A stretch of 64,000 nt of DNA from Adineta vaga (GCA_021613535.1 CP075492.1:8060001-8124000), one strand, 5' to 3'; shown: positions 1 through 64,000, numbered from the stretch's first letter. Numbers and translations: made by a program. Notes: generated by a model from the sequence alone, not told the origin.

Positions 1-1856
1 ACAAACATCATTTGCTTCCAATATCACCTTTGAAAATGTACCTTATCAATATGAAAATGGAATGTGGTATCCTACTGGTGTAACATCAATACAACGAACA
101 GCTATTTTAATTCCATTACAAGGAAGAGATTTTAATGCAAAAGCATTTATATTGAATATACATGCATTTGCGCGACGACAGCTTTTAACATATACAATTA
201 TTCTCATCGAACAGGTATGTGTTTGATTACATGAATAATTTTAAGCTGTTTGGCATAGACTAACAAATAAACAAAGCACTTCAGAGGTTTCTTCTTTTTA
301 TAAACTGAATCGGCTAAAAGTACATGTTTTTGCGTACCCAAAAATGAGTACACTACTTGAATCGGCTGTGTCTCCGCCCATTTATACAATAACTCTTCAC
401 GGCCATATTCAATTTAGCTGAAATTTCGTACACAGAATTTTGTAATTAATATCTCAGTCAAGTTCGCAGATGAGCTCAATAGATTGTACCATTGGTGATT
501 TACAGAAAGATTTCTCAATATTTCTATACTTAAAGTAGAATGTTTGTCTGCCTCTTCGCTATCCATTCAGTTCCTGTAATAGCCAAGGTCACCAAACTTT
601 CCATGGTGCTTCCATAAGTCTAGGGAACGGTCAAGAGAGTGTTGACATACGAGTAGGTGATCTGGATGAATTTCACCCAAGTCTTCTCTGTGTTATTTCA
701 CATTATCAAAGTCATTCTAAGTGTGCTAGTTATTGAAAAAAAATGTAGAAATTCATTCAAAAACATAAGTTCTTTTAATTTGAATGCCTTATATGAACAT
801 TATTCAAGTATCAATAACATGTTATTGACAACAGATTTGAAACCTCTTGCTTTTTTTTGTCCACTGAAAAAGTGAGCGTATTACAGAATCAATCAGTATG
901 TCCGCCCACCCATTCGATTACACGATAAATCCTGAAAGACTAATCCACTTGTGATGAAACTTTCTACAGAATATTATCACATCAATATCTCGCTCAAATT
1001 CGAAGATGAGCCTGATTGGACGCACCACGCTGAGTTATTGAAAAACTGCTGACATTTTCCTATATCTTCTATCACATACGCCTTTTGCAGTACACATAAC
1101 TTTTGGATAAAATCCGAAGTTTCCTCATTTATTTTTCTTCTTTATAGGTAAGCCCACTTGGTCATCGATTTAATAAGGGTCGTCTATTCAATGCTGGTGT
1201 CCGTTATATTGAAAAGAATAAATCTTTAAATGTAACCTGTTTAATATTACATGATGTTGATTTAATTCCAGAAAATGATAGAAATTTTTATACCTGTGAA
1301 CCTTTACATCCAAAACATACAACAATACGTGTTCGACAAATTGGTAGTAAACGTGGTTATTCGCGTTATTATGAATTTTTAATTGGTGGTGTCTTATTAT
1401 TAACACCAGATATGTATAAAAAAGTGAATGGTTTTTCAAATTTATACTGGGGATGGGGTGGTGAAGATGATGATCTATCATTGAGGATGATACAGAGACG
1501 TATGTGTATTGTACGACCTCTCGATCCGGTCGCAATCTATGCTGGTAGGTTTAACACATTTGTTTTTTTCTTTCTGTATTTTGCATGATTTAGCCTTACC
1601 TCATCCGCATGGCCATCGAAATAACGCTCGTTTTAATCTATTAACATGGTCAACCGTTCGATTGGATACAGATGGATATAAACAAATCGATTCAATGATA
1701 CGTATTGTTAACATACAGAAAAGATCGACTGTTATTCATCTGAAATTGGATGTTAATGTTGATAAAAATTTTTCTCCATCGTCTTCATTCAATCAAGTTC
1801 ATGCAAAAATAACAACAAGCAGTAAAATGAATACAACATCTTCAAATACTACTTAG
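1..1856 (+). CDS. Beta-1,4-galactosyltransferase family (GT7) protein, 5' truncated by the window edge
   Basis: Hand-spliced exons <1-214, 1148-~1544 and ~1594-1856 give TAILIPLQGR...IILIEQ, RFNKGRLFNAG, LHDVDLIPEND and NGFSNLYWGWGGEDDDL, which are GT7 motifs. The first visible intron (215-1147) is unusually long. Confidence 0.92.
325..1050 (+). repeat. Two diverged direct copies of a ~170-nt element in the GT7 intron, possibly a non-autonomous transposon relic
   Basis: aatatctcagtcaagttcgcagatgagc (448-475) and aatatctcgctcaaattcgaagatgagc (984-1011) match at 24/28. Both are preceded by tccgccca...ac(a/g)ataa...tgaaa-type segments. Confidence 0.6.
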
Positions 1857-2167
1857 TTACTATTCTATCAGATATAAATCGATGTGTTTTTTTCCTTTAT
1901 TCAATACTATATTCATCGTATACTGTATAAGGATATATTTTCGTAATAAAATATTCTTCGACTGACAAGATCAGGTCACATATTTTCTCGTCTTGTCGTA
2001 GATATCTTACATCGGTTTTTTTATCTATTATATTTAAAATAAACTTGAGAGAGAAAAAACGATATTTACCAACTTCTTTTGTGGCTTCATCATAAACACT
2101 CTTTCTTTATCTATTTTTCTCCGAAATGTTTTTTAAATCTTATTCATTTCATGAATTTAGATCAGTG

Positions 2168-4559
2168 ATGACAGAAGAGATCATTCGTTGTGGCATATGT
2201 CATAATCAATATGTTAATCCACGGATATTACCGTGTTTACATACATATTGTCTAGATTGTATTAAACGAAATACTGTTATTGAAAACGATGAATTTGAAT
2301 GTCCTCGACAGGATACAACTAGAGTGAAGAGAAATTCTATTGATTCATTATCGGTCAATCAAACAATGCAAGATGTTATTGATTTCTTAGGTAAATAGAT
2401 TAGTTTCTATCATGATATTGATCTAAATTTCGCTCTAGCATTGTCATCCGGTTCAATTCAATGTTCAAATTGTTCTTCAACTAAATCCGAACATTGGTGT
2501 AATGAATGTTCGAAAAATTATTGTGCTGAATGTTCTAATACTATTCATACAATGCGTCCATTTCGTGATCATCATATACTTTCTATTCGAGAAAAACCGA
2601 GTGAATTATTTGCTTGTGAAAAACATACCGATGAAAAATTGAAATATTGGTGTCAAAAATGTGCTCAATTTGTTTGCAGTGATTGTTTGTTGAATGAACA
2701 TAAAGATCACTCGTATGTTGTCATTCAAAAAATAGCAAAAGAATTACAAACAAAAGTAACTTTTTAAAAAGAACATTTTATCATTCTATACAGTTTTATT
2801 ATCTCTAGATAAATGTAGATCTAGTTCATATTCAATCATCGTTGGATAAGAAAGTTAGTGAACGTAATAGTTTGTTAACAGCAAGTGGTATTGATCATGA
2901 ATTAAACAAGAAACAAATTGGTGAAGCAATGGAATTCTTACAAAAAGTTATTCGAGAACATGAACGAGAAATGCAAATGAAGATTGAAAATTTTCAAATG
3001 ACTGAAAAAAAAGAATTGGAAGAATATCATAATCGATTAGAAAATGAAGTGGAAAGTTTATATATACAGAAGAAAACATTAGAAATTCTTCTATCAAGTA
3101 ATGATCAAATGAAATTATTACGTGCAAGACAAGGTTTTCTCATTTATATCAATCGAGTTAATCAAATCTTAGCACAATTACGAGTACCAAACAAACGTGA
3201 ATATAGTATTGAAGGTATAGATATTGATAATGTACCAAAATTAAGAAATGAAATTCGACAATGTGGACAAGTCGTCGAAAAAAAAGTATCAATAATCAAT
3301 GGAGAAATTCATCATAATTTTCAATTAGAAAAATTCATTGTTGATCATGAAAATGAACAACGATGGAAGATTTCAATGGGACATTTAACCAATCAGGATA
3401 TAGAAATTATCACTAAAGCATTGCAACGTTATCCTGTGAGCAGAATAATCTTTTCTTTTGTCGAAGAAATATCTGCATTTTTCTGTTTACATAGACATTA
3501 ACTGAACTTCATCTAACTGAAAATGAAATTGATGATCAAGGTATAAGAAGTCTTGCTTCTGTTCTTGCACAAAATCAAGTAAGTATTTTCATTCTTGACT
3601 TTTCTTTTATCTATTTCTATCTATAGACATTAACAAAACTTTCTTTATATGAAAATCAAATTAGTGATGAAGGCGTACGATATCTTAGTGATGCTCTTGA
3701 TCTGAATAAAGTAAAACTAATTTTAATTTGTGTTCAATATACACTTCTATTTATTTAGGTTTTAACAACACTCGATCTTTGTCGTAATCAAATTGGTAAC
3801 CGAGGTATTCAATATCTTGCTGATATGCTTAGTAGAAATAAAGTAATGAAAATAATCAATTCATTTTGACAGCATCATCTATTTCTTCTATTGTACAGAC
3901 ATTAGAAATTCTTCATCTTTCTGAAAATCCAATTGGTGATCAAGGTGCACAATATCTTGCTGATGCACTTCAACAGAATAGAGTAATAATTCTTCTCTCT
4001 ATATTTCATATACATTCTCTATTGATATATAGCGATTATCAGTCATTTATCTCTCGCAAAATCAAATTGGTGATCAAGGAGTACATCATCTTGCTGATGC
4101 ACTTATGCATAATACAGTCAGTTCACTGATCTCTCACTCTTTTTCTTTCTTCAATCGTATATTTTCGTAGACATTGATAACGTTGAGTCTTTATCATAAT
4201 AATATTGGCGATCTTGGTGCTCAAAGTTTAGCTAAAGCACTCGTACAAAACAGAGTAATAAAAGAAATCTTCTCTACTTTGCTTTTCCATCTATATATAT
4301 ATATCGTTTTTATAAAGACTTTAACAACGCTCTATCTTGCTCATAATCAAATTGGTAACGATGGTGTCCAACAACTTCTTGATATTTTTCAACAAAATAG
4401 GGTACACGTCTTACAGCATTTCTTTCTCTCATACATTTTCCTTCTCTTTGATAGGCATTAACTACATTTAGTCTTCATCAAAATCAAACTGATGAAATAG
4501 CACAACAATCAATAAATCAATTTTTGAAAAGAAATCCTCATATGACAATATCTTGTTGA
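2168..4559 (+). CDS. TRIM-type RING-Bbox-Bbox-coiled-coil protein with C-terminal 28-aa LRRs (compact paralog)
   Basis: RING CGIC...PCLHTYCLDC...CPRQD, two B-boxes and a coiled coil. These are followed by seven 84-nt phase-0 LRR exons (3495-3578, 3627-3710, 3759-3842, 3899-3982, 4033-4116, 4171-4254, 4318-4401) and a terminal exon at 4455-4559. Introns are about 48-63 nt. The start codon is uncertain. Confidence 0.9.
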
Positions 4560-5130
4560 TGTTTCTCTTTCGATTACACATAAGAATGCAATAAAAAAAA
4601 TCTAGATTAAATCATTAAAAAATAAAGAACAACTGTACTATATAAATGGTAATATGATGCTCGCGAAAGAATGAAGAAGTTAAAAAATTCTAGCGCTTCT
4701 CTCTCGACAAGTTTATAGAACTAATTATCATTGACAGAAAGAGAAAAAGAAAAGTTGATAGGAGATCAAAGCATGCACGTCAAACACAACTGTATCAATC
4801 AGTCGTGTCAATACACCATGAGCATCATCGTCTCGGTCATGGATTCAATTAGAATAGCCGAAAGGCATAAAATGTCAGTTTACAATTTGTATATGCGAAA
4901 ATGAGAGAGAGAGAGGGACAATTCAGAACTTGACGAGAAATTTATACTGTTAGAATTCTCGCATAGAAAGAAAAACATGCTGATGAATGATAAGAGAATA
5001 GAATATGATAGGAAGATGGTAACGGCACGGTCCTGCTCATTGCCTATGCTAATTGAAATAAAGATGTGTGAACAACACGATCAGAGATCAGTTTGATTTG
5101 ATTAAACATACTGACAAGACAATAATTGAA

Positions 5131-6440
5131 ATGATGTACACATACTTGTTCATATTAATCCTTATCCAATCTTATACAATAGTTATCAGTGAAGGTAAAT
5201 ATTTTAAGAAAATACTATATTCTATTCAATGTTTATCTTGACATAGATATTGATATTGAACATGCAAGTTCATTTGTTCGTCGAGAAATATGGAATTGGT
5301 GGGATTATTCAGATGGTGTTAGTGGACCAGCCTTATGGGGTATTTATTTTCCACTTTGTGATGCGGGTCGTTTTCAATCACCGATTAATATTGAAAGTCG
5401 CCATCTTATTTTTGATTATCAATTAACACCAATCTATATGAATAACAGTGAAAACGTTTGTTGTTTTTTTCTTTCATTATAAGACATAACAATAATCTTT
5501 TTTTTGTTGTTATTGTTGATAGGTACATGGTATACTTCGTAATGATGGACGTAATCTTTTTATCATTATTCCGTTGGATTCCAATTCCGAAATTGAGATT
5601 GGCGGAGGACCACTTCAATATAAATATCGACCAGTAGAAATTTATATTCGTTTAACACCACCAACATTGGGTAATGAAACACCACGGGGAAGTGAACATC
5701 AAATTGATAATCGATCATTTCATGGCGAAGTTTGTTCCTATTGATATTATATATATATACATTGAATATTCTTGTTTGTTTTTCGTCGATTAGATACAAC
5801 TCGTCGCATATAATATTGATCTTTATAAAGATTATGATCAAGCTCAAACATCACCCAAGGGTATTGCCATCTTATCGAGTATGCTCATGGTATGTATAAA
5901 AGAAACAATAACATCAATAAAACAAAAGATATCTTCATCATTTGATTTTAGTTGGGTGGTGATGCTTCTGAACAATTACGTTATGTTTTACATCAAGCTG
6001 AATTATTAAATAATACGCAACGACCAGCAGATATTGAATTACGTAAACTTGATTTAACAAAATTGATGGCTGTTTCATCAGAATATATGACTTATGAAGG
6101 TAGTTTAACATGGCCAGGATGTTTTGAAAGTGTGACATGGATTATATTTAATGAATATCAACAAATTTTAAGTACTTATTTACAAACACTTTTTCCAAAT
6201 ATTCTTCGATTTGTAACAAATCGTCGATCATTAGTTGTTGGAACTAGTGCACATCGAAATGTTCGAACCAATATTGGTTTTCAACAGTGGTTTCGTTCAA
6301 CAACTCCTTCGTCAACAACATGTCAGCCAATCAATCATATCATTGAATATCAAGGTAAAAGTAAATTTATTTATTTCATAAAGTCAAACGTTCTTTTCAT
6401 ATTTTCAGTTAATAGTGACTTTGACGTACCAAGCAGTTAA
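5131..6440 (+). CDS. Secreted carbonic anhydrase-related protein (CA10/CA11-like, probably acatalytic)
   Basis: Hydrophobic N-terminus, then WWDYSDGVSGPALWG...GRFQSPINI, RGSEHQID and YMTYEGSLTWPGCFESVTWI. The zinc-ligand histidines are replaced (EIYIRL and IQLVAYN). Confidence 0.85.
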
Positions 6441-6789
6441 TCTTAAGACATTGTTTTTAGATGTATGTGTTCGTTTCTTTTTTTCTAACTTAATAAACAT
6501 ATTCATATACTCATAGAAAAGAAAAGAAAAAGGATAAGTTCAATTTCTGTTCTATTTTCCACACACGCATGTTAATAAAGCTCGAATATAAGTAATTCAG
6601 AGAATGAGAAGAAAAAAAACTCACAAACAAATACAAAAAAAAATCATTAAATAGACAAACAAGAAAAAAAGGAAAAAGAAAAGAAACATCTGCTTTTGAT
6701 TTTTTTTTCTATTCATATGTGACTTTCTTTGATCTACTAACGCTTGTTTTTTCTTATCATTCACTGTTTCTAAAGAAAATCAACTAAAA

Positions 6790-9091
<2,302 letters not shown>

Positions 9092-9249
9092 GATTAAATA
9101 AATATATTATTGAAACGAATGGCGGGAATGATTTTTTGTTCGTTATTCGATTTGAAAAATTCCATTCCTTAGATGTCACTAGTCAATTCGGAAACCAATC
9201 GAATTTATTAGCGAAAAACGGTACGATAGATAAAGAGAAGATAATAACA

Positions 9250-10370
9250 ATGAATAATTTATTTGATAATACGGAAAAATTCGTGAAATATAATCGTAAG
9301 AAATTTGAAGAATTACAAATCAAAAATGTTTTAAATCCTTCGAATCAAACATTTATTAATGAACAACAAGCAAAAGATTTAGGAATTATTTTCAATGGTT
9401 ACTATCGAAATGGGTAAAATGAATTTATTTCAAAGACACTTCTTTATTTTCTTTTTCTTTAGTTATGGTGGATTGATTCCATTAGTATATTGTTTAGTAT
9501 ATCTTTGCTTTTTTTCTCATCATTTTATCTTTAGAATATCGCTGCGAATAAAGGTTTTATTCAATTAACTACAGATGATGAAATTCAAATTGAATATCAT
9601 TCGAAACAATCACCGATGAAAACAATTCTTAATATTCATCAAGTTTATGATGGTACTCATCAATGTATGATTACATGTCGACAAGCTATTGATAAATGTT
9701 ATCTAAATCTTCAATTATTTTCTTATTCGAATATAAATTTGTGTATGCCAATTCATGATGCATTCTGTAAAGGTTTGATTACTGGTGAATTACGTACAGT
9801 TGTAACTGAATCGAAATCAATCATTCATGTTAATGAAAAACATAGTTTTGATTATGAAAATATATTTTCAACGTTAACCAATATTATCAATAGTTTAAGT
9901 GAATTTCGAAATACAGTTCAGATTAGTGATCAATGTGAATTAACGTCAGATGGTTTTATACGAGAGAAGAAAACAGAGAAAAGTTATTTGTTAACACAAG
10001 CAATAGAACTTGGACTCGTTTCTATCAAAGATATTTCCTTAAAAGATCGATGGGAGTATTCACAAAATGTATGATAAAAATCTAAAATAACGTGAATTAT
10101 TTCTTAAATTTTTGATTTAAGGAATCAACACTTGTCAATGAAACACTATCAACAATGGTAAATGAAACTCGTGATGAAAATGAATTGTTACCGGTAATCG
10201 AATTTTTATTTGTTTCAATTTATTTAAATTTAATACTATTTTAGTATTTTTCGGATACATTCATATTGGATTTAATGAAAGTAACTGGTAGTGCAACAGA
10301 TGAATTTGAAAAATGTGAACGACTTTTAAGCAATACAAAACAATTCTTATCTTCAATAAACACATATTAA
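9250..10370 (+). CDS. Uncharacterised multi-exon protein with weak plectin-repeat-like motifs
   Basis: ORF pieces 9136-9417 and 9616-10074 plus downstream exons ending at a TAA near 10370. The motifs IHDAFCKGLI and LTQAIELGLV recall plectin repeats. Exact splicing was not resolved. Confidence 0.55.
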
Positions 10371-10588
10371 GAAAGAAAATCTTTGTACTATATGAATTTG
10401 TATATTGAGAATTATTTGATAAGGTTTATATATATTCTTATTTTATGAAGAAGAATTAATAAAATGCATATTGTTCATTCACATTGTTAGAGTCATTTGG
10501 ATACATACAGAGCGTCTGATTCTTTGGAAAACGAATTTAATTTTTTCATGATTTATTGAGTAATAGATAAAATAATTGATAATTCTAT

Positions 10589-12652
10589 TTATGATTTCTG
10601 TTTGATACGTTCAAGATTCTTTCTACATACTTGAAGATTATGATGATCCAATGGTAATGCTTGTTGTCCAATTTCTACAGCACGTTCATAAAATGATCGT
10701 GCATTTACATAATCTATCATACCTTCATAAACGAGACCAATATTATTGTAAGACGATAAGAAACCATAATGATTTGATGGAAGTGATTCTTGTTTAATAT
10801 CAAGAGCTTCTTTATGAAATGAAAGAGCATCATTGTAAGCATATATACTATAATAAACATTTCCAATACTCATATAACACATAGCTAAATCAGGATGATT
10901 GCATGGTAGTGATAGTTTGTAAATTTCAAGAGCTTTTGCATATGATATCAATGCTTTATCATAATCACCTCGAATGAAATAAACATTACCAAGACTATTG
11001 TGAGATGTAGCTAAATCCAAATGATTGAATGAAAGTAATCTTTCTCGAATTTTTAAAGCTTTTTCATCCGAGAGAAGTGCTTTTGAATAAAGATGCATGC
11101 TACAATAACTATTACCAAGTTCATTGTATATATTCGCCAGATCAAGTTCATTAAAAGAAGAATTCTTTCTAAAAATTTTCAATGTTTTCTTATAAAAATG
11201 AATTGCTTTTTGATATTTTCCTTGAGCATCTTTGATGCGTCCTAGTTGATGATAAATAGATCCTTTATCATTGTAATTCGTCGTCTGTTTCAGAGATATT
11301 TTCAAAGTCTCTTCAGCTTTATCAAATTGTCCGATTTTAAATAATAATACACCTAATCTATACCATGCATTGGATAGTGGGTATGTTTCTTTTCGAATAT
11401 GATTAGTTAATGTACATAATTCCTTATCTTTATCATTTGTAAGTACTAACTTGACTTCGTACAATCGACTTTTTCCTTCCATTGGTTGAATGTCTCGTAT
11501 ACGAAAAACCGTATGCATAGAAAATAAAATTTCATCTTCATCACCAAAATAACTTATATTTTTCACTGAAGCAAAAGGTGTTCTTGATTGACTTGGATCA
11601 ATTTCCATAATGAATATAATTCCTACTAAATCAGGATTTATGATTGTCTTTGTTGCAAAATCCAATGCAACGCGATGAATTTTACTTGTAGACAAAAAAT
11701 TATTGAAAGATATTAATCCACCTATCGTTTGTTTCATTGTCTCGAAATCTACTTTTGATAAACCTTGTCCACGATATACTGTAAAGACATCAGAAGACAT
11801 TGAACGATCATGTTGATTCTCATGTAATTGTTCTATATGACGATGAAGATCACCAATAAAGAAACCCATGTGAGTTATTGTATTACCATCCAATGATCGT
11901 AATGAATGATTGAGCATCGAATAGAGAAAACAATGATATGTATACCACCAAATAGGTGATTTATCATGATAGGATTTTTGTACTTCTTGAATAATACTTA
12001 ATTCTCGTGTATTTTTATTGAATATATGACGAGCATATTTCAGATAGTTTTTCATATGTTTTTGTTCAAATTTAATCGTTAATAAAATCTCTTTGAAGAT
12101 TTGTGTATACATAAATGATGGATCTAAATGATTTAAAGTTTTATTTGGCATTACAAAACTTATTGGCATGGAGTTTTCTTCACATTGGCAAACGGCTTCT
12201 TTGAGAGCATCATAGATGGGTTGCATTTTTGTATAAATACCTTTTATTTTTGGCCACATTTGAGCCCATTGTTCATGTTGATTTCTATTTCGACAATAGA
12301 TAAATATTGAGTCTATTTGTAAAAGATCATGAATATTTGGTACACAATTTTTTCCATCAGAACCAGATACAATTAAACATATCTTCGTATTTGTGATATT
12401 ATTAATGAAATCAATACACTGTTGACGATCGATAAATGAATTAACACCATTTACAATCTGTCGTAAACGCGTAATTTTTCTACGATATGCAGGAGTTTTT
12501 AAGTTGATGTTTTTATCCAACCATATTAATAGAACGTTTTGGACTCGTCGACTAATTCTCTTGGAACATGTCCTAGTACGTTCAAGTGAATCATGAATAT
12601 CATTAGTATTGCAGACGCGAATCAAATTTGCATCATTCATTGTTGCTTGCAT
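10589..12652 (-). CDS. ADP-ribosyltransferase (R-S-E type) domain plus TPR repeat protein
   Basis: Intronless 687-aa ORF with VYRGQG, FNNFLSTS and EDEILF motifs, followed by about six TPRs (e.g. LATSHNSLGNVYFIRGDYDKALISYAKAL). Confidence 0.9.
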   Translation of the reverse strand: MQATMNDANLIRVCNTNDIHDSLERTRTCSKRISRRVQNVLLIWLDKNINLKTPAYRRKITRLRQIVNGVNSFIDRQQCIDFINNITNTKICLIVSGSDGKNCVPNIHDLLQIDSIFIYCRNRNQHEQWAQMWPKIKGIYTKMQPIYDALKEAVCQCEENSMPISFVMPNKTLNHLDPSFMYTQIFKEILLTIKFEQKHMKNYLKYARHIFNKNTRELSIIQEVQKSYHDKSPIWWYTYHCFLYSMLNHSLRSLDGNTITHMGFFIGDLHRHIEQLHENQHDRSMSSDVFTVYRGQGLSKVDFETMKQTIGGLISFNNFLSTSKIHRVALDFATKTIINPDLVGIIFIMEIDPSQSRTPFASVKNISYFGDEDEILFSMHTVFRIRDIQPMEGKSRLYEVKLVLTNDKDKELCTLTNHIRKETYPLSNAWYRLGVLLFKIGQFDKAEETLKISLKQTTNYNDKGSIYHQLGRIKDAQGKYQKAIHFYKKTLKIFRKNSSFNELDLANIYNELGNSYCSMHLYSKALLSDEKALKIRERLLSFNHLDLATSHNSLGNVYFIRGDYDKALISYAKALEIYKLSLPCNHPDLAMCYMSIGNVYYSIYAYNDALSFHKEALDIKQESLPSNHYGFLSSYNNIGLVYEGMIDYVNARSFYERAVEIGQQALPLDHHNLQVCRKNLERIKQKS

Positions 12653-12899
12653 GGATGTTGTAAAATACAGGTAATATATGTATCGACTGCCTACTTCCTT
12701 TTTTGTTCTCTTACGTATTATAGAAAGAAAGAAAAAAGAATTCTCTCATTGACTCTATAAAACGAATAAATACCAGAAAAAAGGTTTTTTATTATCAAAG
12801 CCTTGCTTTCAGTATTTTACGGTCTGTTACAGTACAATGTTTTATGTATGTTTTGTTAATCAAATATAAAGACAAAAAAAATGAAAGATATTAATAAGT

Positions 12900-14021
12900 T
12901 TATTCGGTACAAAAACGTTGTATTCGATGATTTAAATGATCAGCAACATAAATGTGACCATTTTGATCTAAGGTTAAACCCCATGGATAGTACAATTGAT
13001 TTTCTTCTTCTTCTTTTTCACGATCACCACTTGCAATAATAGTACCTTCTGTCGCTTCTTTAGGCCAACGCATAACTCGATGATTTCCATAATCTGCAAC
13101 GTAGATATTTTCGGATGCATCGACAACCAATCCTCGTGGAAAACCTCGACCAATAATAGTTCCTTCAGTTGCATCGCTATTCCATTTCATGATACGTTGA
13201 TTCAATGTGTCTGACACATAGAGAGTCTGTTGTGGAGTGACAGAGATATACGTTGGTTGATAGAGTTGATCAAGACCAATACCTTGTCCGTTTCCACCAG
13301 CGACAACGATGCCATTAGGATCCCCCATTTGATATCGTCTGACTTCATGATTTTCGATATCAGACACGTATAGATTTCTTTGATTATCCAAAGCTATTCC
13401 CCAACATCCAATGTTGTCAAGAAGTATTTCACCTTCAGTAGTACCTTCATTTCGAGACCATCGAACAATTCGTCGATTGCCTCGATCACAGATAATAACA
13501 CTATTTGTTTCTTTGTCCAAAAGTAGATCAGTTGGATTACTCAATTGATTTAGTTGATCTCCTTGCTCGTGACCACCTGCAATTATTTGACCATTCTTTT
13601 CATCTATCTTCCATTGAAGAATTCGATGATTACCCCAATCTGCAATAATTATTGTTTGATCCTCATCGATAACCAGACCATAAGGGTAACAGAATTCATC
13701 CAAACCATTGCCTGACCCATATCCACCAGCAACAGTCCTATTATTTTGAGCAGATCCTATTGTCAATGAAATAAACTTCGATAAATGAATGAATTTTCAA
13801 AACTTACGTAGAATAAGATGAAGTACGGCATTATCACCAATTCCATAACTTGATAATAATTTGCTATTTTTAAGTTGTTTTTCTCCAAACATGAGTCGTT
13901 GTAATTCAGTACGAATTCGTTCTTTACTTTGTATCTTTTTCTTTACATTTCGAACGGTATCATTCGGTTGAATGTCTAATGCTATTGATTTTCCTTCGAA
14001 GGTGCGAACAGATATTTGCAT
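12900..14021 (-). CDS. Ubiquitin-like domain fused to an NHL-repeat beta-propeller
   Basis: The UBL ORF (MQISVRTFEGK...LHLILR) joins the NHL ORF in frame through a 51-nt GTAAGT...AATAG intron (13807-13757), giving LHLILR-SAQNNRTVAGG. NHL repeats include IYVADYGNHRV. Confidence 0.85.
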
Positions 14022-14896
14022 TATTCTAAAAAAAAATGAGTTCGATTCTTATGCTAACTGTTTATCTTAGTTAAAGATAAATTTTGCTTCAAAAATCTTC
14101 TTTTTTTGTATCCCTTCTATACCAGTATATTTACGATAAGAAACGAAAAAGTCTGATGGGGTTTTCATGAGACATTCGTCTTCATCTTATAGACTTTAGA
14201 TGTAACCGATAAAAGTGAGTCTTGTACGTGCGGAAGGACTACACTTTTAGTATAGTATAGATAGAGTTAAGCAAGAATGAGAGGGATCTAAAAAACTTTT
14301 TCTTCGTAGAATGAATGCTTGCATACTAGTACTACTCAGAGAGGAACCTTATTCAATTATATTTTCTATGATATGTTATCTGAATATTTTCTCACTCCTA
14401 TGCTTGTAGACTCTTTTTCTTCGAACTGAGTTTGTTTGCCGCTCTATAGATATGCGCACACATTCCTTTTTTTTTATCAGCTTCGCTGGTCTATAAAAAG
14501 ACGTTTCAGAGGCCCTGTTTCATTTCATTATCATACTTGCACTCTCCATCACATCGTCAAAACATTTTTATATATGCGGTTTCATATATCGATAAGCAAT
14601 GAATATTTTTTCTTATTTAATTCCGTTGAGACGGCAAAAAACAGTTAACTTACATTCGTATTTGTACAGTCTACACAAAGAGAATCGCTCGTCGTTAAGA
14701 GTTACTATGCAAAAATAATGTGTTTTTGTTTTTTCTCTCTTGCCTTACCGCATTTTAACTGGGAAAAATTCAACAGCGACGTCTAGAAAAATGCGCATTT
14801 CTTCTATGTCTATTCTTTGTAGTCTTCATCTCTTTAAAACTCTTTTTTCTTCTAGATTTTACATTTTTTCATTACGATTATTTTCAATTGATCAAC

Positions 14897-17800
14897 ATGG
14901 CAGCTAATTTTACAGCATTAGTTGAAAATGTGATCACTTGTCCAATATGTTTGAAACATTTTGATGAACCACGTATGCTACCATGTAAGCATACATTTTG
15001 TTTACAATGTATCCAACATATGACCTCGCAAAACAATGGTCTGTTAGAATGTCCAAAGAAGGATGGAACTACCGTTGAAGGTCATAATATCAATACGTTA
15101 CCATCGAATCAAACTGTGCGGGATCTTATTCAACTATTTGGTAGGTCTTTAAATCACTTTTACGCACTTCACAATCTTACGAACATCCTTTCATATAGAT
15201 CATCCCGAACCTGCTTCTATTCAATGTCAGCGATGTGAAACTAGTGAAGCTGAACATTGGTGTGATAGCGATTGCAAACATTGTTTTTGTTCGAAATGTT
15301 GGGATGCCATTCATGATGTAGGTCAATATCGGAATCATACAAAACTTCCTGTCAAGGACAAACCTGTCGAAGTACCTCGATGTCAAGATCATGGGGATGA
15401 TGGATTGAAATATTGGTGTGAACAATGCACGAAAGAGATTTGTGGTGGATGTCAACAATTACAACATAGAGATCATCGCTTTGTTCTAGTTACTGGTTAT
15501 GTTAAGACCTTAGAAGAACAGGTATGTGTAATTTTTAAAAAGGATTCTTTCAAACTTAATTTGATCTTTGTTATTTTAGTGTGAAAATAACTTACAAGGA
15601 GTTCAGTCATGTTTGTCTTATCGATCGAAACGAGTAGATAAAATGATCCTCGAAGTTGAAAAAGAAAGTCAATCCAATCAAGTGAAGGTCAGCGAAACGA
15701 TGCAAAATCTTCGACAGCTTATCAATGAACAAGAACGCGTTCTGCTGGAAAACATTCGTCAGGATGAAAAGACTCAAAGGACATCAATCGAGGAATATAA
15801 ACGTTTACTTCAGGGTGAACAGCATGGTTTGATTGAACAAGTATTAAATTTCGTAGTTGTTGCGAAAGATAAACAACCGAAGAAACTTTTGGATGCAAGA
15901 CAACCATTTGAAAATTATATAAAAAGGACGAATGAGAAGTTACTAGAACTGAAGCCATTGTCTAGGATTAAAAAACATATAGTAGGTTTTGATAAATTGA
16001 ATGAATTGGAAATGCAAATTCGAAACATGAAATTGGAAAATACAGCGGAATACACAAATCAGCAACTTCAACAGAAAATTGCGAACAGTCCAGATAGATC
16101 GACGCTCAATTTAAGTTCATCAGCACTGACTGATCTTGATATGGAAATTGTGGCCAAGGAAATAGAAATTAACAGGGTATAAAAAACAATTATTTTGTCA
16201 TTTCAATTTAAAATACTATGTTTTAACTAATCTATGGATACTTCTTCTTCTTCGTTGCAGACACTTCGAACATTGCAATTGTATGCGAATCAAATTAGTG
16301 ATATTGGAGCACGACATTTAGCTGATGCTCTAAGAACAAATAAAGTGAGATATTTGTTCTTCTGATGATACTAATATTAGATTCAAATTGGATTAATTTA
16401 TGATATCGATATCATATTCTTTTCTGTTGTTGATATAGACACTTACTGACATACAATTGTATAATAATAAAGTTGGAACTGATGGATTGGAACATTTTGC
16501 AGATGCACTACGGACAAATAAAGTAAGTTGCTTATAATATATGCAATATGTCGACACAGGTTTGAGCAATCATTAGAATATATACAGGGTTTGACTAACA
16601 AGAATAAGTTATAAAACTAATTATTCGTGTGTATACTTTAATATTTCTTTACTTCCCATTACAGACATTGACTACATTGACTTTGTATCAGAATGGTATT
16701 AAGGATGAAGTGGCACAGTGTATTGCTGATGGATTAAAAGTTAATAAAGTAAGTCCTGAAAAGAAGACTTTTTTCAGTTTCTTTAGTTTTTCTTGTGGGA
16801 GGAAAGGCTTGAGATACATAAATCTTTCTGTTTAATCAAATATTGGTCTCATAAATAGGCACATGTTCGAGACTGAATATCAATAACTTACTTTAGATCT
16901 GTGATTCAAATCATCCGCTATTTTCCCCTGTATGTCTTGAAGTAGTATTCTTCAATGGAGATGTTTTCTCGCTAGTTTTGTATTAATGGGAACATGATTT
17001 ACTAGTAGGTGTTCTGATATTGACTTAAGAGGCTACATCCAGCGATTACCTCTTCTAACTACAAACATTTCGTAAGGAGAACTAAATATTGAGTCATAGT
17101 ACTTTTAATTTGAAAGTGTGCTCGTTATGTAAATATGAACAGAAAATGCTGGCACTTTTATTACATATATTTAATTACGTGTTTGTTTTGGAGCATATAT
17201 TTCATTTTAAAAATTATAGGAAATGGAAAATCAAATTCGAAATATCAATGACATACCAGCACCGAAATATGAAAATCAACAATTGCAACAACGTATTACC
17301 GCCAATAGAAATAGAACAATTTTAACTTTGAGTAGTTCACAATTAACGGACCAAGACATGGAAATTGTAGCTGCTGAATTGAAAACTAATACGGTAAGAT
17401 ACTTCTATCTCTTCGAATAGAATTCTACACCAGAACAGGGACTCGACTCTTGTTGAGGATATAGCAAAAATACATACAGAAAATAGAGGTAGCTTTTAAC
17501 TGTCGAGAAGATAGTAACATGACCCTCATTCTTCGTACATTATCAGTCTACTTTTTGTATATAGATAGTAACTCACTTGTATTTGAACGAAAATCAAATT
17601 GGAGATAGTGGAGCACAAAATTTAGCCGATGCACTAAAATCAAACAAAGTAAGTTGATACTCCCATAGATAAGTGTGATTACTTCTGAAACGCGTACCTA
17701 TCAAACATTTTAGTCAGTGACTAGTATAGTAGAGTCGTTCTTTCTTGATTGTTAACATCTCCTTTGATTTATCTCAAGGATTATGAAAATATTTTGACGT

Positions 17801-20800
17801 AAGAGATACCTAGCAGCACTGTTGGAGTTAAAACTGGTTGAATCGGTTATAACTCGATTCAATCCACTGAGTTAAAATGGTTAAGTTGGTTATAACCTAT
17901 TTTAACTCCAACAGTGCCTAGCAGAGAGTTTTATATGAGAATAAACTTCATATCCTTCGCACATTATAAGCTTCAGTGTGAAATATCTTCTTTAATATCC
18001 TTATCTACACTATACAACTTTCATTCTCATTACTTTTCTGACCGTCAAAACATAGTGATAAAATTATATAGAACATCTTCATTTTCTCGTATAGACGTTA
18101 AAGACACTAGATCTACATGAGAATCAAATTGGAGACATCGGAACTCAACACCTTAGTGAAGCCCTGAAAACTAACCAAGTAAGCTACTCTTTTAAACGAC
18201 CTATCCAATAGAAATGTTTAGTTAGTTTGATAGTCTCGTGTTTAACGATTCGATGAATTCTTTATAGTAAAGTGCTGTACTATATAAGTTGTACTCTGGT
18301 GATTTATATTCATATTTAAAGACTACTTTATATACAGAAAGACGATATTTATACGATTTTTTAGAATATTCAATCGCTCAGTAGATTTAGAATATAGATA
18401 TAATAGTGAATTCTTCGTTTTTTCTCATTAACGATGTATGAAATATTATAATATATTTTCTGATACAAATTTTGATGTACTATAGACACTCACACGTTTG
18501 GACATTTATACTAATCAGATCGGAGATATTGGAGCTCAGCATCTAGCCGATGCATTAAAAGTTAATAAAGTAAGTCAACTTCTCAAAAGAGAACACAAAT
18601 ATGGAACAGATCTAATTATTATAAGCTGAGGTCAAAATTTCGTGCTCCATAAGTTAGATATAGATGTAGTTTATAGTCCAGTAATAACAATGTAATCTCT
18701 TTAGCTAATATTTATTCATTGTTTTTAGAAAATCAGTTAAGTATCGATTGTTAGAATTGACTCTCGTCAGTACCTTTTTACTGCATTATTTCAATGGTTG
18801 AGCAGTAAGCAAACTAGCTCAGTTACCATGTTTCTAAAATTTTGAATTACGATACCGATCTAACTGGATAGTTCACTAATATTATGCGAGTTTAACGTCT
18901 CTTCTTTTTCCTCTGTAGGTATTAAAAGAGCTTCAGTTGTTTAATAACAAAATTGGAGACACTGGGGCACAGCATTTGGGAGATGCACTAAAAATCAATC
19001 AAGTAAGCAAGCTTATTCAGTTTATCTTTCCAATGAAGATAGTCAATAAATTAGGAAAATAGTTGTAGGATAGTTAGAAACAAAGAGTGAAATTCAGTTG
19101 AGCAAAATTCGAAAAAAAAACAATGTTTGAATAGTAGGAAAATCATTCTCTAGTTCATCTAATATATATTTGCATTCGCATACAAGATAGAATGAAACAA
19201 TAGGATATTTTAACGGTTTGAATACGTATACAATTTAGATAATGTCAAAATACATTCGTATTCACCAGTTCTTCTATAATTATATACACAGATATATAAA
19301 TCGAGTTCTTTCCTTCTATCGATAGAATATATTTCTTTCAAAAGTATCTAGGATTAAATAACATATGCCATACATCCTCCTTTGTAGAATACTAAAAAGT
19401 GCTGCTTACGATAATTTTCTCTAATTCTATAATGTAGACACTTACATTGATACAACTCCAGACTAATCAGATTGGTGACACTGGAGCACAGTATCTAGCA
19501 GATGCTTTAAAAATTAATCAGGTAAGGAACCTTTATATCTATAATTAAGGATAGGTATGAATAGGGCGTCAATTTAGCATTCACGTCTGCTTCATTCATT
19601 TGTATTTGCCTTGAACTTTTTCTACTATTTGAGCGTTGCGGATACTGATTGTGTTTTTAGTTGAATTTTACCACTTGAATAGCTTTCAAATATCGACATT
19701 TAAGCAATGATATTATGGTAATCTCACTTAATTTAAAGAGAGACAACTGCATCGGATTCGATTGCAGTCTTAAGTGAATTAGCGCTAGAATTTTCATTAT
19801 TTCTGTTTCTTTAATCAATCAATTAGCAATTTGAGTATATCTATAATGAGAATTATCTACTATTTGATCATAGAATATGTTTAACATTTTATATAGAAAC
19901 TAACATATGTCGACTTGGAAAAGAATCAGATTGGCGATACTGGAACACAACATTTAGCTGAAGCATTAAAAGTTAATCGAGTAAGCTGATTGTCTAGTGT
20001 ATTTTATCTAGCAGAGATATTTAACACATGAGAAAAATATTTACACAATTCTTAGAATATTCAAGTTAAGTTACCAAAATATCGTTTTACGTTGATTAGA
20101 TTATTAGAGAAAATGTATTACTTAGTTACGTGTCATCTAGTATTAATGAAGAGCGTCTTATGATTATCGTAGAAATTCCAATAAGATAGTACAATCATTT
20201 GAGAGTATAAATGAAATAAATATAATCTTTTCTCAGTTAAATATTTTTTTTCTTTGCTATTTAAAATTAGAAAGCACATGTATACTAAACATAATCATGT
20301 ATTTTCTTTTATGACAAATAAATAATAATTGCTTACTTTAAACATAGCTAATCTTGTCACATAGACACTGAAAGACTTGCGACTTCAAAAAAATCAGATC
20401 ACAGACAGTGGAGCTCAGCATATAGCAGATGGACTAAAAGCCAATCAAGTGAGCTACGTTTGTTGATAAACTTCACATTGAGATCTCCGTTTTATCGTAC
20501 ACTATTCTTAAGTATTCAGTATTCCACAATTATATTTAAATATGTATAGTGAAAAACTGCTATAGACAACATTGATCATAACTGTTTGTTCGATTTCGAA
20601 TGATGCACTCACATTTTATACAAAGTGATAGTAGTTATCTGTATAAAGAATGACCATAGAAATTCAAGACATGAAAAGTAATTACAGTAATGTTTTTAAT
20701 ATATTTAAAATAACTTCATAGTATAAATAAATCTAACCGACATGCTTTGATAGCATATGTGACATGTCTGAGTTGTACATAAGAAAAGACAATATGAAAG

Positions 20801-23800
20801 ATGCTTTCTTTAAAGGAAGGTAAAATTGTCAAATTTCAATACATCTTTTTCCCCTTATCGTATTAAAAAACGTATTTCTACTGAAATTTTAGTTTACTCA
20901 AAGAAATAGTGCTGTGATGTTGATATTAATGAAGGCATATTTTGTTTATAGAAAATCAGAAGAAACATACTATCTAACATGGATGTTATTCTAATAGTGA
21001 ATCTGCGCTTGATCGAAATAATTGTAAGAACGAGTAAATAAGGATATTTGAAAAGTTCAATAGGTTTCTAAGAGATTAGAAATAGAAGAAATATGCTTAA
21101 TTGACAAAAAGTAGAATTTTGACCGCTAGTGTTCAGTAATACTTATATTCATTATTTTGATTTCTGCTGTAGACATTAAGCATATTAAATCTAAATCAAA
21201 ACCAAATTGGAGATAACGGAGCACAATATCTGAGTGATGCGTTAAAAATTAATCAGGTAAGATACTATTCAAAATGCTTTCACTACTATAGATTAGAGAC
21301 TAGTTAAGCGATTTGAGCTCGTTACAGTTCAGTACTATCAACTAGAGTTCATAGTTGTAATTCTAATTGAATGCTCAAAGGTATCTTTGGATTTTCTTCT
21401 AAAATAAATCTGCGAAAGAAAGTTAGGTTTGTCTTTTCAAACAAATTCGTTCTTTTCGTCTTGTTACGTTTTATTCGATAATATGTTATCGTGTTGACAA
21501 TGTAGTTTGTATATCTTACTAGAGTTGTTTATAGAGATTTTTATATAACCTCTGAATTATTACCATAGCAAGAGTATAAATCAGATAACTATTGCTTATA
21601 TCTTAGAATATTTTTATTCTGTTGAATGAATACAAGAACGAGTAAATCAAGAAAAAAATCGTTGTTATAGATTGCATTCATGTGGATAGTGTTTTTCGTT
21701 TTTACAATGAGACTCAGTGAAATACAAGGAGTCATAAAACAGAGCTGAAATTAAATATCATTTATCATTTACTCACACCCTTTTCTTCATAGTCTCTTCA
21801 ACAAATCTCTCTTAGTGTAAACCAAATCACTGATGCTGGAGCACAATGTTTTGCGGAGACGTTAAAAGTCAATAAAGTAAGACATCGTTTCTTTAAACTT
21901 ACTTCTTCCACTGAAGACACATTTAGAGTAGTTAGATTTTGAGTAGAAATCAAGAAATGTATATTTTATTCTATTAAAATGCAGGAAAATGCTTACTTAG
22001 ATATAGCCATTTAGCTTATTGGCAGTTGCTTTCATCTCACTCTATTAAAAGGAAACTTGTCAGTTAAACTAGAATTACGGGGTAAATGGTGTTCTTTTTT
22101 TATTTATTCCTATAGAATGTGTTTTTTAATGTATATTTATAACGTCAACAATAAAGTCGTTTTTTTCTAATATATTAAGGCCTAAACTAAGGTAGATTCT
22201 ATTCTATCGTTTTTCGAATAATCAATATAATCAAATCCTCATCTACTTTACTGCGTTATTAACAGTTAATAGTGTTTATTTGAGAAATGTACAAAGAATA
22301 GATACAATATGATTTTTTGACTGATCTCTACCGTTACTTCTCACGCATCCTATCAGTAAATACGCGAACACATTTATAAACAATTAGATTAAGAAACCAA
22401 AATGATGATTATGCTTCTGAATATTCATCCGTCCCTTTTTTTATGTAGACGTTAACACTATTGTATCTTGATCAGAATCAAATTGGAGATATTGGAGCGC
22501 AACAACTAGCAGAAGCACTGAAAACAAATAAAGTGAGTCATATTCTCAACTCATATCTGAGAAAAATATTCACATTCTTGAACACATCTACTGAAAGACT
22601 GATAGTTATCAGGCATGCCAAAGATTTGTAACAGATTGTCACGTTTTCCTTTGACATAACTTCAATCTTATTTTGAATATGAAGAGATTCTATATGTTAT
22701 TAGATCTTTTATTTGTACTTGTCTCACAGGTATCTTAGTTTTATCGAGTTGTGCTTCGCATGTACCATCCGCTCGCATTAGTAAATGGTAACATTATTAG
22801 TGTTTATCTACAACTATTTCACATTTAAACTTTGCTATTTTTTATAGACAATAGGATGTTAATGAAATTTAGTCTATAAATAGTTTTTCCTAGCTCATTA
22901 GGACTAGCTTAGAATAGAGAGAGAAATCTTACTGTACTATACTTACTATATTTCGATAATATTCGTTTCAATTGGTCAAGCGTAATGTATTCAATGTATA
23001 TATACAGAAAATTCATCCAACAAATTAGTGTACAGATAGAACACAATTTTGAAAACCATAATATCTGAATAGTTTAGGCTATTCTTCTCTTACCTTCTCC
23101 AGCTCTACGTAGGGTTATCGGGAAGATAGCAGATTCATAGGTCCATCCTCGTTGTGTTTTCTCAATGCTATTTCATATATCATTAACGAATAGACACTCA
23201 CTCAACTATGGCTTCGCGAGAATAGAATCACGGATACCGGGACACAACATCTAGCAGATGCTCTTAAAACTAATACGGTAATTCAGTTTGATAGTTGATT
23301 TTGAAGACCATAGATTCATATGCGATCATTTAGAGTGCTAAAATTAATAGTCAGTACGGGAAAAGATCTCAGTTTTATCTATAGCTTAAGAAAGTTCTAC
23401 AAATTCAGACATCTTATGAAACCTTCTCTTCACGATAAAGATTAACGTGAATCATATGATAATACTAGATGAAATCGAGATTAGAAATAATCGATAATTA
23501 GATATTCAATTCTAAGAGAAGCGTTCAAATCTGTATTTCTTGTTAACATTCTAACTATTTACATCTGTACAAAAGTTTATTTTGTCACAAGTATACACGA
23601 AAACTTCGATAATCAAAGATCGTATTCTTGCCTTTCATACACATTTTATCTAAGAGTAGTGTTTACGAAAAACGCATGTGAGATTTGATGTTAGTTTCAA
23701 TGCACTTGAGCCTCTTTCGATTAGAAACTTCATCAATTTTGAATGATGACATAGTTCATCTAATTCAGAATATTCCAGTGTCGAAGTTTTTAAAATAGAA

Positions 23801-25889
23801 AAATATTTAATAGTAATTCCGGTAGGAAGAAAAATGATGTATTAGTGAGATTGATGATTCTCACTTATGTATGTCGACTAGAAGATGTTAATAATATTTA
23901 ATCGTTTGCTTAAAAATTATAAGATGAGATGACCAAAACAGAAAATCTTTTACATAAATTGTTTGAAAATATACTACAAATAAATCCTAGATTAATTCTG
24001 TTACTTATTATGAATGATGAGAATATTTCTTCGTTTCATTCAATGGATACAAAATAACCAATTCTTTTATGGCCGTATATGAATATACAACGTTACCCGT
24101 TATCGATACAATCGTTGCCCTATATTTATCTATCTCAAAATTATATAAATAATAATAGAGCACACTATCTAATTCAGTTTTTCGCTATGACTCCGTGTAG
24201 CTATTCGAAAATAGAAATTTTTAGATAGTTTTCATTCGACTTAATGCATTGACATTAATTTGATTTTAAAATAGGTTCTTACTCAACTGTCCTTGTATCA
24301 AAACCAAATTACAGATACAGGTGCACAATATCTCGCCGATGCTCTGAAAATCAATAAAGTAAATTCATGTTTTGATGAAAATGATTGATCCAAGATTAAA
24401 GTGCATTATAGAGTATTCTCAAATTTAGTTAAGAGAATGTTGCGTTCGCTTCCTAAAACTGAAGCAAAAGAAGAATAGCTGACATTTCTATATCAGATCC
24501 AGCAGTAACCATCTCTATAAGGCCGTGTTTGCGTCAGATAACGTTCTCCTAAAACTTTTAATTCTGCAAAAAGTTACTTTTCAGCGAAATTAATTAACTT
24601 TACTGATCTCCTCAAGATATAGAGGCCTCTAGAATATGATTATAGATGTTGAAGAGCGCTTGTGAGTATATTCTATGAAATTATTCAACTGTTACAGACA
24701 TTGACACATCTGGTTTTACAACAAAATCAAATTAGTGATAACGGCGCCCAACAACTTGCTGACATGTTGAAAGTTAACAAAGTAAGCTGTCTATTTCGTT
24801 CATCAGCTTGACCTTGTTAATCTTTTTCGAAAATCTGTGATCCATTAAAGCAAAAAGATAGTAAACTACGAGCGAATAGTAGCCAGGTAAAAATGTTATA
24901 GGCAGGACCATTTTTACGTTTCTCATGGTGAAGGTATCTCTCATTCTACCTCTGCCAGCATCTTACTTCATGAGAAATCCTTATCTTGATAGAATACTAC
25001 CTATTTTAAGCAGTTCGTACACTCATCGCCAGCGTATCGTTTTTGATACTTGAGCCGATTCGACGGTGCTAATGGAGAGTATATAATGAAGATACCGATA
25101 ATTTTTCATTACAATGTTATTCTCATCATTTTCGCTATCATATAATGTAGACACTCAAGGAACTATATCTTAGTAAAAATCAAATCGGAGATAATGGAGC
25201 ACAACAGCTGACCAATGCTCTTAGAGAGAATCAGGTTAGTTATTTTTTAGATGACTTTCAGAATTCACTGGCATGTTATGTTAGTAATGGATATAAGTTT
25301 CTAGATAAAAAATCCAATTAGATTAATGAACATAAACAGAAAGTTGATTCATAATAACTATAGAAATATCGCATAATTGTCAAAATATCTTCTAGCAATG
25401 TCACAGAACTCATTCAAGTGCCCTCCATTGTTGTAAAACGTTTCAATTATAGTTTGCAACTTAGAACATAATATTTGACTTTCTGAAGACAGATTAAAAA
25501 CTACCAATAAGCTTGAGAAATCAGCTTAGTTTTTTACTAAAGCCATATCGAATAGTTTGATAGATCATTAGAAGAGATGTCGAAACTGATGGTCAATGAG
25601 ATTAGAAAATATGAGAAAGTAGACAACTTCTATACTTTCCAAATTTTCACGTAGACACTGACTCATCTCTACCTAAAAAATAATCAGATTAGAGATAGTG
25701 GAGCACAAAATCTTGCCGAGGCTCTAAGGAACAATCAAGTGAATATTCTAGTTTTGTTTATTTTCTTCATTTACTCAATTTTCATTTCTTTTTTAGACAA
25801 TACAACTTGTATACCTTAATAACAATAACAACATATCCGCTCAAGTGAAAACTCGTCTGAAGCAGCAAGATCAACGGTTGAATTTTTAA
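14897..25889 (+). CDS. TRIM-type RING-Bbox-Bbox-coiled-coil protein with an expanded LRR cassette-exon array (980 aa if all exons are included)
   Basis: Exons 14897-15140 (RING), 15199-15521 (two B-boxes) and 15580-16176 (coiled coil plus cap), then 18 LRR exons, a cap-like exon at 17220-17393 and a terminal exon at 25797-25889 (TIQLVYLNN...QRLNF*). All junctions are GT-AG and in frame. Confidence 0.92.
16261..25738 (+). repeat. Array of 18 phase-0, 84-nt LRR exons
   Basis: Exons at 16261-16344, 16439-16522, 16665-16748, 17565-17648, 18095-18178, 18486-18569, 18919-19002, 19438-19521, 19897-19980, 20365-20448, 21173-21256, 21793-21876, 22449-22532, 23194-23277, 24275-24358, 24698-24781, 25151-25234 and 25655-25738. 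Consensus TLxxLxLxxNQIGDxGAQxLADALKxNK/Q. Each has AG immediately before and GT immediately after. Confidence 0.95.
17817..17916. mobile_element. 100-bp MITE with 17-bp perfect TIRs and an 8-bp target-site duplication
   Basis: TIRs cactgttggagttaaaa and ttttaactccaacagtg, flanked by cctagcag at 17809-17816 and 17917-17924. Confidence 0.9.
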
Positions 25890-26390
25890 TTTCTAATTTT
25901 ATTATTGTCTGTGTGTATATAGAATAAAAATTTAAGTAAAGTTAATTGATATACTCTCTACGCTTATTCTATTGACCATGAATACTAAACATATTGATCA
26001 ATGACGCGTACGCAAATAGAAAGAGTATCAGAAATGGCAATATCTTTATCTTATAGCGATCATGTAAAGGCTCTCTATGTAGCATGTATATGATTCTCAG
26101 AATAGAAGACAAAAATGCGATGCTCTTTTACAATATATTCAATGTAAACGAAATTACCATCACGTTCTGTCGGCTATAGTAATTATCATTGAATCGAACA
26201 CTGCAGTTGTTCTTTCTAAGCATCATATAGCTATCTGTTCGTCACAACGACGGTACATTTTCGTCGAAATAACAGTCTTTCATCTCATTGGAAAGAAAAG
26301 TAAATAAATAAAAGAGGATGTTGTTTAGAAGAATAACAAGTGTAATGGCTGCCAGTGTTTGAATTCAGTAAAATTCCACAACGAATTAAG

Positions 26391-27530
26391 ATGGAATTTT
26401 CATTTGATATAAATCAAGTTTTACCTTTTGAGATAACAATACTCAATGGTGATTATCGAGTTCTCAATCCAGGTCAATCTGTTCGAATACTGTGAGTACA
26501 CTACACATCTGTTTGTAATCTCTATTCATTCAAATATTTTCTGTTTGAATAGTGCTCCTGAAAAACTTACCTCTATTATTAATGCAATGGGTGAAGCTTC
26601 CTATAAAGTACATATAATCAGTTATTGTTTAACTCATCTTTCACTTATTTTCATTTAATTGAAACTACTTAGGCACAGGGATTATATGGTCCAATAACTA
26701 CAGCACGTAAACTACGCGTTTCTGATCATCGTTTATACATCGTAAAAAAGCCCGATGATAACAAGTATGAATTTAGTTATAATGTCATTTATAATAATTT
26801 ATATTTGCTAGCAATAAAGGTTCAGTTGTTGGTATATTAAAAGTAGGTCCAAAACATTTATATATCTACGATACGAACGGTCAAGTCTATGAACGAACAC
26901 CTTTGTGTATACTTGATTTTTATGTTCATGAAAGTAAACAAAGATTAGGTTTTGGTAAAAATCTATTTGATACGATGCTCAATGTAAGTGAAACCAAATG
27001 TTTTTATGTTACTTCTGACAGTTTTCTGAATTGAATTTAGTATGAGAAATGTGCCCCATATGAATTGCCCGTTGATCGTCCATCGAATAAATGTTTAGCA
27101 TTTCTTCATAAACATTATCATCTTTCATCACCTATTCATCAAGTCAATAATTTTGTTGTCTATCAAGCATTTTTCAATCAATCTCTGGACATAAACACGA
27201 AAGAAAAAACCTCGTCCACTAGGAAACATAATCAAGACTCTACTTCATTGTTAATTCCCTCACAAAAACACGAATTAGAAAGAAATCAACAATTGAAAAC
27301 AAATATCGATGAAAAACGTCTCCCGATTTCTCACTATTCAACTTCTTACAATCGACATTTCAATCAAAATCAGTAAGAGAATTTCCTAAAAATTGAATAC
27401 TCGATCACAATCTAATCTTTTATTTAGTCTCAACACATCTTCAACAATAAAATCACAAATATCATCATCATCATCATCATCAACTTGGAGAATATTTGGT
27501 ATACCTCAGTTACATAATCAGAACTTCTAA
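26391..27530 (+). CDS. ATAT1: Alpha-tubulin N-acetyltransferase (MEC-17 family)
   Basis: [49 protein letters not shown] and [16 protein letters not shown]. Confidence 0.92.
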
Positions 27531-27829
27531 TCTCATTTTTTTTCGATGAAGTACATCTAGAATATTTTCTTTTTATTATTTCTCGAAAATAAATTAAACT
27601 ACGAATAAAACGAAATGAATGAATGATTACAGCTACATATATAAGAGTGACATCTATTTTTGATGGATCAATTCCATCTAATAGAAAGTTAATAGGAACG
27701 AATGAAAATACGTGTTCTGTTTTCTTCTCTTCTCGATTTTTTTTCCTGTTAATTCATCGTCGTCATCATCATTTGATTTGATCATTCATTTATTCATTTA
27801 TTGATCTTATATTTCACCGATTACTAATC

Positions 27830-30800
27830 ATGTCAAATCCATTTTTAATTCTTTCGGATTCCTCTTCAAATCCATCGTATTCATCCTCATCTTCAAAACC
27901 TGTTTCCATAGTCGATGATGTTTCTTTACCACCGAATACCTACCAAGATATACTTGAATATGTTCTTCTTTGCACAGTGAATGAACAACCATCCTCTACA
28001 CTCGTTTTTCTAGCAGAATTAGCCAGTGGATTACCTGATCAATGGGATAAAAATTCAATTGATCAAGCTTTATTCGAACGTTTACGAATGATAGATCCAT
28101 CAAGTCAATTACTAACACCCGCATCATCAACAGGAAAAAAATCAACAAATAAAAGTGATGAAAATATAGTTGTAGAAACACGATGTTTAAATTATTTAGC
28201 CGGATGTTATCAAAGATTAGTTCGGCAACGAGTAAATTTTATTTTCTTCAATCAATTTCATTTTGACTGAATTATATCTGTTCAATAGGATCATTTTAAA
28301 TCAATACTCGATGATATTAAGAAATTATTTATTGATCATAGTAAAACAGCCATTAGTTTACCAGATCTTTATGAAGGTCAAGATTTATCTAAACAATGGT
28401 TAGAATTATTAATAGATGGTCAAGGTAAATTTTCATTAAGTTCTATAAATTCTTCTTCCATTTTTAAATTTAGAAAATCCTTCTATATGTGAATATACTG
28501 ATTGTATTAATAATGATATGTTTTCAGCAACATCAACGGATGAAATGGAAACTCTCTATAATTCTGTCTTTCTTCATATGTATAAAGCTATTAAACCACT
28601 TGATTATTTTTCTACGGAATTATTTTCATATATTGGCACATTAACTCATCTGGCGAAATGGTCAATACTTGTTCGCGTATGTCCTATTGTTTTTAACTAT
28701 TTTACTTAAACTAATTTCGTTTTGATTTAGATTATCTTTCGATTGTCTCATCCAAAGACAGCATCGAATCGTTCAGTACGAAGTCCTCTTGCAGCAGCAG
28801 CAGCAGGTAATGGTGGTCGAGCTTTTGAAGATACATTAATAGGAACTCTTCTTTCCAAATCATGTTTACCTTTATTACCTGGAAAACCTTATCTATTCTT
28901 TGAAAAACCAAAAGTAATGAGCGAACGTGATGTTGAATTAACGGCTGGAACAATGTGGCAGGTAAGATTAAACTTAATGGATTCTGAATTGATATTATTA
29001 TTATTCATTTGTAGCCAATGCGAGCATATCAAGAATATTTATCTCAGATGTTTTTGGCATTTGTCAAAGGTGCTGAAGCACGTAATGATGTATTACAATG
29101 GATGGGTGATTGTTTAGTTCAAAATCGAGGTATATTATCGATAGAATCATGAATCGGGTTGTTTTGATGTTCGTTTTTTTTTCTAGGAAAAAATAAAGAA
29201 TGGTCATCACATAATCCATTAACTGCTTATGTTTATGTTAGTGATGGATTTCTACTAAATTTAAATCTAATTCTATTGAATCTTGCTCGACCATTTGCTG
29301 AACCGTATTCACCAAAATTATTAAAAATTAGTCCAATCTATGCAATAAATGAAAGTGAAAATGTTCATTTAAAAGGTACGATTTCAAATGAAAATATTAT
29401 CTATTAATAACGTGGTGTTTTCTCTTCGTCTTCTTTTGATTCGAATAGATCTTCACAAAGATACACCATTTATTGTTCGTGATGAAGAAAATCTTCCGGA
29501 AAAAACTAGTCCAATGACATATAACTTTATTACTGAAATCTTCTTTATGTCACATTTAAGTTATACAAATTCAGTTCAACGACTTCATCGAATGTTATTA
29601 AAAGTAAATAGTCTTATTCAAATAATCTACTCTAAATAATTCGCTCTTAGATCAACGATGAACTATCACGTATTCAACATGCTTTTAATGATGCAACTCG
29701 ATTACATGGAGCAAATCATGAAGGTTCACGAAGATTAGAAGAAACGATGGAACAAGGTAATGAATTTTGTTGAATTTTAACAGTAAACTTCATCAATATA
29801 TTCATTTTCAGGTATGACTGCCTTTCTCAATATAAAAACTGTATTGAATGAACCACGTCTTTTGGAATTATCGAATGCATTTTTGACTGCCACATGTTCA
29901 TGGCTCGTTCATCTTGCATCATGTGATCAATCAGAAAATGTTGAACAAATTCAACCGATTCAACGATTACCATTATCCTCGAAAGTAAATCGTGAATTAA
30001 GTTTTATTCCAGAATTTATCATGGAAAATATTACGAATTATTTGACGTTTCTAAGTCGATTCAATGTAAAATTATTTGAAGTATGTTCTTTTTCTTATAC
30101 ACATGAATATTTTGTTAAAACCTTTTTTCATCTTATCAAAGACTCTCGATCATGTTAATGAATATGTGACATTGGTTTTGGTATTTATGGGTGATGCAAA
30201 TCGTCTACGTAATCCACATTTACGTGCTGCATTAGCAGAAGCATTTGAAGCTATTTTACCAAATAAACAACATGGTGGTGGTCGGACATTGAATAGGTTT
30301 GTTGAATTCATTCTTAGCTAATTTTGTTTTCGAATAACTTCTCCCTATAATTAGTTCGTTTGCTGAAGCGATTTTTACGAATCATCCTTTAATCGAACAT
30401 TTACCACGTGTTCTTCTTGATGTTTTTGTTTCGATTGAATTAACTGGACAAGCAGTAGCCTTTGAACAAAAATTTAATTATCGTCGTCCAATGTATGAAA
30501 TACTTGAATATCTTTGGAAATTTGAAAAACATCGTGAACAAGTGAAAGTATGTCAGTAATCAAATTGAATAATCTACTATGTTTCGTTTGTATTTTTCAT
30601 CAAAAGAAACTTGCAGAATATGCTGAAGAGCATATGGAGGATGCGGAAGCTCCACTCTTTCTTCGATTTATCAATTTACTTATGAATGATGCGAATTATC
30701 TCTTGGATGAAGCATTATCAGTAAGATTATGGAGACATTCATTCGAATTATTATCTTTCTGTTGTTTTTAGCATATGGCTCGTTTGAAAAGTAATCAAGA

Positions 30801-31725
30801 AGCAATGGATCGTGGTGAATGGACTAGTCTTCCAGATCAACAAAGACAAGAATTAGAAAATACATTTCAACATACAGGTCAAATAGCTCGTTATACAAAT
30901 ATAATGGGAATTAAAACTGTAAGAGAAGAAAATTGAATTTCATCACAATTATTGTTTCTTTTTTATTTTATTGATCTAGTTAATTATTCTTGATATGATT
31001 ACACGTGATATACAATCCATCTTTTGCAATCCAGCAATTTGTGAACGATTAGCTTCTATGTTAAATTATTTTCTTCATCATTTAGTTCGTAGTTTGATTT
31101 CGTTAAAATGATGATTCATACAAATATTTGTTTCTTGTAGGTTGGACCAAAGCGACGCAATCTGAAAGTACGAGATTTAAATGAATATCAATTTGAACCA
31201 CAAAAATTAGTTGCAAAAGTAACAGATATTTATTTAAATTTCGCCGAACGTGAAGAATTTTGTGCCGCAGTTTGTAGTGATGGAATGTAAGACAACGATT
31301 TGAGAGGCAAATTTCTTAATAAATTTGTTTGTCTATTCTTTTAAAGGTCATATAATGAACAATTATTTCCACAAGCAGTTGACGTCTTAGAAAAGATTCG
31401 ACATCCAACTGAACGAATAGATGCTTTTATCAAACTTGGCGAACATATTAAAGATGTAGCTGTACAACAGAAAGAAGATGATGCAGTTTATGATGATGCA
31501 CCAGATGAATATCTTGATCCAATTACAAGTTCTCTCATGACTGATCCTGTCATGTTACCAAGTTCACATCAAATTATTGATCGTGCAACAATTTCTCGGC
31601 ATCTTTTGAGTGATCAAACGGATCCATTCAATCGAAATCCATTACATATGCAAGATGTCATTCCGCAAGCGGATTTAAAACAAGCAATTGAACAATGGAA
31701 AGCATCACGACGTCGACAACAATGA
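27830..31725 (+). CDS. UBE4A: Ubiquitin conjugation factor E4 (Ufd2 core plus U-box), UBE4A-like
   Basis: [42 protein letters not shown] and a C-terminal U-box ([15 protein letters not shown]...SDQTDPFNR). Confidence 0.92.
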
Positions 31726-31870
31726 TAAATTTTGTTTTTGAACTTATGCATAATAGATTTCTTTTTCTTTTGTTCTATTTATTAAAATATAAACGATCAA
31801 TTGAGAGTGTATGTGCACGTTATATTTAAACGATTTTATAGATTATTTTCATTTGTTTCTATTCGAATCG

Positions 31871-32461
31871 ATGGATATTGCAATTGTTCGAGATGTTGCT
31901 CGATGGACTGACAATATTTTAAAATCTATTGGGTTGGTCTTCTTCCCTTTTGAAGTGAAAATTTCGATAGTTCTTCGATATTTAGAATCAAACCACTTCC
32001 TCCATCGCCTCCACCACCGCTTCCAATCACAAATACATCATTAACAGGTGTCATTCTATCACCAACAGCAAGAAATTTTGTTCGTTGTGCTGGTTTATCT
32101 GGCAGTTTGGCAATTTTCTTAGGTGTCTATGGAGCACATGCAATGAAAGATAATACACCTGAAGAACTTCGTCGTGTATGTTCATATTAGGAAAATTTAT
32201 CTTATACTCTTTTTTTCTATCTTATCTATTTAGTTATTTCAAATGGCACAAACCTATCATCTTCTTCATTCAGTTGCTTTTCTTGGTTTACCATTAGTTT
32301 CTCGACCTATGATTACAGGTTCATTATTTATCAGTGGTATTACTTTATTTTGTGGTCCTATGTATTTTCATGCTATTCGTAATGATGCACGATATCGTCG
32401 TGTTACACCCTATGGTGGTCTTCTTCTTCTAGCTGGATGGTTATCTATTTTTATACTTTGA
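31871..32461 (+). CDS. TMEM256: Transmembrane protein 256 (DUF423)
   Basis: AGLSGSLAIFLGVYGAH, YHLLHSVA, GITLFCG and TPYGGLLLLAGW. Confidence 0.85.
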
Positions 32462-32886
32462 AAAACAAACACAAAGACCTATATTTTTTTCTATTAACAC
32501 ATTTTTAGAGAAGAACTTAGTTCTTTGAATAATAAACTCGAACATTTGCTACAAAAGAAAAGTATGTTCACGTACTTTCTCTTAGTGGAATTCATGTTAG
32601 TTATCGTACCATAATTAACTTTGTTAAAGTTATTTTTAACTGTAATTCTTGAAAAATGGCACAGATTATTTTATTAAAACCTTTGATCTGTCTACCTATT
32701 AGTCTCATTTAAAAGTTAAAGATGAACGATGATTCTAAATATAAATCTCTAGTAAAATTACGTTTATGTCGGATGTAAAAGACATGTTCTCGAGCTTCTT
32801 TGTACATTTCATTAAAATCCTATACAGTATATATTGATTTAAAAAAAAGAAGCTCATCTCATTCGATAGACATTTTTAAAAAAAAT

Positions 32887-33810
32887 ATGCAACCCTTACT
32901 GAAATTTATCTTACTTGTGACTTTTCAAATTCCAGCAATATGTATTTCAATCTTTATTTTGATCTATTTTGCATTTGATCGAACTATTCGATCGAAACGA
33001 GAAAATCACATATGGTTTATTCTTCTTATTCTGAATTTCTTTTATTTAATTTCTGATTTACCAATGACAATGAGTTATCTCTATTATGGAAGAATTTTAT
33101 TCGAAACAGATGGTTATTGTGTTTGGTGGACATGGTATGAATTATCATTAAATACACTCGGATTACAACTCATGACTTGGGCATCGATTGAACGACATTT
33201 TTTTGTATTTCATTCTCATACAATTATGCGTGTACAATGGAAAGTTTGGATATTACATATTATTCCAGTTATTCTCTGTTTTACATGGGTACTTACATTT
33301 CATTTCATTTTGATTGTCATTTCTCCATTTTGTATTAACACGTGGAATTTTGAAGTTGTTCGTTGTGGTTCACCATGCGTTTTTACCATTGAAAATCCTC
33401 TTTATGGCTTGATTGAATTTGTAGCAAATATTGCTTTTCCTCTCGCTGTACTTTGCTTAGCGAATATAAGTCTGATTATTCGTGTAATCTATCAAAAGAT
33501 TTCTCACAATCAAATTATTCATTGGCGTCGTCATCGTAAAATGACATTTCAATTATGGATGATATCTTCAGTCTATCTAGCATTTTGGTTACCCTTTACA
33601 TTATCACAAATCATCCGAATCACTGTTATGCCAACCTTTTTTCTTGATCAATATGACACGATACTATTTATTATTTATTTCATTCCATTATTATTACCGA
33701 TAGTATGCTTAAATACATATCCGGAATTATTAAGAAAAATGCGTGACATTATACAAAGACGAATACGAAGAAATCGAGTGGATGTACGCACAATTCGAAA
33801 TATTCATTAG
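32887..33810 (+). CDS. Orphan rhodopsin-class GPCR
   Basis: Seven hydrophobic segments and WASIERH at the DRY position. No intron in the visible part; the start is uncertain. Confidence 0.82.
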   Translation: MQPLLKFILLVTFQIPAICISIFILIYFAFDRTIRSKRENHIWFILLILNFFYLISDLPMTMSYLYYGRILFETDGYCVWWTWYELSLNTLGLQLMTWASIERHFFVFHSHTIMRVQWKVWILHIIPVILCFTWVLTFHFILIVISPFCINTWNFEVVRCGSPCVFTIENPLYGLIEFVANIAFPLAVLCLANISLIIRVIYQKISHNQIIHWRRHRKMTFQLWMISSVYLAFWLPFTLSQIIRITVMPTFFLDQYDTILFIIYFIPLLLPIVCLNTYPELLRKMRDIIQRRIRRNRVDVRTIRNIH

Positions 33811-34146
33811 AATTAGTTTTTAAGTAGTTTGAAATCATTCAGAAAAAGAACAATTTTAGTTTAATAAAGATTTAACTGAAGTAGAACACTGTAATATTAT
33901 ACTTGCACCAAAAATATAAATAATGACGTTAAGGAAGCCAGAGAACGGAATGAATAAATAACACCCTTAGAAGAAAAAGCACATTATGCTTGTTTTTTGT
34001 TTTTGTTTGTCAGAATTGATAGTGTGTTGTGCAATTTTGATGACGCTAGTCTTACCAACATTCAGTGCACTTGTGTCAGTTTCTATCAAACTATAAATAC
34101 AAATACAAAATGTATCTTACTTTTACTTACAAAATTAATACGAAAT

Positions 34147-37100
34147 ATGACTTCGGATCTTAATCTATTCTTATATCCAAATGAAAATGGTTTCATTGGT
34201 AAACTTGCATTGAATACATCAGAAAATGCTAATATCAAGGAAAATCTTCTATCGAAATCGAAAATTTCTACCATTGTCATTCTCGATCGATCTGGTTCAA
34301 TGGGTAATTCTGTTCCAAGATTTGTCAATCAAATCTTACCTTCTGTTTTCAAAATTCTCGATTATAATGTAAATGAGATCATTACATTAATTACATTTGA
34401 TAGTAATGCAAATTTATATCAAATGCCATTGGAAAAATTTCCTAGTTTTAGTATTAAATGCCAAGGTTCAACAAATATGGCAACGGGTGTAGCAACACTA
34501 ACTGATTTTATTCTGAAGAAATTACCACAAGATTGTCGAAGTTTACGATTATTAACAATATCTGATGGTGAAGTTTCAGATCAACAGCAAGTTCAAACGC
34601 TTGCAGCTCAATTAACTTCATTTATTAAAAATGATTATATAATCAATTCACAAGCTGTTCGCTTATTTACTTCGAGTTCTCAACCTGATACACGAGCTGT
34701 ATCAAGTCTTTTACAATTAAATAACATTTCAACTGTTCATCTACTTGATCTAAAAACTAGTTTATCTGATAAAGAAATATCTGCTACTATTGCTAGTCTA
34801 TATTCTGAAGATTCATTAGATCAACATGCTGTTCTGAAATCGAATGAATCGATTCTAAAAAGTACACCCTGGCAAGAAAATACTTATGACACAATTTCAT
34901 TATTTCCTGGTGAAAATTTATTTTGGTTAAGTGAATTTCCAAGTGGAAATTTAACTGTCGGTGATACAAATGTTCAAATTCATATACAAGAAAGTTTAAC
35001 TGTAGATACATATGAAAAATTATTACATACAAAAATTGAATATTATATAAATCAATTGAAAATTTTGAAAGTAGTTAATACAAAAGAATCACAAAATGAA
35101 ATCAAAACAATGACGACGTATTTTCAAAATATGGAAAGTTCATTATCAGCCAATGAAAATGATGTTAAAATTCTTCTCAATGATTCAAGTTTACGTGCAC
35201 GTTTACAATATTTGAAAAGTTCAATTTTACGTCGAAAAAAATCATTTATTATGCGAATGTCACAAATTGCTAATGATGATAAAGTTTCGCAATTGAATTC
35301 GGCTCAACAAGCCGAATATTTACGTGCTGTAGATAGTTCATCGAAAAATGCACGTGGTTTAGCAAGACGTGCTGTGACACAAGGATTAGATTTTAATGAA
35401 ATTCTTCGAAAAGAAGTTCGACAAATGGCACAACATATAGATGAATTAAAAAATATTAATGATGATGATCATTTAGTTTCATTTTTTTCACAAGATACAA
35501 CACTGGGTGGTATTCGTGCTGTATGTCAACTCGTTGCTGACAATATGTTAGATGATACAGATGCGAATGATATTTTACGAATGGTTAATATCGTTGGAAT
35601 TGCATGTGCAGGTCCAATCGGAGAATTTCCAGATCCAATGACTTGGCGCGTCAATGAAATCTATCAAGGTTGTTATGTTAGTTTAGCTGATGTTCTCATG
35701 GCTTTTATTCAATCGAAAGGACAACATTTACAAACACCTGCAACAAATAAAACTATCACTAATGTCATACCAATTATTGAAGATGGACGTATTGCAAAAT
35801 TTTTACAAAAATATGCTCCTTCTCTACTGGAATATACATGTTCCATTGGTATGAGACGTTTACTAGCCGATGTACCCATGACAGCTGGTTATACAATTTG
35901 TGCCGGTATTTGGAAATTCATTGAAGATTTAAATACACACAAATCTGAATTACATCTGAAAACATTCGAACAAGTAGTAAAAACTTATGAAATTATTATT
36001 GGAAATTATTTTCAACATGTCATGCCTTATATTAAAGAACAAAAGAATGATATGTCGTATTATATTGCAAATAATGGAACAACAAATATGATTAGTCCAA
36101 TGATTAAATTATATCGTGAAAATGATGCAAATAAATTAAAACAAATGCCGAACATTTTACGTGCGCTATATACATACGAAATCTGGCAAGGTGTTCGTCG
36201 ACAATATAAAAATCGTGATGATTCTGATTTAATTGCTCAAAAAATGCTCGAACGATTAATTGGATTAGATTTAAATAAATACAAAACATCATTACAACCA
36301 TTATACGAACCTGAACCGACATTAAATGAAATTTCATTTCATGATCAATTACATATCGATCAAACTTATCTTGATGAATTACTTCAAACAGTTTATTATG
36401 TTGATTATGTAACACTATTGCCGAAATATATTTCTGCTGTTGTGAATAATAATACTGATAGTATTAAACAAATCTCATCCATTGATGAAAATTTCATTTG
36501 CAAAGAATTAAAAATCGATTATGATTTACAAACGTTTAAATTTTATAATGTTTTTCAAGCATTGTACTATACTAGTAAAGCTAGTCGAGTTGATAGTGAT
36601 AATGAAACAATGAAAATGATCGATTTAATTGATGAACAAGCTGCACAAAAGATTGTACAAGATTATATTCGTAAACGATTTGAAAATCAATATGCAACAG
36701 ATTTAGCGACAAAAGGACAAGTTGAACGAACAACATTAACTTCAACATTAGTTCAATCAATTTTAGATGCTACTGAACATAATGAAATGGTTACATTGAT
36801 ACGCGAAGGTTTAGTACGTGGTAAAATTCGAGTAGCAATTGCTAATACATCAAGTTTAGGATTTGCAGAATTGCAAAATCGATCATTGGATTTGCATGAA
36901 ACTGTTCCTCGACGTTTAGATATCCTTGCAGTTCTTCTCTTAGGACGAGAATATAAAAAGAATGATGAACCCGTATGGAATAATGGTAATGCTTTATTTA
37001 CATCGAAACTAGCAGAATATAAGCGTGCTTTTGTTACATTGGGTTTTGCTGGAGTATGGGAAAAGATAAGAGCTGAACATAAGAACCGTACTTTATATAC

Positions 37101-37278
37101 TTATCGTGATGGATTTAATCGACATGGACATGGTAATACAAAGCCATCGTATTGGGCGCATGGACATATGACCTTGCAATTGTTCAAGGAAAATGTCTCA
37201 CCTGAAGATTTCAAAGAATATTGTGAAATTCATCATGATTGTTGCGGAGTGTCACAAATCATCGGACTATTGAAATAA
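34147..37278 (+). CDS. Large intronless VWA-domain protein (~1043 aa)
   Basis: MIDAS motif ILDRSGSM, STNM and LLTISDGE, followed by a long helical region and a His/Cys-rich tail. Confidence 0.85.
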   Translation: MTSDLNLFLYPNENGFIGKLALNTSENANIKENLLSKSKISTIVILDRSGSMGNSVPRFVNQILPSVFKILDYNVNEIITLITFDSNANLYQMPLEKFPSFSIKCQGSTNMATGVATLTDFILKKLPQDCRSLRLLTISDGEVSDQQQVQTLAAQLTSFIKNDYIINSQAVRLFTSSSQPDTRAVSSLLQLNNISTVHLLDLKTSLSDKEISATIASLYSEDSLDQHAVLKSNESILKSTPWQENTYDTISLFPGENLFWLSEFPSGNLTVGDTNVQIHIQESLTVDTYEKLLHTKIEYYINQLKILKVVNTKESQNEIKTMTTYFQNMESSLSANENDVKILLNDSSLRARLQYLKSSILRRKKSFIMRMSQIANDDKVSQLNSAQQAEYLRAVDSSSKNARGLARRAVTQGLDFNEILRKEVRQMAQHIDELKNINDDDHLVSFFSQDTTLGGIRAVCQLVADNMLDDTDANDILRMVNIVGIACAGPIGEFPDPMTWRVNEIYQGCYVSLADVLMAFIQSKGQHLQTPATNKTITNVIPIIEDGRIAKFLQKYAPSLLEYTCSIGMRRLLADVPMTAGYTICAGIWKFIEDLNTHKSELHLKTFEQVVKTYEIIIGNYFQHVMPYIKEQKNDMSYYIANNGTTNMISPMIKLYRENDANKLKQMPNILRALYTYEIWQGVRRQYKNRDDSDLIAQKMLERLIGLDLNKYKTSLQPLYEPEPTLNEISFHDQLHIDQTYLDELLQTVYYVDYVTLLPKYISAVVNNNTDSIKQISSIDENFICKELKIDYDLQTFKFYNVFQALYYTSKASRVDSDNETMKMIDLIDEQAAQKIVQDYIRKRFENQYATDLATKGQVERTTLTSTLVQSILDATEHNEMVTLIREGLVRGKIRVAIANTSSLGFAELQNRSLDLHETVPRRLDILAVLLLGREYKKNDEPVWNNGNALFTSKLAEYKRAFVTLGFAGVWEKIRAEHKNRTLYTYRDGFNRHGHGNTKPSYWAHGHMTLQLFKENVSPEDFKEYCEIHHDCCGVSQIIGLLK

Positions 37279-37714
37279 ACATTTATATTATTTTCCGATG
37301 AGTTTGAATAAAAGTATCGAAGAACATTTTTCTAGAGTGAGTACTTTTCAAAAAGTTCACACTGGCTTTCCATGTAGAGAGGTTTCACAGTATATTCATT
37401 TGATAAGATTGAAATTCTCTGAAAGTCCTCAATGGTGATCTTTCAAAACATAGAACAATTAAATTATGAAAAATAAATTTCATCAATATTAAAATTCAAA
37501 TTGCGAAGTCTTTTAAAAGTCTTATTTTTCATAGGACAAAGACAAAGAAGTCATAAAATATCTACTGCCTTCTTTTTCATTGTTTGAATTTATAGTTCAA
37601 GTCGGGTGTCACATGTTTGTGTAAAGTCAGAAACAATTCTCTCATCAAAGGTGTTACTCAGTCAATGATTAAGCTGATCTTCGTATCAATAAAATCTTAT
37701 TGACGCACAAAACT

Positions 37715-38374
37715 ATGGGAGCTGGAACAGCCAATACAATAATGCAAGGATTATCAAAATATAGTTCTTTTCTGACATGGTTGCTTGTCGGCGCTCTGGT
37801 AGTGGGCGTAGCACTCGCTTCAATATCAACGTTGTATATTAGAGAAAAATGTAAGTATATAAACTTTTAGAAAGCGGCATTGTAGTCTAATAATGTTTAC
37901 TTCTATTTGATTTCAGCAATATCAACTGCTACAACAACATGTCCAACGACATCAACTATAGCAAGTAATTTAAGATCTTGTTTTGATAGGCTATTCTGAA
38001 ACATCGACGTAATATTATGTTTCCGTGTAGCCCAAACAAATACAAGTCAAGCTAATTCGTCACAAACATCACGTCAAGCATATATTTGTGGAAATGTAGA
38101 ATTGTATACACTTTGGCAATTATTTAACAGCAATGGAATAACAATGAAAATCAATACAACAATCTGTAACTTTAATTCTACTCCACTCTATTTCACTAGT
38201 ATGGCTGGCACTCATAATCATTGGGTGGCAACAGGTTATACAGCTATCTATTCTGCATCACAAAGTTTATTTACTGTATATGCACAATCAGCAAGTTATC
38301 CAAACAATACACAATTACTTGCTTTATCTCAGACATATCAATGGAATGTGAACTGGTTTGGTCTTCTCAACTAA
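37715..38374 (+). CDS. Single-pass membrane protein with a small beta-rich aromatic domain, tandem copy A
   Basis: Three exons. TM segment LTWLLVGALVVGVALASISTLY, then the domain CNFNSTPLYFTSMAGTHNHWVATGYTAIY. Confidence 0.8.
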
Positions 38375-38634
38375 AACTGTTTTTCTTTCTGTATTGTATA
38401 TCAACGTTATTTGATATAAAAAAAACTGAAATATAGGATGTGATCAGACCATTTCTATGATCATTATTAATATTATGCAGATTGAAAATTCTTGGCAAAA
38501 ATATATTTCATCATTCGAAGAAGAAATCATACAATATTCATTGTAGTTTTTTTCTCTTCGTTCTCTAAAATTGATACAAACAAAGTGACTTGCTTACTTG
38601 GAACTTATGAAAATAATAATCATAGTAGACAATT

Positions 38635-39339
38635 ATGACGACAGGATTATCAAAATACAGTTCATGTTTGACATGGACCCTTATTGGTGCTCTGATAGTG
38701 GGTGTTGCACTTGCTTCTATAACAACATTGTATATTAGAGAAAAATGTACGTACATATTTCTCTTGCTTATACAGAATATTTCGAATGAATCCTGTGTAC
38801 AATTCTGCTAGACTCCTAGATAATATTTCTAACTTAGCCTTCTTTTAGCAATATCAACTGACAAAACAACATGTACAACAATATCATCTGGATCAAGTAA
38901 GTTATTTGTTATACTTTAGAATTCGAATAAATTTTGAGAATAACTGCGAAGATGACCCTTTTTGTCAAATCAGAAAAAGAAAAGGTTTGTTTTAATACAA
39001 ATTTCAGCGTGTCAAACAAGTTCATCATTAACATATCGACAACCATACTACTGTGGAAATTCCACATCCTACACACTTTGGCAATTATTTCTCACCGACG
39101 GGATCACTATGACTATTGATACAAGTATTTGTAATTTTAACGCCACTCCTATATATTTCACAAGCATGGCTGGTATTAGTTATCATTGGGTTGCAACAGG
39201 TTATACTGCTATCTATTCTGCATCACAAAATACCTTCACGGTTTATGCTCATTCAGCAACCTACCCAAACAATACACAATTGCTTTATTTTTCACAATTT
39301 TATCAATGGAGTATCAATTGGTATGGTCTTCTTGATTGA
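38635..39339 (+). CDS. Single-pass membrane protein, tandem copy B
   Basis: Same exon structure as copy A with high similarity (GLSKYSS...LYIREK; YFTSMAGISYHWVATGYTAIYSASQ). Confidence 0.8.
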
Positions 39340-39523
39340 AACTTTTATTTCTATTGAATATTTACTTTTTATGAAATAATGTATTCATTTATAGAATATA
39401 TGTTACTTCTAAGAATGGAAATAAATTTTTTCATCATGTTTATATATTAAAATAAGATTAATGTATATCAAACATAAATTAAAAGATAATGAAACAATCA
39501 AACTGAAGACATATAATTTTATT

Positions 39524-40645
39524 TTAACGTAAATCATCTTCATCATCATCTAATTGAATTGGTTTAGTTCCACCAGTTGACGATGGAGTTGGATTAGTAG
39601 TAGTAGTAGCTCGTTGTTGTTCATTGTTATTCGTTGTTGGACGTATCCATCGTTTAATTAAACGAACAAATTCTGGTTCTATTGCCATAAAATAAGGTTT
39701 CTATCGAATGAAGAAAAATCATGCAATAAATATACAAATTCACCGATTCACTTACTTGACAACGTTGACTAATTAAATCTTTATCATCTTGATCAAATGC
39801 ATCAAGTAATAATTCAATATGATCATGTTCTTCCCATTGATCAAACGATGGATAAGTTTGGCATGCTTGATCAAAAATATTTCGAGCAGCAACACTATCA
39901 TCATTAAATAATTTCAATAGTATACGGTAGAGTATAACACGATTGATACGATCAAATCGATCCATTTTAGTTAAAACAGTCGTAACTGTTTCAAGTAATT
40001 GTGTTGTTTGTTGATAATTACCAGTTCGAATAGTTTGCATAGCAGCTTTTTCATATAAATCAGCTGCTTGATATGCTTTCTCTTCTTGTTCAGCTAAACG
40101 TGCAGCTTTTAAATAAAAATCAATGGAAATAGCACGATCAAGTTGTTGAAATTGTGGAGCACAACGTTCATAAAGAATAGAAGCTGAATCACGATAACCT
40201 AGTAACGAAATTTAGGATTGAGTTTTCATAAATTAGTATGAAATCGATTTTATACCTCCTTCAATATACAATTGTCCGGCACGATCATAATATTTAGCAG
40301 CAGTTGGTAAATCTTGTAATTGTTGTGTCATTTGTGCTGCTTGCTCATAGGATTTCGCAGCGAAAAATGGAGTTCCTAAATAGATTAGTATTATCATCAT
40401 AGATGTTGAACGAAGAAGAAGAAATTACCTTTTTGAATTTGTAATTCACCCAATCGAATTGATAAATCTCGGCATTGTTCATATTTTTCTGCTACACGAT
40501 AACATGTACATGCTTTATCAAATTCATCAATAGCTGAATCTAAATCTGGTTTCCATTTCATAAATGATGTCTTCATATATTTTTCACCTTGCTTAATATG
40601 CTCTTCTGCTTCTCTAATTTTTGCCGAAAAATTTAAATTAAACAT
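39524..40645 (-). CDS. NAPG: Gamma-soluble NSF attachment protein
   Basis: KIREAEEHIKQGEKYMKTSFMKWKPDLDSAIDEFDKA, TPR-like helices and an acidic C-terminus DDEDDLR*. Confidence 0.88.
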
Positions 40646-40892
40646 GATTTCTACGTTTGTTTATCTACAAGAAAAAAGAAATTTAACAAATCCACCATTT
40701 GATTTTCATGATACACGAAAAAAAGATGTATGCAACGTTTCGTTTTTTGTACACCGTTGATGATTAAAATAAGAAGATATGACGCATGGTCTGTAATACT
40801 ATTGGACTAATACATCTTACCGAAATTTCTAACGATGGTCAACTCCATCTAGCGATCTGTCGAATAATGCATTTACTTTTCTTCTTATTTTA

Positions 40893-42533
40893 TTATGGAA
40901 ATAAAACGAATATTAAAAAGGACAATAATGAAAACGATAGAAAGTGTTGGGCAGCAGACGATGTCGGTTTTGTATTACAATGATTATTTGTCCATTGACA
41001 ATTTTTGATGTTCGAACAATCTTGCTCAGTTAAATAACCATTACAATCACCATCATCAAGATATTTTAACACGAATTTACATCGATCGATGAAGTGTTGT
41101 TCGAAACCAGATCGAATATTAAGACCATCATTTCCAATATCAAATGTGTATACTGTTTGATTTATTTTATATGATGGCCATGGTTGTTCTGATAAATGAA
41201 ACTTAGTAAAATATTCAATCATTTGTGAGGATAGAACTATTTCAGCTGGTGTTAATATAGCCAGAGCAAATGGAATATTAAATACATAGGGAATTTCTGT
41301 TATATGTGTAGCATTGAAATGTAATGGTGAAAATGCCCAATTTTCAGTCGGATGAATGAAAAAATAAGCATAAATTGATGATGGAGAAAGTTGTGCAAGA
41401 TGATTGAAAAGATAAATACTTGGACAATTTGACAGATAATCACCAATTAGCCAACTAAATGCTTTAAAATAATTTTGATCTGTTGTCGAAGGATCATATC
41501 GATTGATTAATTCTTGTGGTACTTGAAATTGTTCAGATAATTGATGGTATCTTGCAGATGACACTGCCATATCATTTCCATTGAATATAAATGTTGCACT
41601 TTCACCTTCATTAGAATTAAATCCACCGAGAACATTGGCTTTTTTATTGAATAAACCTTTTCGAATCAACGTTAACGGTTGGTCAGATAATTGAGATGAT
41701 TCACCAATACATGGCCACAATGTAGCCCAATTAATTGTTGATTCTTCATACAATTTCGATCCATTCAATTGTTGAAAACAAGTTAAATTTGATTGACATT
41801 CAGGAAAAGCAGTATTAAGAAGTTTCCAATTGATTTGTTCACTTTCCATACAATTAGCTAATCGGAAAGGTCCAGATGATTGTAAGACAATGGATGAGTA
41901 CAATGACCAACTAGATTCCATGAGAAAATGTGCAATATTAGAACCACCACCAGCTGATTGACCAAAGAGCATAATATTTGTTTTATCACCACCAAAGGAT
42001 GGAATATTTTCTTGAATCCATTTTAATGCTAATTGTTGATCCATCCAACCAAGATTACGTGGACGAACATTTGGTATTGGAAAAAAACCAAATATTCCAA
42101 GCCGATAATTTAAAGTAACAATAATCGATTTCGACTTTTCAGCTAGATTAGCACCATCATAATCATTACTTGAACCTGCGGTGTAACCACCACCATGTAA
42201 CCAAACACGAACTGGTAATGAAGTATTGATTGTATTCGGTACCCAGATATTTAGAAATAAGCAATCTTCACTTTCGGGTATTGGAAAAGGTAATTTAAAT
42301 GAACCAAATTGATGACAGATTGGTCCGAATGCAGTAGCATTTAAGACATCAATCCATGGCTTAGGAAATTTCGAGGGTGACCAACGTGATGGAATCTCAC
42401 CATAAGGAATACCTAAATAAGAATCAACAGTAGCCGATGATGTTCCAAGAATATCTCCATTTGGAGTTTGAACTAGTACAGATTGAATAGCAATGACTAA
42501 AGTAAGGCAGATAACTAGTTGATAAAACGACAT
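40893..42533 (-). CDS. Type-B carboxylesterase/lipase, secreted or GPI-anchored
   Basis: Signal peptide, SEDCLFLNIW, WLHGGG, nucleophile elbow GQSAGG, catalytic-position E (NSNEG) and H (ATHITEI), and a hydrophobic C-terminal tail. Intronless. Confidence 0.92.
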   Translation of the reverse strand: MSFYQLVICLTLVIAIQSVLVQTPNGDILGTSSATVDSYLGIPYGEIPSRWSPSKFPKPWIDVLNATAFGPICHQFGSFKLPFPIPESEDCLFLNIWVPNTINTSLPVRVWLHGGGYTAGSSNDYDGANLAEKSKSIIVTLNYRLGIFGFFPIPNVRPRNLGWMDQQLALKWIQENIPSFGGDKTNIMLFGQSAGGGSNIAHFLMESSWSLYSSIVLQSSGPFRLANCMESEQINWKLLNTAFPECQSNLTCFQQLNGSKLYEESTINWATLWPCIGESSQLSDQPLTLIRKGLFNKKANVLGGFNSNEGESATFIFNGNDMAVSSARYHQLSEQFQVPQELINRYDPSTTDQNYFKAFSWLIGDYLSNCPSIYLFNHLAQLSPSSIYAYFFIHPTENWAFSPLHFNATHITEIPYVFNIPFALAILTPAEIVLSSQMIEYFTKFHLSEQPWPSYKINQTVYTFDIGNDGLNIRSGFEQHFIDRCKFVLKYLDDGDCNGYLTEQDCSNIKNCQWTNNHCNTKPTSSAAQHFLSFSLLSFLIFVLFP

Positions 42534-42823
42534 TTCTTTAAATGTAAGAAAACAAAATATGCCCTACTGTCTTTTTAACTAATATTGACATACAATGTCA
42601 CTGATAAATAATAAACTTGTTCTTCTAATCATATATGAAAAGATTAAGGAGAGAAGTATGTTGATTCAGATAACGAACGAGTCAGAAAGACAACTTTTTC
42701 GTATCCTCATCAAACTCAACCGATTTTAATATTGAAAAGAACATTTTTTTTCTTTCAAAAGTTTATTTTCGAACTTTTATTTTATTCAGATCAATATTAT
42801 ATGTAATACATGTCAAAAATGAT

Positions 42824-43631
42824 TTATTTTCCGCCAATGATTGAACCATGAACGTTGTTGATGGTTTCAGAGATTGATCCGAGAACATTGAGACCATGAC
42901 CAACGAGTTGTTCTTGGAGTTGTTCCCAGTGTGGTTTGGAAGCATCAAGAATGTTTGAGCCAAGAGCTGAGAGGCTACCGAGGGCACCTGAGAGAGCACC
43001 TTGAGCAACTGTAACAGCAGCACCGATTTGTTGTTGGAGTGCTAGAATATTTATCAGGATATTCAGTCTGATTATTTCACAATAAATAATTGGATATTCA
43101 CTTACAGCTAAAGATATCAAGGAAGGCACGTGATCCACCGATTCCACCGAGAACAGCAGCTAAACCTTGGTTAAGGAAGTGTTGACCAAGTTCGATGAGT
43201 GGTGTACTGATTTGTTGGAGGAAGCCATTGAAGATTCCAGCAATATCAATGCTAGCACGACCTATTTTGTATGAAATGGAATGATAATGAAAGATATACT
43301 AAAAAGCAAATGAATACATACCACCGATGAGACCGCCAAGTCCACCAATAATTTGAGCAAGAGCTGCATTAATGGGTCCAACAATTTGAGGTTTGATTTG
43401 TTCAGCGATGTTGTTAAAGAATGGGTTGCTTTCAATAAAGTCGTTGAAAGGTTGGAGTTGGATAGCAGCTTGATTAATGGAGTTAATAATGTTAGTTTGA
43501 AGTTGGCCCATGATAGTTTGAGCAGCAGCTTGACCTTGTTGGATAAGTTGTTGGATGAATCGGCTTTGATCATCTGAAGCCATTGAACCGGCAACACAGG
43601 CAACTAAGATAATAGCAAGAGCAGCTTTCAT
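42824..43631 (-). CDS. Secreted Gln/Gly/Leu-rich amphipathic-helix protein, copy A
   Basis: Signal peptide MKAALAIILVACVAGSMA and three exons. Paralog at 53013-53819. Confidence 0.8.
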
Positions 43632-44083
43632 TGTGTTTGATATCTTTCGAAAATAAACTAGTTTGAAATATAAATTATGGAAACTATCAAACTCTTGTTG
43701 TTTTTATAGTTTCATTCATATCTAATTTTATTCTCATACACTATGAGAATACTGTCAGTTGTCTATAATCTCTACAATAATCATAGTACCGATAATTGCT
43801 ATTGTTCGTATTATTAGACTTATCGCCTACAATATTTCGACCTAAAATTTTGAAATTTATTGAGAACGACTACATATGTCACATAAACGAGTATTTGATA
43901 GACAGAGGAACGTATTTTAGGAACGTCCTATTTTTGTATTCTTGTGAAAAGTATCGAAAACGCAGACATAGATGACACTACTTGTGAATATTACTCCTAT
44001 TTCTTATTTGTTGTTAATCAGAACCATTGATCTATTTGTCATTGACAGTTGAGATTTTTTTGTTTGAATATATTTCTAAAACG

Positions 44084-47000
44084 ATGATTATTGATGCTAG
44101 TCGAGGTGAAATTCAACTTGATGATCTATTTAATGCTATCGAACATGATAAAGATCAAGTATACATTGATAAATAATTAGTTTCGTCTCAAATAGATTAT
44201 CTTTAGGTCGCTCAAGCACTTGATTTATATGGTGATTATTTGAAAATCAAAAATGATAATATAACCGATGGGAAAAAGAAAATCGAATTACTTGAAGAAA
44301 TTTTAAAACTTGAATGCATTGCAAAAACAATTGTTAATCATAATCATGAAAATGAACGATCAAGAATTAATCTCAAATGGACTGTTCTAACCGAATGTGG
44401 AATTTGGTATCGAAAATTAGGTTTCTATGAAAAAGCTATTGGTTATTTCGAAAAAGTTTGTGAAATTTTCTCACTGAAAAAATACTATCATGTTTATTGT
44501 TGATTTATAGGCAAATGCAATTAATAATCGTGTCTCGACTATTTATTATGAAATGGGAATGTGTTATCTTGAATTAGCAAATATTTATCAAGTAAAAATA
44601 TGTTTTGAAAAAGTAATATTTTATGATTATCGAACGTTATGATAGATGAATGAAATGTTTTTCTATGTAGACCATTGAAATTAGTCATGAACATGTACAT
44701 TGGAAATGTTTAGAACAAATTATTTATTTCTATTATATTCTTGGCAATTTTTCGAGTAAGATTTCATTGATTGTGAAGTATTTATTAAATTTTCTTCGTT
44801 TGATTTTAGAATGTCTCGAATATATTCGTATTGGTTATGATCGTGTAGCAACTTATCAATCAATTTATGATTTCGGTCAATTATGTTTAGTTTTATTGGA
44901 GAAAAAACAACCGTCAATGAAGATGTTAATTGAAAAAATGTTCAAAAATGAAATCGAATATATTATTCATGATGAGAATCTTTCGACCAAGATCGAAGAA
45001 TTAGAAGTAAATATCGCAAAATTTAAAGAGAAACTATTAAAGAAGAAAAATTCGATTATCGAACGAAAAAGTATTGATGAACGTGGAATAATTGAAAAGT
45101 AATGAAAGAAAGTAGAAGAAGGTGATTGCTTATGAAATATATTTATTTAGTTTTCAAGATCTAGGTCAATTTTTAATGAAGAAAATACGTGAATCGAACA
45201 CTGATAATTTAGTATGATTGATTTTTCGAGATATTGATTTCTAAAAAGAAAATGAATGAATTTTTTGTAGAAACTATGTAAATTGATTGATGTAAATAAT
45301 TTTTTACCAAAAGAAATAGTCACAGTGGAAGTATCCGCACCCGAACCCGAACCGATGGAACAAGAACCAGTTGTATCCGAAGAACCACCACCAGTTGTAT
45401 CAAACCAACGAAAAAAACGTTCACAATTACCACTTAATCTCGATGATTATGAAAAACGACGATCAGCAAGAAGTGTTAGTTGGAATTATTCATCGTTCGC
45501 GTTTTCAAACATCATTCTTGGTTATTTTAGATTACTCGAATGATGTCCGATGAAAATAATGTTAATACAGTCGATAAATTACGACGACTTTTATCCAATG
45601 ATAATGATGGGTATCTATCTTTTTTAATTGTATTTAAATTCGATTCTATTTTTTGTTTCGTTAGTTCTGATGAAGAAGAAGATGAAACAGTGATTTCACC
45701 GGATAATCTTGACGATGGTGCGTTGCACATTGATTGATTAGAAAAAAAGTGAAACCACTCATACTTTTAGAATTTACTCCGACGATCTTATCTGATTTAC
45801 CAAAAGAAACATATCCATCACTTAGTATTGAATATAAACCATTTATTCAATTTATGGAACAAAAAGTTCAAAATGGATATCAATATCATTATCTTGATCT
45901 TATTAATGAATATGTCAATGAACTAACGAAACATTCATCAACATTATGGTTTACTTCTTTTTTGAAACATATTTTTCAAGATTGATTTGTCTTTCTTCTT
46001 AGGTCAATTGAAATGCGAATGATATTTACAAAACTTTTCGATTGTCTTCTTGATCATATACAATATCCCACAAGTATAATTCGTTCTTTTTGAAATTTCA
46101 ATTATAGATTTGATTCCTATTCAGCGAATATCGATACAAATCATCTTCGTGCTTGCATATGTTATGTTGAAAATGCACTTGGATCAGCAAAATCAGATCT
46201 ATCGGAAGATTCAATCGAACGGTAGAAAATCGATTTTCTCCTATTCTTTTTACGAAATGAAATATCTTCTTTAGATTCAGTTGTTTTGCTCGTTTAAAAA
46301 TCAAATATAAATTTCTTGGTTATTGTTTCGGACGTTTACAATTCTACTTATATCTCTTCAAAAATAGTTCAATTCAACAAAATCAATTCGAAATCGATGA
46401 ATTATTTTATCGAAGTAAAACCTGTTCATTTTCAAAATCACTCACTTGTTTTCTTCATTTAGTTCTATGGATATCATCGCTTTATTATTTCTTATCTGAT
46501 GTTCAAGATGATGCATTAGCTTGTATTTATCAATTACAACATATCTTACCAGATGATCAAACGATTATTCTACCAAATCTATTCAATCATACAACTATTT
46601 CAAAAAGTTTGGCAAACTTTTCTTCTTCAATCAAAACAAGTTTCTCGTCTTTTGATTTGTTCTTTTTTCAGCTACAATTGAAACACTTTATCTTCGTTTA
46701 AAAAACAACAATACTACAGCATCAAATTCTTCCGCTTCTCAAGAATTAACTTATATTCTTTCACGTATTGCTGTCGCTGAAGAGAAAGATGAATTAGTTT
46801 TATTAATAAAAAAACTAGAGAAAAAAATCAAATTATTCTACGCAAATCTTTCCACTCAAGGACATTTACAACAGAAGTCTTTAATCAAATGTTATGAAAC
46901 ATTAATCAGTGTTCTCAATGAAAATCAACATTTAAATGAAAAAGAAAATCGTCATGTTCGTCTAATATTCGATCAAATTTTCATTCAAGTTATCGATATG

Positions 47001-50000
47001 ATCATCAAGTTAGTGATCAGTTCGATAGGAAAACTCTCGTAGATGAATATATTTTTTAGAATGTTAGATGACGATTCTCAATGGCGAGATATTTCATTGA
47101 AAATGATTGAAAAATTAACTTTAAATTTAATGGATTCAATTATGAAACAAGATTTATCCGGAGAAGATATCTGGCCATTTAAATCAACGAATCCATGGAT
47201 TCTTCTGTATCGTGTAACAATGAAGTTCGTATTGATTTTCTTTCTCTTCTCTCATTTCAATTTTTGATTTATTTGAATAGACGTGATTCGAAAAAGAATG
47301 AACAATTTATTATTTCATATGTACGAACAATTCATGAAGTATTTGGAAAGTATGTGTTTCTGTTAATTGATAAATTCATTCTCTTGTCGTTTATATTTTG
47401 AAAATCTTAGATATGAAAATTGTCTAATTGAAAATGGTACTTTACTTGAATATTTTCTTCTTGAACTTATTCAAACTGAACATCCAGATATTCGAAAAAT
47501 TCTTTTTTCTAAACAAAGTATTGATTACAAATCATCAGAGAATTTCGATGAAACTAATGAACAAAAAAGTAAATTATCCAAAGTTCTCGATGAAATTGAA
47601 CAATGTATTTATTGTTTGTATGGTCTTGTTTTACGTAAATCGAAAATGAAATATTTAAATGATCATAATTGTCGATCGGTAAGTGATTTGAAAGTAGAAA
47701 AGATTCGTTTTCTATTATTTTTCTTTCAGCTTGAATTAACATTAGAAAAGGCAAGTATTGTCTTTTATGCATTACGACCAAAACAATTACCTGGTTATGA
47801 AGGTCGTACTTGTACAATAACGAATGAAGTAGAAAAAAACCAAACTATTGTCAATTACTAACAGAATAAGATTATTGTTTTAGACGGAAAGTCTTTTTCA
47901 AAGATTTGAATCTATGATTGAATGGAATGATGAACGTGAACATCGACGAAAACTTTTAATATCTTATGTATCAGATGCAACGTCGATCAATAGTCAAGGC
48001 AAACAAAGTGAAGAATTATCACATCTATCTGATAAACCATTCAAAACAAATAATGCGTAAGTTAAATTTCGTTGATTGATAATTAAATATCGTCCTTCAT
48101 TTAGTTTATTTGAAAAAGATTTATATTATCTCTTTGCGGATTATCATTTAAAAATGGGTTCGAAAGATGCATCAACAAATGACTCATCAAATAAGTAAGA
48201 AAAAGAAAATCTAGCGAATGATTTTTAAATTTCTCTTTTCCTACAATAGAAAAGCACAAGAATATTATATTAAAGATCTATGTATGAATACAAAGCGATT
48301 TGATTCATGGGCAGGATTGACTGTGATTGAATTTGCAAAAATTGAAGAACTTATTACAGTAATTAAGATCTTGCTCTATTTGTGAAACCAATTTCATTCT
48401 TTTTTTCTATAGGCTGATGATTTTGATCCACGTATTTTCAATGTTCATATGTCTGCTTCATGTTATTTTCGACAAGCAGTCTCTGTTGATAGTAATAATC
48501 TTACATTATGGATGGAATATGCTGAAATAACTTATATTTTACAATCATATTGTTCGAAATATGTAAGAAGAAATTTTTCCAACGAAAATATTCTTTTTCT
48601 TTCGACAATTTAGAAAGACAAAGCAATTGAATATGTTCCGGATCGATCATTTTTATTGAATATATGTAAAGAAGCATATGAAAAAGCGAATTTGTGTACA
48701 GATAATGATGAAAATAAAGAAGATTGGACTTATTTATATATGATGGCGAAAATTGAAGAAAAACTTCATCGAAGTAAATTATTCAATGCATTGAAAAAAT
48801 ATGCTTCAGTAAGCGAATATACACTTTTCTTCTATCTACTTTATTCATATTATTTCGAGGCACTCGATCTTCTACATGAAAATAAAGCAGTTTATCCACG
48901 TAAACTTGGTCATCATACATCAACATCAAGTTCTAAGGGTACTTTACTCGGTTGTCATGCTGTAGAAGTAAGAATCTTTTTTGATTGATATATTACGATC
49001 AAGTTATTATTCTTAGATGTTCTATCGAATTCATGCTTCGACTTTAAAATATTTAAATCGTCATAATAAAGAAACAGTCGATTTTACCATTGAGAAATTG
49101 AATGAACTTCATGAATTTCTAATTGAAATGCAAACAAAACCATTTGCAACAAGTTACTACGAAAAATCACCGATGTAAGTTTTCATACTGAATATGCAAT
49201 CTAAGCGAAAATATCTCATACGAATGTTTTATTCCAGTCCAAATGATGCTCATGCTACTCAATTGATCAGTACTCAATATTTTCCTCATAAACTAGGTAA
49301 CTTTTCTTCATTTTCAACACTCATCTGATTTCCTTTTCTTTTAAAAGATCTTATTACTGATCCATGGTTAATTCTCTATCATAAATGTATTTGGTTATGT
49401 ATCGAAGGTCTTTATATTTGTATTGCTCGTTATAATCGTCATTATCGTGGACTCTATCGTCTTGCACATTTCTTTCATACGAATGAATATTATCGAGATG
49501 ATCGTTTGAGTTTAGAATTTCTTCTCGGTGGAAATGTACTTGAATTGAAAAATTATCCAAAAATTATTGGTCTCTATCAAGAACGTTCGAAACATAATCT
49601 ATTCAATGTAAGTTGGAAGAATATCGGATAGAAATTGGAGAGTTGATGATGGTTAAATGAATTTATAGGGTATATGGAGAATTCAACCATTAGATGCTGA
49701 CCGTACTGGTTCATTTAATGCATCCATGTATAAATCAACTCGTTTATTTATTGATCTTCTTCTACGGTTTGATGAACATTTATCTATTCTGATTGAAGTT
49801 CTACGACAATTATTAGCAAAACCTGATTTAGATAAGTAAATGCACGAATTAATAATAGTGAAGAATGATTGAATATTCTTTTCGTTTATAGGAAATATCT
49901 TCTAGAGATTGAAAGAAAAATGTTATGTCAACATACAATGAAAAATTTTGTTCGAACAATTAAGAAAAAGGTGATAAATCATAATATCTTTCTAGAATTG

Positions 50001-50697
50001 ACATATATAATTCTGTATCGCAATAGATAGTAAATAAAACTCGTGATGATATCGAACGTGAAGGTTTGCAAATCCTTTCATCAATAGATGAAACTGATCC
50101 AACGAATATATCTCTTCCAATTCTATTTGAAACATCCATCAAACTGTATAATTTAATGAAAAATTACTCGGAATTCTATCAAAACTCACGATTGGATGAA
50201 TTAGTTGAATTGACATTTCAACGTTATCGACCGATATTAAAAGTAAAATTGATTTATCTCTACTAACATTTCATTTTCATATGTATTTTTCAGTTCTCCA
50301 ATCATCTACCAGAAAATCCCAAAGCTGAAAACTTATCTGTGATATATACACAAAAAAAACCAAGACCAAAAGTAATTGAAGCATCCGTAAGAATGATCGC
50401 TGTTGTCTATATATCAGTAAACCGCATGCTTACTGTTCGAGTCGAGCGAATCCCATTCTGTATACGTCTATTTCTTTCTTTTTTTTAAACATAATTATAA
50501 TCATTTAGAAACGTCCAATTACGACTGTTGAACAGCCAATTGTAAATAAACGTCCATGTCCTGAACCTCCAGCAGTTTCTTCATCACCTCCACAACCACA
50601 ACCACCACAACCACCACCACCACCAACAACGACAACACAAGATTTTCTTGGACTTGCTTCATTTCTTAATAATGAATCTATGTCACTAAATGAATAA
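44084..50697 (+). CDS. CABIN1: Calcineurin-binding protein cabin-1-like (HIRA complex subunit), highly intron-rich
   Basis: FDSWAGL, EDWTYLYMMAKIEEK, YPRKL...HAVEMFYRIHAS and NLFNGIWRI...DRTGSF, matching recalled cabin-1 motifs. N-terminal TPRs. Ends are approximate. Confidence 0.8.
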
Positions 50698-50786
50698 AAC
50701 AATTCAGATATATATTTTTTCTCTCCCTCTCTCTCTATTAACTAGTCAAGAAAATGTTATTGTAATTGAATTCTTTTTCAGATTAA

Positions 50787-52707
50787 ATGACGACAAAACG
50801 ACGATTGAAACGATATATACCAAATTTAAGTGAACTGGAATATGATTTACAATGTGAATGGGGTGCTGAATGTCGTGTTCGATTAAATGATCTCAAAGAA
50901 TTTTATAAACATTTAGATGAACATCTCTCAACTTATATTAATCAATACCAACAAGCACCTCGTAAGTAGAGATGATAGAAATATTGAAAAAAATATTTTT
51001 TACTATCAATAGATTTAACTTGTCAATGGCGTAGTTGTGGTCATGTAGAAGAATTTGATATATCATCATTTATTCGACATGTACAATTTCATGGTTTTCA
51101 TACGAAATTGAAATATCTTGGTATGAAAACATATGAGCGTAATCATCCAGATATTCCTCTGTGTCAAAAATCAACAGAAAATCGAAATATTATTCCTGAT
51201 TTACCAGTTGAATTTCGTTGTTCTTGGGGAGATTGTCAAGTAATTTCTTCTTGTCATTGATCATTTCATATCTTCCTCTATTTCCTTCTCTAGTATACCA
51301 ACAGTCATGCACAACTTTTCTATGAACATGTAAATCAACATGCTGGTTCAGATGTTTGTCGTTGGACAGGTTAGATAACATAAATCAACTTTCATTAGTA
51401 TCGTTTCTTCATTTTAAGGTTGTACTCATCGTCCTGATAAAGCATATCGAATTCGTGAACATATCCGTAGACATACACAAGAGAAAACAATTGCCTGTCC
51501 ACAATGTGGATCATTATTTTCATGTGGAGTGAAATTTATTGAACATTGTCAACTATCTACGGAAGGTATGAAATAATATCTTATTCCATAAAGAATAATC
51601 TATCATTTATATTCAATATTAATCCTTATAGTTTCACCAGAATTTCAATGTGATAAATGTGCACAACAATTTCAATCGAAATCTCTTCTTCAAAAACATC
51701 TCAATAAACATGGTAATATTAATTTGATTTACAATCAATTCAATTATTGAAATCTATTTTCTAGCCACAAAACATACATGTCCATATTGTACACAAATAT
51801 TTTCTACTCCATCAGGTGTCAAACGACATATTATCTATCGTCATACCGATATCAAATATTTTCAATGTCCTGATTGTTCATTATCGTAAGAAGTGTTTTT
51901 TTTTCTATAAAAGATTCATTTTTTATAGAGGTTCTTCGCTTCTTTTTTCGAGGTTTAAATGTGCAAATAGTTTAACAGTTCATCGTCGTCGTTTACATTT
52001 ACTTCCATTACTCGATAAAATTAATGATGAAGACAATGAGGACAAAGAAAAAATCAAGAATCCTAATGATGATAAGCAAGATGTAAGACAAAAAAAACAA
52101 TAAAGTTTTGATGCTTTATAACGAGAAAAATGAAACTGTACTTTTAGCGTCAATGTAAATATGCATGTCATCTCTGTGATCGACGTTTTTCTCGTGGTAA
52201 AAAATTAACTGCACATCTTCTAAAAATGCATCAACTTGGAAAAGCAATGGGTTGTACTAGATTAAGGTAATATAGAATTCAACATTCTTTCTAAAAATTA
52301 ATATCATCAATCTACTGTTTAGTTATACAATGCGAAATGATGGATTTTTCCGTGTACAAAGTGAACTTGTATCGACATCAATATCATCTGAATTTCCCCT
52401 TCAACAACAACAACAACAACAGCAACAACAAACGAGTATGCCATCGACATCTCAACATCTTCCGCAAACAACCTGTGCATCATTTCTTATAAATCGTTTA
52501 TTAAATGATCGTGAAGATGGAAATCAACAAGCACCATTTAGTCCTGAATTTGAGTTGGATAATTGGAATGAGGATGAAACAGAAAATACCGATCGTGATG
52601 ATGATGATGAAGATGATGAGATTGATGATGATAATGATAATGATGATATTACTGATTATATAGATTTATGTTCAAAGAGAGCAATACAAGCAACAGATAT
52701 TCTGTAG
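50787..52707 (+). CDS. HINFP: Multi-C2H2 zinc-finger protein, histone H4 transcription factor-like
   Basis: LQCEWGAEC, RHVQFHGFHTKLK, NIIPDLPVEFRCSWGDC and REHIRRHTQEKTIACPQCG, with polyQ and an acidic tail. Confidence 0.82.
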
Positions 52708-53012
52708 AACAATATGTATATATATATATTTGAATGACTGTGTTTTTTTCATGTTTATTTGAAAAAATATAAGATGATAAATCAATTCTAAGATGCGAAG
52801 ACGATCTTTTGTTCATTAAGTCAACATTCAAACTATTGATACTTGAATATTTCTGTCATTTAAAATAACTAAGTTTTAATTTAGAGCGTCAACAGTGATG
52901 ACGGGACCTTTTATTGACGTTCATTCAAACCCACCATCCGAAGATAGTAAATTATAATAAAAGAAAATTAATTTAGATTAAAAGGAAAAAATCATCGTTT
53001 CCGATTCATCAC

Positions 53013-53819
53013 TTATTGACCACCAGTGATTGAACCATGAACGTTGTTGATGGTTTCAGAGATTGATCCGAGAACATTGAGACCATGACCAACGAGTTGT
53101 TCTTGGAGTTGTTCCCAGTGTGGTTTGGAAGCATCAAGAATGTTTGAGCCAAGAGCTGAGAGGCTACCGAGGGCACCTGAGAGAGCACCTTGAGCAATTG
53201 TAACAGCAGCACCGATTTGTTGTTGGAGTGCTAGAATATTTATCAAGATATATTATTTGATCATTTCGTATTAATTAATTTATATATACTTACAAGCGAA
53301 GAGATCACCGAAGATACGTGATCCACCGATTCCACCGAGAACAGCAGCTAAACCTTGGTTAAGGAAGTGTTGACCAATTTGGGTGAGTGGTGTGGTGATT
53401 TGTTGGAGAAATCCACTGAAGATTTCTGAAAAGTTGATGCTAGCACGACCTATTTTGTATGAAATGAAATGATAATGAAAGATATACTAAAAAGCAAATG
53501 AATACATACCACCGATGAGACCGCTGATTCCACCAAGAACTTGAGCAAGAACTTGATTGAGAGCGTTACCAAGAAGTGGTTTGATTTGGTCGAGGATAGC
53601 GTTGAAGTCGAATCGTCCACCAAATGAACCAACAAGTGATGAGAGTTGACCAACAGCTTGTTGAACTAAACCGAGAATTTGTGATTGAAGTTGGTTTAAA
53701 ACACCTTGAGCAATAACGCTTCCTTGGGCAACAAGTTGGTTGACGAAGTCACCACGAGCATCTGAAGCCATTGAACCGGCAACACAGGCGAAGAAGATGA
53801 GAGCAAGAGCGGCTTTCAT
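53013..53819 (-). CDS. Secreted Gln/Gly/Leu-rich amphipathic-helix protein, copy B
   Basis: Signal peptide MKAALALIFFACVAGSMA and the same three-exon structure as copy A. The last exon is almost identical to copy A. Confidence 0.8.
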
Positions 53820-54533
53820 TGTTGAATGTTTTGTGCAAATGTAGTAAGTGAGAATGAAAAGATGAGAATGATGGGTGAAGTTGAAATGAAAAATATCAAT
53901 CCTTTTATACTCCGATTTTTCTTCTAAACACCTACATATAGATAAGATAGCATTCATCTGTATACATACGGAATAAACGAAAAATATGCATCTGGTAGAT
54001 TTTCTCACATAACAGTAATAAAGCAAACTGATTTGCACTTATCGTGTGAGCAAAGTTTAGTTAGTTTTACAGAATACGAAATGGCGTTGATGTAAAAATC
54101 AACTAATCACTTTTCATGAATCGCTCTATTTATTGAATAAGGTCATTTATGAATCAAACACAATATTTTTCTCCTTCTCGAATATGTATCAGTACATGGA
54201 TATTGACTATATTCTTCAACATCGCAATAGTTTATGATCAACATACTTATCTTTTTGTAGATAATCCATGATCGTCCACTACTAATAAGTAAAAACATGC
54301 AAAAATAACATGATTAAGTATCTTCTTCGTAATCTGCACTTTCAATAGGATATTTGGTTCTTTTTTCGTTAACGTATTCCAATCTATCTACGTATGAATT
54401 CGAACCTGATGAACTGATGAAAATAAGATAAGACGTTGATTTATGTACACAATGAATTAAACAACAATTACATATGTATTCTACAAATTCTAGATAGTTT
54501 TAAAGTTCAATTTAGATGACAAAATGCATCGTG

Positions 54534-55437
54534 TCAATTATGCTTTGTTGGATGACTTTCAGCTTGTGCTTGCGTTGTAATAATTGTTGTTGTTTTAGTT
54601 GATAAACGACGACCTGCATCTTCAGCTCCAAGCTAAATCAAAATACAAATCAGACTTTATGACAGGAAAAAAACGTATAATGATTCTTACCTGAGCTACT
54701 TTTTCCGTAATTTCTTCAATTTTCGAATTCGTTTTAGCTTGAGCTTCTTTCAAGACATTCTATACATTGAAAAAAAAATAGAATAAAAGAGAAGAGAAGT
54801 TTTCTTTCTAGATACCATTTTTAAACGATTTGCTTCTTCATTGACTGCATCAATACGTTTTCGAGCAGATTCAAGAATTTGTTCTTGATGCAGATTTAAA
54901 TCTTTTTCTAATTCAACTAATTTTGTTGCTTTTTCTTGATCAAGTTCATTAACAGCTCTTCAACGAAAGAAAATATAAAACAATTCCTTTTTTCATATTT
55001 GTGAATAAGGTTAAACTCACAACATCAATCTACTCTTAAATTCTTCTTCGATTTTATTCGTTTCCTTGACTGCATCATCGATTAATTGTTGTTGTTGATC
55101 TTGTGTTAAATGAACAATCTTATCGATACTATTTTTAACTGCTTCAGATATTTCATCCGTACGGCGACGAGAATATTCATCAATTTGTGAATGTGTTGAA
55201 CCTAAAAACTCTAGAGAAATTAAGACATTCAAAGATATAAAACTAACCTAGTTTTGACATCAATGCATTCATTTTCGATTGTGAATCCGATGTTGTCGTT
55301 GTTTTTGTTTGTGTTTGAGTATTAACGACTGATTGAACTTTAATATCTTCATATGTAACTGTATGAACAGCAGAAGAATTCGTTTTCTTTTCCGGATGAT
55401 TACCGTGTCCAGTAAGTGTATGCAATACCGATGACAT
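54534..55437 (-). CDS. Hydrophilic coiled-coil protein with Thr-rich ends
   Basis: Five exons giving MSSVLHTLTGHG...IDEYSRRRTDEISEAV...LEKDLNLHQEQILESARKRIDAVNEEANRLK...RRLSTKTTTIITTQAQAESHPTKHN*. Confidence 0.78.
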
Positions 55438-56382
55438 GTTTACAGAAGACTCGTGTGATGATGATCGAGCAACGATAGAAATATTTTTCTTTATGTGTCG
55501 TCTGTGGAAATGAGTACGAGAAAATAAATATGTATCGAGCTGAACTGTCGTGTTTCTTCCTCCTTCTCCTCCTCTTTTCCCCACTTTAGTAAGACGAAAT
55601 GTGAGATTTTTTTTCTTCCCTTCCTTCTTCTTCTTCCTCTTTTTCTGACTGGTTACAGGCAAGCATAGTGCGTGATCTAATTCAATCGACATAGTTTGAG
55701 TTCATCGAATAGAATTCACTATGGACTGGAGAGAAAATGTTCGCTTTGATAATAAAAAAATATTATTGATGAGAAGAATAATCGAACAATAAATATAATG
55801 GATGAAATTCCAAATAGAAGTTAAGTTATTGCAGCCGATTCTGACTTATATTTAGTCACTTCGTCACCAATGGAATATGATTTTGATTTCTGAATTACAC
55901 AAAGGAAAAAGAAGAACGCAATAGATGATATTACTTTTGTCAAAAACAGGAAAACTCCTGAGAAGATTTTTTTTTACTACGACGAGTTCAAACAAATGAT
56001 TGATGATCTCGACATGAATTCGATTTCAACAAAGGAATAAATTATGTATAATATAACTGAAGTCATCCTAAGTTGTACATTGCGAGTGAATGTTTTTAAT
56101 GTAAGATCTTCTATGTGATGTTCATAATGAATGAAATCGTTCTTAATTTAAGTCACTGAATATGATCATAAACCTATTAGTTAGTAGAAATCATTCGGTC
56201 ACGATACAATCGTTTATTAGAGACATCTGTTTACTTGAAATATGTACCATTCTCTTCATCTCCTATTACGAATATCGTCGTCCTTATTTAGATATCAGCT
56301 GTTTGAAATTTTCCCGTTTTAGTTTTATTTCTGTTATGAATCTTATTCGTTGAATAGATATAAAACATTTATATCTTTCTAG

Positions 56383-57324
56383 ATGACTCGTTCGAATTCC
56401 AATACGATCTATGTCGGTAATATTCAATCGATTGATGATAATACATTACGTGAATATTTTCAACGTTTTGGAGACATTGAAGAATTTTTTCATAATTGTA
56501 CACGTGCAGCTGATGAATGGTTAATTGATTATCGTTTTATACGTTTTTCATCTGAAACTGATATGAATATTTTTCTTACAAATAAAATTGATCATACGAT
56601 CTGTCGTATTCGTTTGGATATTCATTCTTATGATGCTGCTTTCAATGATGATACACGTCTAATGTTAGATAGAAAAGTTTGTATTGCACATACAAATTCG
56701 AAACTTGATCGAAATGTAGTTAAAAAAGTAATTGTTACTAAGATTTCATCATTGAATCGATATCTATTTTTCTTCTTCTCAAGGCATTTACACGATATGG
56801 ACGAATATTAAATTGTATGTGTGTATCTTCGGGTAATGGTGTCGAATATGTTTACATTGAATTTGATTCTATTAATTCAGTTCGATCTATTTTTACATCA
56901 AGACAAAGTCATTTCGCTGGACGAACATCATTAGCAGTCAAACAAGCATTACGTCCATCACAAGTAGGAATTAAAGTAGAAACTAATCTATCAATAAATA
57001 CAAAAGATTCTATTAAACCATTGAAATATTCTTATCATGAACCAAGTCTTGATACTTATCCTTCATTCTACAATCAAACCATCACGCATATCCCTTCCGC
57101 GTCATTGAACATTCTAATTAAGTGAGAAGAAAAAAAAATAAGATTTCGTTTTATTGATTTTCATAATTATCTATTCTAGTTCACAACAAATCAAAGATCT
57201 TGAACGCGAATATAATCTTGTTATTCAAAAAGATTTCGATGAAATAACATATCAACTGGATAAATATCTTCAAAAACAACGAGAAAAATATGAACATATT
57301 CTTCCAACTACGTCACGACATTGA
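56383..57324 (+). CDS. RRM-domain RNA-binding protein (two RRMs)
   Basis: RNP2-like IYVGNI, LREYFQRFGDI and RNP1-like YVYIEFDS. Confidence 0.78.
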
Positions 57325-57424
57325 CAAAATCTATTTGTATAAAAAAACCAAATCTTTCATTCTTTCTTTTTTTGCTTTGTATTTGAAAAGAGAAATTGAA
57401 ATAAAAATAAGTTTTTTCGTTTAT

Positions 57425-58091
57425 TTACAACATTTTTACACGTTGTAAGAATTCGTCAATGAAATCCTAGACACAAAAAAAGAAAGACACAACATGTTTA
57501 TGTGACAATGATTGATTAATTTGATCAATATTTACCAGTATTATCGAACGAGATTGTTTGACATTTCTCAATTTCTCCTACATTAGATTTTCATTTGACG
57601 ATGTAATGAGTCATTGAAAAGAAGAAAAAAAAACTTACAAAAAGAAATTGACGTCGAGCAAATTCATCGTCGATATCGAGAAGAGAATCAATTAAATCTC
57701 CAGGGCAATGATTATGATCTTTCTCGGAATTGTCATCCTTCAAAGAAACAAAACAATAGATTGTGATTAAAGATCGTCTTTCTAACTGTTATATCATAAA
57801 GTATTCGTAATTGATCATCAAGCCAAAATTCAACTTTTAATCGTTTACGTATTAATTGCATTTGTTGTTGAGGATATTTTCTAAAACCAAATCAATAATT
57901 TCACAACAAAAATTAAAGAAATCACTTTTGACATACGCAGTGAGATATTTTTCTCGTTCATTACATGGTTGTGATGTCGATATTAAATCATTAAAACGTA
58001 CACAATTATGTAAAGATGATGTCGTTTCAGATGGTAATGGAACATTATCTCGTACCGTCGTTGGATGAAATGAACGATGAATATAATTCAT
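57425..58091 (-). CDS. Uncharacterised small multi-exon protein
   Basis: ORF 57852-58091 plus short downstream exons with GT-AG boundaries ending DFIDEFLQRVKML*. Confidence 0.6.
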
Positions 58092-58953
58092 ATTTTAGTA
58101 TACTGTTCGAATTGTAATCTTGAAAAGAAAAAAGAATGAATTGCATGATTTCAAAGATATATGTATGTATATATACCAGGTAATGAACACGTCAACCACC
58201 AACGCATATGTAGATGTGTATATTTGAATAACAGTAAAAGCACGTCTTTTACTTACTGCTTGTAAGATTGATGATCAGTGACACAAGAGAAGATGATGAT
58301 CGGATTTATTTTATGTATTCGAGATTTATACGTAGACAAAAAAAAACTCGTTTAAAATGAGAACGATTAAAGAGGAAGAAGAAATAAAACGAGAGACGAC
58401 GAAGAAATTTGTTACATATATGTTGTTCTTCGACATAGATTTCATCTATCTAATAACATCAATAAATACTTGTAGTCTCTCAATTACAGTTTTGTCATCT
58501 TTATTCCGATTAGATTTCATCATTGGAATTCTGTCCATATCAATTTTTATATTCAAAAGTGAAATAATATGATTATGTCATACTGATGACGACATTAGAA
58601 TTATTCTTAGTTATACAATTAAAGATTTTGTTGATCCGCCTACTTTTGATTCTTTTCTATTTTTAATAATCAGATCAACACAAAAAATGTCGTCATTCTT
58701 TTTCATTTTTTTTTGACTAAGAAGATTTCTTATGAATAGAACCATAAATTATTTTCGAATGCTTTTCTTGCACCTTCATATCAACTGTATTATTTATCAT
58801 AGAAATCAAAAATATATCGTATTCAACAACCCATGATATGCTATGGCAACGAAAAATATATTTACTAGAAAAGATAAGATAAGAATGAATATATACACTT
58901 TTTATGGTACGTTTTAAGACAGAACGTTTTTTTTTCTATCAAAAATTGACATA

Positions 58954-60071
58954 ATGCCGAGTAAAGTCTATACAGACACGAATGTTGATCCAAGTAAAGA
59001 ACCAATATCAAAACATCTTATTAATTTCAAAAGATATATTGATTCGAAAGGTTGTTATTATTCTGGACCGTTAGATCATGCTCAAGTCGGAAATATTCAA
59101 CCAAAAGTTGCATATGAATGTAAAATGCAAATTTTATTAGAAAAACGAGAAATAACTTGGACAAAAAAAGTAACTAAACAACGAATTCATCATTCAATTC
59201 AACCAACTATTGATATTTGGTTAGATTATCAATTTCAATTACCAATTTCATCGGACAAAAGATCAGAACAAAAACGAACTTTATCTGAACATGATTATAC
59301 AAGCAATTGTGAAACATGTCAAGGCCAAGGAAATTTAACTTGTACAAATCATCGATGTGGTAATGGATCAGAAAAATGTTTATCATGTAATCAAGGACAA
59401 AAATCGGATGGAAGTCAATGTTCGCTTTGTAAAGATGGACTTTTAACATGTAAAACATGTAATGGAAAAGGTCGATTACAATGTATGAAATGTGAAGGTT
59501 ATGGTGCATTTCTTCATTCAGCAACATTATTCGTTCGATGGGAAACACGAACATCGATATGGTTTTATCAGAATTCGTTTTTACCTGAAGAGAAAATAGC
59601 ACAAGCAAACAAAGTATCCATGTGGTCAAAATCGGAAACTCCATGGACAAAAGAATCATCAATAGAAGCTTTTGTACAGACGTTAAATGATCAAAATTCA
59701 TCCGTACCATTAAAGGTCAATGTTATTCGTGATTATACAGAAAAACATTTAAATGAAGTGACGAAAATACAGAGTCAAATGCGACGATTAGTTTGTGATA
59801 TTGAACGTTTAGATTTTGAAGAAGTCGAATATGTTCTTGAAGCGAAATATTCAAATAAAAAAGATCCTTCTCGAGGTGGGAAACATTTTATTTTGAACTA
59901 TTCGATGATTTATAGATTATTTTTCATTTTCTAGGAAATCGATTTCATTTTTGTCAATATTCTGATGCACAAGGACGTCATTTAATCTATGAAAATGATT
60001 ATCCATTAAATAGTTGTGGATGTATGGGAGGATGTTGTGCATGTTATGATTGTTCATGTACAATTTTATAA
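58954..60071 (+). CDS. SSUH2: SSUH2-like protein with DnaJ-type CxxCxGxG repeats and a C-terminal CaaX motif
   Basis: CETCQGQG, CKTCNGKG and CMKCEGYG. The last exon encodes IYENDYPLNSCGC...CSCTIL*. Confidence 0.75.
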
Positions 60072-60915
60072 TAATTATTTTACTAAGAACTTATTTTAAC
60101 ATCTCATTGTTTTATTTTGTAAGTAATACAATATATGAAAAGTGAACGAAAGAATAAGCCTGAAGTTATAGGAAAGAAGTAAAGTTCACTTGTCGTAATG
60201 TCATAAAGCATTATATCGTTAACGGCCGTGTTCTTTGTAATCGTGTATTACAAAACATTTTGCATGACAACATTCTGAAGTATTGACAATAAATTCAATA
60301 TCGTCAATAATAAAATATTTCTCTATGAAGAAAATAGAACGAAAAACGAACAAGATTCAGCATGATCTTTATTGTTTGATGGTAATTACATAGATCGTTT
60401 TATGTTTTCTCTTGAATTATATTTAATCATTTCGTTTATTACAAAAAAGAAGAACAACAAACATATTGAAAACTATCTCGGTTTTTTCCTGATGTTTAGA
60501 GAGGTTTTCTTGCATCAAACTTTCATATTTCAGTAGCACGAACAAGCATGTCAACATACGGGAAAAAAAATTTCTTTTTCAATTCTATGTTAATATACAT
60601 CATAGTGAGCGATTAAAAGAATGGTGCTATTGCTCTCTCTCTCTCGATCTCGTCTCACATTGGTCGAACATACATTTTTATTGATAAAAAAAAAGGTTTA
60701 TTTATTTCGTTCTCTTTTTCTATTTTACATAGTGCTTGCAACGATACAAGTGTTCTTTAGCCAACATTTAACCAACAAGATTTATTGAATTTCTCTCATC
60801 GGAAGCATATTACAAAAAAAAGAAACCTGATCATTCGGACTCTTTTCTCTCACTCTCTCTTGCTTTCAACGACTACCTTCATAACTTGTCAGATTAATAT
60901 CAGTGGAAGAAAGAC

Positions 60916-61344
60916 ATGCGTGTCTCAGGACGATTATTAGTCGCCAGTGTTATAATTATTACAGTGATCTCTACCTTATTTTGTATCATTGGTTTAGCAA
61001 CGAAAGGATGGTCACAGCCAACAGGCACCGATTATAGCGGTTTGTTTTGTGACGGATGTTATAAAGCTCCGGCCGCTCTTTCTATTATAGCATTCATTCT
61101 TTTAATCGTATCTCTTATCACTTTGGTCTTGCTAATGTTCGATCGTTTTCATGGAGTTCTTCGTTATGTGCCCATGATTATACTATTTGTTGCTTCATTC
61201 TTCCTATTGGCAACATTCACATCGTATGTGGAAAGAGGGCTGGGTTATTCATTTGATCTACTGGTAGTGGCTCATTTTGCTTCATATGTAGCTCTTATTG
61301 TATTAGCATATTGGCTTGGCCAAAGTGATGCTGCAACAACTTAA
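60916..61344 (+). CDS. Claudin/PMP22-like tetraspan membrane protein
   Basis: Four hydrophobic helices, W...GLFC..C first loop and LGYSF motif. Confidence 0.78.
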   Translation: MRVSGRLLVASVIIITVISTLFCIIGLATKGWSQPTGTDYSGLFCDGCYKAPAALSIIAFILLIVSLITLVLLMFDRFHGVLRYVPMIILFVASFFLLATFTSYVERGLGYSFDLLVVAHFASYVALIVLAYWLGQSDAATT

Positions 61345-62652
61345 TTCGTATCTATTCAACAGCAATCATCAATAGAATAAAAACTGATTTCATTGTAATT
61401 GTTATTATATACTTATGAGCATAACTTTTTCTTTTTTTATACATTATAACATATTTTATCAGAGATCTGTATTATGAATCCGATCGAAAGAAATTATTCA
61501 TTTTAATAAATGAATGTGTGTGTGTTAAAGTTTATTTCAATCTTAATTTTTGCAATTTTTCTATTTGTCAGCTCAGACTTTTATATTCACTTCTCTTTCG
61601 ATTGTAACAACTTACTCGAAAGATTCGGTATCGATATACTTATACATATGAATTCTGAGTGTTTTATTTGTTCTTCATTCTTTACTGAATGGTATCGATA
61701 TAATACCGACTTGTTTAGCGAAATGCATACTGCAAGCTGAGCATAAGTCGGTTTCAAAGGCCACTTATAACCATATTTTCAGTGTTAGTTGAGTACTCTT
61801 CTGAAAGATTCAACATATAATTTCAACGATTAACAAAGTAAATTAGTCATATGCTTTACTTAAAACTAGAAAATTATTCATTTCTATAAACTATAAGTGA
61901 CAATGAATAATGATTTTCTATGAAATTGCTCTGAATAGTTTCATTTGATTCATCATAACTTTAGTAACTTAGATATGTTCCGAATTTTTTAAAGAACTTC
62001 ATCATGTCGTTCGAATCGTATGTATCACTTAACTGTCTACATAGAAGTTTTATTAAAGATCATATATTGTTTGCTTACGAATCGAATACGAAAATGAAGA
62101 ACTTGTAACTGAAAATTCTAACGAAATAAAAGCTACGACATCAATGAATACCTGATATTCTTTTCATGATATTTTTTTTTCAAATCGAAAGTACAATCAA
62201 CATTTGTAATGTTTTCGTATATCCATAAGACTCATCGATACAATTTGTTTTTGTCGATAATATGATATTAGCGAACATATTGAATAGTAACTGATCAAAA
62301 TATTGTTTTGACGTCGATTGTTTATTGATATGTGACACCCACACTCAACCACATTTTGTTATAATCAAAAGAAGAGTGGCTTATATTTTCTTCTTTTCTC
62401 GTTCGATTATCAATAGCAAATGAGAGTATTATTGATGTACCATCGTCAAAACACGTTGTACGATGACAGAACTGACTAGTTTCACATAGAGAAAAAAAAC
62501 GACGACGACGAGAGTAAGACAAAAAATTCTATTATGTATCAACATACTTGTTTCCAATAGAATGTTTTCTCATCTATTTCGATTATCTTAATTTCTAGGT
62601 TAACTAGACATTCAAGTTTTCGTACGTCATTTCTTTTGCGAACTCAAATATA

Positions 62653-63902
62653 ATGCTTTCGGTATCAACAACAAATAATGATCAATCTGATAGTTATGAT
62701 ATGACTATCACCTTCTATTCAATTGAGGTTAGGTTTTGTTAAATACATTTATTGATTTGTTTATTAATATATTCTACTTTCTAGAATATATCCATGATGA
62801 ATCGTACCCTATATACGGATTTATATTTTATAGCTAAACTTGATGATCAAATTTCTTTGATGTTAGTAGAAAATTTTACTTTTTTAAAATTTATTCTATA
62901 TATTCTAGGTCAACATATCTACCTATTACATCGACACTCAAATGGAACAATGAACAATGGATCGTTTTGAATATACCTTCCCAGACAAAACTTGTAGTCA
63001 ATGTCTATGGTACTGATAAGGACAATATTATGAATAATCATTTAGGTAATTTTGAAATTGCCGATCTAATACATTACAAAGCTCCTTTTGATGGTCATGC
63101 TATTATTGATTCATTTGGTCAACGTCATGGTTGTTTTCATTTATCGATGCATTCAACAAAATCATCGAGCGAAACTCAACAACTTCCTCATTATACATTC
63201 GATGGGCCATGTCGATATTCACGTCATGAATCGTTAACTATTGATCGTTTTACTAAACGTCCTACTAATGGTGTTTCTTCTACCTGGCAAATACAATTAC
63301 GACGAATTCCTTATTTTTTTCCTTCAAATGAACATCAACCATTGAAACGACCAAATAAATCAACCTTTGAATTATATACTACTTCTCATGGACGAACTTT
63401 AAAAGCAAATGAAAACGGACGATTATCAAATTCAGATCATTTATGGAAATTAATTTTCTTTGATAAATCAATACAAAAGATTAAACCACGTATTTATACT
63501 TATATAATTGATGATAATACTTGGCAATTTAGTGAAACTGGTTATCAATTTTTTACCACTGTTGCAACTAAACATACTGTCTTAGCTGGTTGTTCTGATT
63601 CTATTCGTTATGCTGGTGAATTTCATATCCGACCTAAATTTGGTTGGAATCGATTGGATGATGAATGGGAAATCGTATTTGATAATGCATCTGGAACATT
63701 CTCTCCAAATTCTGATTTATTAGTCAATTTGAAAAAATTGATGTTATTTAATTTTCCTGACTTGAATATTATTACATATGATTATAAAGATCCATTGTTA
63801 AGAGAAAGTATCGAACAATTGGAACTAAATGCAAGAAGATATGAACGTAGAACAGCAATAACAACTAACAGACACGTTTTTTCGAATTGGCCATTAATTT
63901 AA
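62653..63902 (+). CDS. Degenerate C2 domain plus conserved uncharacterised C-terminal domain
   Basis: Small 5' exons, then WNNEQWIVLNIP...VNVYGTD (C2-like) and YAGEFHIRP...VFDNASGTFSP. Confidence 0.7.
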
Positions 63903-64000
63903 CATGTTTATAACGTTTTTCCACATATTTTAATGTCTTTATATTCAGGTGATCACTTTTCTTTCATTGTATGCTGTAATGTCTTTCAAATAGATTTTAT

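Follow-up and report, generated by a model that had tools for sequence, protein, structure and literature searches.

The window analysed here is a 64,000-nt stretch of the Adineta vaga genome (CP075492.1, 8060001-8124000), in which positions 14897-25889 on the plus strand form a single protein-coding gene, NCBI locus I4U23_013293. The gene opens with a RING finger, followed directly by two B-boxes and then by a coiled coil, the arrangement of TRIM/RBCC proteins. Exons were searched singly, and full-length analyses used the NCBI products of the locus, P0099 and P0105.

Exon 1 is identical to residues 1-81 of both products, and its RING stretch also matches Pfam zf-C3HC4 (5.4e-9, 14897-15139). 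Exon 2, likewise contained in both, shows the zf-B_box match as two stretches within 15201-15521 together with a CEBP_ZZ match (5.4e-6). The coiled-coil exon is modelled by AlphaFold2 as helices at residues 181-285 and 289-312 (pLDDT about 70-76); the Pfam family PF25600 (TRIM_CC) matches weakly, and only in the homologues P0032 and P0020. This region aligns with the B-box/coiled-coil region of TRIM3, and the nearest solved chains to the RBCC part are TRIM3, TRIM28 and TRIM2. The coiled-coil and terminal exons match P0099 and P0105 exactly, and the RNA joint from the former to the first repeat exon (16176->16261) occurs in three runs.

LRR cassettes and exon E174

Downstream of the coiled coil an earlier note, made from the sequence alone, had placed 18 cassettes at 16-26 kb. 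All 18 lie where it put them, each 84 nt long, bounded by AG and GT and open in frame 0; what it missed is a 174-nt exon, here E174, that splits the array (Table 1). Every cassette has phase 0-0, so any subset splices in frame, as had been claimed.

The cassette consensus, TLxxLxLxxNQIGDxGAQxLADALKxNK, is one 28-aa leucine-rich repeat (LRR) of the ribonuclease inhibitor (RI) type, with N10, L24 and N27 invariant. Both the scaffold of 28-29 residues (LxxLxLxxN/CxL...L) and the alternation of beta-strand and helix typical of this class (LRR_6) are present; in the AlphaFold2 model the strand/helix period of the LRR part is 28, at pLDDT 80-95, and each cassette exon begins three residues ahead of the beta-strand. 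No sequence matches the LRR part better than ribonuclease inhibitor itself (1dfj, 2.6e-51), and LRR_6 is found at 8.7e-43 in the orthologue P0001. With the Pfam RING and B-box matches and the AlphaFold2 coiled coil, this upholds the earlier reading of an RBCC module followed by RI-type LRRs. A DNA profile made from the cassettes recovers each of the 18 (E 1e-12 to 1e-19) and eight cassettes of an adjoining paralogue at 3495-4506; it finds no further cassette within 16-64 kb of the window.

E174 is a duplicate of the tail of the coiled-coil exon (linker and cap LRR), with 53% identity to residues 135-198 of that exon. It is contained in P0099, in P0105 and in Rotaria socialis products, and residues 444-478, just before it, are disordered in the AlphaFold2 model. 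The gene thus has two LRR modules: a constant one of a cap and L1-L3, and a second one of the E174 cap and up to 15 cassettes, L4-L18. The NCBI models enter L3 by an internal acceptor 27 nt into the exon. P0099 runs past L14 into the intron (tail VIQFDS), behind a weak donor, GTAATT, and L18 is absent from both products.

Table 1. Exons of I4U23_013293, in window coordinates
Feature	Position	Strand	Evidence
Exon 1: start codon, RING finger	14897..15140	+	Pfam zf-RING_UBOX 9.6e-12
Exon 2: B-box 1 (ZZ-like), B-box 2	15199..15521	+	Pfam zf-B_box 6.7e-13
Exon 3: TRIM coiled coil (CC), linker, first LRR cap repeat	15580..16176	+	AlphaFold2; RNA joint; NCBI products
LRR cassette L1, constant part	16261..16344	+	CC->L1, L1->L2 in X14, X13, X20; R. 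socialis orthologue R1
LRR cassette L2, constant part	16439..16522	+	L1->L2, L2->L3; orthologue R2
LRR cassette L3, constant part	16665..16748	+	16522->16665, 16748->17220
E174, phase-0 exon between L3 and L4	17220..17393	+	Included in the transcripts of all three RNA-like runs
LRR cassette L4, optional	17565..17648	+	E174->L4 (X14, X20; X13 via loose end), L4->L5
LRR cassette L5, optional	18095..18178	+	E174->L5 (X14, X13), L5->L6; skipped by E174->L6 (X13, X20)
LRR cassette L6	18486..18569	+	Acceptor for E174, L5; donor to L7 (3 runs), L8 (2 runs)
LRR cassette L7, optional	18919..19002	+	L6->L7, L7->L9 in 3 runs; skipped by L6->L8
LRR cassette L8, optional	19438..19521	+	L6->L8, L8->L9 (X13), L8->L11 (X14, X13); skipped by L7->L9
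LRR cassette L9, optional	19897..19980	+	L7->L9, L9->L11 (X13, X20)
LRR cassette L10, intact	20365..20448	+	No RNA depth; covered by DNA run X2
LRR cassette L11	21173..21256	+	Acceptor for L8, L9
LRR cassette L12, rarely used	21793..21876	+	Seen in one X13 contig only (5 mismatches); left out of both NCBI products
LRR cassette L13, optional	22449..22532	+	L11->L13 loose end exact at 22449; in P0099, P0105
LRR cassette L14	23194..23277	+	L11->L14 loose end exact at 23194; in P0099, P0105
LRR cassette L15	24275..24358	+	P0105 only, of two NCBI products
LRR cassette L16	24698..24781	+	P0105 only, of two NCBI products
LRR cassette L17	25151..25234	+	P0105 only, of two NCBI products
LRR cassette L18	25655..25738	+	Intact, AG/GT borders; orthologue R26
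Terminal exon with stop codon	25797..25889	+	C-terminus of P0105, exact match

Cassette skipping in transcripts

Transcript evidence was taken from short de Bruijn contigs (k=31) of three RNA-like runs, X14, X13 and X20, from three studies, over the region 16100-22099. Their 'RNA' class is a software guess that is supported by exon-only coverage, with zero depth in introns. Levels are given as k-mer depths, and junction choices are unphased.

The joints CC->L1->L2->L3->E174 are constant and GT..AG. Alternative joints follow: E174->L4/L5/L6, L6->L7/L8, L7->L9, L8->L9/L11, L9->L11 and L11->L13/L14, where loose ends after L11 read the start of L13 (X20, X13) or of L14 (X14, a contig in which L13 is skipped). 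The donor at 17393 is joined to three different acceptors within single runs; L4 is skipped by E174->L5 and E174->L6. At least eight distinct skip junctions are seen, touching many cassettes, at depths resembling those of adjacent junctions (in X13, 16 for E174->L6, 10.8 for E174->L5 and 13.2 for L4->L5). Cassette number is not fixed, and neighbours can also be included together (L4->L5->L6, L6->L7). L10 has zero depth in all three RNA-like runs. Both NCBI products skip L4, L5, L8, L9, L10 and L12, six or seven cassettes being skipped, and contain an L7->L11 joint. About 24 paths lead through the observed junctions in the examined part if the choices are independent; the diversity shown is modest.

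Three technical sources of these junctions were considered and rejected. The longest exact word common to two cassettes is 20 nt, less than k=31, and paralogues are at most 81% identical, so the junctions cannot be assembly chimeras. Cross-mapping from close paralogues fails on the same identities, since nothing else in the assembly comes nearer than 72-81%. Reverse-transcriptase template switching is dismissed by reasoning from the joints themselves, each of which lies exactly at a GT..AG border with an ambiguity of 0-3 nt.

The data therefore support exon skipping that is real, in frame and by whole cassettes. The earlier note had proposed such skipping, which a lone transcript carrying every exon in turn would have contradicted; what we find instead are non-adjacent GT..AG joints in three studies, two NCBI products that skip, and product series in three other species.

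Two features of the contigs concern alleles. L7->L9 contigs carry non-reference SNPs (18966, 18968, 19002) that also occur in a divergent DNA sample, and one X14 contig runs from L9 into a cassette-like loose end, ACGTTGCTCATG... (TLLMLEVGSN), which could be placed neither in the window, with 6 mismatches allowed, nor in the haploid assembly, with 3 allowed. Some junction diversity may thus be allele-specific.

At the DNA level, run X2 covers every bin of 16100-22099, all cassettes there included, and shows no exon-exon joint in these 6 kb of this one run. E174 is divergent in X2; gene conversion from the coiled-coil tail was tried as the source and discarded, only 5 of 14 variant letters matching.

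Orthologues and paralogous arrays

For each orthologous locus in A. ricciae, R. socialis and R. magnacalcarata there are 4-5 products, and whole 28-aa cassettes are what separates them; these isoform series are gene predictions, annotated on single contigs in all three species. The cassette that distinguishes the R. magnacalcarata products P0001 and P0082 is the orthologue of L8. No series of cassette-differing products is present in a paralogous TRIM-LRR cluster. Cassette order is largely collinear between the genera, and R. socialis has a tandem duplication of seven cassettes.

Orthologous cassettes of the two genera differ by pN 0.18 vs pS 0.65. For L10 and its orthologue R10, which is used in R. 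socialis products, the values are 0.16 and 0.49. Judged by these substitution patterns, the cassettes are under purifying selection, L10 included despite its lack of RNA depth. They are conserved between genera and not hypervariable, and a fixed set of modules fits better than a hypervariable receptor in an arms race. Residues of the variable face are 52% conserved at orthologous cassettes, which likewise speaks against rapid evolution of the arms-race kind.

In all three species examined the constant part has short introns and the variable part long ones: 94 and 142 nt vs 171-997 in A. vaga, 79 and 58 vs 218-979 in A. ricciae, and 84 and 72 vs 174-956 in R. socialis. An exon and intron design permissive of skipping is kept across at least four species in two genera. 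A search for decayed cassettes or transposons that might account for the long introns gave nothing; each intron occurs once in the genome and is unrelated to the others. Neither docking/selector RNA pairing within the introns (only two weak inverted repeats) nor an intron block conserved between Adineta and Rotaria was found.

Arrays with one LRR per exon are not special to I4U23_013293. The A. vaga genome has at least 1836 candidate 84-nt cassettes. All 12 paralogous arrays sampled repeat with a rigid period of 140-143 nt, which leaves introns of about 57 nt; in one of them the values are about 152 and about 68 nt. In 7 of 10 sampled arrays an F-box exon lies upstream.

Interpretation and known systems

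I4U23_013293 probably encodes a cytosolic TRIM-type E3, a predicted ligase, whose two-module RI-type LRR recognition domain is turned into an isoform family by cassette skipping. The RI-type solenoid stands where the usual C-terminal domains of TRIM proteins would be. Since cassettes are 84 nt long, in phase 0-0, and begin three residues before the beta-strand, the spliceosome can omit any of them and the solenoid would stay continuous. Skipping at levels comparable to inclusion gives an in-frame isoform family from one locus, with shorter or differently composed solenoids. The long introns may shift the small cassette exons to exon-definition splicing, which permits skipping. The isoforms would differ in the partners of their LRR faces and, through these, in the ubiquitination substrates of the ligase, which may be foreign or danger-related molecules.

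The foremost alternative is splicing noise. A spliceosome tuned to introns of about 57 nt would skip small exons between long introns at random, and the in-frame products would escape nonsense-mediated decay and accumulate without function. The restriction of skipping to the long-intron part of the gene agrees with this, as do the short introns of typical arrays, the scarce use of L10 and L12 and the want of any regulatory RNA pairing or conserved intron element among those sought. The long introns, however, the variable zone just after E174 and the whole-cassette isoforms recur in Adineta and Rotaria, and rarely used cassettes remain undamaged, their splice sites canonical and their pN/pS low. 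The paralogues show, moreover, that short introns are easily kept, were skipping harmful or pointless. We regard noise as a rather unlikely account of the gene.

Allelic structure, in which haplotypes with different cassette sets or splice-site variants are each spliced constitutively and their mixture mimics skipping, is clearly improbable. It could draw on the L7->L9 SNPs, on the joining of L9 to a sequence that is absent from the haploid assembly, and on the evolution of cassette number, as in the R. socialis duplication. Against it, three acceptors for the donor at 17393 within single runs are more than two constitutive alleles allow, X2 reveals no cassette deletion in any bin of 16100-22099, and similar isoform series are annotated on single contigs in the three other species.

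Somatic shuffling of cassettes in DNA into different orders, which the earlier note had offered beside skipping, has the lamprey VLR analogy and one unplaced cassette for it and nothing else, and is extremely improbable: X2 shows every cassette and no joined form in the 6 kb examined, every observed joint lies at GT..AG borders in genomic order, and the germline gene, itself complete, runs collinear with its orthologues.

A bolder version of the skipping model can be put forward, as speculation that we think unlikely. If up to 15 conserved cassettes were included independently of one another, the ubiquitin ligase would carry a splicing-based recognition repertoire: cytosolic receptors, hundreds to thousands of them, that differ in their concave faces. 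Infection or stress would alter the proportions in which they are made, so that foreign proteins, for instance those of parasitic fungi, viruses or transposons, are marked with ubiquitin. This RNA-level immune diversity would be maintained across bdelloids, a largely asexual clade.

Among known systems, TRIM2 and TRIM3 (NHL) and TRIM5alpha and TRIM21 (PRY-SPRY) share the order RING, B-box 1, B-box 2, coiled coil and C-terminal recognition domain, but in the rotifer protein that last domain is an RI-type LRR array. In our literature search the term 'TRIM-LRR' was not found, and the papers on TRIM evolution that it yielded did not contain 'leucine-rich repeat'. RI (RNH1) has alternating 28- and 29-residue repeats, two per exon. 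The rotifer cassettes share its LxxLxLxxN...L..L..N scaffold but are all 28 residues long, and RNH1 has no ligase module.

Drosophila Dscam1, a surface receptor with Ig domains, relies on mutually exclusive exon choice within clusters, guided by docking/selector RNA pairing. As there, one locus gives many recognition isoforms from arrayed similar exons; the rotifer gene differs in that cassettes are skipped, adjacent ones can be co-included and repeat number varies. Its introns yielded no complementary elements, and its protein is cytosolic. In lampreys the germline VLR gene is incomplete, and flanking cassettes are copied into it in the DNA. VLRs too form recognition surfaces from differing sets of LRR cassettes, whereas here the germline gene is complete, no joined form occurs in X2 (one run, 6 kb) and it is the RNA that varies.

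Human NLRP3 has modular LRR exons with in-frame skipping; its exons are 171 nt, two repeats each, and its two major isoforms are full-length and exon 5-less (Hoss et al. 2019, PMC6642158, where lamprey VLRs are also mentioned). The rotifer gene resembles NLRP3 and other NLRs in its RI-type LRRs, in LRR exons that share one length and phase and have their borders at the same point of the repeat, and in in-frame skipped isoforms in RNA, skipping keeping both frame and fold; in both, alternative LRR modules lead to isoforms with a different interaction surface. It differs in having one repeat per 84-nt exon, at least eight skip junctions and a TRIM RBCC effector instead of NACHT-PYD. Neither the single exons nor the NCBI products over their full length show the central NACHT domain of NLRs; the families present are RING, B-box and LRR only. 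I4U23_013293 is thus a variant on TRIM ligases and on NLRP3-style LRR exon skipping, both already known.

For bdelloid rotifers, the textbook example of animals that have long persisted without sex, the means of keeping pace with parasites is a standing question; work on their defence has so far centred on horizontally acquired genes. A transcriptome study of bdelloid infection left metazoan immune-type genes unexplored (PMC11258130), and neither that paper nor the spaceflight transcriptome papers contain anything on I4U23_013293. Here a single conserved gene yields, by skipping, a set of predicted E3 ligases with different LRR recognition domains.

Related in design are the F-box-LRR arrays of the A. 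vaga genome, which like FBXL substrate receptors set LRRs on a ubiquitin-ligase module and use the same 84-nt, one-repeat cassette, but with an F-box in place of the RBCC and rigid introns of about 57 nt. One type of cassette thus occurs in dozens of rigid short-intron arrays and, in I4U23_013293, among long introns with skipping. This is a natural experiment, and because cassettes occur in both intron settings, it can be tested directly how exon definition depends on the length of introns.

Structure of the gene and its protein

The gene I4U23_013293 of Adineta vaga is a real, conserved bdelloid gene. It encodes a TRIM ligase whose recognition domain is built of LRRs, and alternative splicing acts on these repeats as whole cassettes, in frame. 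Scanned directly, the window contains 18 stretches of exactly 84 nt (L1–L18 in genomic order). Each has AG before it and GT after it and is open in frame 0, and all encode one 28-residue unit, TLxxLxLxxNQIGDxGAQxLADALKxNK. A DNA profile built from these cassettes recovers each of them at E-values of 1e-12 to 1e-19, and finds no further or decayed copies in the introns or downstream; scan and profile together confirm the 18-cassette array that had been claimed in the earlier note. Three exons precede the cassettes: one for the RING finger (Pfam 9.6e-12), one for two B-boxes (6.7e-13) and a coiled-coil exon (CC) of 199 residues that has no match in a Pfam search. NCBI holds two products for the locus, both termed ‘hypothetical protein’: UJR09045.1 (667 aa, here P0099) and UJR09044.1 (775 aa, P0105). 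Both agree residue for residue with the exons of the window, and the coiled-coil and terminal exons had accordingly been placed correctly before. Exons were searched one at a time, full-length analyses relied on these two database entries, and the A. vaga assembly searched comprises 100.8 Mb in six contigs, with the window at C3:8060001-8124000.

The RING/B-box/coiled-coil part is nearest in sequence to TRIM3, TRIM28 and TRIM2, and the LRR part to ribonuclease inhibitor (2.6e-51), next to the LRR domains of NOD2 and the NLRPs; no NACHT domain was found in the gene. AlphaFold2 predicts a long helical coiled coil in the CC exon (residues 181–312), a small LRR module (350–442), a disordered segment (444–478) and a second solenoid (483–660) that is confidently folded (pLDDT 80–95). 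In the model, strand and helix alternate with a period of 28 residues, the beta-strand starting three residues after the cassette start.

One exon had been overlooked in the earlier exon list, which was right as to the 18 cassettes: E174, of 174 nt, is spliced in by all three RNA-like runs described below, and is found in Rotaria products as well. E174 duplicates the end of the CC exon, comprising the linker and the cap repeat. Within E174 (window 17235–17326) the DNA run X2 has 14 differences from the reference, which change eight residues; around the exon the difference is ∼2%, and within it the RNA runs agree with the reference. Gene conversion from the paralogous coiled-coil tail was rejected as the source of these variants, only 5 of the 14 matching. 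In both NCBI products L3 is read from an AG that lies 27 nt inside the exon (window 16665–16692), with the loss of nine beta-strand residues; the RNA contigs take the full exon (joint 16522->16665), and the internal acceptor is a minor splice site or else a mistake of annotation.

Features of the A. vaga window (window positions) and of related loci (locus or contig named)
Feature	Location	Strand	Remarks
TRIM-LRR gene I4U23_013293	14897-25889	+
Coiled-coil exon (CC)	15580-16176	+
Partial copy of CC exon	17199-17390		53% identical
Exon E174	17220-17393	+	phase 0, between L3 and L4
Terminal exon	25797-25889	+
Tandem TRIM-LRR paralogue	2126-4506	+	12 kb upstream; same exon plan
Paralogue, RING exon	2126-2398	+
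Paralogue, double B-box exon	2441-2767	+
Paralogue, coiled-coil exon	2842-3501	+	then ∼8 LRR cassettes
ADP-ribosyltransferase-TPR open frame	10589-12652	-	intron-free, 687 aa
NHL-repeat open frame	12900-13766	-	5e-41
Open frame, weak 7tm_1 receptor match	32800-33810	+	7.3e-6
Open frame, 1093 aa	33997-37278	+	no Pfam match
Carboxylesterase open frame	40893-42533	-	1.2e-88
F-box-LRR family array (example)	C1:1360642-1362414		84-nt cassette
F-box-LRR family array (example)	C4:277281-279404		84-nt cassette
F-box-LRR family array (example)	C6:11990843-11993908		84-nt cassette
Rotaria socialis NHL-repeat gene	L007:1953-2849
R. socialis seven-cassette block, two copies	L007:6549-10628 and 13066-17118		including introns

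Cassette choice in RNA and in bdelloid products

Three RNA-like runs, each from a different study (X14, X13 and X20), and X2 were examined as short de Bruijn contigs placed on window positions 16100–22099, within the first two-thirds of the gene. The RNA-like runs have depth on exons alone; in X2 no bin is without coverage. Shared among the RNA-like runs are the joints CC->L1->L2->L3->E174. Beyond them the donors have alternatives: that of E174 (17393) has three acceptors, L4, L5 and L6; L6 is joined to L7 and to L8, L7 to L9, L8 to L9 and to L11, and L9 to L11, and loose contig ends after L11 match exactly the first bases of L13 (22449) or L14 (23194). The majority of skip joints are found in two to three studies, at depths resembling those of adjacent joints. 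In the three runs L10 has zero RNA depth and L12 nearly zero. Contigs end ∼30 nt beyond every exon edge, as expected of a k=31 graph that branches at exon borders. The junctions are unphased; the alternatives observed from E174 to L14 would multiply to 3 x 4 x 2 = 24 paths, on condition that the choices are made independently.

Part of this junction variety may be allelic. Contigs joining L7 to L9 carry non-reference SNPs, and in one X14 contig L9 (end 19980) is joined to 47 letters of cassette-like sequence, starting ACGTTGCTCATGCTGG (TLLMLEVGSN), with no match in the window or the haploid assembly; this unplaced cassette may be present only on the other haplotype. One donor with three acceptors inside single runs exceeds what two constitutively spliced alleles can give. 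Cross-mapping from paralogues was ruled out, none in the assembly being >81% identical, as was template switching, every joint lying at a GT..AG border with 0–3 nt ambiguity. Fusion of cassettes by the graph was likewise dismissed, since the longest exact word shared between cassettes is 20 nt.

The NCBI products also skip cassettes: both lack L4, L5, L8, L9, L10 and L12, and P0105 lacks L18 as well. Orthologues, among the hits, are restricted to bdelloids (A. ricciae, A. steineri, R. socialis, R. magnacalcarata, R. sp. Silwood2 and Didymodactylos carnosus), together with environmental transcripts. The isoform series in these other species are gene predictions. The R. socialis products on single contigs, of 811, 811, 839, 895 and 895 aa, differ by whole cassettes when mapped on the orthologous locus. 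One contig of Rotaria magnacalcarata carries products of 717, 745, 689 and 672 aa, a second those of 733, 761, 784, 789 and 705 aa; two products of this species (P0001 and P0082) differ solely in the orthologue of L8. Those of A. ricciae (790, 790, 790, 818 and 846 aa) differ in cassettes 5, 8, 9, 11, 13 and 14 of 18. A paralogous TRIM-LRR cluster has a single length of 531 aa over many assemblies, with no 28-aa step series. Judged from these sequences, the same whole-cassette pattern is found in four species, in agreement with the RNA contigs.

The exon skipping proposed in the earlier note is thus supported by non-adjacent joints in three RNA-like runs, by the skipping NCBI products and by the bdelloid isoform series; the data differ from a single transcript with all exons in order, and the splicing hypothesis survives. 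DNA-level shuffling, also proposed there, is unsupported, no exon-exon joint being found in X2 over 16100–22099.

Intron length and related arrays

The A. vaga genome contains at least 1836 candidate 84-nt cassettes. All 12 sampled paralogous arrays have 10–24 cassettes at a rigid period of 140–143 nt (one ∼152), with introns of ∼57 nt (∼68 nt in the ∼152-nt-period array). An F-box exon lies directly upstream in 7 of 10 arrays and an ADP-ribosyltransferase exon in one (L019). Since modular arrays occur elsewhere in the genome, exon modularity, which is the rule there, is not what sets I4U23_013293 apart; its distinctive trait is intron length. Its introns measure 94 and 142 nt in the constant L1–L3 versus 171–997 nt in the variable part, and the orthologues have 79 and 58 versus 218–979 nt (A. 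ricciae) and 84 and 72 versus 174–956 nt (R. socialis). The long introns are unique sequence, unrelated to one another; no transposons or dead cassettes were found in the introns of the gene, and no intron conservation between genera. Long introns would bring the small cassette exons under exon-definition splicing, which would permit skipping. The tandem paralogue has introns of ∼50–60 nt, and can serve as a naturally occurring control with short introns when the splicing hypothesis is examined.

Cassette evolution, function and neighbourhood

Variation among cassettes is highest at positions 4, 6, 8 and 9, the exposed beta-strand residues. The cassettes of R. socialis, at least 26 in number (R1–R26), are mostly collinear with those of A. 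vaga: L1-R1, L2-R2, L4-R4, L6-R6, L8-R7, L10-R10, L15-R23 and L18-R26. At the variable positions identity is 52% in reciprocal best pairs versus 17% among paralogous cassettes, a comparison biased upward by pair selection. Ten ortholog pairs summed give pN 0.18 and pS 0.65, and L10, despite its lack of RNA depth, pN 0.16 and pS 0.49. The low pN relative to pS and the collinear pairs argue that each cassette holds its own identity under purifying selection, and by such comparisons the cassettes resemble a set of fixed modules and not a hypervariable receptor in rapid evolution. The number of cassettes evidently changes over time: in R. socialis a seven-cassette block has undergone recent tandem duplication, with intron pairs of 769/769, 361/361, 589/587, 665/667, 834/808 and 274/273 nt, and a pS of 0.09 and pN of 0.035 between copies.

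Beyond domain logic, a possible immune role for I4U23_013293 would be an analogy with TRIM5alpha/TRIM21, NLR LRRs and LRSAM1. LRR family expansion in A. vaga (PMC3846280) and modular LRR exons with skipping in NLRP3 (PMC6642158) were already known. In the literature searched we found neither the term ‘TRIM-LRR’ nor a report of cassette splicing in rotifers.

Among the neighbouring genes, the intron-free open frame encodes an ADP-ribosyltransferase domain (ADPrib_exo_Tox 8.2e-8, ART 2.6e-5) and, after it, TPR repeats (TPR_12 7.4e-44). The NHL-repeat open frame lies directly upstream of the A. vaga TRIM-LRR gene, and an NHL-repeat gene also adjoins the R. socialis orthologue, which suggests that the neighbourhood is partly conserved between the two species.
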